A stretch of 50,092 nucleotides of DNA from Ramlibacter sp. (GTDB lineage: Bacteria; Pseudomonadota; Gammaproteobacteria; Burkholderiales; Burkholderiaceae_C), in NCBI GenBank assembly GCA_036263715.1, contig DATAGN010000056.1, positions 1 through 50,092 on the forward strand, written 5' to 3'. The notes beneath the pieces were generated by a model. The model ran no database searches. It was not told the origin of the DNA and saw only the letters and a program-made list of their open reading frames with translations. Shown in pieces: positions 1 to 50,092 of the stretch; the first letter of the stretch is position 1; every line of letters begins with the position of its first letter. The position numbers were made by a program, and so were the translations under genes.

Positions 1-1356
1 CTTGCCCAGGGTGCCCGTGACCACGTCACGGTACATGGGGCGGTAGTAGTCCTGGCGCATGTCCTCCTCGCGCGTCCACACCACCTTCACCGGCGTGCCC
101 GGCACGCGCTGCGCGATGCGCGCGGCCTTTCTGGCCATGTCGGCCTCCAAGCGGCGGCCGAAGCCCCCACCCAGGAGGTGGTTGTGCACCACGACTTTCT
201 CCGCCGGCAAACGCAGTACCTTGGACACGGCGTCGCGCACCATCGACATCACCTGCGTTCCCAGCCAGACCTCGCAACCGTCGGGACGCACCTGCACCGT
301 GCAGTTCATGGGTTCCATGGTTGCGTGCGCAAGCAGCGGTAGTTCATAGGCGGCCTCGACGCGGGCGCCGGCGCCGCCAGCCGCGCGCACGTCGCCCACG
401 GACTTGGCAACCACGCCCGGGTTGCGCGACGCGGCACGCAGCTGGTGCCACAGGTCCTGGGTCGACGCGCGTGCCTGCGGTCCGTCGTCCCAGTCGATCT
501 TGAGGGCCTGCAGACCCTGCTTGGCAGCCCACATGTGGTCGCCGACGACCGCCACCAGGTCGTCCAGCACGACGACCTGCTGCACCCCCGCAACCATGCG
601 GGCTGCGGTGTCGTCGACGCGTCGCACCTTGCCGCCCAGCACGGGGCTGGACACGAGCGTGGCGACCTTCATGCCTGGCAGCCGCGTGTCGATGCCGAAC
701 GTGGCGCTGCCGTTCACCTTGGCCGGCGCATCCAGCCGCTTGAGCGACCGGCCGATCAGCCTGAAGGCGGCGGGATCCTTCAGCATGGGATTCGGGTTCA
801 CTGCGATCGCAGCCGCAGCGTCCACCAGTTCGCCGTAGCCGAGCTCGCGGCCGCTGCCGGTGTGCATCACCCGGCCGTTGCGGGTGCTGCACTCGGCTGC
901 CGGCACGTTCCACCGCATCACCGCGGCCTGCAGCAGCGCGGCTCGCGCGGAGGCGGCGGCGGTGCGCAGCGGCTTCCAGAACGCGCGGATGGACGTGGAG
1001 TTGCCGGTCGTCTGGATACCGAGCGCCGGATTGGCGTACAGCTTCTCGTCCGCCGGTGCATGTTCGAGCACCACCCGGGAGAAGTCGGCGTCGAGTTCCT
1101 CGGTGAGGATCATGGCGATGGAGGTGTACGTCCCCTGGCCCATCTCGACCTGGGGCATGACCAGGGTGGTGGTGCCGCTGCGGTCGATTCGGATGAAGGC
1201 GTTCGGGGTGAAGCTGGGGCGCACCTGCGCGTTCAGCGGTGCGGCTCCGGTGCTCGCCTGTCCTGGCAGCTCGAACGCAAGGATGAAGGTGCCGGCCAGC
1301 GTGGCTCGCAGCACGGCCCGCCGGGTGAGGGCAGGAGCCGCGTGCTCGCCGCTCAT
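1..1356 (-). CDS. Xanthine dehydrogenase-family molybdopterin-binding subunit (isoquinoline 1-oxidoreductase beta-like); 3' end runs off the window
   Basis: Manual translation from ATG 1356 (ATGA overlap with upstream gene): [16 protein letters not shown] (Tat-like)...[11 protein letters not shown]...QVEMGQG...[10 protein letters not shown]...LGGGFGRR...[10 protein letters not shown], all IorB-type motifs. Missing from the ORF track because its stop lies outside the window. Confidence 0.92.
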
Positions 1357-1829
1357 GGGCGCCCCCGCGAGCCGCTCGCCGCCAGCTTGATGGCCTCGCG
1401 GATGCGCACGTAGGTGCCGCAGCGGCAGATGTTGCCCGCCATCGCAGCGTCGATGTCGGCATCGCTCGGCTGTGGCTTGTCGCGCAGCAGCGCGGTGGCG
1501 GACATGATCTGGCCGGACTGGCAGTAGCCGCACTGGACCACCTCCAGGTCCACCCAGGCGCGCTGGACGCGGGCACCCGCGTCGCTGTTGCCAGCGGCCT
1601 CGATCGTGGTGATCGACTTGCCCTGCAGGCCGCCCACCGGCAGAACGCAGGAGCGCGTCGGCTGGCCGTCGACATGCACCGTGCACGCGCCGCATTGCGC
1701 AACGCCACAGCCGAACTTGGTGCCGGTCATGCCGAGCACGTCGCGCAGCACCCACAGCAGGGGCATCTCGTCCGGCACGGAGACTGTCTTGGCCTCTCCG
1801 TTGATTCGCAGATTGGTGGTTTCCGGCAC
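1353..1829 (-). CDS. (2Fe-2S)-binding small subunit (IorA/CoxS-like)
   Basis: [16 protein letters not shown]...SC and QCGYCQSGQ...NICRCGTY iron-sulfur motifs; AAGGAG RBS before GTG start; coupled to the molybdopterin subunit. Confidence 0.95.
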
Positions 1830-2320
1830 GGTCGCTCCTTTCGTGGTTCGCCGCGTTCGCGCGCCGTGCGCGGACAGGGGCGACTATCGGCTTGGCGCGC
1901 GGCGACCGGTTCGCCAGGAAGCCTGGGGCGGCGCGGTGCCCATGGCGGCAGTGCCGTCTCGGCCGAAGGTGGCACACGCACTGTCAGCCGCATGCCTCGG
2001 CGGCAAGCGCGGCGGCGGCGGCCCCGGCCTGCGGATGGAGGTGAGGCGGGCGAACGCGCAGCCCTGGCCATGGTCGGATGCGACGAAGTCGAGCACACTG
2101 CACCCTGGGCGTGGGGGCCCGCAGTTGGACTTCAGGGGGCGCACGCATGCGGGAGCCGCCGCGGCGACGGCAAGGTTCCGGCCCACGGTGAGGGGCCGGC
2201 CTGTTTGGGTTGAAAATGCAGGCGCCGGCGGACGCGCGGCTTTGCGGGCGCTGCCTGTGAGGCAGCCAGCGTCGCAGTGCGTGCGAGACAGCAAGCGTCA
2301 GTTCAGAACACGGGGTGGGC

Positions 2321-5155
2321 ATGGACGGGTTTGCGGGGATCCCTGCCGGTGCGGACGCCGGCGTGGCGTCGGATGCGAGCAAGGCACCGCACGGATGGCT
2401 CGAAGCCGGCGCCGTCGGTCGGGCACTGCAGGCCCTGGCCGCGCAGATCGAGCCACGCAGGCTCGCCGACGCGGTGCTGCGCATGGCGCTGGAGACCACC
2501 GGCGCACAGCGTGTGCTGCTGCTGCTGCCCCACGCCGGTGAGCTGCGCGTGGCCGCTAGCGCCCAGGCCGCAGCCTCTGCCAGCCTTGCTGTGCCGCCTG
2601 GCGCGCCCGCCAGCAGCGTGCACCTGCCGCACCAGGTTGGTCGCGCGCTCGCCAGCATGCTGGAGGCCGCCGCTGGCGCCGGCACGCGCGCCCACCGTGT
2701 TGCCGCACCGACCCCCGTACAGCGCGTAGTGCTGGACGCGGCGGTGTGCCTGCCGCTGCAGCATGCGGGCCGCCTGCTGGGCATCCTCTACCTCGAAGGC
2801 TCGGGTCTACAGGCCGCAGGAACGGAGCCGCTGGCGCTGCTGGAAGTGGTGGCCGCACCCGCCGCCCTGGCGGCGGCCGACGAACGCAAGGCTTGGACCG
2901 ACCAGGGTGAGGCGGCAACGCTGCGCACCTTGATGGAAGCGAACATCATCGGGATCGTCACCTGGCACATCGATGGCCGCATCTTGGCGGCCAACGATGA
3001 ATTCCTGCGCATCGTGGGCTATGCGCAGGAGGACCTCGTGGGCGCCGGCGTGCGGTGGACCGACCTGATCCCGGCGGACGCAGGCGCCCAGGACGCGCAG
3101 GCGCTGCAGGAGGTGCAGCAGGTGGGCGCGCTGCAGGCCTACGAGCGGGAAATGGTTCGCCGCGACGGCACCCGTGTTCCCGTCCTGGTGGGCGCGGCGA
3201 TCTCCCCCGGCGCCCAGGAGGGCGTTGGTTTCGCGGTGGACCTGAGCGAGCGCAAGCGCGCCGAGCAAGCCTTGCGCGAAATGCAGCGCGAGGCCCGCCT
3301 CATCATGGACACCATCCCCGGCCTCGTGGCAACCCTGACCGCCCAGGGCGCGGTCGAGACGGTCAATGGTGAACTCATGGCCTATTGCGGCCAGGGCCTG
3401 GAGCGCATGAAGGAGTGGGGAACCAACGGAACGGTTCATCCCGAGGACATGGCGACGGTCGCACAAACCTTCATGGCGGCGATCCAGTCCGGTGAACCAT
3501 ATGTCTTCGAGACGCGCATCCGCCGCTTCGACGGGGTGTACCGCTGGTGCCAAGTGCGCGGGCTGCCGCTGCGCGACAGCAGCGGATCGATCCTGCGCTG
3601 GTACGTGCTGCTCACCGACTGCGACGACCGCAGGCGCGCCGAGAACGAGGTGCTCGCGCGCGAGCGTGACCTGAAGCTGATCGTCGATACGATCCCGGCG
3701 CTGGCCTGGTCGGCGCTGCCCGATGGCAGTGCCGACTTCTTCAACCAGCACTTCCTGGAGTTCACCGGGCTGGCGGCTGCGGAAGCGGCCGGCTGGGGCT
3801 GGATCGCATCGATCCACGCCGACGACCAGCAGCAGCTGGCGCGCATCTGGAGCGACGTGCTCGCCTCGGGGCAACCCGGCGAGGCCGAAGCGCGGCTGCG
3901 GCGTCATGACGGGGAATACCGCTGGTTCCTCTTTCGCGCGCATCCGTTTCGCAACGAGGCAGGGACGATCACGAAATGGTACGGAGCCAACACCGATATC
4001 GAGGACCGCAAGCGTGCCGAGGCGGAACTGCGCCGGGCCTACAACAGCTTCCGTGACGCGCAGCGCCTGAGCAAGACCGGCAGCTTCATCACTGACTTGA
4101 CCCGCGACGACCATTCATGGTCCGAGGAAACCTATCGGATCTTCGGCTTCGAGCCGGGAAGCACGATCAGCGTGCAGCGCTTACTGGAGGTCATCCACCC
4201 CGAAGACGGGCCGGGCTTCGTCCAACTGCTCGCACGGGGTGTCAGCGGCGTGGACGTGCACTTTTCCTTCCGGGTGGTCCCTGCGCCGGGAGCGGTGAAG
4301 CACGTGCGTGGTGTCGCCCATGTGGTCGAGCAGGTGACGGGCCGGCCGATGCTCGTGGGCGCGATGCAGGACGTGACCGAGACCGTGCAGGCCGAGGATG
4401 CGCTGAACCGGGCGAGATCCGAGCTCGCCCATGTGGCACGGGTGACCAGTTTGAGCCTCTTGACCGCTTCCATCACCCACGAGGTCAGCCAGCCTCTGTC
4501 CGGGGTGGTGACCAACGCGAACACCGCCGGGCGCATGCTCAACGCCAGCCCACCGAACGTGGAGGGAGCGCGCGAAGCCTTGCGGCGCATCCTGCGCGAT
4601 GGCAACCGTGGCGCGGAGGTGATCGCGCGGCTGCGGGCGATGTTCAGCAAGAAGGACATGACGCTGGAGCCCATGGATCTCAACGCCGCCGCCCGGGAGG
4701 TGGTGGCCCTGTCGATGGCGGAGATCCGGCGCAACCGGGTGATCCTGCAGCAGGAGTTCGCCGAGCCGCTGCCGCTGGTCCTGGGCGACCGCATCCAGCT
4801 GCAGCAGGTCATCCTCAACCTCTTGCGCAATGGCTGCGAGGCCATGGGCGGCATCGAACACCGGCCGCGCACTCTGGTGATCCGCACGCTTGCGCACGGT
4901 CCCGGCATGGTCCGCCTCGCAGTGAGCGACGCCGGCCCGGGCCTGTCGCCGCAGGTGCTGGAAAAATTGTTCGACCCCTTCTTCACGACCAAGGCCGGCG
5001 GCATGGGCATCGGCCTGTCGGTGAGCCGCTTCATCATCGAGCGCCATCTGGGTCGGCTGTGGGCGGAGTGCAACGAGGACGGCGGCGCCAGCTTCTCGTT
5101 CTGCATTCCGGTGAGCGAGACCAGCGACGCGATGGGGGGCGAGGGACACCTTTGA
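2321..5155 (+). CDS. Cytoplasmic sensor histidine kinase: degenerate GAF + about four PAS/PAC + HisKA + HATPase
   Basis: PAS/PAC repeats (ANIIG, VHPED, RRFDGVYRW, RRHDGEYRW); H-box ASITHEVSQPL; QQVILNLLRNG; DAGPG; FFTTK; GMGIGL. Confidence 0.93.
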   Translation: MDGFAGIPAGADAGVASDASKAPHGWLEAGAVGRALQALAAQIEPRRLADAVLRMALETTGAQRVLLLLPHAGELRVAASAQAAASASLAVPPGAPASSVHLPHQVGRALASMLEAAAGAGTRAHRVAAPTPVQRVVLDAAVCLPLQHAGRLLGILYLEGSGLQAAGTEPLALLEVVAAPAALAAADERKAWTDQGEAATLRTLMEANIIGIVTWHIDGRILAANDEFLRIVGYAQEDLVGAGVRWTDLIPADAGAQDAQALQEVQQVGALQAYEREMVRRDGTRVPVLVGAAISPGAQEGVGFAVDLSERKRAEQALREMQREARLIMDTIPGLVATLTAQGAVETVNGELMAYCGQGLERMKEWGTNGTVHPEDMATVAQTFMAAIQSGEPYVFETRIRRFDGVYRWCQVRGLPLRDSSGSILRWYVLLTDCDDRRRAENEVLARERDLKLIVDTIPALAWSALPDGSADFFNQHFLEFTGLAAAEAAGWGWIASIHADDQQQLARIWSDVLASGQPGEAEARLRRHDGEYRWFLFRAHPFRNEAGTITKWYGANTDIEDRKRAEAELRRAYNSFRDAQRLSKTGSFITDLTRDDHSWSEETYRIFGFEPGSTISVQRLLEVIHPEDGPGFVQLLARGVSGVDVHFSFRVVPAPGAVKHVRGVAHVVEQVTGRPMLVGAMQDVTETVQAEDALNRARSELAHVARVTSLSLLTASITHEVSQPLSGVVTNANTAGRMLNASPPNVEGAREALRRILRDGNRGAEVIARLRAMFSKKDMTLEPMDLNAAAREVVALSMAEIRRNRVILQQEFAEPLPLVLGDRIQLQQVILNLLRNGCEAMGGIEHRPRTLVIRTLAHGPGMVRLAVSDAGPGLSPQVLEKLFDPFFTTKAGGMGIGLSVSRFIIERHLGRLWAECNEDGGASFSFCIPVSETSDAMGGEGHL

Positions 5156-5263
5156 CCGAGGCGCGGGTGCGTCCTCGGCGCATGGGCGCCGACAGGCCGG
5201 CTGCCTACGCTGTGCAGCAGCACGCGCGAGCGCCGCGTGCGCCGATCCACACCAGGAGTCCCC

Positions 5264-5689
5264 ATGTCCGAATCGAAAGACCACAAGGTCCTCTACACCG
5301 CCCGCGTTCGCACGCAGGGCAACCGTGATGGAGGTGTGTCACGCAGTGCCGAGGGCAACCTTGAACTGACGCACATCCCGCCCGGAACGCCGGGCAAAGG
5401 CACCAACCCGGAGCAGCTGCTGGCGGCCGGCTGGGCCGCGTGCTTCCAGGCCGCCATGGCGCACGTGGCGCGCGAGATGAACGTGACCCTGCCCGCGGGG
5501 ACCGCCATCGATGCCGAGGTCGACCTGCGCCTGGGCGGCGATGGCTACTCCCTGGGCGCCCGCTTCGCGGTCAGCGTCCCGGGGGTGCCGCGGCACGTCG
5601 GCCAGGCCATCATGGACATGGCGCACCAGATGTGTCCCTATTCGAAAGCGCTGCGCTCGGGCATCACGCTGGAGCTGAAACTGGTCTGA
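5264..5689 (+). CDS. ohr: Organic hydroperoxide resistance protein (Ohr/OsmC family)
   Basis: LYTA, GTNPEQLLAAGWAACF and AHQMCPYSKA with both catalytic Cys; AGGAG RBS before ATG 5264. Confidence 0.92.
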   Translation: MSESKDHKVLYTARVRTQGNRDGGVSRSAEGNLELTHIPPGTPGKGTNPEQLLAAGWAACFQAAMAHVAREMNVTLPAGTAIDAEVDLRLGGDGYSLGARFAVSVPGVPRHVGQAIMDMAHQMCPYSKALRSGITLELKLV

Positions 5690-5865
5690 CAGTGGCCGCG
5701 GCTGCCTGCGAAAAGCGGCTGGTCGCGGCGAAAAGCGGATAGCTCGGGGGCGGGCTGTCGCCCATCATCGCGGGTTGGGCCGCACAGGTGGCCTCCGACG
5801 CGATCGGTCAGGCTCCCTGCGGCAGGCGGCGCAACACGCGCTTGGCGCCATCCCGACACATCCAG

Positions 5866-6660
5866 ATGCAGCACCCGCCCGACCCGCACCGATCCCCTGC
5901 GCCTCACAGTGCACCCGCGAGGCCGACCCAGGATCTCCAGGCGGCCTTGGCCGCTTGGGAGCTCTTTGGGCACTCGTTCGCGCATGAGCTCGGGTCGCCG
6001 CTGCACCTGCTGGAGGAATACCCGGCCATCCTGCTGGAGTCGGAAGGCGCGCTGCTTTCGGCGCGCGGACGCCGCTACCTGGAGAGCATCGCCGCCGCTG
6101 CCCTTCAGGTGCGCAGGCTGGCGGCGGGCGTGCTGGCGCTGGCGCCGCTGCCCGCGCGTCCCCTAGATCCCAAGCGCGTGGACCTCAGCGCCTTGGCTTG
6201 GCAGGTGGTTGACTGGCTGCGCGAGCTCGAGCCGGGCCGATCGGTGAACGTTGCGGTGCAGCCCGGCCTGTCTGGCATCGGCGATGCCGACATGCTTCGC
6301 ATTCTGCTGCGCAACCTGATCGGCAATGCCTGGAAGTTCTCCGCGGGACGGGCACTGGCGCACATCGCCGTGCGCGCCGAGGACACCGAATACGGGCGTG
6401 CCATTTGCATCAGCGACGATGGTGTGGGCTTCGACATGCAGGATGTGGGCCGCCTCTTCACTCCTTTTGCCCGCTTGCACGACCGTGCGCAGTTCCCGGG
6501 CACCGGGCTGGGGCTGGCGCTGGCGCAACTGGTGGTCGAGCGTCACGCCGGGCGCATCTGGGCGCAAGCGAGCGAGGGCCACGGCGCCAAGTTCTTCTTC
6601 GTGCTGGGACTGCCGGAGGCATGCGTGTCAGTAACTGCGCCTTCGCAGTGCGGCGACTGA
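5866..6660 (+). CDS. Histidine kinase core without a sensor domain (phytochrome-type HisKA/HATPase); start uncertain (5788 or 5866)
   Basis: FAHELGSPL H-box, LLRNLIGNAWKFS N-box, DDGVGFD, LFTPFARLH, GTGLGLA. Confidence 0.85.
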   Translation: MQHPPDPHRSPAPHSAPARPTQDLQAALAAWELFGHSFAHELGSPLHLLEEYPAILLESEGALLSARGRRYLESIAAAALQVRRLAAGVLALAPLPARPLDPKRVDLSALAWQVVDWLRELEPGRSVNVAVQPGLSGIGDADMLRILLRNLIGNAWKFSAGRALAHIAVRAEDTEYGRAICISDDGVGFDMQDVGRLFTPFARLHDRAQFPGTGLGLALAQLVVERHAGRIWAQASEGHGAKFFFVLGLPEACVSVTAPSQCGD

Positions 6661-6672
6661 AGGCGGGAGCGC

Positions 6673-7662
6673 TCAGCGTCCGGTGCGCGCGCGCAGCAGC
6701 GTCTGCCGTGGCGTCTCGCCAAAGGTGGCGCGGTAGTGGGCGGCGAACCGCGACAGGTGAAGAAAGCCGTGGTGCAGTGCCACCGCGCTGACGCTGGTTG
6801 CGGCTCCGCCGCGCTGCAGCTCCGCGCGCACGGCCGCCAGCCGTATCTGGCGGTAGTACTGCGTCGGCGTCATTTGGCGCCATTCGCGAAAACCCGCCTC
6901 GAGGCTGCGCACGCTCACGCCAACGGCGCGTGCGATGCCTGCAACCGTCAGGGCCTCCCCCGCCGTTGCGGTGCGCATCAGGTGCTCCGCCTCGCGCACC
7001 GCGCGGGGAGTCGCCAGCGCCTGCGGCCGGCGCAGCGCCTCGGAGTAGTTGTGGGGATGCAACTCCAGCAGCAGCGACAGCAGGAACTCCTCCAGCCGCA
7101 GCGCCGCGGCGGAGGGCAAGCTCTCGCCCTGCCGCTCCAGTCCCAGCAGCAGTGCAATCGTCTCGCCCCACGCTGCCTCCAGTCGCGGCGCGAACGGCTG
7201 CAATTCGAAACGCAGCGGCGCGTCCATGGGTTGACGCAGTGTGGCGGCGCACAGCCGCTCGATTTGCTGAACGTCCAGTCGCACCGAACGCTGTACGAAC
7301 TGGCCGTCGAACGCGAGCAGCGTGGCGCGTCCGGGAGACAGCGGGATCGTCTGCCCGGCGGTGAAGCGTGTGCTGGCGAAGTCCTGCGTGGCCGAGGCGC
7401 TTCCTTGCGTGCAGGTCTTGACCAGCAGCAGGTTGTCGAAGCGGCCGGCGTCGATCCGCACCGGCGCCGAGTAGCGCAGGCTCACCACCGGATGCGCCTC
7501 GCCGCCGCGCACGTGCAAGCTCGAGGCGACCCGGCGCGCAGCGCCTGCGACGGTCAGTGCATGGGGGCAGTACACCCGGCTGACCGCGGCGATGGCCTCG
7601 TCGAGATCGCGGGTCTCGATCTGCAGGCCGCGTGCCGGCACACCTGGGGAAGGATGATCCAC
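6673..7662 (-). CDS. AraC-family transcriptional regulator with N-terminal ligand-binding domain; start approximate (GTG 7662)
   Basis: TRDLDEA...VYCPH N-terminus; IARAVGVSVRSLEAGFR and VALHHGFLHLSRFAAHYRATFGETP HTH motifs; the 548-aa ORF N-terminus overlaps the MaoC gene and is spurious. Confidence 0.88.
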   Translation of the reverse strand: MDHPSPGVPARGLQIETRDLDEAIAAVSRVYCPHALTVAGAARRVASSLHVRGGEAHPVVSLRYSAPVRIDAGRFDNLLLVKTCTQGSASATQDFASTRFTAGQTIPLSPGRATLLAFDGQFVQRSVRLDVQQIERLCAATLRQPMDAPLRFELQPFAPRLEAAWGETIALLLGLERQGESLPSAAALRLEEFLLSLLLELHPHNYSEALRRPQALATPRAVREAEHLMRTATAGEALTVAGIARAVGVSVRSLEAGFREWRQMTPTQYYRQIRLAAVRAELQRGGAATSVSAVALHHGFLHLSRFAAHYRATFGETPRQTLLRARTGR

Positions 7663-7718
7663 GTTGCTGTTTGGGGGAAAAGGCGGAGTATGGACTGGCT
7701 CGATCACCCGCAACGGCC

Positions 7719-8216
7719 TCAGGTCATCCCGGTCCCGACGGCGCCGCCGCGGCGCGCCACCACCAGGTTGGCGGTGAAGGTCTGGACCACGTCTCCGTGC
7801 TGGGTCAGCGTCGTTACGCGCAACACGACCAGACCGTGGTCGGGATGGGCGCGTGAGCCGAGCAGGTGCAGCACCTGGCTGTCCACGTGCAGGATGTCGC
7901 CGGGCCGCGCTGGCGAGCGCCATTCGATCTGTCCGCCGGCAACGATGAGGCCATGGGCCAGGCGAGGACCGCCTTCGACCAGCAGCCGCATGGTGATGGC
8001 GGCCGTGTGCCAGCCGCTGGCTGCCAGCCCCTGGTAGGCGCTCTGCTTGGCCGCTTCGGCATCGAGGTGGAAGGGCTGCGGGTCGAAGTCGCCGGCAAAG
8101 CCGGTGATGTCCTGCGCGCGCAGCTCGAACACGCCGCTGCCAAAACGGTCGCCCACGTTGAGATCCTCGAAATACAGCAGGTCCTCTTGCATCACGGAAG
8201 GTGCCTTGGTTTGCAT
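7719..8216 (-). CDS. MaoC-family (hotdog) dehydratase
   Basis: LYFEDL, FDPQPFHLD, GLAASGWHT, RPGD motifs; alternative start 8192. Confidence 0.9.
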   Translation of the reverse strand: MQTKAPSVMQEDLLYFEDLNVGDRFGSGVFELRAQDITGFAGDFDPQPFHLDAEAAKQSAYQGLAASGWHTAAITMRLLVEGGPRLAHGLIVAGGQIEWRSPARPGDILHVDSQVLHLLGSRAHPDHGLVVLRVTTLTQHGDVVQTFTANLVVARRGGAVGTGMT

Positions 8217-8234
8217 GGAGAAGCTGCCGCTGTT

Positions 8235-8477
8235 TCAGGCGCGCGGCCATCCCACCCAAGCGGCACAAGGTGGGCTGTCGGCGGCCGGCGCGAGCGCAGG
8301 CACCTGTGCCGCGGGGCACGCCAGCGCGTGTTCGTGCCGGACGATCGCGGCGCAGGCGGCCAGGGCCACCGCGACGCCGATGCTCCAGCCGGCCAGTGCA
8401 CCGGTGAGCGTGTGCCGCCGGAGCCGTGCGTCACGGCAGGCGCCGCGGTCGCTGGCATCCGGCACGGACGGAGGCAT
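8235..8477 (-). CDS. Hypothetical small membrane protein (80 aa)
   Basis: AGGAG RBS 6 nt before ATG 8477; one hydrophobic segment (LTGALAGWSIGVAVALAACAAIV); co-oriented with and ending 18 nt before the MaoC gene. Confidence 0.5.
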   Translation of the reverse strand: MPPSVPDASDRGACRDARLRRHTLTGALAGWSIGVAVALAACAAIVRHEHALACPAAQVPALAPAADSPPCAAWVGWPRA

Positions 8478-8594
8478 GCGGGGCTCCTGGTTCTGGCCGT
8501 GGACCACTGCCGGGTCGGCTGTCGGGGAGCACCCGGAAGCCGAACACCCACGCCAGCAGCGGCAGCGGATTGACCCGTCGCCTGCGCGCGGGGG

Positions 8595-8702
8595 TCACCG
8601 GACGACGCACACGCGGCGCAGGTCGGTGATGCATTCGACCATGGCGTCGTGCCAGTGGCGGCGTACCTGCATGTAGAAGAGATCTTGCGACAGCGTGGTC
8701 AT
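8595..8702 (-). CDS. Putative 35-aa small protein MTTLSQDLFYMQVRRHWHDAMVECITDLRRVCVVR
   Basis: Manual translation; GGGAG RBS 7 nt upstream; first ORF downstream of the operator/promoter at 8734-8791. Confidence 0.45.
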   Translation of the reverse strand: MTTLSQDLFYMQVRRHWHDAMVECITDLRRVCVVR

Positions 8703-8733
8703 GGGGCACTCCCGTGCGGTGGATCGAGCCTCC

Positions 8734-8791
8734 ATGGAAACAGAGGCGGGAGCGGCCGGCCATTGCACTTTGGTTTCGCCGATACCAAGGT
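8734..8791 (-). promoter_or_regulatory. Tandem operator + promoter: ACCTTGGT-N9-ACCAAAGT-GCAA-TGGCCG-N17-TTCCAT
   Basis: Same spacing as the elements at 15470, 19004 and 30752. Confidence 0.7.
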
Positions 8792-8804
8792 GTCTGCCCC
8801 GGCA

Positions 8805-11474
<2,670 letters not shown>

Positions 11475-11604
11475 GAAGTCCTCCGTGAATGGATGGCGCC
11501 GCGCGCCGTCACGCAGGATGGAGCGGATTCGCCCGCACCGGCCGGGGCTTGCGGCAGACTGCGGGGTGATCCTTCGGGGGAGCGGCCGGGTAGCGCGCGC
11601 TCTG

Positions 11605-13551
11605 CTAGCCGGGCTGCCCGGCAGCCACGCGGCCGCGGCCGCCCGCCTGGGCCGGCTCGGCCAAGGGCACGCAGAAGGTGAAGATGGCACCGGCGCCAGG
11701 CGCAGCCGCTGCCCAGAGCCGCCCGTCGTGGCGTTCGATGATGGAGCGGCTGATCGACAGCCCGATGCCCATGCCCTCGTCCTTGGTGGTGTAGAACGCC
11801 TCGAACAGGCGCGGTTCGGCCCCGGGTGGAAAGCCAGGCCCGCTGTCCTGCACGCTCAGGCGGGCAAAGCCGGCCTCGGCGCCGGAGCGGATCACCAACT
11901 CGCGTGGCCCGTCCTGGAGCCCGTCCATCGCTTCGGCGGCATTGAGCACGAGGTTGAGGACCACTTGCTGCAACTGCAGGCGGTCGCCGCGCACGACGAG
12001 CGGGGAGGCACCGAAGGCCAGTTGCACATGGACGCGGCAGCGCTGCAGCTCAGTGGCGCACAGGGCCAGCACGTCCTGCGCCGCTTCGTTGAGATCCACC
12101 GGCTCCACGCTGAAGCGCCTGCTGGCGAACAGGACCCGCAGCCGGGAAATCACGTCGGCGGCGCGGTTGCCGTCGCGCATCGTCCGTCGTGCCGTCTCCA
12201 TTGCCCCCTCGACGTTGGGCGGATCGGCGGCGAGCATGCGCATGCAGGTGGCCGCGTTCAGGATGATCGCCGCAAGCGGCTGCTGGACCTCGTGTGCGAT
12301 GGAGCCGGTCAGGGCGCCCAGGCTGGACGTGCGCACCACCCGCTCGAACTGCGAGCGCATCATGGCGAGAGCCTCTTCGGAGCGGCGCTGCGCGGTCACG
12401 TCCTGCACCGTCCCGATGTAGCCGCGCTGGCCATTGCGGTGCCGCGCCGGATGCACCACCACGTGCAGGATCTTCTCGTCGCCGGCGGCGGTTTGCAGCG
12501 TGTGCTCGCAATCGGCCTGCTGGTCGGACCCTTGCGCCCCCTGTTCGTCGGCGAGCACGTGCACAACCGGGGCGGGCAGCAATGCCGAGAGCGCGCCGGC
12601 AGTCACCGGCTGGCCGGGCGGGAGGGCCAGGATCCGGTACAGCTCCTTGGAACAGGTGACCGCAGCGCCTGCATCCTGCCACCAGAAACTGCCGGTACGG
12701 CTCAGGGCCTGCGCCTCCTCCAGGAAGGCCTGGCTGCGCTCCAGAGCCGCCGCCTGCGCCTGCGCACGCTGCGCCATGTACACCGTGAAGGCGAGCAATG
12801 GACCCAGCAGGGTGCCGATGCCGAGCACCAGCACCGGCAGCGGTGCGGAGGGCGGGTAACCCCCGACCAGGAGAGCTCGCATGAGTGCCGCCGTGAGGCC
12901 CGCCATCCCTGCGGCGATGCCCAGCGGAAGCCAAGGCGGCGTCGGCTGATGCGTGGGTGCCGATCGCCAGGCCAGCGCCACCAGCCCGACGCCTGCGATG
13001 GCGATGCCCACGCCGGTGTGCAGTGCCGCCAGCGACGGTCGTGTGTACAGCGTGGCCACCGCACCGAAAGCGATCAGCACCGAGCCATTGAGGCTCAGCG
13101 CCAGTCCGGTGCGCAGCGGCAGCAGGGTGGATATGGCCAGCAGCGAGCCGGACGCCACGCCCAGGGACACCGCCGTGATGGGTGCCATCCTGCCGGGGCT
13201 GCGCAGCTGCACGTTGATGTAGGAAGGTCCCAGGATCTCGTGGATGCCGGAATTGAGCTTGAAGGCGAAGTCCGCGTACGACAGGCCCGCCACCACGAGG
13301 ACGGGGAAGGCGCACAGCGCGGCCACCCAGCGCGGGCCGCGCAACGCCAGCACCAGCAAGGACACCCCCAGCAGCCAGAACGAGGCGGCGACGTTGCGCG
13401 TCATCGGTGGCAGGTTCGGCTGGATCTGGATCAGTGCGGGCACGCGGGCGATCCATCCGGCCAGCACGATGGAGCCGAGCGCGACCAGCAGCAGTGCGCA
13501 GCCGGCGGCCAAGCCGGTGGACCAGCGTCTGCCTTGCGCGCTCCGGCTCAT
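11605..13551 (-). CDS. Membrane sensor histidine kinase (multi-TM N-terminus + PAS + HisKA + HATPase)
   Basis: About 7-8 hydrophobic helices; LEEAQALSRTGSF PAS start; GSIAHEVQQPL; QQVVLNLVLNA; FYTTKDEGMGIGL. Confidence 0.92.
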   Translation of the reverse strand: MSRSAQGRRWSTGLAAGCALLLVALGSIVLAGWIARVPALIQIQPNLPPMTRNVAASFWLLGVSLLVLALRGPRWVAALCAFPVLVVAGLSYADFAFKLNSGIHEILGPSYINVQLRSPGRMAPITAVSLGVASGSLLAISTLLPLRTGLALSLNGSVLIAFGAVATLYTRPSLAALHTGVGIAIAGVGLVALAWRSAPTHQPTPPWLPLGIAAGMAGLTAALMRALLVGGYPPSAPLPVLVLGIGTLLGPLLAFTVYMAQRAQAQAAALERSQAFLEEAQALSRTGSFWWQDAGAAVTCSKELYRILALPPGQPVTAGALSALLPAPVVHVLADEQGAQGSDQQADCEHTLQTAAGDEKILHVVVHPARHRNGQRGYIGTVQDVTAQRRSEEALAMMRSQFERVVRTSSLGALTGSIAHEVQQPLAAIILNAATCMRMLAADPPNVEGAMETARRTMRDGNRAADVISRLRVLFASRRFSVEPVDLNEAAQDVLALCATELQRCRVHVQLAFGASPLVVRGDRLQLQQVVLNLVLNAAEAMDGLQDGPRELVIRSGAEAGFARLSVQDSGPGFPPGAEPRLFEAFYTTKDEGMGIGLSISRSIIERHDGRLWAAAAPGAGAIFTFCVPLAEPAQAGGRGRVAAGQPG

Positions 13552-13659
13552 GTGCCTCGCCTCCTTGCCCCCGCGCCGCGCCCGCCGCGGCTGCAGCCCG
13601 CAAGCATGCCTGCATCGTTCCCATGCGTCCAGCGGCCAGCGACGGCCGCCGCACGCCGG

Positions 13660-14613
13660 CTAGCCGCGAAAGGACGCGCGGATCTCGCGCACGGTGGCCG
13701 CAGGACTTTGCAGATGCGGGTAGTGCCCGATGTCGCGCAGGATCTCGAGCTTCAGCCCGGCCTTCACGGCGAACTCCACCCCCATGGCCGGATGGATGTA
13801 GAAGTCGCGCTCGCCCCAGAGCACCTTGACCGGCGTGCGCAGCCGCGCCAGGCTGGATTCGAAGTAATGCTGGTCCTCGTCGAAATGCGAGTAGTAGTGA
13901 AAGAAGCCGTCGGCGCTGCTCATCTCCGGGTGGTCCCAGCCGCGCAGCATGTCCTGCGTGAACTCCCGCGGGATGTCGAACTGCTGCTGTTCGGACAAGC
14001 CGCGCCGGTACGCGTTGTGCACGATCTCGTCGCGGTTCCTGTTCATCAGCGAGCGGGTCACCTCGGAGCCCCGCCGCTTCTTCAGGCTTTGCAAACTGGC
14101 GTGCATGTACTGCGGCCGGTCGAAGGGTGCGAAATCCCCGACGATGATCCGACGCGCGATGGCCGGTTTTTCCAGCGCGAGCAGCAGCGCGGGCAGGGCA
14201 CCGATGTCGGTCGCGTAGATCGTCAATCGCGCGCTGTCGATGCCTGCGGCCTCGATGTAGGCCTCAAGCACGCGCGCGTACTCGCGCGGCGCGTACGAGA
14301 AGTGCTGCGCGGGCGGCCGCGTCGACTGCCCGTAGCCGGGCCAGTCGAAGGCGTGCACCTCGTACGCGCCGCCGAGGTCCTCGGCGATGCCCTTCCAGGC
14401 GAGGATCGTTTCGGGAAACCCGTGCAGCAGCAGCACGGTACCGGCCGCGCGCTCGTTGCGCACCACCAGCCGGCGAAGCTGCAGCTGCGGGCTGACGCGC
14501 AGCTGGCTCGTCTCCAGCACTGCACGCGCCGGCGCAGGCAAGCTGGCGCAGGCGCCCAGCACCGGCAGCGACAGGGCCGGAAGGAGAAAGCGGCGACGGG
14601 AGCAAGGCGTCAT
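13660..14613 (-). CDS. Alpha/beta hydrolase (Asp-nucleophile, epoxide hydrolase/dehalogenase-like), probable Tat lipoprotein
   Basis: SRRRFLL Tat motif and LGAC lipobox; HGFP oxyanion motif, DWPGYG, ATDIG nucleophile elbow, WGERD, GHYPH. Confidence 0.88.
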   Translation of the reverse strand: MTPCSRRRFLLPALSLPVLGACASLPAPARAVLETSQLRVSPQLQLRRLVVRNERAAGTVLLLHGFPETILAWKGIAEDLGGAYEVHAFDWPGYGQSTRPPAQHFSYAPREYARVLEAYIEAAGIDSARLTIYATDIGALPALLLALEKPAIARRIIVGDFAPFDRPQYMHASLQSLKKRRGSEVTRSLMNRNRDEIVHNAYRRGLSEQQQFDIPREFTQDMLRGWDHPEMSSADGFFHYYSHFDEDQHYFESSLARLRTPVKVLWGERDFYIHPAMGVEFAVKAGLKLEILRDIGHYPHLQSPAATVREIRASFRG

Positions 14614-14880
14614 GAGCAGGTCTCGCGGGGAATTCAGAAGAGCCTTCCTGTGTAGCGCAGACGCGCCTGCACTTCATGCGTCTTTGGATGCACCTGCGCG
14701 TGCGACCACGCGCGTGCGGTCGCACGCGGGCGTGCTGGGTACGAGGGCGGCACCGTCCATGCGCGCGATTGTTGTCGGCTGCGCAACGGCCTCTTGCCGT
14801 GGCGCCGCTTTTTCTCGGACGACCCGCCACCTACATTGGCTGCATCGGAGGCAACTCCATCATCCCGAAAGGAAATCACC

Positions 14881-15300
14881 ATGAAGCGCATCCCCCTCCT
14901 CCTGGCCACTGTCCTGGCCTTCGCCGCCGTTGCGGTGCATGCCGAATCGCCCGACCGCTCCGGCCAGTTCTCGGCCAGCGCGCGGTTCGGCAAGTCCCGC
15001 GCCGAAGTGCTCGCCGAGCTCAAGGAAGCCCGGCGCACCGGGGACATCCTCGCCGCCGGCGACGCGGGCGCCACCGAATACGAGCGCAATCCGAGCGCCT
15101 TCCCGGCCCGCGCCCAGGTGGCCGGCAAGACGCGCGAACAAGTGCGCGCCGAGACCCTGCAGGCGATCGCCGAGGGCGACATCAGGGCCGGCGAGCTGGG
15201 CGTGACCCTGCGCGAGGCCTACCCGAGCTTCTACATGGCGCGCGATGCAGCGCGCGCGCAGCGCACTGCGGCCATGCCGCAACCGGCGATGCCGCGCTGA
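14881..15300 (+). CDS. Secreted DUF4148-like repeat protein
   Basis: Signal peptide MKRIPLLLATVLAFAAVAVHA; two repeats KSRAEVLAELKEARRTG and KTREQVRAETLQAIAEG; AAGGA RBS. Confidence 0.8.
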   Translation: MKRIPLLLATVLAFAAVAVHAESPDRSGQFSASARFGKSRAEVLAELKEARRTGDILAAGDAGATEYERNPSAFPARAQVAGKTREQVRAETLQAIAEGDIRAGELGVTLREAYPSFYMARDAARAQRTAAMPQPAMPR

Positions 15301-15336
15301 CACGGCAACCCCGCAGCGCCGCGGTCATGCCGCAAG

Positions 15337-15364
15337 GCCCCGGATCTTCCGGGGCTTTTTTTTT
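15337..15364 (+). terminator. Rho-independent terminator
   Basis: GCCCCGGA-TCT-TCCGGGGC hairpin followed by T9. Confidence 0.9.
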
Positions 15365-15469
15365 CGTGGTCGCCGCGGGCGGGCACCGGCCTTACGCCTT
15401 AGGTGGCACCCCGGCGGCCGGTGCAGGTGGCCAGCGGGGCTCGGCCAGCGGTGCATGCGCGCCGCCCCA

Positions 15470-15527
15470 CCTTTGGTATCGCCTATACCAACGTGCAATG
15501 GAGCGTGCGCCGCGGCTGATGTGAACT
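15470..15527 (+). promoter_or_regulatory. Tandem operator + promoter: CCTTTGGT-N9-ACCAACGT-GCAA-TGGAGC-N17-TGAACT
   Basis: Near-copy of the 8734-8791 element (TTGGTATCG..ACCAA.GTGCAATGG); precedes the response regulator at 15560. Confidence 0.7.
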
Positions 15528-15559
15528 CACGTTGTCGTCCGGCTTGCGCCAAGGAGCCG

Positions 15560-16291
15560 ATGGACACCACCCGTACACCCCTACCCGCTGGAGAACCCAT
15601 GAACTTCCAATCCCTGCGCCGCTCGCACCTGCTGGTCCTGCATCCCGATCCGATCGTCTGCGCCGGCATCGCCGCGGCCCTGCGCGAGCACGCCGCGTTC
15701 GAGGTGTCCATCCACGGAGCCGACCATGCGTTGGCGGAGCGCCCGCAGGTGGATGTCGTGATCACCGACTATGTCAACGCGATGCGCTTGACCCAATCGC
15801 ACCAGCGCAGGGAGCTCGGGCTGCCGAACGATGCACGGATCCTGGCGCTCACCGCCAATGACCGGGAGGCCGACATCCGGCGTGCCATCGAAGGCGGCGT
15901 CTACGGCTACGTGCTGGTCGGCGGGCCGGTCGACGAGCTGGTCGCCGGCGTCAAGGCGGTGGCCAGCGGCTTGCGTTACATGAGCGCATCGGTGGCGCAG
16001 CGCATGGCCGACAGTCTGACCCGCGCACCCCTGACCTCGCGTGAGCTGGAGGTGCTGTGCCTGGTGGTCAAGGGGCAGCCGAACAAGAGCATCGCGCGGC
16101 AGCTGAGCATCGAGCTGGGGACGGTCAAGTCGCACGTGAGCGCCATCATGGCCAAGCTGGGCGCTGCCTCCCGCACGCAGGCGGCGCGTATCGCGTCCGC
16201 ACGCGGGCTGGTGGAAGAAGGGGCGGACAGCGCGCGCGAGCCGATGTTGCCGCGCATGCGCCAGTTCGAGCCGAGCTTCCAGTACGCCTGA
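15560..16291 (+). CDS. NarL/LuxR-family response regulator with atypical receiver domain
   Basis: LTSRELEVL...NKSIARQLSIELGTVKSHVSAIMAKLG LuxR HTH; receiver with VVITD and ALT but lacking the DD pair and the conserved Lys; AAGGAG RBS. Confidence 0.88.
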   Translation: MDTTRTPLPAGEPMNFQSLRRSHLLVLHPDPIVCAGIAAALREHAAFEVSIHGADHALAERPQVDVVITDYVNAMRLTQSHQRRELGLPNDARILALTANDREADIRRAIEGGVYGYVLVGGPVDELVAGVKAVASGLRYMSASVAQRMADSLTRAPLTSRELEVLCLVVKGQPNKSIARQLSIELGTVKSHVSAIMAKLGAASRTQAARIASARGLVEEGADSAREPMLPRMRQFEPSFQYA

Positions 16292-16305
16292 GCGCCGCCT
16301 GTCCC

Positions 16306-16340
16306 AAGCAACATGCCCCCGCGAGGGGGCATGCTGCTTT
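16306..16340. terminator. Hairpin between convergent genes (probable bidirectional terminator)
   Basis: AAGCA-A-CATGCCCCC-GCGA-GGGGGCATG-C-TGCTT stem with GNRA loop. Confidence 0.7.
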
Positions 16341-16356
16341 CTAACTGGGCTGGCGC

Positions 16357-16929
16357 TCAGACGACCATGCGCGGCACGGGGGAAGTCGGCGCCTGGTCCT
16401 GCGGCGCTTGCTGGGGCCGTTGCGGGACGGCGGGGCGCTTCGGAGCGGTATCGCGTGGCAGCACCCGCTGCGCCGAGTAGCCGGGGTCAGCGTCGCGGGC
16501 GGCTGCATTGCCGGTGTTGGCGGGTCGCGAGACCACCACGTCGCCACCTTCGCGCCCTTCCTTCAGGCGCTCGGCGTGTTCGAGCACCTCCTGCATCTTG
16601 CTGCTCCAGGGCACGCGGTGCAACCGCGCCTGCGCGCCGGACCGGCGCGAGATGACCATCACGTCGATCCAGCGCTTCTTGCCGTCGGCCACCACGGTGC
16701 TGTGCGCGATGTACTGGAACGATTCGGGCAGTTCGGCGGGCCAGCCATACCCCAGGCGCGTCCCCACGGCAGGAACGGCAACCGCGCAGGCGGCCAGCAG
16801 CGCCGGGCCGAGCAGCAGCTTTAGGCGAAAGTGGCGTGCCGTGGTATAGAACACGTACAGCACCAGCACGGCCAGCAGCAGCAGCGCCGCGACCGCCGGA
16901 AACAGCAGGTGGAATTGTTCGCTGAGCAT
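16357..16929 (-). CDS. Hypothetical membrane protein (2 TM + soluble domain + Pro/Gln-rich tail); third gene of the motor-like triad
   Basis: ATG 2 nt after the previous stop; two hydrophobic helices, then LGYGWPAELPESFQYI...WIDVMV...ARLHRVPWS. Confidence 0.8.
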   Translation of the reverse strand: MLSEQFHLLFPAVAALLLLAVLVLYVFYTTARHFRLKLLLGPALLAACAVAVPAVGTRLGYGWPAELPESFQYIAHSTVVADGKKRWIDVMVISRRSGAQARLHRVPWSSKMQEVLEHAERLKEGREGGDVVVSRPANTGNAAARDADPGYSAQRVLPRDTAPKRPAVPQRPQQAPQDQAPTSPVPRMVV

Positions 16930-16931
16930 CC

Positions 16932-17591
16932 TCACGTTCCCTGGCGGACCGAACCGCCCGTATCGCCCAGGATGGGCACGTCGCATTGCAGGTCGACCTG
17001 CGACACCGCGCCGGAAGCCTCCACGTCGAAGCAGAAGGCCGTGCGCTGGCTGCCGATGCGCCCCAGGGACAGGGTGCGATCGGCGACTTCGACCAGCTGG
17101 GGGTTGAGCTTGGTGAGCTTCACGCGCACGGGGTCCGGCGTCGCCGCAAGCTCCCGCATGCCGATCTCGTTCTCGTCGTAGTGGTGGTAGTAGTGCACAT
17201 TCACGACGTAGCGACCGGGCACGATGGCGCGCACCACGGTCGTCTCCTTGTTGATCGAGATCAGCTTGGCTTCGCCCTGGACGCCGGCATAGAGGTCACC
17301 AAAGCCGCCCCGGTCGTCTCGGTCGAGCGTCGCGACGCCCGCGTCCTTGGCGGCATAGCTCACCTTGCGGCCGTCCGGCAGCATCAGCCACAGGTCCAGG
17401 TCCGCAAAGCTCTGGTCCGCCCAGGTCAGCTCGAGCACCAGTTCGGCCTTGAGCTCCGCGGACCTGGCCTGCGCAGGAGGGTTCATCTGCACCAGCGCGA
17501 TCGCCGAGACCACCACGAACAGCATCAGCAGGTTCAGCAGGAGGTCGATGGCGGCGATCGCGTTCGCCTTGTCGCTGCCGTTACTGCTCAT
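16932..17591 (-). CDS. Single-TM protein with ExbD/TolR/MotB-like Asp-bearing helix and YfaP/DUF2135-like soluble domain
   Basis: AAIDLLLNLLMLFVVV helix (Asp16); LTW...DLDLWLMLPDG...LDRDD...PGRYVVNVHYY; overlaps the upstream gene by 11 nt. Confidence 0.8.
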   Translation of the reverse strand: MSSNGSDKANAIAAIDLLLNLLMLFVVVSAIALVQMNPPAQARSAELKAELVLELTWADQSFADLDLWLMLPDGRKVSYAAKDAGVATLDRDDRGGFGDLYAGVQGEAKLISINKETTVVRAIVPGRYVVNVHYYHHYDENEIGMRELAATPDPVRVKLTKLNPQLVEVADRTLSLGRIGSQRTAFCFDVEASGAVSQVDLQCDVPILGDTGGSVRQGT

Positions 17592-18051
17592 GGCGCGCTG
17601 CCAGGTTCAGGTTGATCACCTGCAGCTTCAGGCCCACGGCGCCGACCAAGCCCACCAGCGTGTTCACCAGCGCGGTGGCGGAACCGGCCGTGAGGCTGCT
17701 GATTGCGCGCCGCGCCACCGTCACGTCGGCGCCGGCGAGCGAGGAAAAGGACGTGGTCAGCAGCTCCATGAAGCCGATGACGGTGCCGATCAGGCCCAGC
17801 ATCGTCATCAGCGTCACGGCGTAGTCGTAGCCTTCCTGGTAGCGCAGGTGCCAGGTGAGGTCGCCGCGGCCCACGCGCCGCGTGAGCCGGCCGACGAAGA
17901 CGGTCACCACGAAATACGTGGTCAAGGTGATGAAGCTCACCTTGTAGGCATCGACGCGCCACATCGCTCCCAGATGGTCCGTGACAGCGGCGATGGCCAA
18001 GCCAGCGACGCTGCACAGAAACACGAGCCACCATCGCAGGTTCGCAACCAT
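17581..18051 (-). CDS. Compact MotA/TolQ/ExbB proton-channel family protein
   Basis: LGLIGTVIGF and GSATALVNTLVGL channel-helix signatures; GGAGG RBS. Confidence 0.88.
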   Translation of the reverse strand: MVANLRWWLVFLCSVAGLAIAAVTDHLGAMWRVDAYKVSFITLTTYFVVTVFVGRLTRRVGRGDLTWHLRYQEGYDYAVTLMTMLGLIGTVIGFMELLTTSFSSLAGADVTVARRAISSLTAGSATALVNTLVGLVGAVGLKLQVINLNLAARHEQ

Positions 18052-18067
18052 GTCGTGATCCTCCGGG

Positions 18068-18169
18068 TCAGTACCGATGCGGCGCGGGCGGCCGCCGTAT
18101 CAGTCGGGGTCGGGTCGCACGAGGCTGCTGGCAGCACGCGGGCGAAGTCGTGGGGGTGGCTCTTGGCAT
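18068..18169 (-). CDS. Putative 33-aa leader peptide MPRATPTTSPACCQQPRATRPRLIRRPPAPHRY
   Basis: TAGGAG RBS 5 nt before ATG; stop 16 nt before the MotA-like start, next to its RBS. Confidence 0.4.
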   Translation of the reverse strand: MPRATPTTSPACCQQPRATRPRLIRRPPAPHRY

Positions 18170-18333
18170 GTGTGCTCCTAGGAAAACAGGGCGGCAGCGC
18201 AACACTCGTCCCTGGGGACGCCAGCGTCGCCGCATGCACCCGCACGCGCAGCCCTGTGGCACGCGCCGGGGCGAACTCCACGGGCCGCCGCCGGGCGCTG
18301 GCGCCGCGCGAGGCGGCCCGCTTGCCGCGGCCG

Positions 18334-18591
18334 CTACGCGGCCAGCCGTACCCGCTGCCGCGCACGCGCGGGCACGCGGTGCGGCAGCAGCCCCAGCTTG
18401 CGCCGCACCGAGTCCTCGTACTCCCAGTCCGCGGCGCAGTCCGGGTCGCAGAACAGTCGACGGGCGACGTCGTCGGCACCACAGTTGTGGCAACAGCCCA
18501 CGGGGTGCAGCACCGCACCGTGCCGCTGCTGCAGGGCGTAGGCGAGGTGGTGCTGTTCGGAATCAAAGGCGAGGTCTGCTTCGTCGGCCAT
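18334..18591 (-). CDS. TraR/DksA-like small Zn-finger protein (85 aa)
   Basis: N-terminus MADEADLA (F TraR begins MSDEADEA); CHNC...FCDPDC Cys cluster; AGGAG RBS. Confidence 0.8.
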   Translation of the reverse strand: MADEADLAFDSEQHHLAYALQQRHGAVLHPVGCCHNCGADDVARRLFCDPDCAADWEYEDSVRRKLGLLPHRVPARARQRVRLAA

Positions 18592-18644
18592 GTCGGCTCC
18601 TGCGTCGTTCGTATCGATGTCAACCGTCGCCGGGGCGACGGCAC

Positions 18645-18872
18645 TCACCCTGCCTGGCGCCGACACAGGAGCGCGGCCAGCAGCCGCTTCCATGGACGTC
18701 GCCGCTCTCCGCGCGCCTCGAAGTGCGCGGGTCCGGGCTCGTGTGCGCCTTCGAAGGCAGTGGCGTACTCGGGGCCGCGGGTCGTCTCGCCCAGGCGCCT
18801 GCTGAAGGTCAACGTCGTCGGCCATCCCGACGCCGGGGCGTCGGAGCGTGAAGTCGAGCGGGCCTTGTGCAT
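18645..18872 (-). CDS. Hypothetical 75-aa protein (WPTTLTFSRRLGETTRGPEYATAFEG core)
   Basis: First ORF after the 18901-18941 promoter; core recalls small betaproteobacterial phage/prophage proteins (from memory, unverified); weak RBS. Confidence 0.5.
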   Translation of the reverse strand: MHKARSTSRSDAPASGWPTTLTFSRRLGETTRGPEYATAFEGAHEPGPAHFEARGERRRPWKRLLAALLCRRQAG

Positions 18873-18900
18873 GGTGCATCGGAGTAGGAGGGACGGCTGC

Positions 18901-18941
18901 ATGAAAGCAGACGGCCGCCGTGCGGTCGATAGCACCAAGGT
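18901..18941 (-). promoter_or_regulatory. Operator + promoter: ACCTTGGT-GCTA-TCGACC-N17-TTTCAT
   Basis: Mirror image of the divergent element at 19004-19061; an extra core ACTTTGGT lies at 18975-18982. Confidence 0.72.
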
Positions 18942-19003
18942 CTCGCCTGGCCTTCCTGCGCACACGGCGCTGCGACTTTGGTGACACGGCTGCTGCGGGT
19001 GAC

Positions 19004-19061
19004 ACCAAGGTACCGGGAACACCATCGTTCAATTGCCCGCACGCGGTGCGTCTGCTTTCAT
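19004..19061 (+). promoter_or_regulatory. Tandem operator + promoter: ACCAAGGT-N9-ACCATCGT-TCAA-TTGCCC-N17-TTTCAT
   Basis: Conserved spacing; directly upstream of the AGGAG RBS at 19075. Confidence 0.75.
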
Positions 19062-19085
19062 GAATGCATCCTTCAGGAGATGGCG

Positions 19086-19325
19086 ATGGATACCTCATGG
19101 ACCGAAGCGGCCGCCAGCGGCCGCCAGTACGAGCTCCGATTCGCGGGGCTGTACAACATGGGCCGCGGCTACGCGTTCCCGTGCGACCCGCAGGGCAACG
19201 TGGACGTGGCGATGCTCAGCGAGCGCGCCCGGGCGAACTACCTGCGAGCGCGGGCTGCCGTGGGTCGTGACTTCTTTCCTCCGGTGATGTGCGCCTGCGC
19301 GGCCGGCGGAGATCTCCATGCGTGA
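19086..19325 (+). CDS. Conserved hypothetical small protein (YELRF..L...GRGYAFPCD motif)
   Basis: AGGAG RBS; globular-protein-like composition; overlaps the next gene by 8 nt. Confidence 0.75.
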   Translation: MDTSWTEAAASGRQYELRFAGLYNMGRGYAFPCDPQGNVDVAMLSERARANYLRARAAVGRDFFPPVMCACAAGGDLHA

Positions 19326-19815
19326 AGACCTGGTGTTGCACACCCCCGAGCTGTCCGGCGGCAGGCGCGCTTCGGCGCCGCGCTCGCCGCTTCGAGTGCC
19401 CACCCTGCTGCAGTCGGCGCAGGCGGCCCAGTACTGCACCATGGAGCAGGCCTTCGCCGCCACCGGCGGTATCGTGGCCTCCGAGGAGATGGTGGGGAGG
19501 CTGCGGCGGCGCACGGACCAGCCGATCTCCCGGCTGGCACGCTGGATCGTGGACCGCGAGGTGCTCAGCTTCCAATGGCACGGGCACACGATGCTGCCGA
19601 TGTTCCAGTTCGACCCGCACAGCCTGGCTCCCTACGCGGAATTCACCACCGCGCTGCGCGAACTGGTGCCGGCCTTGAGCGACTGGGAGATCGCCGTGTG
19701 GTTCGCCACCCCGAACGTCTGGCTCGAAGAGCGGTCCCCGGTGGACGCGATCCTTTCGGATGCAGCGGCGGTGTTCGATGCGGCGCTGGCCGAGCGTTTC
19801 CTGGCCCGGGGCTGA
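19318..19815 (+). CDS. Hypothetical protein with Xre/MbcA/ParS-like C-terminal motif
   Basis: LPMFQFD...WEIAVWFATPNVWLEERSPVDAI resembles the W...PN..L....P motif of the MbcA/ParS/DUF2384 C-terminus; GGAG RBS. Confidence 0.72.
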   Translation: MREDLVLHTPELSGGRRASAPRSPLRVPTLLQSAQAAQYCTMEQAFAATGGIVASEEMVGRLRRRTDQPISRLARWIVDREVLSFQWHGHTMLPMFQFDPHSLAPYAEFTTALRELVPALSDWEIAVWFATPNVWLEERSPVDAILSDAAAVFDAALAERFLARG

Positions 19816-19816
19816 G

Positions 19817-21223
19817 ATGGCCGTTGAAGACTGGGATGCCATCGTCGTCGGCGCCGGTCAGGCCGGTCCCGCCCTCGCGGTGCGGCTGGCCGGCGCCGGC
19901 TACCGTACCGCCCTGATCGAGCGCGGACGTGTGGGCGGCACCTGCGTGCACACCGGCTGCACACCCACCAAGACGCTGGTGGCGGCCGCGCGAGTGGCGG
20001 CGCTCGCGCGCCGGGCGGGCGAATTCGGCATCACGCTGCCGGGTCCCGTGGCCGTCGACTTCGGCGCGGTGCGCGCGCGCGTTCAGGCGATCGTCGGGCA
20101 GTCCCTTCGCGGGCTGGAAAGCTGGCTGCAGGGTACCCAGGGGCTGTCGGTGGTCAGCGGGCATGCGCGTTTCATTGCTCCGGGCACCCTGCAGGTGCCG
20201 GGGCGCACGCTGCGGGCGCCGCGCGTGTTCCTCAACGTGGGGTGCCGTCCCACCGTGCCGGCGTGGGTGCGCGACGCGGGGGTGCCCTTCCTCACCAGCG
20301 ACAACGTGTTCGGCCTGCAGCAGCTGCCGCAGCACCTGGCCATCGTGGGCGCTGGCGCGATCGGCCTGGAGTTCGCCCAGGTGTTTCGCCGGCTGGGCAG
20401 CCAGGTGACCGTGCTGGAGCAAGGCGCCGCGCTGCTGCCGCGCGAAGATCCCGAAGCAGCCGCCGAGGTCGGCGCAGCGCTTGCGGCCGAGGGGGTGGTG
20501 CTGGAGCTCGGCGCCGATAACCTTGCCCTGGCGCGCGCGCCAGGGTGTGAGGCGCTACTGCTCACGTTCAGGCGCGCCGGCACCTCGCACTCCGTGCAGG
20601 CCAGCCACGTTCTGGTCGCGACGGGGCGGCAACCCAACACCGGCGAGCTCGGCCTGGAACAGGCCGGGGTCGCGCTGGACGAGCGGGGCTTCGTACGCGT
20701 CGACGGCCAGCTGCGCACCAGCGTGCCGGGGATCTGGGCGCTGGGCGACGTCAACGGCCGCGGGGCCTTCACGCACACGGCATGGAACGACTACGAGGTG
20801 GTGGCTGCCAACCTGCTGGACGGCCAAGCTCGCTCTGTCGACGAGCGCGTGTCGCGCTATGCGCTCTACGTGGATCCGCCGCTCGCACGCATCGGCGACT
20901 CCGAGCAGCAGGCGCGTGCCCGCGGCAGTGAAGTGCTGGTCGGCTTCCTTCCCATGAGCAGCGTGGGACGCGCACGCGAGCGGGGCGAGACGCGTGGGTT
21001 CATGAAGGTGCTGGTGGATGCGGCCTCCATGCAGCTGCTGGGCGCAACTCTGGTATGTGCGGATGCCGACGAGATCATTCACTCGTTGGTGGCCCTCATG
21101 GCGGCGGATGTCGACGTGCGCCGCATCGCCAGCAGCGTTCCCATTCACCCGACCATCAGCGAGCTGATTCCCACCATGCTGCAGCGGCTGATGCCGCTGC
21201 AGCCCACCGCGTCGCCCGCGTGA
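19817..21223 (+). CDS. FAD-dependent pyridine nucleotide-disulfide oxidoreductase (class I; MerA-like/RclA-like, no C-terminal Cys pair)
   Basis: GAGQAG, GGTCVHTGCTPTK, GAGAIGLE, TSVPGIWALGD, HPTISE. Confidence 0.92.
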   Translation: MAVEDWDAIVVGAGQAGPALAVRLAGAGYRTALIERGRVGGTCVHTGCTPTKTLVAAARVAALARRAGEFGITLPGPVAVDFGAVRARVQAIVGQSLRGLESWLQGTQGLSVVSGHARFIAPGTLQVPGRTLRAPRVFLNVGCRPTVPAWVRDAGVPFLTSDNVFGLQQLPQHLAIVGAGAIGLEFAQVFRRLGSQVTVLEQGAALLPREDPEAAAEVGAALAAEGVVLELGADNLALARAPGCEALLLTFRRAGTSHSVQASHVLVATGRQPNTGELGLEQAGVALDERGFVRVDGQLRTSVPGIWALGDVNGRGAFTHTAWNDYEVVAANLLDGQARSVDERVSRYALYVDPPLARIGDSEQQARARGSEVLVGFLPMSSVGRARERGETRGFMKVLVDAASMQLLGATLVCADADEIIHSLVALMAADVDVRRIASSVPIHPTISELIPTMLQRLMPLQPTASPA

Positions 21224-21460
21224 TGCGTGCGCGAGGGAAGGCGCCGGCCGCGCCTTCACGCGCCGGGCCGCAACACCCTTTCGTGCGTGCCCACAACGCG
21301 AGCGCGCCCCTCTGGCCAGGCAGCGGTGTGCCGGCGCTGTTCGCCGCGAACCGTTCGGCGACCGGCGCCCGGCGGGGTGCAGGCGCCGCTCGGCGGCCCA
21401 GATGGCCCGCCCCGGCTGGCCCGGCCGGAACTCACGACGCAGGAGGGTGGGCTACCTGCG

Positions 21461-21592
21461 ACTTTGGTCGGAGGGCGGCGGCCGCGGCGCGTGGCACCGT
21501 GGCGGCTGCGCAAGGGAGCCCCGACGCGTGCCCATCCGCGGGCGCGGGTGCGCGTCGTTCCTGTTTACGCGGGAGGCAGTTCGGTGCATCCT
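21461..21592 (+). promoter_or_regulatory. Operator core ACTTTGGT (21461-21468) and candidate promoter TTTACG-N17-CATCCT (21564-21592) upstream of the response regulator
   Basis: GCGACTTTGGT also occurs at 18972; the -35 equals that at 28062 and the -10 equals that at 27958. Confidence 0.5.
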
Positions 21593-21637
21593 CCGGTGCA
21601 CGACAGCAGCCGCGCTGACGATCGACAAGGAGCGGAC

Positions 21638-22342
21638 ATGACCCAAGCTGCAGGGGCCGCAGCAGGCACGCCATGCGTTGTGTTCATCGTGGATGATGAC
21701 GTGTCCGTGCGCGAGTCGCTGGAGCTGCTGCTCGAGACGGCTGGCTGGCCGGTGGAAACTTTCGAGTCGGCGCAGCAGTTCCTCGAGCGGACCCGGCCGC
21801 TGGTGCCCAGCTGCCTCGTTCTGGACGTCGCGATGCCGGGGCTGAATGGCCTGGACCTGCAGCAACGCGTCGTCGCCGAGCGTCCCGACATGCCGATCAT
21901 CTTCATCACCGGCTACGGGGATGTGCCCACCACGGTACGAGCGATGAAGGCTGGCGCGGTCGAATTCCTGACCAAGCCGATCAGCGATGAACTGCTGCTG
22001 GAGGCGGTCCGGCAGGCAATCGAGCGCAGCCGCGCGGCGCTGCAGGACGAGTTGCAGCTGAACGCGTTGCGCGGCCGCTATGCGTCCCTCAGCCAGCGGG
22101 AAAGGGAAGTGATGGTGCTGGTGGTGTCCGGGCTGCTGAACAAGCAGGTAGGCGGCAAGCTGGGCATCAGCGAGATCACCGTCAAGGCCCACCGCGGCAG
22201 CGTCATGCGCAAGATGCAGGCCGCTTCGCTGCCGGACCTGGTGAACATGTGCGCCCTGCTCGGGCTGGGTGGCGTGCGCGAGGGCTCGTCTCCGGCCGGT
22301 TCGCCCGAGCGGCTCACTGCGGAGCGCCGACCGCCGGCCTGA
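21638..22342 (+). CDS. FixJ/NodW/StyR/TodT-family response regulator (REC + LuxR HTH)
   Basis: VFIVDDD, CLVLDV, IFITGYGD, FLTKP; LSQREREV...LNKQVG..LGISEITVKAHRGSVMRKM; AAGGAG RBS. The 371-aa ORF N-terminal extension is spurious. Confidence 0.95.
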   Translation: MTQAAGAAAGTPCVVFIVDDDVSVRESLELLLETAGWPVETFESAQQFLERTRPLVPSCLVLDVAMPGLNGLDLQQRVVAERPDMPIIFITGYGDVPTTVRAMKAGAVEFLTKPISDELLLEAVRQAIERSRAALQDELQLNALRGRYASLSQREREVMVLVVSGLLNKQVGGKLGISEITVKAHRGSVMRKMQAASLPDLVNMCALLGLGGVREGSSPAGSPERLTAERRPPA

Positions 22343-22358
22343 GCGCGGGCCGTGCCGC

Positions 22359-25300
22359 TCAGAAGTGGTCCGGCGCCGGCCCCGCCACGGGGAGGGTGAA
22401 CTGGAACAGCATGCCCCGGGGTTGCGCCGGGCTGGCCCACAGCTTGCCGCCATGCGCGTGCACGATGGAGCGGCAGATCGACAAGCCGATGCCCAGGCCA
22501 TCGTCCTTGGTGCTGTAGAAGGGATCGAATACCCGCGCGACCTGCGCCGGCGCGATGCCAGCGCCGGAGTCGCGCACGCGCACCACGACGGAGTCAGATC
22601 CAGAGCGGTCGGTGCTGATGCACAGCTCGCGCACCGCGTCTTGCGGCGCCGCCATGGCGTCCATCGCATTCACGATCAAGTTGAGGATCACCTGCTGCAG
22701 CTGTACCCGGTCGCCAGCAACGGCAGGCAGCCCCTCGGCCAGCTCGGTGCGCACCAGCACGTTGCGCTTGGCCGCTTCGCCCTTGGTCAGCTCGAGCACC
22801 TCGCACACGGCGCCGTTGATCTCCACCTGGTCGCTGCGCGCGGGGGCCTTGCGCACCAGGGCGCGGATGCGGTCGATCACGTCGCGCGCGCGCGTGCCAT
22901 CGCGCACGATGCGCTCGAGCGCCTGCGCGGCGCCGGGCACATTCGGCGGCTCCGCCTTGAGCCTGCGCAGCGCCGTCTCCGCATTGGTGATCACGCCGAC
23001 CACCGGCTGGCTCACTTCATGCGCGATCGAGGCTGTGAGCTGCCCCAAGGTGGCCACGCGGGTTGCGTGCGCCAGTGCGGTCTCCACTTCGCGGTAGCGC
23101 CGCTCGCCTTCGCGCGCTGCCGCTTCTGCACGCTTGGTCTCGCTGAGGTCGATGACGAAGGCCAAGCCTTCGAGCCGGCGCTCGTCGAAGGCGGCCAGCC
23201 CCATCAGCACCGGCACGCGGCTGCCGTCCTTGCGCGCATACTCCTTCTCGAAAGGGGCAACGCTGCCGGCGGCCTGGACCTGCGCGGCCGTCTGCACGTC
23301 CCGCTCGCCCCAGTCCGGCGGCGACAGCGTGTCGCGGCGTACGCGCCCGGCGGCGAGGTCGGCACGGTCGTAGCCCACCATGCGCAGGAAGGCGTCGTTG
23401 GCCTCCACCAGCACCGGCACCTTGGCGGCGTCGTACGGGCTGATCTTCCAGATGTAGGTGCCGATGATGTTGGCATCCACCAGCCGGCGGATGCGTGCCT
23501 CGCGTTCGGCTACGTCCCGGTACAGCCGGGCGTTTTCCAGGGCGATGGCCGCCTGCGTGGCCAGCAGCGTGAGCACGCCAGTGCGCCCGGACATGAACAC
23601 GCCCGGGGCCAGCTGGTTCTCCAGGTACAGCACCGCACTGAGCTTGCCGCGCGCGACCAGCGGCAGGCAGAAGATCGAGCGCACCCGGTGCGTGCGCACG
23701 TAGGGGTCCGTGGCGAAGAGCGGATGGGCGATCGCGTCGTCCAGCAGCACCAGCTCGCCGGTACGCAGCACGTACAGCAGTACCGAGGTGGCCAGCGCAG
23801 CGTCCTCCACCGGCAGCTGGCACAGCTGCACGGCCACCGTCTCGCCATCGACCCGTGCCTGCGCCTCGATCAGCGGGTGCGGCTCGCCCGGCACGACCAG
23901 GAAGCCGCGCTGGGCACCGGCTTGCTGCAGCGCGGTGCGCAGCAGCGTCGCCAGCAGCCGGTCCAGCACGATCTCGCCGGACACGGTGCGCGACACCTCC
24001 AGCACCGTGGCCAAGTCCAGGTCCGCCACCGGGGTGCCGATGGTGCCGGCAGTGGACAGCGCCGGCGGGTGCTCTTCGCGCAGGCGCGGATGCAGCTGCT
24101 GCAATTGCCTCACCTTGCCGTCGGCGCCCCAGCGCAGGTAGCCGTTGCGCGCCTTGAGCAGGTGCATCGCCGCTTCGTCGGTGCAGCCCTGGCTGGTGTA
24201 GAAGCCCGCCGCAAGCTCGTGCCCGAGCGCCTCCAGGTGCACGAAGCCGCTGGCGCGGGCGGCGCGGAGGGCATCGGCGTACAGCTGGACCGCCTGGAAC
24301 TCGCGCTGTGACAGGCGCGCGATCTCCGCGCCCACCAGCGCGGCGCAGCAGGCGAAGTTGTCCGGACAGTGGCGCGCCCATTCCAGCAGCTGGCAGTGGT
24401 GCGCCTCGGCCGCCTCCAGGTGGGTCGCGCGTGCCGCAGCCGCCGCGCCGGCGCAGCAGGCGGCGTGGGCAAGGGCGCCATAGAAGCGGTAATCCACCGG
24501 TTCCATGGTGCTCAGGTTGTCCGGCAGGTACAGCTGCAGCCTGGCCTCCGCACGCAGCACCCCGTCGTGATCTCCGGCGAAGTAGCGCGCCTTCAGCTTG
24601 GTGGTCCAGTACATGAACTGCACCATCCCGGAGCGGCCAGCGTAGCGCCGCTCGATGTCGTCCTCGTCGAAGTCGGCATCGTTCAGGCTGCCAAAGCGCG
24701 GGCTCAGGCCGCGCAGCATGCGCGCCAGGGCCACGTTGGCGCGCAACAGGTCGGTGAAGGATTCGAATTTGACCGAGCGGCCGAAGGCCACCCCTTCCTC
24801 CGCCTCCCGCTGGATCAGCGCAAGCGGGTCGCCGGCGGCGAAGCGGTTGGTGCTCATGCCCTTGGCGCAGATGGTGGCGTAGTACAGGTATCCGCTGTCG
24901 CGTGCGCTGGCAAAGGCGCTGTCGATCAGGTCGCGTCCGGCCTTGTAGTGCCGAGTCCAGGGCATCACCATGTTGCCCAGCAGGAAGTACACCGCCGGGC
25001 GGAAGCGGGCCAGTCCGCGCTTGTCGACGAGCTCGCGCCCGAGCTGGCCCAGGCGGTAAGCGCCTTGGTAGTCGCCGAACAACCGGCCGGCGATGATGCC
25101 CAGACGCACGTAGGCCGCCGGCGAAGCGTCGCTGTTGCCGCTGCGCAGGATCAACCGCACGGTGCGGCAGACCAGGAGTGCGAACAGCGGTACGTTGATG
25201 AAGAAGGCCGGCACGGTGAGCTTGCTCAGAACGTCCAGCGTCGCCACGGCGTCCCCGTCGGTCATCAGCGGCTGTGCCAGCAGCTCCTCGTGGCCGCGTC

Positions 25301-27920
25301 GGTCCAGCGCCGCGCGCGTCAGCTCGTATTCCATGCGTACTTCGGGGTCCTCTGGGTGCGCCGGCCAGTGCATGCCGAGCTCCCGCAGGAAGTCCAGACC
25401 CGCGGCGATCGCCTCGTCGCCGCGATCGAAGGTGGTGTACATGTCGATCTGCAGGCAGGCGACGCGAGAGCGCTCGACGGTATCGAGGGCGCGCGAGGGC
25501 AGGACGGCCAGCCGCTCCTCGGCTTTCGCCATCGCATCGGACAGGAAGGCGCATTCGGCGCGCTGCAGTTCCAGCCGGAACGCCAAGGCGTGCTGGCTGC
25601 TCCAGCAGCCCTCGTCCAGCAGCGCCGCGCCGGCTTCCGCGTACAGCCATGCGGCGGCGTACGCGGTCGAGGACTTGGCACGTTCGGCCGCTTCCAGGTT
25701 CAGCGCCGCCACCAGCACGCGCTCGGCCTGGTCCGTGATCAGCTGCACGCTGCGGTTGAAGTGGTTGACGATGTCGAACACCAGCTCGCCGCGCTCCTGC
25801 GGCGAGCTGTGCGCCAGCAGCAGGCGGGCCACGCGCAGGTCGTGCATCGGGCGCGCCTCGGGCGGGATGAGCGAGTAGGCCGCCTCGCGGACCCGGTCGT
25901 GCTGGAACACGTAGGTGTCACCCGTGCGCTGCACCAGCCCGGCATGCACCGCATCCCAGAGTTGCGCATGCACCTGGTGGACCGGCGCCTCGCAGACCTT
26001 GGCCAGCAGTTCGCACGGAGCGGCATGGCCCACGCAGGCCAGTTGCTGCAGCACCGCCAGTGTGGAAGGCGGCAGGCGATTGAGCTTGACCACCATCAGG
26101 TCGACCACGTTGTCGGTGTAGCGCTTGGACGCCATGCGCGCCAGGTCCCAGCGCCAGCGCCCGCGGCCGTGGTCGAAGGCGAGCAGGCCTTCGTCCACCA
26201 GTGCATGCAGGAACTGCGCGGCAAACAGCGGATTGCCGCCCGTCTTCTCGTGCACCAGGCGGGCCAGTGGACGGGCGCGCTGGAGTCCGCAGCGCAAGGC
26301 TCCAGCGACCATCTGCGCGAGGTCCTCGCCCTGCAGCGGGGCCAGGACGATCTCGTGCACGGGCGCGCCGGCGGCTCGCACGGCCTCGATCTTGCGGCGC
26401 AGCGGGTGCAAGGGCCCGACCTCGTTGTCCCGGTAGGAGCCCACCAGCAGCAGGTGCCCACGCTGGCCGTTCGCCAGGATCTCCTGCACCAACTCCAGTG
26501 TCGCCGCGTCCAGCCATTGCAGGTCGTCCAGGAAGAGCACGAGCGGGTGGTCCGCAGTGGCGAACACCGCGAGGAAGCGCTGCACCACGGCCTGGAAGGC
26601 ACGGTGCGCGTCCTGCGCCGGCAGGCGGGGGGCAGGCGGCTGCTTGCCGATCACCAGTTCCAGCTGCGGGATGAGGTCGACCAGCAGCTGCCCCTGCGCA
26701 CCCAGTGCCTCGCGCAATGCATGCTGCCAATGCCGCAGCTGCGCCTCCTCGCGGCTCAGGAGCTGCTCCACGAGGCCCTGCAGCGCCTCGGCCAGCGTGC
26801 CGTAGGGAATCTCGCGCTTGTACTGGTCGAACTTGCCCCAGGCGAACAGGCCCCGCGCGGGCACCATCGACTTGTGCAACTCGTGCACCAGCGAGGACTT
26901 GCCTGTTCCGGAGTAGCCGGCCACCAACACCAGCGTGGGCCGGCCGCTGGCGAACACGTTCTCGAACGCCTGCAGCAGCACGGACAGTTCGGCCGACCGT
27001 CCGCACAACACCTCCGGGATCAGCAGCCGGTCCGGCAGGTCGCGGCTGCCCAGCGGCATCGCTGCGATGCAGCGCGATGCCTCCCAGTCGGCCAGGCAGC
27101 ACTGCAGGTCGTGCTCCACCCCGGCGGCGGTCTGGTAGCGTTCCTCGGCGGTCTTGGCCAGCAGCTTCAGCACGATGCGCCCCAGGATGGGCGGCAGGTC
27201 GGCAACCCGGTCCTGCGGGGGCACCGGCGAGCGTGCGACGTGGCAGTGGATCCATTCCATCGGGTCGGCCGCCGAGAACGGCAGCACGCCGGTGAGCATG
27301 CGGTAGAAGACGACGCCAAGCGCATACAGGTCGCTGCGCGAATCGATGGAGCGGTTCATGCGCCCGGTCTGTTCCGGTGCCATGTAGGGCAGGGTGCCGG
27401 CGATGAACTCGGGAGGTGCCGGCACCTGTTTTTCGCGCGGCAGCTGCGACGCCAGGCCGAGCCCCGTCAGCCGCACGCGCCCATCGCCGGCCACCAGCAG
27501 GTGCGCGGGCTTGAGGTCCTTGTGGACCAGGCCCTGCGCGTGAAGCCGCGCCAGGGTCGCCGTGATGGCGAGGGCGAGGCGCAGGAAGCGGCCGGTCTCC
27601 ATCGGCTGGCCAAGAAAGCGCTCCAGCGGCTCGCCCCCCGGATCGTCCAGCACCAGCAGGGGCCGGTCCTGGTCGTGCACCAGTTCCAGCGGCCGCACCG
27701 CCCAATCTCCGTCCAACAACTGCCGCAAACCGTATTCGTGCGCCAGCCGGTCGACGCTGGCGCGTGCCGGGCGCTCGGCTGTCAGCATCAGGGTGAGCAC
27801 CTGCCGCGCCCGGCCATCGGGGCCGGTGCGCACTCCCCGTACCAGCGCCCGGTCTGCGTCTTCCCACAAGACTTCGCGCCGCTCGTCGTGCGGGGACGTG
27901 CAGGCGATCGCAGTGTTCAT
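22359..27920 (-). CDS. Trifunctional Ser/Thr-kinase-like / AAA-ATPase / GAF / PAS / histidine kinase (1853 aa)
   Basis: HKDLKP...YMAPEQTGRMNRSIDSRSDLY; Walker A GYSGTGKS; LVLFLDDLQW; GAF (CLPL...VLYLEN); PAS (ANIIG); ASIAHEVSQP; GLGIGL. Confidence 0.95.
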   Translation of the reverse strand: MNTAIACTSPHDERREVLWEDADRALVRGVRTGPDGRARQVLTLMLTAERPARASVDRLAHEYGLRQLLDGDWAVRPLELVHDQDRPLLVLDDPGGEPLERFLGQPMETGRFLRLALAITATLARLHAQGLVHKDLKPAHLLVAGDGRVRLTGLGLASQLPREKQVPAPPEFIAGTLPYMAPEQTGRMNRSIDSRSDLYALGVVFYRMLTGVLPFSAADPMEWIHCHVARSPVPPQDRVADLPPILGRIVLKLLAKTAEERYQTAAGVEHDLQCCLADWEASRCIAAMPLGSRDLPDRLLIPEVLCGRSAELSVLLQAFENVFASGRPTLVLVAGYSGTGKSSLVHELHKSMVPARGLFAWGKFDQYKREIPYGTLAEALQGLVEQLLSREEAQLRHWQHALREALGAQGQLLVDLIPQLELVIGKQPPAPRLPAQDAHRAFQAVVQRFLAVFATADHPLVLFLDDLQWLDAATLELVQEILANGQRGHLLLVGSYRDNEVGPLHPLRRKIEAVRAAGAPVHEIVLAPLQGEDLAQMVAGALRCGLQRARPLARLVHEKTGGNPLFAAQFLHALVDEGLLAFDHGRGRWRWDLARMASKRYTDNVVDLMVVKLNRLPPSTLAVLQQLACVGHAAPCELLAKVCEAPVHQVHAQLWDAVHAGLVQRTGDTYVFQHDRVREAAYSLIPPEARPMHDLRVARLLLAHSSPQERGELVFDIVNHFNRSVQLITDQAERVLVAALNLEAAERAKSSTAYAAAWLYAEAGAALLDEGCWSSQHALAFRLELQRAECAFLSDAMAKAEERLAVLPSRALDTVERSRVACLQIDMYTTFDRGDEAIAAGLDFLRELGMHWPAHPEDPEVRMEYELTRAALDRRGHEELLAQPLMTDGDAVATLDVLSKLTVPAFFINVPLFALLVCRTVRLILRSGNSDASPAAYVRLGIIAGRLFGDYQGAYRLGQLGRELVDKRGLARFRPAVYFLLGNMVMPWTRHYKAGRDLIDSAFASARDSGYLYYATICAKGMSTNRFAAGDPLALIQREAEEGVAFGRSVKFESFTDLLRANVALARMLRGLSPRFGSLNDADFDEDDIERRYAGRSGMVQFMYWTTKLKARYFAGDHDGVLRAEARLQLYLPDNLSTMEPVDYRFYGALAHAACCAGAAAAARATHLEAAEAHHCQLLEWARHCPDNFACCAALVGAEIARLSQREFQAVQLYADALRAARASGFVHLEALGHELAAGFYTSQGCTDEAAMHLLKARNGYLRWGADGKVRQLQQLHPRLREEHPPALSTAGTIGTPVADLDLATVLEVSRTVSGEIVLDRLLATLLRTALQQAGAQRGFLVVPGEPHPLIEAQARVDGETVAVQLCQLPVEDAALATSVLLYVLRTGELVLLDDAIAHPLFATDPYVRTHRVRSIFCLPLVARGKLSAVLYLENQLAPGVFMSGRTGVLTLLATQAAIALENARLYRDVAEREARIRRLVDANIIGTYIWKISPYDAAKVPVLVEANDAFLRMVGYDRADLAAGRVRRDTLSPPDWGERDVQTAAQVQAAGSVAPFEKEYARKDGSRVPVLMGLAAFDERRLEGLAFVIDLSETKRAEAAAREGERRYREVETALAHATRVATLGQLTASIAHEVSQPVVGVITNAETALRRLKAEPPNVPGAAQALERIVRDGTRARDVIDRIRALVRKAPARSDQVEINGAVCEVLELTKGEAAKRNVLVRTELAEGLPAVAGDRVQLQQVILNLIVNAMDAMAAPQDAVRELCISTDRSGSDSVVVRVRDSGAGIAPAQVARVFDPFYSTKDDGLGIGLSICRSIVHAHGGKLWASPAQPRGMLFQFTLPVAGPAPDHF

Positions 27921-27957
27921 CGGTCGGTCAGCCGGGCGCGCTGGGCGGGAGCCGCCG

Positions 27958-27999
27958 AGGATGCGCCCAGGCGGCACGCGTGTCCACCCATACCTTGGT
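27958..27999 (-). promoter_or_regulatory. Operator + promoter: ACCAAGGT-ATGGG-TGGACA-N17-CATCCT
   Basis: Palindromic ATACC-TT-GGTAT; shares ACCAAGGTATGG with the divergent copy at 28050. Confidence 0.72.
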
Positions 28000-28049
28000 A
28001 TAACGCGACCGCGCGGTGCCGCCGGCTGCGGGTTCAGCCCCCCGGTGAC

Positions 28050-28090
28050 ACCAAGGTATGGTTTACGCACGTGCGGAACTGGTGCACGCT
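28050..28090 (+). promoter_or_regulatory. Operator + promoter: ACCAAGGT-ATGG-TTTACG-N17-CACGCT
   Basis: Conserved core-to--35 spacing; upstream of the single-domain regulator. Confidence 0.72.
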
Positions 28091-28114
28091 TGCGGTATTG
28101 GACACGGAGCCGTG

Positions 28115-28522
28115 ATGAACAGTGGCGGCAGGGACGATCATTCTGCGAAAGCGCCGCGCCCCCTGGTGTGCGTGGTGGACGACGACGAGTCCGTGCGCGA
28201 GGCGCTGCCCGACCTGCTGACGGAGTTCGGTTTCAGCTCGCGTGCGTTCGCCTCGGCGGAGGAATTCCTGCTGGATGGCCCGCCGCTGCGGCCGCAGGCG
28301 GTGATCCTGGATGTTGCTATGCCCGGCATGACCGGACCGGAGCTGTTCCTGGAACTGCAGCGGCGCGGCCAGGGATTCCCGACGGTGTTCATCACCGCCC
28401 ATGCCGACCCCGCGCTGCTGCCCCGGCTGGTGCAGCAGGGTGCCGTGGCTTGCCTGTTCAAGCCGTTCAGCGACACCGCGCTGCTGGACGCCGTGAACGC
28501 GGCGGTCGCCCAGGCCGCCTGA
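28115..28522 (+). CDS. Single-domain response regulator (receiver only)
   Basis: VCVVDDD, VILDVAMPGMTG, VFITA, LFKPF. Confidence 0.92.
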   Translation: MNSGGRDDHSAKAPRPLVCVVDDDESVREALPDLLTEFGFSSRAFASAEEFLLDGPPLRPQAVILDVAMPGMTGPELFLELQRRGQGFPTVFITAHADPALLPRLVQQGAVACLFKPFSDTALLDAVNAAVAQAA

Positions 28523-28660
28523 GCGAGCGGCACGCGGCTGGCGTGCGACTTCCGGCAGGGGAGCGGCTGTCCCTTCGGCACGATCGCCGCGGCCCGCACG
28601 GCTCTTACGCTGCTGCTGCCGACGTGCGCCGCACGCGGCGCCACCCTTCCAGGAGAGAAC

Positions 28661-29971
28661 ATGCTGCTACCCCGCTGGCCGGCGCTTTGGCGCCGCTACT
28701 TGATCGCCGTGCTCTGGGCCGGCTTGTCGCTGGCGCTGCCGGCCGTCCACGCGCAAGGCGGGGCGCAGGAGGACACCGCGATCCGGCCGTTCCAGGTGAA
28801 TGTGCCAGAGGCGCAGTTGGCCGACCTGCGCCGTCGCCTCCAGGACACGCGCTGGCCGGATCAAGAGACCGTGGCCGATCCTTCCCAAGGCACGCAGCTG
28901 GCCAGGCTGCGCGAGCTGGTGCGCTACTGGGGCAGCGACTACGACTGGCGCAAAGCGGAGGCCAGGCTCAACGCACTGCCGATGTTCGTCACGCGCATCG
29001 ACGGCGTGGACATCCACTTCATCCACGTGCGCTCGCGCCATCCGGGCGCCCTGCCGATGGTGATCACCCATGGCTGGCCGGGCTCGGTGATCGAACAGCT
29101 GAAGATCATCGCGCCCTTGGTGGACCCCACGGCCCACGGAGGTCGCGCGGAGGATGCGTTTGACGTGGTCATCCCGTCGCTGCCCGGTTACGGATTTTCC
29201 GGCAGGCCGACGACGACCGGCTGGGGCCCGGATCGCATCGCCGCCAGTTGGGCGGTGCTGATGCAGCGCCTGGGCTACGCACGCTACGTCGCCCAAGGCG
29301 GTGACTGGGGCTCGCCGGTGGCGCAGTCCATGGGGCGGCAAGCGCCCGCGGGGCTGGCCGGCATCCATGTCAACCTGCCGGCCGCCGTGCCCGGGGAGCT
29401 GGTGCCGCTGATCGCCACCGGCGCGCCCGCGCCCGCCTCGCTCACGCCGCAGGAGCGCGCCACCTTCGAAGCGCTGGTGGCCTTCAACAAGATGGGGCAC
29501 CTTGCGTACGTGAACATGCTGGGGGCGCGGCCGCAGGCGGTGGGCTACGGCCTGACCGACTCCCCCGTGGGGCTCGCCGGCTTCATGCTCGTGCACCCGG
29601 GCTTCGCCAAGTGGGGCTACGGCGCGGACCCGGCGCAGTCGCCCAGTGTCGACGACGTCCTGGACAACTTCACCCTGTACTGGCTCACCAACACCGCCGC
29701 CTCGGCCGCGCGTCTGTACTGGGAAGGCGCCAGCCGCGGCGTGACCAACTCCGCGGCGCAGCGCACCCGCGAGATCACGGTACCCGTGGCGGTCACCTCC
29801 TTTCCCGACGAGGTGTACCAGCCGCCCGAGAGCTGGGCCCGGCGCGCCTTCCCGACGCTGGTGTACTTTCGCGAGGCGGAAAAGGGCGGCCACTTCGCTG
29901 CCTGGGAGCAGCCGCAGATCTTTGCGCAGGAATTGCGCAGCGCCTTTCGCAGCCTGCGCGCGCAACCCTGA
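28661..29971 (+). CDS. Epoxide hydrolase (EHN + alpha/beta hydrolase) with signal peptide
   Basis: IRPFQV, YDWR, HGWPGS, PSLPGYGFS, QGGDWG, GGHFAAWEQP. Confidence 0.93.
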   Translation: MLLPRWPALWRRYLIAVLWAGLSLALPAVHAQGGAQEDTAIRPFQVNVPEAQLADLRRRLQDTRWPDQETVADPSQGTQLARLRELVRYWGSDYDWRKAEARLNALPMFVTRIDGVDIHFIHVRSRHPGALPMVITHGWPGSVIEQLKIIAPLVDPTAHGGRAEDAFDVVIPSLPGYGFSGRPTTTGWGPDRIAASWAVLMQRLGYARYVAQGGDWGSPVAQSMGRQAPAGLAGIHVNLPAAVPGELVPLIATGAPAPASLTPQERATFEALVAFNKMGHLAYVNMLGARPQAVGYGLTDSPVGLAGFMLVHPGFAKWGYGADPAQSPSVDDVLDNFTLYWLTNTAASAARLYWEGASRGVTNSAAQRTREITVPVAVTSFPDEVYQPPESWARRAFPTLVYFREAEKGGHFAAWEQPQIFAQELRSAFRSLRAQP

Positions 29972-30003
29972 GGCAGGAGGCGCGCTCTCCGGCGCGCCCC
30001 CGC

Positions 30004-30648
30004 TCAGGCCGGCTGCGCTGCGCCCTGTTGCTCGGTCCACAGGTGGCCGGCGTACCAGAGCGCCCAGTCGCCCTCGTTCGAGCCGCCGCGCTGCTCGTGC
30101 GCACGGTGCGCAGCCTGCGCGCGGCGCAGGGCGCTCGCCAGCTGCGCAGGTGTCGCGAACGCGAGCGCCCCGGCCTCCAGGCGGCCCGGCAGGCGGGCCG
30201 TCACTTCCTGCAGCAGCCAGCGGTTGCCATCCGGATCGCGGAAGGAGGCGTACGAAGCGTAGGTGCGGCGCGTGGGCTCCGGGCCACTGGCCGGGGGATC
30301 GCCGGGACTGCCATGGTAGATCTCGCCGACTGCGGCGCCGCGCGCGAGCAGCGCTGCGCGCGCGGCCTCGATCTTCGGCACCACCAGGTACAGCCCTTGC
30401 GCAGAGCCGGGCGGGGCCTCCGTGATCCCGCGCCCGAAGTGGATCGAGCAGGGCGAGCCGGGCGGCGTCATCTGCACCAGGTGGAAGTCCTCGCCGCGCG
30501 CGAGTTCGGCGTCCAGCCGCCAGCCGAGCGCGGCATAGAAGGCCTTGGCGCGCGCGACATCGGCCACGGGCAGGGTGACCACCTCCAGTTGGAGGGGGCC
30601 GGTGGTGTCGGGCTGCACGCGCTCGGCGTGCAGGTTGCTTGTGCTCAT
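30004..30648 (-). CDS. VOC/glyoxalase-family protein
   Basis: LEVVTLPVADVARAKAFY..LGW, QMTPPGS, FRDPDGNRWLLQE; GGAG RBS. Confidence 0.9.
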   Translation of the reverse strand: MSTSNLHAERVQPDTTGPLQLEVVTLPVADVARAKAFYAALGWRLDAELARGEDFHLVQMTPPGSPCSIHFGRGITEAPPGSAQGLYLVVPKIEAARAALLARGAAVGEIYHGSPGDPPASGPEPTRRTYASYASFRDPDGNRWLLQEVTARLPGRLEAGALAFATPAQLASALRRAQAAHRAHEQRGGSNEGDWALWYAGHLWTEQQGAAQPA

Positions 30649-30694
30649 GTCGGATCTCCGTGGGTTGGGCCGCGCAAGCGGCGGCCAGCCGCCC

Positions 30695-30735
30695 ATGAAA
30701 GCAGCCTCGTCACGGGGCGGCAATCGGACCAAGGA
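30695..30735 (-). promoter_or_regulatory. Operator + promoter: TCCTTGGT-CCGA-TTGCCG-N17-TTTCAT
   Basis: Third copy of CTGCTTTCATG at the same distance from the core. Confidence 0.7.
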
Positions 30736-30751
30736 CAGGGACGGCCCTCGG

Positions 30752-30809
30752 CCACTGGTGGGTGCGATACGAAGGTGCAATCGACCGCGTCGTCCTCAGC
30801 TGTTGTCAT
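30752..30809 (+). promoter_or_regulatory. Operator + promoter: CCACTGGT-N9-ACGAAGGT-GCAA-TCGACC-N17-TGTCAT
   Basis: Same architecture; precedes the Tat-hydrolase operon. Confidence 0.65.
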
Positions 30810-30854
30810 GCCTTGCGCATCGCGCATGCATGCAATCGCCAAAGGACCTTCTTC

Positions 30855-32198
30855 ATGACCATCATTACCCCGATCTCCCGCCGCGGTTTCCTGGCCGCTT
30901 CGGCGGCGACGATCTCCTCCGCGCCGTTCGCGCAGCTCGCCGCCCAGGCGGAGACCCCCGGCGGCGTGGCCGACCGCTCTGCGGCCGCCGTGCCTCCGGC
31001 GCTGGGCGGCGCTGCAATCCGCCCGTTCGCGGTGAACATGCCGCAGGCGCGGCTGGATGACCTGCGCCGCCGCATCCTGGCGACCCAGTGGCCGGAAAAG
31101 GAGACCGTTCCGGACAGCACCCAGGGCGTGCCGCTGGCCACGATGCGCGAGCTCGCACGCCACTGGGCCAGCGACTACGACTGGCGCAAGGCCGAAGCCG
31201 CGCTGAACGCGCTGCCCAACTTCGTCACTGAGATCGATGGCCTGGACATCCATTTCATCCACGTGCGCTCGCGCCATGCCAACGCGCTGCCGATCGTCAT
31301 CAACCACGGCTGGCCCGGGTCGGTGCTCGAACAGATCAAGCTGATCGAGCCGCTGGTCAACCCCACGGCGCACGGCGGCCGCGCCAGCGATGCCTTCCAC
31401 GTCGTGATTCCCTCCATGCCCGGCTACGGTTTTTCCGGCAAGCCCACCGGCACCGGCTGGGGCCCCGAGCGCATGGGGCAGGCCTGGCATGCGCTGATGC
31501 AGCGCCTGGGCTACGGCGGCTACGTGGCGCAAGGCGGTGACTGGGGTGCCTTCGTCGTCGACCAGATGGGGCTGCAGGCGCCTCGCGGACTCCTGGCGAT
31601 CCACACCAACATGCCCGCCACGGTGCCGGCCGACATCGACAAGCTGCTGCAGATCGGCGCGCCGGCCCCCGCGGGCCTGTCGCCTGACGAACGCAAGGCC
31701 TACGCGCAGCTGGAGAGGACCTTCAAGCAGGTCGACTACGCCCGCCTCATGGCGTCGCGGCCGCAGACCTTGTACGGCATCGCGGATTCACCGGTGGGCC
31801 TGGCCGCCTGGCTGCTGGACCACAACGACGCGCACGGACAGCCCGCGGCCGCCGTCGCCAGCGCCCTGGAGCGCGGCAGCAGCGCCAGTGGCGAACTCAC
31901 GCGCACCGAGATCCTGGACAACATCACCCTGTACTGGCTCACCAACACCGGTGTGTCGGCCTCGCGCCTGTACTGGGAATACAAGGGCGGCTTCTTCAAC
32001 GCCAAGGGCGTGGGCATCCCCGTGGCGGTGACCGTGTTCCCGGGCGAACAGTACGAGGCGCCGCGCAGCTGGACGGAGCGCGCGTACCCGAGGCTTGCCT
32101 ACTACAACCAAGCCCCCCGCGGCGGCCACTTCGCCGCCTGGGAGGAGCCGCAGCTGTTCGCTTCCGAGCTGCGCGCGGCGTTCCGCACTTTCCGCTGA
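30855..32198 (+). CDS. Epoxide hydrolase with Tat signal
   Basis: SRRGFL; HGWPGS; QGGDWG; GGHFAAWEEP; AAGGA RBS. Confidence 0.93.
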   Translation: MTIITPISRRGFLAASAATISSAPFAQLAAQAETPGGVADRSAAAVPPALGGAAIRPFAVNMPQARLDDLRRRILATQWPEKETVPDSTQGVPLATMRELARHWASDYDWRKAEAALNALPNFVTEIDGLDIHFIHVRSRHANALPIVINHGWPGSVLEQIKLIEPLVNPTAHGGRASDAFHVVIPSMPGYGFSGKPTGTGWGPERMGQAWHALMQRLGYGGYVAQGGDWGAFVVDQMGLQAPRGLLAIHTNMPATVPADIDKLLQIGAPAPAGLSPDERKAYAQLERTFKQVDYARLMASRPQTLYGIADSPVGLAAWLLDHNDAHGQPAAAVASALERGSSASGELTRTEILDNITLYWLTNTGVSASRLYWEYKGGFFNAKGVGIPVAVTVFPGEQYEAPRSWTERAYPRLAYYNQAPRGGHFAAWEEPQLFASELRAAFRTFR

Positions 32199-32209
32199 AG
32201 GAGCAGGTC

Positions 32210-32611
32210 ATGAACATCTCCGCATTCACGCGCGCGGCCGCACTCGTGCTGGGGGCTGCCTTTGCAGCCCCTGCAGCCCACGCGCAGCTGCAGGGCACGC
32301 AACGCATCGACCTGCAGCGCCACGACCTGAGCGCCCCCGGCCGCGAAGTGGTGCAGGCGGTCGTCTCCATCGAGCCGGGAGTGACGGCGGCGCGCCACTC
32401 CCACCCGGGCGAGGAGATCGTCTACGTGCTGGAAGGCGCGCTCGAGTACCGCCTGGACGGTCGGCCGCCGGTCATCCTGCGCGCCGGCGACGTGCTGTTC
32501 ATCCCGGCCGGCACCGTCCATGCCGTGAAGAACGTGGGCGAGGGCCGCGGCGCGGAACTGGCGACCTACATCGTGGAAAAGGGCAAGCCGCTGCTGGCCC
32601 CCGCACCTTGA
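32210..32611 (+). CDS. Secreted cupin-domain protein
   Basis: Signal peptide ending AHA; HSHPGEEIVYVLEG...IPAGTVH. Confidence 0.92.
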   Translation: MNISAFTRAAALVLGAAFAAPAAHAQLQGTQRIDLQRHDLSAPGREVVQAVVSIEPGVTAARHSHPGEEIVYVLEGALEYRLDGRPPVILRAGDVLFIPAGTVHAVKNVGEGRGAELATYIVEKGKPLLAPAP

Positions 32612-32621
32612 AGGAGCGGCC

Positions 32622-33644
32622 ATGACCCTTCCATCCTTGTCCCGTCGCCGCCTGCTGGGCGTGGCCGCAGCGAAGCTCGGAGCGGCGTCCTTTGCGCGAA
32701 GCGGGGTCGCCCGGGCGCAAGGCGCCGGCACCGACTCGCCGCTGGGCACCATCCAGCAGGTGCGCGCCGGCGTCCTGGACGTGGGCTACGCGCAGCTGGG
32801 ACCCGCCGACGGCCCTGCCGTGATCCTGCTGCACGGCTGGCCCTACGACATCCACAGCTTCGCCGAGGTTGCGCCGGTGCTGGCGGCGGCCGGATACCGG
32901 GTGCTCGTTCCCTACCTGCGCGGCTACGGCTCCACCCGCTTCCTGTCGCTGGCCACGCAGCGCAACGCCCAGCCGGCCGCGCTGGCGCTGGACGTCGTCG
33001 ATTTCATGGACGCGCTCGGCATCGGGCAGGCGGTGATCGCCGGCTTCGACTGGGGCGCGCGCACCGCCAACATCGTCGCGGCGCTGTGGCCCGAGCGCTG
33101 CCTGGGCATGGTGTCGGTCAGCGGCTACCTGATTGGCAGCCAGGCTGCTGCTCGCAAGCCGCTGCGCCCGGAGGCGGAGCTCGAGTGGTGGTACCAGTAT
33201 TACTTCGCGACCGATCGCGGCCGCGAAGGCTATGCACAGTACCGGCGGGAGTTCGCACGCCTGATCTGGCGCCTGGGCTCGCCGCAGTGGCGCTTCGACG
33301 ATGCGACCTTCCATCGCAGTGCGGCCGCCCTGGACAATCCCGACCATGTCGACATCGCGGTGCACAACTACCGGTGGCGGCTGTCGCTGGCCGCGGGCGA
33401 ATCCCGCTACGACGCGCTGGAGGAGCGGATCGCACGCTTTCCGGTGATCGGCGTGCCCACGATCACGATGGAAGGCGACGCCAACGGTGCGCCGCACCCC
33501 GACCCTGCCGTCTACGCGGCCAAGTTCTCCGGCCCCTACGTCCACCGGCTCGTGACCGGAGGCATCGGCCACAACCTGCCGCAGGAGGCGCCGCTGGCGT
33601 TCGCCCGTGCGGTGCTCGACGTCGCCCAACAGAAGATCTCCTGA
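32622..33644 (+). CDS. Alpha/beta hydrolase (Asp nucleophile) with Tat-like signal
   Basis: SRRRLL; HGWP; LRGYG; GFDWG; GHNLPQE. Confidence 0.92.
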   Translation: MTLPSLSRRRLLGVAAAKLGAASFARSGVARAQGAGTDSPLGTIQQVRAGVLDVGYAQLGPADGPAVILLHGWPYDIHSFAEVAPVLAAAGYRVLVPYLRGYGSTRFLSLATQRNAQPAALALDVVDFMDALGIGQAVIAGFDWGARTANIVAALWPERCLGMVSVSGYLIGSQAAARKPLRPEAELEWWYQYYFATDRGREGYAQYRREFARLIWRLGSPQWRFDDATFHRSAAALDNPDHVDIAVHNYRWRLSLAAGESRYDALEERIARFPVIGVPTITMEGDANGAPHPDPAVYAAKFSGPYVHRLVTGGIGHNLPQEAPLAFARAVLDVAQQKIS

Positions 33645-33645
33645 C

Positions 33646-34956
33646 ATGACCGACAACCTCTTGCACTCCTTGTCCCGGCGCGAGCTGCTGGCCGGCTCCC
33701 TTGCAGTGCTCTCGGCCGGCGTTTTGCCGGCACCGGCTGCGGCCGCTGCTGGTGGCGCGCGCCGCGGGGGCGAGGCGTTGCGCGTGTTTCGCGCCCAGGT
33801 GCCGCAGGCCGACCTGGCCGACTTGCGCCGGCGCATCCGGGCCACGCGCTGGCCCAGCCGCGAGCTGGTCAGCGATGCCTCGCAAGGGGTGCAGCTGCGC
33901 ACACTGCAGGAGCTGGCGCGCCATTGGGGCAGCCGCTACGACTGGCGTCGCTTCGAGGCCCGCCTCAACAGCTACCCGCAGTTCGTCACCGAGATCGACG
34001 GTGTCGACATCCACTACATCCACGTGCGCTCCACCCACCCCGGGGCGCTGCCGCTGTTGATCACGCATGGCTGGCCGGGCTCGGTGGTGGAGCAGATGAA
34101 GATCATCGGCCCGCTCACCAACCCGACTGCCCACGGCGGCAGCGCCGCGGACGCGTTCGACGTGGTGATCCCCTCGCTGCCGGGGCATGGCTTTTCGGGC
34201 AAACCCACTGAGCTGGGCTGGGACCCGGTGCGCATCGCCTGTGCCTGGGTGGTGCTGATGGACCGCTTGGGATACGCGCGTTACGTGGCGCAGGGCGGCG
34301 ACTGGGGCAACGCCGTGACCGAGCAGATGGCGCTGCTGGAGCCTCCGGGGCTGGCCGGGATCCACACCAACATGCCGGCAACGGTGCCCGAGGAGATCGC
34401 CCGGGCCTTGCAGGCCTCGGCACCCATGCCCACCGGGCTGGGCTCCGAGGAGCAGCAGGCTTACGCCCAGCTGGCCGACTTCTACCGCAACGGCCTGGCC
34501 TACGCGCAGGAGATGGGCAACCGCCCGCAGACCCTCTATGCCATCGACGACTCGCCAGTCGGCTTGGCAGCCTGGATGCTGGATCACGATGCGCGCAGCT
34601 ACGCGCTCATCGCGCGCGTCTTCGATGGCCAGGCCGAGGGGCTCACCCGCGAGGACATCCTTGACAACGCCACGCTGTACTGGCTCACGCGCACCGGCGT
34701 GTCCTCGGCGCGTCTGTACTGGGAAAGCAAGCTGCCTTTCTTCGCGCCGAAGAACGTGCGCATCCCGGTGGCGGTGAGTGTCTTCCCGGACGAGATCTAC
34801 GCGGCGCCGCGCAGCTGGGTCGAACGGGCGTACCCGAACCTCGCCTACTACAACCGGCTGGATCGCGGCGGGCACTTCGCCGCCTGGGAGCAACCGGCGC
34901 TGTTCGCCCGGGAGATGCGCGCGGCCTTTCGGACGCTGCGCGCTCCTCGCGCCTGA
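33646..34956 (+). CDS. Epoxide hydrolase with Tat signal
   Basis: SRRELL; HGWPGS; QGGDWG; GGHFAAWEQP. Confidence 0.93.
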   Translation: MTDNLLHSLSRRELLAGSLAVLSAGVLPAPAAAAAGGARRGGEALRVFRAQVPQADLADLRRRIRATRWPSRELVSDASQGVQLRTLQELARHWGSRYDWRRFEARLNSYPQFVTEIDGVDIHYIHVRSTHPGALPLLITHGWPGSVVEQMKIIGPLTNPTAHGGSAADAFDVVIPSLPGHGFSGKPTELGWDPVRIACAWVVLMDRLGYARYVAQGGDWGNAVTEQMALLEPPGLAGIHTNMPATVPEEIARALQASAPMPTGLGSEEQQAYAQLADFYRNGLAYAQEMGNRPQTLYAIDDSPVGLAAWMLDHDARSYALIARVFDGQAEGLTREDILDNATLYWLTRTGVSSARLYWESKLPFFAPKNVRIPVAVSVFPDEIYAAPRSWVERAYPNLAYYNRLDRGGHFAAWEQPALFAREMRAAFRTLRAPRA

Positions 34957-35334
34957 GCTGTCGCGCAGAGAGCAGGCGCGGTACCCAGGGCCGCCGTGCC
35001 GTTCGTGCCGGCTTGAAGGTGAGCGGCCTTTCGCCACCCCCGGCGGCCGCATGGGAACTGCCCGTCGGTCAGCCGCTCACCGATCGACTGCCACCGGGCC
35101 CATCTGGGCCAAGCACGCATGTGCGGCGGTCGCGCTCGATGGTGTTCACCCTTTCGCCGGCTGCCGCTGGCGTTGCGAACCGAGCGCCCCGACGTCCGAG
35201 GGGGTGGGTGAGACCGGGCTCGGTCCAAGGTCGGCCTCGGGTCGGGGTCCTCCGACAGTGCCGCAAGCGCCTGCGAGATGGGATCGTGGAACCCGTGGCG
35301 GCGCCGCTGCCCATCACCCCACAAGGATTGCCAA

Positions 35335-35712
35335 ATGAACCAATACATCGCCCTCGGCGCTCTCGTCCTGGCTGCCGCATCCGGTGCCGCTTCCGCACAC
35401 ACGGGCCTGGCTGGAGACATCACGGTGGAGACCGACACCTTCGTGTCCTCCCGCCAGCCGGCCGAAGTGCGCAGCGAGCTGATCGCCTACAAGAAGTCTG
35501 GGGTCAATCCCTGGGCGCGCACCTACAACCCGCTGCGCCACTTCATGAGCCTGCGCAGCCACAAGGAAGTGGTGGCGGAGTTCGCCGCCAACCGTGAGCA
35601 GGTGGCCGCATTCACCGGCGAGGACAGCGGCTCCATGTTCCTCAGCGAAGCCTGGGCCAGCAAGCAGCGTGACGTGCGCGTGGCCGACGGCGCCGCGCCG
35701 GCGCAGCACTGA
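35335..35712 (+). CDS. Secreted DUF4148-like protein
   Basis: Signal peptide; SSRQPAEVRSEL and SLRSHKEVVAEF repeats, GEDSGS; AAGGA RBS. Confidence 0.78.
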   Translation: MNQYIALGALVLAAASGAASAHTGLAGDITVETDTFVSSRQPAEVRSELIAYKKSGVNPWARTYNPLRHFMSLRSHKEVVAEFAANREQVAAFTGEDSGSMFLSEAWASKQRDVRVADGAAPAQH

Positions 35713-35781
35713 GCCAGTCCCGCGGGCGAGCGGCGCCCATGTACGAACGTGGGCGGGCGCGGGCCCGCACAGGAGATTTTC

Positions 35782-36138
35782 TTGAGACGTCTTTTCTCCC
35801 TGTCCCTCTATGCCATCTGCCTCGCTTGCAGCCAGGTCCTCGCTGGGCCCCTGCAGGTGCAGGTTCCCACCGACATCGAGCCGCCGAGCTCGCGCGTGAC
35901 GCAGGCCGAAGTCCTGGCGGACTTCCATCTTTGGCGCCTGGCCGGGCTGCACGACCTCCACAAGAACGAGCGCTCGCCCGACACGGACAGCCATGCTTAC
36001 CGCAAGGCCTATGCAACGTACCTGCACCTGCGCAACTCACCGCAGTACACGGGCTTGGTCGAGGAGCTGCAGAAGAACCCGAATGCCACCGTCGTGGCCA
36101 CTGGCGCGAAACCCCCGTCGCGGCAGGCGGCCAAGTAG
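35782..36138 (+). CDS. Secreted hypothetical protein (TQAEVLAD repeat-like motif), TTG start
   Basis: AGGAG RBS 6 nt before TTG 35782; signal-like N-terminus; ordered helical composition. Confidence 0.7.
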   Translation: MRRLFSLSLYAICLACSQVLAGPLQVQVPTDIEPPSSRVTQAEVLADFHLWRLAGLHDLHKNERSPDTDSHAYRKAYATYLHLRNSPQYTGLVEELQKNPNATVVATGAKPPSRQAAK

Positions 36139-36148
36139 CGGCTCGCCG

Positions 36149-36550
36149 ATGCTGCGCGCCCTGGTGCTGATGGTGGAGACTGGATCGGCGGTGGACATCG
36201 CGCAGTTGCAGCAGGAGGGCGTGGTGCGCACCGAGGTGCTGGGCCACCGGCTGCCGCGCGGGCGCGGCCAGCTGCTGCAGGTGCGCGTGGACTTCGCGCC
36301 CGCGGCGGTCTCTGGGCTGCACATGCACCCGGGAGAGGAGATCGTGCACGTCCTGCAGGGCAGCTTGCATTACGAACTGCAGGGCCGCCCGCCAGTGCGC
36401 CTGCATCGCGGAGAAAGCCTGGTGATCCCGGCCGGGATCCGGCACCGTGCACGCAACGTCGGCGAGGGCCCAGCCTGCCAACTGGCGACTTACCTGGTGC
36501 CCAGGGGTCGTCCCATGATGGTCCTGTACCCGGTCGGCGAAGCCGTCTGA
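36149..36550 (+). CDS. Cupin-domain protein (start uncertain)
   Basis: HMHPGEEIVHVLQG...IPAGIRH; paralog of 32210. Confidence 0.85.
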   Translation: MLRALVLMVETGSAVDIAQLQQEGVVRTEVLGHRLPRGRGQLLQVRVDFAPAAVSGLHMHPGEEIVHVLQGSLHYELQGRPPVRLHRGESLVIPAGIRHRARNVGEGPACQLATYLVPRGRPMMVLYPVGEAV

Positions 36551-36573
36551 CCACTTGCGCCAGGAGAGTCTCC

Positions 36574-37557
36574 ATGCCGCGCTGCTTCCCCACCCTGGCC
36601 ACCGTGCTGCTCATGCTCGCCGCCGGCGAAGCGGCAGCCGCCGCAGCCAGCTTCCCCGCCCGAGCAATCACGATCGTCTGCGGCTTTCCGCCTGGCAATG
36701 CCGCCGACGTGCAGCTGCGCGCGCTCGCCCAGGCGATGGCGCGCGAGCTGCGGCAACCCGTGGTGGTTGAAAACCGCCCGGGCGCGGCCGGCACGCTGGC
36801 CGCCGGCCTTGTGGCCAAGTCACGCCCGGACGGCTACACGCTGGTGCAGGTCACCAACACCGTGGTGCGCCAGCCGTTCATCCAGCCCACGGGCTACGAC
36901 CCGATCAAGGACCTGCGCTACGTCATCGGCGTCACGAGCTTCGAGTTCGGGCTCGTGGTGGCGGCGGACGCGCCGTGGCGGTCGTTCCAGGAATTCACCG
37001 CCTACGCCCGGCAGCATCCCAACAAAGTGAGTTACGGCAGCATCGGCGCAGGGTCCGTTCCCCACCAGGTCATGATGCGCATCGGCAGCGAATTGGGCAT
37101 CTCCTGGACGCACGTGGCCTACAAGGGATCGACGCCCGCGCAGAGTGACCTGCAGGGCGGGCACGTACATGCCCTGTCGGACACCACGGGATGGACCCCG
37201 CTGGTGGAGGCGGGCAAGCTGCGCTTGCTGGCGGTGTACAACGAACACCGGCTGGCCCGTTTTCCCCAGGTGCCGACCCTCAAGGAACTCGGCCTGGACA
37301 TTGCCGACCATGCGCCCTGGGGGCTCGCCGCGCCCGCCGGCACGCCGCCCGAGCACGTGCGCATGCTGCACGACGCCGCGCGCAGGGCCTTGGCGGCGCC
37401 GGAGTTCCTCGCCGCGCTGCACGCCCTGGGCAACGAGGTAAGGTACATGAGCTCGCACGACTACGAGCGCTACATGGCCGCACGGGTGGCGATCGAGCGC
37501 GAGGTGGTCGAGGCTTACGGGCTCGGCCGCCGCGATGCGGCCTCAACGGCGCGATGA
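36574..37557 (+). CDS. Bug/TctC tripartite tricarboxylate transporter substrate-binding protein
   Basis: FPARAITIVCGFPPG, VVVENRPGAAG, PDGYTL, HVAYKG, VPTLKELG. Confidence 0.93.
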   Translation: MPRCFPTLATVLLMLAAGEAAAAAASFPARAITIVCGFPPGNAADVQLRALAQAMARELRQPVVVENRPGAAGTLAAGLVAKSRPDGYTLVQVTNTVVRQPFIQPTGYDPIKDLRYVIGVTSFEFGLVVAADAPWRSFQEFTAYARQHPNKVSYGSIGAGSVPHQVMMRIGSELGISWTHVAYKGSTPAQSDLQGGHVHALSDTTGWTPLVEAGKLRLLAVYNEHRLARFPQVPTLKELGLDIADHAPWGLAAPAGTPPEHVRMLHDAARRALAAPEFLAALHALGNEVRYMSSHDYERYMAARVAIEREVVEAYGLGRRDAASTAR

Positions 37558-37600
37558 AGGCGCGGCGCCGGCGTGCAGCCGGCGCCGCACGCGTGCGCGC

Positions 37601-38716
37601 TCAGCCTGCCAAGGCGGGGTAGTCGGTGTAGCCGCGGGCGCCGCCGCCATACAGCGTCTCGGGGTCCAGCGTTGCCAGCGGCGCGCCGCGACGCAGCCGC
37701 TCCACGAAGTCCGGATTGGCGATGTAGGGCCGCCCGAAGGCCACCAGGTCGGCACCGCCCGCCACCGCCTCGGCGGCCACACCTGCGTCGTAGCCGTTGT
37801 TGACCATCCAGGCCGCGCTGCCGCCGGCATCGCGGTAGGCCCGCTGCAGCGCCTGGTAGTCGAACGGCCGCTCCGGCCGCGTCCGCAGCCCGCCGGGCGA
37901 GCCTTCGATCACGTGCAGGTACGCCAGTCCCAGCGGCGCCAGCGCGCGCACCACGTGTTCGAACAGGGCCTGGGGTTCCGGGTCGTGCATGTCGTTGCCG
38001 GTGGCCACCGGTGACAGCCGAATGCCCACCCTGTGGGCTCCGACCTCCTGCGCGATCGCTGCGGCCACTTCGAGCAGCAGGCGCGCGCGATTTTCCACCG
38101 GGCCGCCGTAGGCATCCGTGCGCTGGTTGGAGCCGCGTTGCAGGAACTGGTCCAGCAGGTAGCCGTTGGCCGCGTGGATCTCCACGCCGTCGAAGCGTGC
38201 CACCCGGACCGCGCCGTCGGCGGCCCGGCGAAAGTCGTCGACGATGCCGGGCAGCTCGGAAGCCTGCAGCGCACGTGGCGGCGAGGTGTCGACGAAGCTG
38301 CCTTGGCCATCCTGGATCAGGTAGGTGCGGGCCCGCGCCGCCAGTGCCGAGGGCGCCACCGGCGCCGCGCCACCGGGCTGTAGCTCGAAGCGCGAGATGC
38401 GGCCGACGTGGAACAGCTGGCAGACCATGCAGCCGCCACGGGCGTGCACGGCGTCCGTGACGCGCCGCCAGCCTTGCAGCTGTTCGGGCGCATACAGGCC
38501 GGGAACGTCGGCATAGCCCTGGCCCTGGTGGCTGATGGAAGTGGCCTCGCTGATGATCAAGCCGGCACTGGCGCGCTGCTCGTAGTACTGCGCCATCAGC
38601 GCCGTGGGGATGGCGTCGGGGGCGCGGTTGCGCGTGAGCGGCGCCATGACGATGCGGTTGCGAAGCGCCAGGCTGCCGGCGCGGATCGGCTCGAAGAGGG
38701 TTCGGTGTGGGGTCAT
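37601..38716 (-). CDS. Alkene reductase (Old Yellow Enzyme, NemA/XenB-like)
   Basis: NRIVMAPLTRNRA, EIHAANGYLLDQF, FGRPYIANPD, GYTDYP. Confidence 0.95.
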   Translation of the reverse strand: MTPHRTLFEPIRAGSLALRNRIVMAPLTRNRAPDAIPTALMAQYYEQRASAGLIISEATSISHQGQGYADVPGLYAPEQLQGWRRVTDAVHARGGCMVCQLFHVGRISRFELQPGGAAPVAPSALAARARTYLIQDGQGSFVDTSPPRALQASELPGIVDDFRRAADGAVRVARFDGVEIHAANGYLLDQFLQRGSNQRTDAYGGPVENRARLLLEVAAAIAQEVGAHRVGIRLSPVATGNDMHDPEPQALFEHVVRALAPLGLAYLHVIEGSPGGLRTRPERPFDYQALQRAYRDAGGSAAWMVNNGYDAGVAAEAVAGGADLVAFGRPYIANPDFVERLRRGAPLATLDPETLYGGGARGYTDYPALAG

Positions 38717-38822
38717 GCACCGAGAGTAGAAGCGCCATGCCCGCGCCGTATCCGACCGAATGGGCGCGGCATCCCCCGTCCGTGGGCGCAGGCGCGTGTG
38801 CGACCCGCCGCAGCGTCAAGCG

Positions 38823-39011
38823 TCAACGCCCGCGCTCCCTGGCACGCTGGCGGCTGTCGCCGACCGGCCCGGCCGGATCCTGCATCACCTGCGCCACCAC
38901 TTGGCGCAGCCACACGTTGGCGGCGTCGGCGTGGTAACGCTCGTTTCAATGCAGTTTGACCTCGTAGCGCTCGATGCGCACCGGCAACGGCAGCGTCTGG
39001 ATCGGCTCGCG
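38823..39011 (-). pseudogene. C-terminal remnant of a LysR (NodD/NahR-type) regulator with an internal stop
   Basis: REPIQTLPLPVRIERYEVKLH*NERYHADAANVWLRQVVAQV; the TGA at 38946 sits where the conserved Trp of HW.ERYH.D is expected. Confidence 0.75.
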
Positions 39012-39012
39012 G

Positions 39013-39279
39013 CACGGGCGGCCCATGGCTCGTTTCGCCGGCCACCACGTGGTTGCCGACCTGCTGGGACTGCCGCTGCTGCCGCTGGCCTTGGCCGCCC
39101 GCCCCTGTGCCGCCAGCTGCCGGTCCCACCCCTGGGATACGAAGCGGACGATCAACGGCGAGCGGATCTACCCACCGCGCTCGGCCACGCGCGCCGACCT
39201 GCTGGCCGCCGCTGCGCCGGTGGTGCAGGCGGCGCCGGCGCGCGCTGCGCCGCGGCCGTCGGTGCTGGCCGAAGGCTGA
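39013..39279 (+). pseudogene. C-terminal remnant of an NAD(P)/FAD-dependent (NDH-2-like) oxidoreductase with an internal inversion of about 51 bp
   Basis: + strand HGRPMARFAGHHVVADLLGLPLLPL...TKRTINGERIYPP; the intervening motif SQGWDRQLAAQGRAAKA is on the - strand at about 39088-39138. Confidence 0.7.
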
Positions 39280-39290
39280 GGCCGGCCGGG

Positions 39291-40205
39291 TCAGCCGACC
39301 TTCAGGTGCGGATTGCGCTCGAACAGCGCGATCGTCCAGTCGATGAACACACGCACCTTGGCACTGAGGAAACGGTTGGGGCGGTACAGGACGTGCAGCG
39401 GCACGGTCTGCGTGACCCACTCCTGGAGCACGGGCACCAGCTGGCCCGACTCCAGCTCCGCCTGCAGCATGTAGCCAGGCGCCTGCAGGATGCCCAGCCC
39501 GGCGACACCAGCGGCCAGGTGCGCATTGGTGTCGTCCACCAGCAGCCGCGGCTGCGGCGCGATCTCCACCGATTCGCCATTGCGGTGGAAGCGAAAAGGG
39601 ATCGGCTTGCCGGTGCGCGTCGACAGCAGCCCGAGCAGGCGGTGGTGGCCCGGCAACTCCGTGACGGCCTGGGGCATGCCGAAGGCCTGCAGGTACTTCG
39701 GCGCAGCACAGGTGATCAGGCGGAAGCCGCCAACGCGCCGGGCGACCAGGAACTCCTCGACGGCGGGCCCGGCCCGCACGACGCAGTCGACGTTGTCCGC
39801 CACCAGGTCCGAATAGCGGTTGCCGATTCCGAACTCCAGTTCGATTTCCGGATACAGCTCATAGAAGTGGGGCAGGGCGGGGATCAGCACCTTGGTGGCG
39901 ACCGCGGTGGCGACATCGACGCGCAGCCGCCCGGAAGGGTTGGCCAGCGACTGCTTGGCGCTGGACTCGATATCCGACAGTTCCGACAGCAACCGCACGA
40001 CGCGTTCGTAGTAGGTCGCCCCTTCGGCGGTGACGGTCACCGAGCGGGTGGTGCGATCGAGCAGCCGCACCCGCAGGTCCTGCTCCAGTCCTTGGATCAG
40101 TCGACTCACCGTCGGTTTTGGCAGTTCCATCGTCTCGGCCGCTTTGGTGAAGCTGCCGGCCTCGACGACGCGCACGAACGCGCTCATGGCGGAAAACCTG
40201 TCCAT
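39291..40205 (-). CDS. LysR-family regulator (CrgA-like)
   Basis: MDRFSAMSAFVRVVEAGSFTKAA...LLDRTTRSV; KVRVFIDW; AGGAGG RBS before ATG 40205. Confidence 0.95.
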   Translation of the reverse strand: MDRFSAMSAFVRVVEAGSFTKAAETMELPKPTVSRLIQGLEQDLRVRLLDRTTRSVTVTAEGATYYERVVRLLSELSDIESSAKQSLANPSGRLRVDVATAVATKVLIPALPHFYELYPEIELEFGIGNRYSDLVADNVDCVVRAGPAVEEFLVARRVGGFRLITCAAPKYLQAFGMPQAVTELPGHHRLLGLLSTRTGKPIPFRFHRNGESVEIAPQPRLLVDDTNAHLAAGVAGLGILQAPGYMLQAELESGQLVPVLQEWVTQTVPLHVLYRPNRFLSAKVRVFIDWTIALFERNPHLKVG

Positions 40206-40381
40206 GCCTGCCCTCCTGGGGTGCGGGAACGCCATGATACGGACGCTGCAACGAAGGCGAAGCTCGCCCTGCGCGCGGCACCGCGCGTTTCGGGGCGCGC
40301 GGCAGCTTGGCCGACTGTTCGCACGCCGCGATCGAGCAGGGGCTTGTCATGCCGGCGCTGAGTGCATCGGCGTCACTGAAC

Positions 40382-40716
40382 CATCCCGTTGCGCAGCAGG
40401 TTCATGATCACCTGCTGGATTTGCACGCGGACTGCGCGTAGAGGCGGCAGGTTCTCGCCATACTGGCATTGCAGCTGAATGTGCTCCGTTTGCACCGCAG
40501 CGGTCGGATGGCGCGCGCGTGCGCCTGACGGTTCGCGATGCCGGCGTGGGGCTGGATCCGGACAGCCGAGCGCCTGTTCGAGGCGTTCTACACCACCAAG
40601 ACCGTGGCATGGGATCGGCCTGTCGGTTAGCCGCTCGATCATCCAGCGCCAACAGGAACAGATCTGGGCCCAGGCCACGAGGGACCCGGAGCCTCCTTTT
40701 CCGTCAGCATCCCGGT
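40382..40716. pseudogene. Scrambled histidine kinase HATPase remnant (N-box part inverted, remainder frameshifted)
   Basis: - strand 40382-40498 LPPLRAVRVQIQQVIMNLLRNGM; + strand 40507-40716 across frames VRLTVRDAGVG / ERLFEAFYTTK / IGLSVSRSIIQ / GPGASFSVSIP. Confidence 0.8.
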
Positions 40717-40724
40717 GTCCCCGA

Positions 40725-41186
40725 CTAGGCGGGTTGGCGGTGGTGGGCAAGCGCGCGCTGCACCGCATGGTCGACCGAGGCGCGTCCGGCGCCGGTGAGC
40801 AGCAGCGACACCGAGATGATCAGCAGCGACAGGCCGAACTCGTAGCCGTTGTCGGCCGTGATCAAGCCGTCTTTGAAGCGCATGGCGACGATGGCCGCCG
40901 CCATCACGATGGTGAGCACGGCACACGCCGGGCGCACCATGAGGCCCAGGATCAGGGCCAGCCCGCCCAAGAACTCGGCGCTTGCGGCGAGCACTGCAGC
41001 AGGGTAGCCGGGCAGCAGGCCTGCCTTTTCCATCCATTGGCCGGCGCCATCCAGGCCATGCCCGCCAAACCAGCCGAACAGCTCTTGGGCGCCGTGCGCG
41101 GCAAAGATGGTGCCGGCGACGGTGCGCAGCACCACCGGGGCCCAGCCGTGCGTGCGCACGATTCGGTGCAGGATGGATCTGGACAC
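40725..41186 (-). CDS. DoxX-family membrane protein (start uncertain, GTG 41186 or 41195)
   Basis: LR...GTIFAAHGAQELFGWFGGHGL...AEFLGG...NGYEF...GAGRASVD. Confidence 0.88.
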   Translation of the reverse strand: MSRSILHRIVRTHGWAPVVLRTVAGTIFAAHGAQELFGWFGGHGLDGAGQWMEKAGLLPGYPAAVLAASAEFLGGLALILGLMVRPACAVLTIVMAAAIVAMRFKDGLITADNGYEFGLSLLIISVSLLLTGAGRASVDHAVQRALAHHRQPA

Positions 41187-41229
41187 GTGAGTCACTGCAT
41201 GCAGTTGTGGGCGAGCGCACGGCCGGTTC

Positions 41230-42921
41230 TCAGCCGAATGTGAAGGCATAGGCTTCGGCGCCTTCGTCCAGGAACTCGATTTCGAACAGGCGCTCCTTGA
41301 CCGGGCCGCGCTGGCGCACCAGCTGGTGCAGCTTGTGGCTGCGGATCACGCCTTCGCCCTGTGCGTTGGTGTCGGTGCCGTGGTCGGCGCCCGGCGGCAT
41401 GCCGTCCAGGAGCACGCGAAAGCGCACCGGGCGAGCCGCGTCTGCGGCGCCCAGCACCATGTGCAGGTCGCGCGCATGGAAGCGGTGCACGATGCGGGCC
41501 TGCGGTCGCGTGGCCACCCCGCGCTCGCTTTCGATGCGCCACTCGCCGGACAGTGTCCAGGCGCCGTTGCGCACCGGGGCTGCGGGCGTGTAGACGGCGC
41601 TGAGGTCCTTCTGCAGCCGCGAGGCGGAGTCGAATCCCCTGGCCTGGGCGTAGCCGATGTAGCTCTCGCCGGAGCGCAGCGTGGCCAGGTTCGGCGGCGC
41701 CTGCGTCCCCTCGGCGGTCGGTCTTACGGGGAGACCGGGTGCGGGCGCATGGCCGGCGTCGGCCAGCAGCTGCTGCAGCAGGCGCTCGGAACGGTCGTAG
41801 GCGTGTTCGCCGGCCACCTCGTGGCGCACGCGGCCGCGCGCGTCGATGAAGAAGAAGCCGGGCCAGGCGGCGTTGTGCAAGCTGCGCCAGATGCGGTATT
41901 CGTTGTCCATCGCAACCGGGTAGGTGATGCCCAGCTCCGCCACAGCCCGCATGACGTTGGGTGCGTGCTTCTCGAACGCGAACTCAGGGGTGTGCACGCC
42001 GACCACGACCAAGCCATCGGCCTTGTACTTCTCGGCCCAGGCCTTGACGTGGGGCAGTGCGCGCAGGCAGTTGATGCACGAGTAGGTCCAGAAGTTCACC
42101 AGCACCACCTTGCCGCGCAGCGCGGCGGCGTCCAGCGGCTGCGTGTTGATCCAGGCGGAGGCGCCGCGCAGCGCGTCCAGCGCTCCGGGATGCGGCTCGG
42201 ACGCCTTGGCGAACTGGACGCGCTCGATCAGGCTCTGCTCCAGGCGGGTACTGGCGGGCAGGGAGATGCGCGCCAGCACCGTGGCGTCCAGGCCCAGCGC
42301 CGGCACGGCGACTGCCGCGAGCACGGCGAGGCCGGCTGCGCGGCGCAGGTGGCCGGCAGCGGGCATGGATCGGCGCAGCGCCGCACCCAGCCCGTGGCCG
42401 AACCACCAGGCGGCGCCCAGCCCGCTGGCGGCGCCGGCCGCATAGGCGAACAGCAGGATAGCCGTGCCAACGTTCGGGCCATGCAGCACCCCTGTGGCGA
42501 GCAGCACGCCCAGGATGGGGCCGGCACAGGGGGTCCACAGCAGGGCGGTGCCCAGCCCAAGGGCCCAGGGCGCCAGCGGCGATGCGTTGCTGCCATCGGC
42601 CATTCGCGCACCCAGCCTCACCAGCGGCCGCGACAGCGCCTCGGCCAGCCGTGGCACCAGCAGGGTGGTACCGAACAGCGCCAGCAGCGCCAGCGCGGCA
42701 TACCGAGCCGCCACGTGCAGCGTCACCGCCCAGGCGGCGCCCACCGCCGTGAGCATGGCGATGGCGGCAAAGCCCAAGGCCATGCTGGTCAGCATCGGCA
42801 AGGTGTGGCTGCGAAAGGACCGACCCGGCGCGAACAGGAAGGGCAGTACCGGCAGGATGCACGGGCTGGCGATGGTGAGCAAGCCGCCCAAGAACGCGAT
42901 CAGGGCGAACACGATGGTCAT
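41230..42921 (-). CDS. dipZ: DipZ-type protein (CcdA-like membrane domain + thioredoxin domain + C-terminal domain)
   Basis: SPCILPVLP, WTPCAGPILG, NFWTYSCINC, GVHTPEFAFE, terminal AYAFTFG. Confidence 0.92.
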   Translation of the reverse strand: MTIVFALIAFLGGLLTIASPCILPVLPFLFAPGRSFRSHTLPMLTSMALGFAAIAMLTAVGAAWAVTLHVAARYAALALLALFGTTLLVPRLAEALSRPLVRLGARMADGSNASPLAPWALGLGTALLWTPCAGPILGVLLATGVLHGPNVGTAILLFAYAAGAASGLGAAWWFGHGLGAALRRSMPAAGHLRRAAGLAVLAAVAVPALGLDATVLARISLPASTRLEQSLIERVQFAKASEPHPGALDALRGASAWINTQPLDAAALRGKVVLVNFWTYSCINCLRALPHVKAWAEKYKADGLVVVGVHTPEFAFEKHAPNVMRAVAELGITYPVAMDNEYRIWRSLHNAAWPGFFFIDARGRVRHEVAGEHAYDRSERLLQQLLADAGHAPAPGLPVRPTAEGTQAPPNLATLRSGESYIGYAQARGFDSASRLQKDLSAVYTPAAPVRNGAWTLSGEWRIESERGVATRPQARIVHRFHARDLHMVLGAADAARPVRFRVLLDGMPPGADHGTDTNAQGEGVIRSHKLHQLVRQRGPVKERLFEIEFLDEGAEAYAFTFG

Positions 42922-43187
42922 GTGGAGCTCCTCGACGCATGTGCGGCTTGCACCTGCAGCAGCTGGTCGAGCCGAAGGCGCTGCTGCCCACTGGTGACCA
43001 GGTATTCGGCACCGGCTTGGCTGTACACGTCCTGGATCGTGGTGGTGAGTTCCTGCGGCAGGCCGTGCGCGTCGCGATACAGGATCCGCACGGATGCGCG
43101 GGCCGTGGCGAAGGACTCCAGAACGTCATGGAAGTCGCAGCTGATGGGTTCGTAGGCGGAGGGCATGGAAGTTGGGTGTGAGGGCAT
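42918..43187 (-). CDS. rof: Rho-binding antiterminator Rof/YaeO-like protein (alternative start 43166)
   Basis: YEPISCDFHDVLE...GAEYL...LRLDQL matches the Rof pattern YQPINCD..D.LE...EYL...LRLD; TGATG and ATGA overlaps on both sides. Confidence 0.8.
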   Translation of the reverse strand: MPSHPTSMPSAYEPISCDFHDVLESFATARASVRILYRDAHGLPQELTTTIQDVYSQAGAEYLVTSGQQRLRLDQLLQVQAAHASRSST

Positions 43188-43768
43188 CAAGGGCGAAGCT
43201 GCAGGGTCAGGCGTCGCAGTGCGGGATCGGAGGCGCGGCCGGACGTGAAGCCCAGGGCCTGCGCCAGCGCCAGCATTCCGGCATTGGTGGCCTGGGTGAG
43301 GCCCACCAGCCGGTGCACACCTTGCTGCCGGGCCGTGTAGACGAGCGTGCCCAGAAGCCTCGTGCCAAGGCCGCGCCGCTGCCAGGCATCCGCCAGCACG
43401 ATGGCAAACTCCGCTTCCGGTGCGCCGTCGTGCACGTAGCGCGCCACCCCAACGATCTGCTCGTCCGGCGTGCTGCCCACCACCGCCACCAGCGCCTCTT
43501 CGCGGTCGAAATCGATGGCGCTCCAGCGCCGCAATTCATCGTCGTCGGGCAGTCGACCGGAGAACAGGCGCTTGTACCCGGTGGCCGGGGACAGTCCGTG
43601 CACGAAGGCGCGTAGTGCGGCGAAATCCGCCGGCGCGATCCGCCGCAGCCGCGGCAGGGCGTCGGCAGCAGGGGCTGCAGGCTCGGTGCACTCGCTGCGT
43701 GCCACTGCGCCAGCAGGGCGGGCAGCCGGCGGAGCTCGCCGCGTGCGGGCAAAGTCGATGACCTTCAC
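43187..43768 (-). CDS. GNAT acetyltransferase (stand-alone Pat/acyl-CoA synthetase-type GNAT domain)
   Basis: LSPATGYKRLF, IDFDREEALVA, VGVARY, AEFAIVLADAWQRRGLG, NAGMLALA..LGF. Confidence 0.9.
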   Translation of the reverse strand: MKVIDFARTRRAPPAARPAGAVARSECTEPAAPAADALPRLRRIAPADFAALRAFVHGLSPATGYKRLFSGRLPDDDELRRWSAIDFDREEALVAVVGSTPDEQIVGVARYVHDGAPEAEFAIVLADAWQRRGLGTRLLGTLVYTARQQGVHRLVGLTQATNAGMLALAQALGFTSGRASDPALRRLTLQLRP

Positions 43769-44457
43769 GGCGGCACTCCGCGCCCGCTCCCGGGATCGGT
43801 CAGGCTTTCGCGCACCGCGTGCAGGACTTCGGCCGAGAACTCGTCATCGGGGATGGCGCGGGAGAGCATCAGCGCGCCGACCATGCCCGCCAGGGTGGCG
43901 GCGGCGCGGCGGCGCTGCAGGCGCTCGTCGGCCGCCGGCCCGAGCGCGGCGAGCTGCGCGAACAACAGCCGCGCCACCGCACCCATTGCTCCCTTGACTG
44001 CGGCGCGTTCGTGCGCGGCATCGCCGGCCAACGCGGCCAGCGGGCAGCCGCTGCCTGGGTCATCGCGGTGTTCCAGCGAAAGGTAGGCGTCCAGCCAGCC
44101 GGCCAGCGGCTGCGCGGGGTGCTGCGCGATGATGGCTTGCCAGTGCGCGAGGGCGTGCTCCGCGGCGCTGGCCACCGCCAGCACCTTGAGCTCGTCCTTC
44201 GACGAGAAGTGCTGGTAGAAGTCGCCCGGGCGCAGGCCTGCCTCCCGCACCAGGTCGGCCATGCCGGCGCCGGCGAAACCATGCAGGCGAAACAGGCGGG
44301 CCGCGGCTGCCAGGATGCGCGCGTGATCTTGCGCGGCACGCTCGCTTTGTGGACGCCCGCCGGTGATCGGCCGTTTGCGGCCCTGCGGGTGCGATGTCCA
44401 TCGCGGCGGTGCGAGGCCGTCGCGCCGGCCGTTGCGTCCAGCGGCGCAATCACGCAT
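43765..44457 (-). CDS. TetR-family regulator (N-terminal extension uncertain)
   Basis: ILAAAARLFRLHGF...EAGL...FYQHFSSKDEL; YLSLEHRDDPGSGCPL. Confidence 0.88.
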   Translation of the reverse strand: MRDCAAGRNGRRDGLAPPRWTSHPQGRKRPITGGRPQSERAAQDHARILAAAARLFRLHGFAGAGMADLVREAGLRPGDFYQHFSSKDELKVLAVASAAEHALAHWQAIIAQHPAQPLAGWLDAYLSLEHRDDPGSGCPLAALAGDAAHERAAVKGAMGAVARLLFAQLAALGPAADERLQRRRAAATLAGMVGALMLSRAIPDDEFSAEVLHAVRESLTDPGSGRGVPP

Positions 44458-45265
44458 GCGTGCTCGCGCGGGCGTAGCGCAGCGCCGGCGTGCTGCGCGA
44501 AAGCTGCGGGGTCAGGACCTCGCGCGCCGCTTCGAAGCGCTCCCACTCGGCCACGTCGGGCAGCGAGGGGATCGTCACCAGTTCGCCTTGGTCCAGTCCG
44601 GCCAGCGCGGCGTCCACCATGTCTTCGGCGCCCATGACCATCTCCGGGGGCAGCGCGCTGACCGGAACGCCCGAGACGTCCCAGAAATCGGTGCGGGTGG
44701 CGCCGGGCAGGACCGCCTGCACGCGCAGGCCCTTGGCGCCTAACTCGTGCTGCAGCGCCTGCGACAGGCTCAGGACGTAAGCCTTGGTGGCGGTGTACAC
44801 CGGGTTGAGGATGCGCGGGGCGACCGCCACGATGGAGGCGATGTTGATGATCGTGCCACCGCCGCGCGCCACAAAAGCCGGTGCCGCGGCGCGTGTCAGG
44901 CGGGTGAGGGCGAGCGCATTGAGCTGCAGCATGGCCTCCAGCCGGTCGGCCTCGGACTCGGCGAAGGAGGCGCCGGTGCTGAAGCCTGCATTGTTCACCA
45001 GCATGCGCACGGAACTGTCCCCGGCGAGCCGCTGCTCCAGGGCTGCCAGGTCCTGCTTGTCGGTGAGGTCGGCGGTGACCACCTCGATGCGCCGGCCGGT
45101 CTGCTTGACCAGCGACCGTGCCAGCTCGGCCAGCCGCTCGGTGTTACGCGCCACCAGCAGCAGGTCATGGCCACGGCGGGCCAGGCGATCCGCGTAGATT
45201 GCACCGATGCCGCCGGAGGCACCAGTGATCAGGGCAGCGCCTGCATGGGATCTGGGAGAGGTCAT
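44450..45265 (-). CDS. Short-chain dehydrogenase/reductase
   Basis: ITGASGGIG, LVNNAG, INIAS, YTATK. Confidence 0.93.
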   Translation of the reverse strand: MTSPRSHAGAALITGASGGIGAIYADRLARRGHDLLLVARNTERLAELARSLVKQTGRRIEVVTADLTDKQDLAALEQRLAGDSSVRMLVNNAGFSTGASFAESEADRLEAMLQLNALALTRLTRAAAPAFVARGGGTIINIASIVAVAPRILNPVYTATKAYVLSLSQALQHELGAKGLRVQAVLPGATRTDFWDVSGVPVSALPPEMVMGAEDMVDAALAGLDQGELVTIPSLPDVAEWERFEAAREVLTPQLSRSTPALRYARASTHA

Positions 45266-45610
45266 GGCATTCGTCCGTGGAGGTGGTGAGGCAGCGCAGC
45301 TGGCGGGGACCGCGCCTGGCGTCGGGCCACGCCCTGGCGCTGGCGCGATCGGGTGGGTCAACGATGCAGGGGAATCGGGCGCGCCGGCTCCGTCTTTGGT
45401 GGGACGCCCCGCCCCCTCCGTCGGCAGGCCCGGCCGCGCTTGCACCATACCGGCCGGAACCGCGCGGATTGTTGGTCCAGGGGCAACGCACTGTTGCGGC
45501 CACGCCGGCTGACGGGCAGCCCGAAAGCTGCGCCAATGGACGTGGGCGCACTGGGCGCCGATTGGCGGGCGGCACCGGCCGCATGCCCCCTTTTTTTTCT
45601 GGAAGTCCGA

Positions 45611-45751
45611 ATGCGAAAACTCTGGTTGGCCCTGCTGTTCCTGTGCGGGCACGTCGCGCACGAATGGCGCAACCCGCTGCAGTGCCACACCGTCAGCGTG
45701 GCGTCCCGCGCCGAGGCGAAGCGGCGCCGGCCCCGAACCTCCCCTCCTTGA
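45611..45751 (+). CDS. Possible 46-aa small protein MRKLWLALLFLCGHVAHEWRNPLQC...
   Basis: Signal-like N-terminus; stop 10 nt before the MaoC start; weak RBS. Confidence 0.35.
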   Translation: MRKLWLALLFLCGHVAHEWRNPLQCHTVSVASRAEAKRRRPRTSPP

Positions 45752-45761
45752 ACGAGAGATC

Positions 45762-46214
45762 ATGACCAAGCAACTGCTTTACTTCGACGACCTGCACGTG
45801 GGCCAGACCTTCACCAGCGGCACGTTGCCGGTGAGCGAAGACGACATCCGGCGTTTTGCCGGCGAGTTCGATCCGCAGCCCTTCCACCTGGACCACGAGG
45901 CGGCCAAGCAGACCCTCTTCGGCGGCCTGGCCGCGAGCGGCTGGCACACCGCGGCGCTCACCATGCGGTTGCTGGTCTCCGGCGGCCTGCCACTGGCCAA
46001 CGGCATCATCGGCGCGGGCGGCGAGATCGAGTGGAAAGCTCCCACCCGACCGGGCGACGTGCTGCGCGTGGACAGCGAGGTCCTGGAACTGGTGGCGTCG
46101 CGCTCGCGACCCGACCGCGGCGTGGCGGTGCTGCGCAACAAGACGGTGACGCAACGCGGCGAGGTCGTGCAGGTGCTCACCGCCAAGCTGATGGTGGCGC
46201 GACGACCGGCGTGA
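45762..46214 (+). CDS. MaoC-family dehydratase (paralog of 7719-8216)
   Basis: LYFDDL, FDPQPFHLD, GLAASGWHTAALTMRLLV, RPGD. Confidence 0.92.
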   Translation: MTKQLLYFDDLHVGQTFTSGTLPVSEDDIRRFAGEFDPQPFHLDHEAAKQTLFGGLAASGWHTAALTMRLLVSGGLPLANGIIGAGGEIEWKAPTRPGDVLRVDSEVLELVASRSRPDRGVAVLRNKTVTQRGEVVQVLTAKLMVARRPA

Positions 46215-46360
46215 GGCGAGCGTGCCGCGTGCCGCGAAGCTGTCGCGCAAAGCGGCGCCGGCACCTCGAGAAGCAGGAGCGGTGGTCCTGCGGCGAATGT
46301 TCTCGCTGCGGCAGCGCCCCCGCGGCGCAGCGCAGCTGCGGCATCGATGAAGGAACTGGT

Positions 46361-47053
46361 ATGACCCACAAAGGCCAGATCGCGGCGCAGGACCTGCGCA
46401 GGCGGCTGCAAGCACCGGATTTCGATGCGCAGGTGCGCAGGCATCCACCCCCGGGCGTGACCCTGCGCACGCGCGAGGAGCTGGAGCACTCCTTCGAGGA
46501 GATCCTGGCCGGGCTCCTGCCAGGCGAAGACCTGCACGTGTTCGGCTATGGCTCGCTGATGTGGAACCCGGGCCTTGAGCACATCGGCAGCGCCAGGGCC
46601 GCGCTGTTTGGCTGGCATCGGCGCTTTTGCATCCACAGCCTGGTCGGGCGCGGAGCCCCTGAAGCGCCGGGCCTCATGCTGGCACTGGACCGCGGCGGCT
46701 CCTGCTCCGGCATGGTCTTTCGCATCCAGGCGTCCAAGGTCCGGGCCGAACTGGCGATCCTCTGGAGGCGCGAGATGACCTGGGGCTCGTATCAGGCACG
46801 CTGGGTGAGCGCCCGGATCGGCAGCACGCCAGTACGTGCGGTGACCTTCGTCGTCGACCGCAGCCAGCCGCGCTACCTGCAGCAGCTGGGGCTGCCGGAG
46901 ACGGCACGCCTGATCGCCACCGGCTGCGGCCAGCTGGGCACCTGCCGCGCCTACTTCGACGCGACTCTGGGGCAACTGCGCGCGCTGGGCATCGCGGACG
47001 GGTACATGGAGCGGCTGGACGCAGCGCTGCGGAGCCAGCCCAGGTGTCAATGA
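46361..47053 (+). CDS. chaC: ChaC-family gamma-glutamylcyclotransferase
   Basis: VFGYGSLMWNP, GWHRRFC, PGLMLALDRGGSC, LWRREM; AAGGA RBS before ATG 46361. Confidence 0.9.
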   Translation: MTHKGQIAAQDLRRRLQAPDFDAQVRRHPPPGVTLRTREELEHSFEEILAGLLPGEDLHVFGYGSLMWNPGLEHIGSARAALFGWHRRFCIHSLVGRGAPEAPGLMLALDRGGSCSGMVFRIQASKVRAELAILWRREMTWGSYQARWVSARIGSTPVRAVTFVVDRSQPRYLQQLGLPETARLIATGCGQLGTCRAYFDATLGQLRALGIADGYMERLDAALRSQPRCQ

Positions 47054-47306
47054 GAGCCAGGTGCGGCTCTCGGCGGAACACCACTTTCCGCCCGGTCGAT
47101 GCGTGACCAGCAGCAGCTCGCGCTCCCTGGCCCTGCGCCCGCTTTCCACGATGGCGTCGACGATTCCGCAGCGGCAACGCCGCCGGCAAGGTCCGCCGTC
47201 TGGGCGAAAGCTGGTGCTTCATTCGGGCCGCCGGCTGGTTCATCTCGGCCCCTTTAGGAGCGTCGCCGTTCGCGCATACCGCTACGCGGCGCACGCGCCC
47301 CAGGGG

Positions 47307-47324
47307 CTGCGACCAAGGTCGCAG
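47307..47324. promoter_or_regulatory. Palindromic operator CTGCGACC-AA-GGTCGCAG
   Basis: 8-bp inverted arms around the ACCAAGGT core; intergenic, upstream of the lipoprotein gene. Confidence 0.65.
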
Positions 47325-47479
47325 GGCGGCAGGTTCCTATGGCGTGGAGGGGACATGGACGGCGACTCGGGCCGTGCTGCGCTCACAAAGTGGAAGCGAC
47401 GGCTAGAACTCCCGGCAGAGGCGCGAGCGGCGGCGCTGCTGCACGATCGACCCGTCAACAACTCCTGCGCACCATCGAC

Positions 47480-47947
47480 ATGCAACTCTCCTCACGCCTC
47501 CTGCCGGCAACGCTGGCCACCCTCCTCGCTGCGCTCGCGAGCGTCGGCTGCGCCAGCCCTGGCGGCCTGCTGGGACCCGCGGTGGCGCCGACCACGCAGG
47601 TGGCCACGGCCGAGCGCGGTGTCATCGCTGCCATCGAGATCGTCGATCAGCCTGTTGCGGCAGCCGGTGGCGGCGCGGTGGCCGGCGGCCTGATCGGCGG
47701 CGTCCTCGGCAACCAGGTGGGTAATGGCAGCGGCCGAACCGTGGCAACCATCGCCGGCGCCGTCGGCGGCGCCTTGCTGGGTCACAAGCTGGAGGAGCGG
47801 CAGCGCGCAGCCACCAGCACCCGCAGCTACCAGGTGCGCGTGCGCTTCGACAGCGGGGCCACGCAGACCTTCCACCTGGCCCATGCCGAAGGGTGGAGGG
47901 TGGGTGATCGCGTGCGCAGCATCCAGGGCACGCTGACGCGCGATTGA
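47480..47947 (+). CDS. Glycine-zipper 2TM outer-membrane lipoprotein (SlyB-like)
   Basis: SVGC lipobox; GAVAGGLIGGVLGNQVGNGSGRTVATIAGAVGGALLG; YQVRVRFDSG...VGDRV. Confidence 0.9.
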   Translation: MQLSSRLLPATLATLLAALASVGCASPGGLLGPAVAPTTQVATAERGVIAAIEIVDQPVAAAGGGAVAGGLIGGVLGNQVGNGSGRTVATIAGAVGGALLGHKLEERQRAATSTRSYQVRVRFDSGATQTFHLAHAEGWRVGDRVRSIQGTLTRD

Positions 47948-48978
47948 TCAATCCCGAAGGGCTTCCACGCGGACAGATCCTGCGTGGACCAGTAGCTCTT
48001 TGCGTTGGTTTCGAGAGCGTGCACGCCGCACCGGCCCTCATCGCGGCCGCGTGCCAGCTGTTCATCGCCTTGCCGGGTCGTGCACACGTGCATCGTACGG
48101 GCCAGCACCGGCAGCAAGGCCGTGCGGTCACGAGGAAAGCGGAGGTGGCCCCGCACGAGGTGCACGCGACATGGCGCGATGCGTTCCCCACAGCCGTGGC
48201 CCTTTCGTTGCTGAAAAGCATTGCGCCGGTCTGTGCGGGGACACGGGCGGGCGCTGCGCCCGCGCCGGGCGACGCGCTTGTGCATGCCGGTTGGGGCGCC
48301 GCCCGGATTCAGACAGCCCTTCAGTCGCACGTCGTGCTCCGACCTTGGTGGGTGATCCCCGGCGAAAACAGCGGCAATGATTGGACCGCTACAGGCTCGT
48401 CTGGAGGGGCGCTCTGCAGGAGCGTGCCGGGGAGCTGCGGTCCAGACGATGAACGCCCGCAGCCCCCTCCTTTTATCCTGCGCGGTGCGCGACTTCGTTG
48501 AAGGCGACTCGTGCCGGAGCACAGCTTCGGAAAGCGCAGTACAGCGCACACTTGACGCCCCGCTCGGCGCAGCGCCGCTCGTCCTGGGGCAAACACGCCC
48601 GGATCCACTGCGGCTGCTCGTGCTCCGACCCCAGCCATTCCAGCAGCCGCATCCAGCAATCCGAGGCGCACCGCGCGCCCTGCGGTCGAACAGTGGATTT
48701 TTCTGCCAGCGCGGGAGGGCCTTGGCAGCCCGCCGGCACAGGCGGTGGCTGCATCGCCGTCGCACTGCGCTCGCAGAGTGGTGGATGCGGTGGGCCATGG
48801 AGGTCTCACTGTTTGGCCGTGCAGCCGGCGGAGTGCAATCGAGCGATCCCGCCGGTCGACGGGCCGCCGCAGCTTGCCGGGAGCCGCACACGGTGGTTCC
48901 TCGCCATGCCGGCGCTGCCGTCGCGCGCCTTTGCAAATCGCGCAATCGTGGATCGACTCAGGTCCGAGAGCCGCATCA

Positions 48979-49019
48979 ACCTTGGTGAGATTGCGCCTGT
49001 TCTCCCGCCAGGGAAGATC
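48979..49019 (+). promoter_or_regulatory. Operator + -35: ACCTTGGT-GAGA-TTGCGC
   Basis: Same 4-nt core-to--35 spacing; upstream of the cupin gene; -10 unclear. Confidence 0.6.
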
Positions 49020-49048
49020 TGGCTGCCACCATTCACAAGGAGAAAGCC

Positions 49049-49456
49049 GTGTTCCCTCTGCAGCGCCTTGCAGCGTCGCTGGTCTTCCTGATGGCCGCTC
49101 TGGGCGTCCCGTTCGCGCATGCCGCGCCGGGCCCGGTGCTTGCCGCCCTCCTGAACAAGGACCTGGCTGACTATCCCGGCAAGGAAATGCGGGCGATCAC
49201 CGTCACGTATCCGCCAGGCGGATCCGATCCGGTGCACCGGCACGACGCTCACGTGTTCGTGTACGTCTTGGAGGGTGCCGTGGTGATGGGGGTGCACGGA
49301 CAACAGGAAGTGACGCTGAAGGCCGGGCAGGCCTGGTATGAGGCGCCAGGGGACGTGCACACGGTATCGCGCAACGCGAGCAGTACCCGGCCTGCCAAGT
49401 TTCTGGTCGTTTTCCTCAAGGACAAGGGCACCGCCGACGTGCTTCCGGCCAAGTGA
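49049..49456 (+). CDS. Secreted cupin-domain protein
   Basis: AAGGAG RBS, GTG start, signal ending AHA; HRHDAHVFVYVLEG...EAPGDVH...SRNAS. Confidence 0.92.
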   Translation: MFPLQRLAASLVFLMAALGVPFAHAAPGPVLAALLNKDLADYPGKEMRAITVTYPPGGSDPVHRHDAHVFVYVLEGAVVMGVHGQQEVTLKAGQAWYEAPGDVHTVSRNASSTRPAKFLVVFLKDKGTADVLPAK

Positions 49457-49559
49457 CGAGCGCCGCGCGCCGGTGCGACAGTCCCTTGCAAGCCGCAGAA
49501 GCCCCTGCCCTGCGGCACGTGTTCAGCATGCTGCTCACTGGCACGGCGGACGCCGCTGA

Positions 49560-50092
<533 letters not shown>

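Follow-up and report, generated by a model that had tools for sequence, protein, structure and literature searches.

A conserved three-gene unit in Ramlibacter and in phages, a probable variant of the 5:2 ion motors distinct from Mot, Ton, Tol and Zorya

Three adjoining genes, here called A, B and C (Table 1), in the window, i.e. the whole 50,092-nucleotide stretch of Ramlibacter sp. DNA analysed, form a conserved unit, probably a variant of the 5:2 ion motors, that is not a member of the Mot, Ton, Tol or Zorya systems. In this family five A-type subunits ring two B-type subunits and protons pass an Asp (PMC9389320, in its accessible part), and by analogy five A would be expected around two B here. 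Our preferred reading, with a probability of roughly 0.4, is that the A-B-C unit forms an inner-membrane ion conduit of the MotAB/ExbBD type whose predicted Ca2+-binding periplasmic B head gates or loads it, and that the present copy, with its short A, likely came from a phage. Taken separately, the ion-conducting architecture with a metal site is probable, and a role of the short form in phage exclusion, as suggested by its distribution, is rather doubtful. The trio has apparently not been described so far: no description was found in the literature covered (full text, with few subscription papers), and supplements of motor-evolution studies, which lay outside this scope, may list such loci. 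The accessible portion of PMC12505986, which distinguishes the classes FIT and GIT, does not mention TerD, and that of PMC12628762 does not mention MotA/ExbB.

Table 1. Positions of the trio and associated features in the window.
Feature	Position	Strand	Description
Gene A	17581..18051	-	156-aa MotA/TolQ/ExbB-family subunit; four hydrophobic helices, cytoplasmic domain nearly absent
Gene B	16932..17591	-	219 aa; single TM helix with Asp16, then DUF2135/YfaP/TerD-like beta-sandwich
Gene C	16357..16929	-	190 aa from ATG at 16929; two TM helices, small OB-like beta domain, conserved PK motif, non-conserved Pro/Gln tail
Asp16 codon of gene B	17544..17546	-	MotB/ExbD-type transmembrane Asp
Predicted Ca-type site of B	17244..17402	-	D64, L65, D66, D92, D93, E116, matching TerD Ca1 ligands 40, 41, 42, 78, 79, 89; E116 via YfaP alignment
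GGAGG ribosome-binding site	18060..18064	-	8 nt ahead of gene A ATG; read from sequence
9-pair hairpin, possible terminator	16312..16333	.	between converging ends of LuxR gene and gene C

The tight coupling of the three minus-strand genes that had been claimed at the outset was confirmed when the ORFs were re-read, A and B overlapping by 11 nt and B and C being separated by a 2-nt gap. Terminator-like sites numbered 3 versus 1.0 expected by chance, no sigma-70 promoter match was found, neither the window nor six loci matched an Rfam family, and the upstream DNA showed no conservation among three Ramlibacter copies. The GC3 values of the trio (0.86-0.90) are like those of the neighbouring genes. 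The 4.7-Mb genome, which is 88% complete, contains six other MotA/ExbB matches elsewhere, all with ordinary scores.

Gene A matched Pfam MotA_ExbB (PF01618) with 31.4 bits (cut-off 22.9, E 1.8e-7), in agreement with the original prediction of MotA/ExbB channel helices and a nearly absent cytoplasmic domain. The best PDB sequence matches of the A profile were MotA (E 1.1e-5), ZorA-like proteins, TolQ and ExbB, and matches to ZorA, TolQ and ExbB in NCBIfam and PADLOC were all weak. Besides D34, which lies between the first two helices and is invariant (61/61), the conserved positions comprise G86, G89 (61/61), T90 (53/61), G123, A127, T131 (60/61) and G134. Thr90 and Thr131 are located in the channel helices; the channel threonines of ExbB are Thr148 and Thr181 (available text of PMC12215075). 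The expanded cytoplasmic torque domain is absent from A, in which only 52 residues, one TM helix included, separate D34 from G86, and the cytoplasmic tail of ZorA is likewise absent from this protein of only 156 aa. These features bear on a Zorya-like defence function, in which A and B would sense phage entry and signal to an effector. The best of the weak NCBIfam/PADLOC matches of A are indeed to ZorA (E 1e-4 to 7e-4, far under the cut-off), but A has neither the tail nor any cytoplasmic part for signalling, the trio has no OmpA-like domain and is common in lytic phages, and among the 15 neighbours scanned there was no match to ZorC, ZorD or ZorE. We therefore regard this explanation as highly improbable.

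In B, the segment AAIDLLLNLL falls in a predicted helix spanning residues 6-36. The conservation expected for its Asp held among close relatives, 115 of 116 full-length homologs having Asp16, and in 133 of 144 distant representatives, the N-terminal alignment of the remaining 11 stopping short of this position. Across 64 loci Asp16 was found in 55 and the nine exceptions constitute one family, f90 (L056-L064), so that the expectation failed there and the Asp of B is not universal. In f90, Val occupies the canonical position, an Asp lies four residues earlier and Lys is found at position 20, which may mean that the ion path is altered or the channel inactive. Next to most f90 loci, in divergent orientation, lies a histidine kinase and response regulator pair.

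The structural model of B (pLDDT 90) consists of one helix and a beta-sandwich, with no long helix in the soluble part, and its top fold match was TerD (Foldseek E 4.9e-5; VIA Z 9.9, rmsd 3.8, 130 residues aligned). The Ca-binding TerD of Klebsiella scored Z 8.4 (rmsd 4.2, 136 aligned), the next row reaching 5.7. A TerD-like fold of the B head is predicted from these models; the direct profile match between B and TerD was not significant (probability 0.95%, E 0.057), with the W, DLD and DD/DN motifs in register. Neither B nor C reached the cut-off of a curated family in Pfam, NCBIfam or PADLOC. The kinship of B with YfaP/DUF2135 suggested by the original prediction was nevertheless upheld by several comparisons: B itself had no match to Pfam DUF2135 (PF09906), 8 of 59 aligned relatives matched it weakly (best E 0.0033), and an ESM Atlas structure row named DUF2135 matched B with a TM of 0.84. 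In addition, hhalign aligned the B profile with four YfaP-type domains at a probability of 99% (E 8e-18), a match that is not fully independent since all four domains, three of which pass the DUF2135 cut-off, were first found with the B profile. With fold matches to TerD and profile matches to YfaP-type domains, B is not an ordinary ExbD or TolR, as had been argued. Pfam ExbD matched one of the 59 B members (E 0.017), no OmpA-like domain was matched in Pfam among the same 59 at E 0.1, and the fold lists held no OmpA, ExbD or vWA chain, which alone excludes nothing. The Pfam results together with the small size of A also bear out the claim that the trio is devoid of OmpA, ExbD and ZorA-tail parts.

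TerD binds two Ca2+ ions, the ligands of the Ca1 site being residues 40-42, 78, 79 and 89 as quoted in the available text of PMC8779313, a secondary source citing Pan et al. (2011), and the quoted numbering fits the TerD of locus L091. We mapped Ca1 onto B by fold, by motif register and by the numbering in this secondary paper. Since the matching residues are kept in nearly all of 208 sequences (D64, D66 and D92 in 208/208, E116 in 207/208, D93 in 205/208), the B head is predicted to carry a Ca-type site. A positive-inside reading of the sequence predicts that the B head and C are periplasmic.

The three genes proved to be co-conserved, as had been expected. In profile searches 43 of 45 loci contained A, B and C together, in the order A-B-C and in a few cases interrupted by another ORF; these loci are a set of B relatives from phage records, viral contigs and genomes that includes several near-duplicates, and the two exceptions had a weak partial match (L001) or an unmatched membrane ORF after B (L032). 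Of 19 additional genomic loci (L049-L066, L071), 18 likewise had all three genes. The suggestion that similar triads occur in large tailed phages was likewise substantiated by phage records and viral contigs. Cultured carriers, represented by 29 records, include the Rhizobium and Sinorhizobium phages P10VF, RHph_N3_19, I1_18, I1_9, 16-3 and others; a tblastn search with P0003 found no cultured phage, although profiles do find them. Replication and host-takeover genes (helicase, polymerase, PhoH, exonuclease, chaperones) are the usual neighbours of the trio in the viral contigs. The B profile matched 2,138 clusters at 50% identity, 1,603 of them at E 1e-10 or better, and among the nearest Atlas clusters those with a known taxon are mostly viral. 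Tight coupling is not needed in every phage, since unrelated ORFs interrupt the trio in phage 16-3 (L089) as well as in L031, L041 and L045. In three marine viral contigs (L016, L020, L041) an SbmA/BacA peptide transporter adjoins the trio, in two of them together with Hsp70/Hsp20.

The spacing between D34 and G86 of A separates two branches. It amounts to 40-65 residues in the short form of 38 phage loci and 49-52 in that of four cellular loci, the window copy having 52, and to 83-120 in the long form of 18 cellular loci. In a draw of 400 genomes from the phylum, B was matched in 20 other genomes, of which 14 were long-A, one divergent, one phage-like and four weak YfaP-type. In Azospirillum replicons (L090) the trio is divergent and its A long, PQQ genes are absent from the neighbourhood, and its B groups with phage 16-3. 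The neighbours of long-A trios include pqqA, pqqB, pqqE, PQQ dehydrogenases, PedF, SoxH-like, SoxYZ-like and PqqU-like receptor genes and a fourth gene. This fourth gene follows C (L072:6749-7480 and L074:9172-9882, and 20 of 21 collapsed metagenome loci from the best 80 of 484 matches), encodes about 240 aa with an apparent lipoprotein-like start and a weak DUF3108-like match, and is absent from short-A loci. In the second long-A trio of genome G347 a vWA and FHA protein (L073:5639-7138) stands in its place.

These neighbourhoods suggest a different explanation, namely that all members, the phage copies included, are PMF-driven loaders of metal or cofactor for periplasmic PQQ alcohol dehydrogenases and would serve in phages as an auxiliary metabolic module. 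Among the best 80 of 484 matches, 37 of 44 long-A metagenome loci of at least 7 kb had a PQQ-related gene at a distance of up to about 6 kb, as did 17 of 21 after collapse at 90% B identity, versus 1 of 119 windows of the present genome. TIGR03075 is present in 14 of 14 long-A genomes of the phylum draw against a background of 103/400, and all ten neighbouring dehydrogenase motifs are WD[YF]D; the Asp of this motif is of the lanthanide type (bioRxiv 10.1101/2020.02.25.964783, accessible part). Furthermore, other contigs of the Ramlibacter genome itself encode a PQQ dehydrogenase and also a PqqU-like receptor. However, neither PQQ genes nor the fourth gene were found nearby in any of 40 phage loci or six short-A cellular loci, and the 88% complete genome gave no match to pqqB or pqqE. 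Moreover, the 14 long-A genomes stem from three families only, nine from f90, of which five of six loci lack PQQ genes over a distance of 8 kb, and in family f1 the TIGR03075 background is already 9/13. One sub-branch dominates the metagenome loci, since they are the best 80 of 484 matches to a single query. As an account of all members, the loader is thus unlikely. Two MotA/TolQ/ExbB genes that are down-regulated by lanthanum (MEALZ_3990/3991; PMC6277846, accessible part) were not counted as evidence on the trio.

Gene C had been described as having two TM helices, a small domain and a Pro/Gln-rich tail. The model agrees with the first two, showing two predicted TM helices followed by a domain in the order beta-beta-beta-alpha-beta-beta, but the tail, although present here, is not conserved, most homologs stopping at the PK motif near residue 165. 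An OB-like fold is predicted for the domain; the Foldseek rows were mostly OB folds (best E 0.17, not significant), and 5 of 27 C proteins weakly matched DUF4131 (ComEC). In a VIA search with C the matches were filled by the TM hairpin rather than the beta domain. One glycine is nearly invariant in the alignment of the 27 proteins, and no longer or fused form of C scored in a weak test covering 346-2000 aa. In the ESM Atlas a 297-aa phage lysozyme cluster aligned with the beta domain (TM 0.74), a hint that the C domain may meet the cell wall. A complex prediction for three A, B and C with C as partner scored 0.00, which gives no verdict and carries no weight either way.

The three-part layout, which resembles ExbBD-TonB and TolQR-A, is what would be expected of a Ton/Tol-type force transducer, in which C, acting like TolA or TonB, would pull an outer-membrane protein encoded elsewhere, such as a TonB-dependent or phage receptor. 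TonB-dependent receptors adjoin some long-A loci (L074, L077, L085, L086), and the lipoprotein-like start of the long-A fourth gene would also fit. Transducers of the TonB/TolA type have the SHLS motif and a three-domain layout (PMC12204202, available text), but C has two TM helices, no conserved Ser/His (SHLS) motif in them among the 27 aligned proteins, and a domain that follows the membrane directly, with no long linker conserved. Since the Pro/Gln tail is not conserved and SHLS is absent, the earlier suggestion that C is the transducer has become weak. Receptors were found at 3 of 21 collapsed long-A loci from the best 80 of 484 matches and at none of the short-A loci, and we consider a force transducer as improbable as the loader.

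The origin of the Ramlibacter copy was addressed with two B trees of 72 rows (18 duplicate, broken or outgroup-type loci being skipped at first and three outgroup-type ones re-added as outgroup) and 22 chosen rows. In both, the B of the window falls together with the viral contigs L011-L014 and with a small number of short-A copies from cells; the long-A clade is set apart from it with a support of 99, in quick searches with no bootstrap and no reliable root. Uniting all the cellular copies in a single clade, a grouping chosen with the first tree already known, was rejected (p-AU 0.0005). The nearest B relatives include cellular L006 and L008 and proteins of unknown context, the closest named one being that of Ramlibacter montanisoli (L006, 67%). 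Since the trees are quick and unrooted, the clade is post hoc and near relatives are partly cellular or of unknown context, the phage-to-cell direction is only likely, and the trio in this genome was likely gained from a phage. A resident prophage was rejected as a candidate, the 38 window ORFs (rough calls, some of them shadow frames) having 0 head, tail, terminase or integrase matches to PHROGs.

A phage origin raises the question of whether the trio is simply a passenger in a mobile accessory island with no current benefit. The short form was found in only 3 of 118 genomes of the genus, the window's included (the long form in 2 of 118), and the other two short-A copies, as well as L010, have frameshifts, which may reflect decay or sequencing error. 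A DksA/TraR-like zinc-finger gene of phage type (18334-18591, minus strand; phrog_54, E 6.6e-7) lies 280 nt upstream of A on the same strand; it was not found beside other short-A copies. Against this, the three frames in the window are intact, codon usage is host-like, and dN is well below dS in comparison with L006 (A, 0.153/0.615, ~0.25; B, 0.241/0.656, ~0.37), i.e. the trio is under purifying selection. In all three short-form genomes it is surrounded by the same accessory genes in shuffled order (FixJ-like and LuxR regulators, DUF4148, Xre/MbcA-like, sensor kinases), accompanied in two of them by aceE, a disulphide oxidoreductase and a large kinase fusion, and this arrangement suggests long residence. 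A mere passenger is accordingly even less likely than the loader or the transducer. Among the island genes of the window, an 1,855-aa protein (22359-27926, minus strand) combines an N-terminal Ser/Thr kinase with a C-terminal histidine kinase and has a homolog near the trio in G024. Two small genes at 19092-19815 (plus strand), one of 77 aa and unknown, the other of 165 aa with a weak Xre/MbcA match at its C-terminus, recur near the trio in G001 and G024.

Returning to the ion conduit as our preferred reading, its work would be done in the membrane or the periplasm, since A is without a cytoplasmic torque domain and B without a peptidoglycan anchor. Proton passage at Asp16 would occur only with a cation bound to the B head, C would be the fixed partner holding the conduit gated by this head, and the unit would be a conductance responsive to calcium, by which the membrane potential or the periplasmic Ca2+ level is adjusted. 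Entry of many phages requires both Ca2+ and membrane potential. For phages, as for the accessory island found here, the likeliest benefit would be an envelope conditioned against subsequent phage entry; in the long-A branch, this core and the fourth gene would likely supply metal or cofactor to PQQ dehydrogenases, both functions being suggested by distribution alone. Against the preferred reading, none of the 15 neighbours scanned matched a defence gene, generic kinase and HTH matches apart. A wider scenario, in which bacteria use a proton-driven, metal-gated 5:2 motor family with a Ca2+/lanthanide-binding head to supply PQQ dehydrogenases with metal or cofactor, phages have cut it down to a 150-residue rotor for envelope control and Ramlibacter has taken it back, is tentative and rather unlikely as a whole. 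If the preferred reading is true, the trio would extend the few known 5:2 ion motors by a branch in which a metal-binding head replaces the peptidoglycan anchor, and its A, the smallest such subunit available, would help to establish what a motor of this kind requires. The long-A branch would be a candidate route of Ca2+, lanthanides or PQQ to periplasmic dehydrogenases, and the presence of the trio in cultured Rhizobium phages makes it directly testable.

Among known systems, ExbB-ExbD-TonB and TolQ-TolR-TolA share with the trio the channel helices with two threonines, a single-TM partner bearing the Asp, a third membrane gene and the absence of a peptidoglycan-binding OmpA domain. They differ in that the trio's B has an all-beta, YfaP/TerD-like head instead of the ExbD/TolR domain, its A is without a cytoplasmic chamber and its C has two TM helices and an OB-like domain and no SHLS. 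The MotAB/PomAB stators likewise have four hydrophobic helices in A, MotA being the best PDB match, and the Asp in B. However, no flagellar genes lie near the trio, and it is without the torque-generating cytoplasmic domain and without the plug and OmpA domain, which count among the FIT traits (PMC12505986, accessible part). Similarly, ZorAB of Zorya resembles the trio in the weak ZorA matches over the channel helices and in its mobile, patchy spread, but the trio is without the ZorA tail, the OmpA-like domain of ZorB and the effectors, and is itself carried by phages. TolQ-like motors with a vWA-headed B subunit, proposed as further 5:2 motors in the available text of PMC12204202, also have a non-canonical head on an Asp-bearing transpore helix; the trio differs from them by its YfaP/TerD-like head, its dedicated third gene and its phage-borne minimal form. 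Finally, TerD and YfaP (DUF2135) share with B the predicted fold and the W, DxD, D-D/N-x-x-G and E motifs in register, whereas B is membrane-anchored, predicted to be periplasmic, carries an additional beta-hairpin that separates its DD motif from the Glu, and matches the Ca2 site of TerD only in part.
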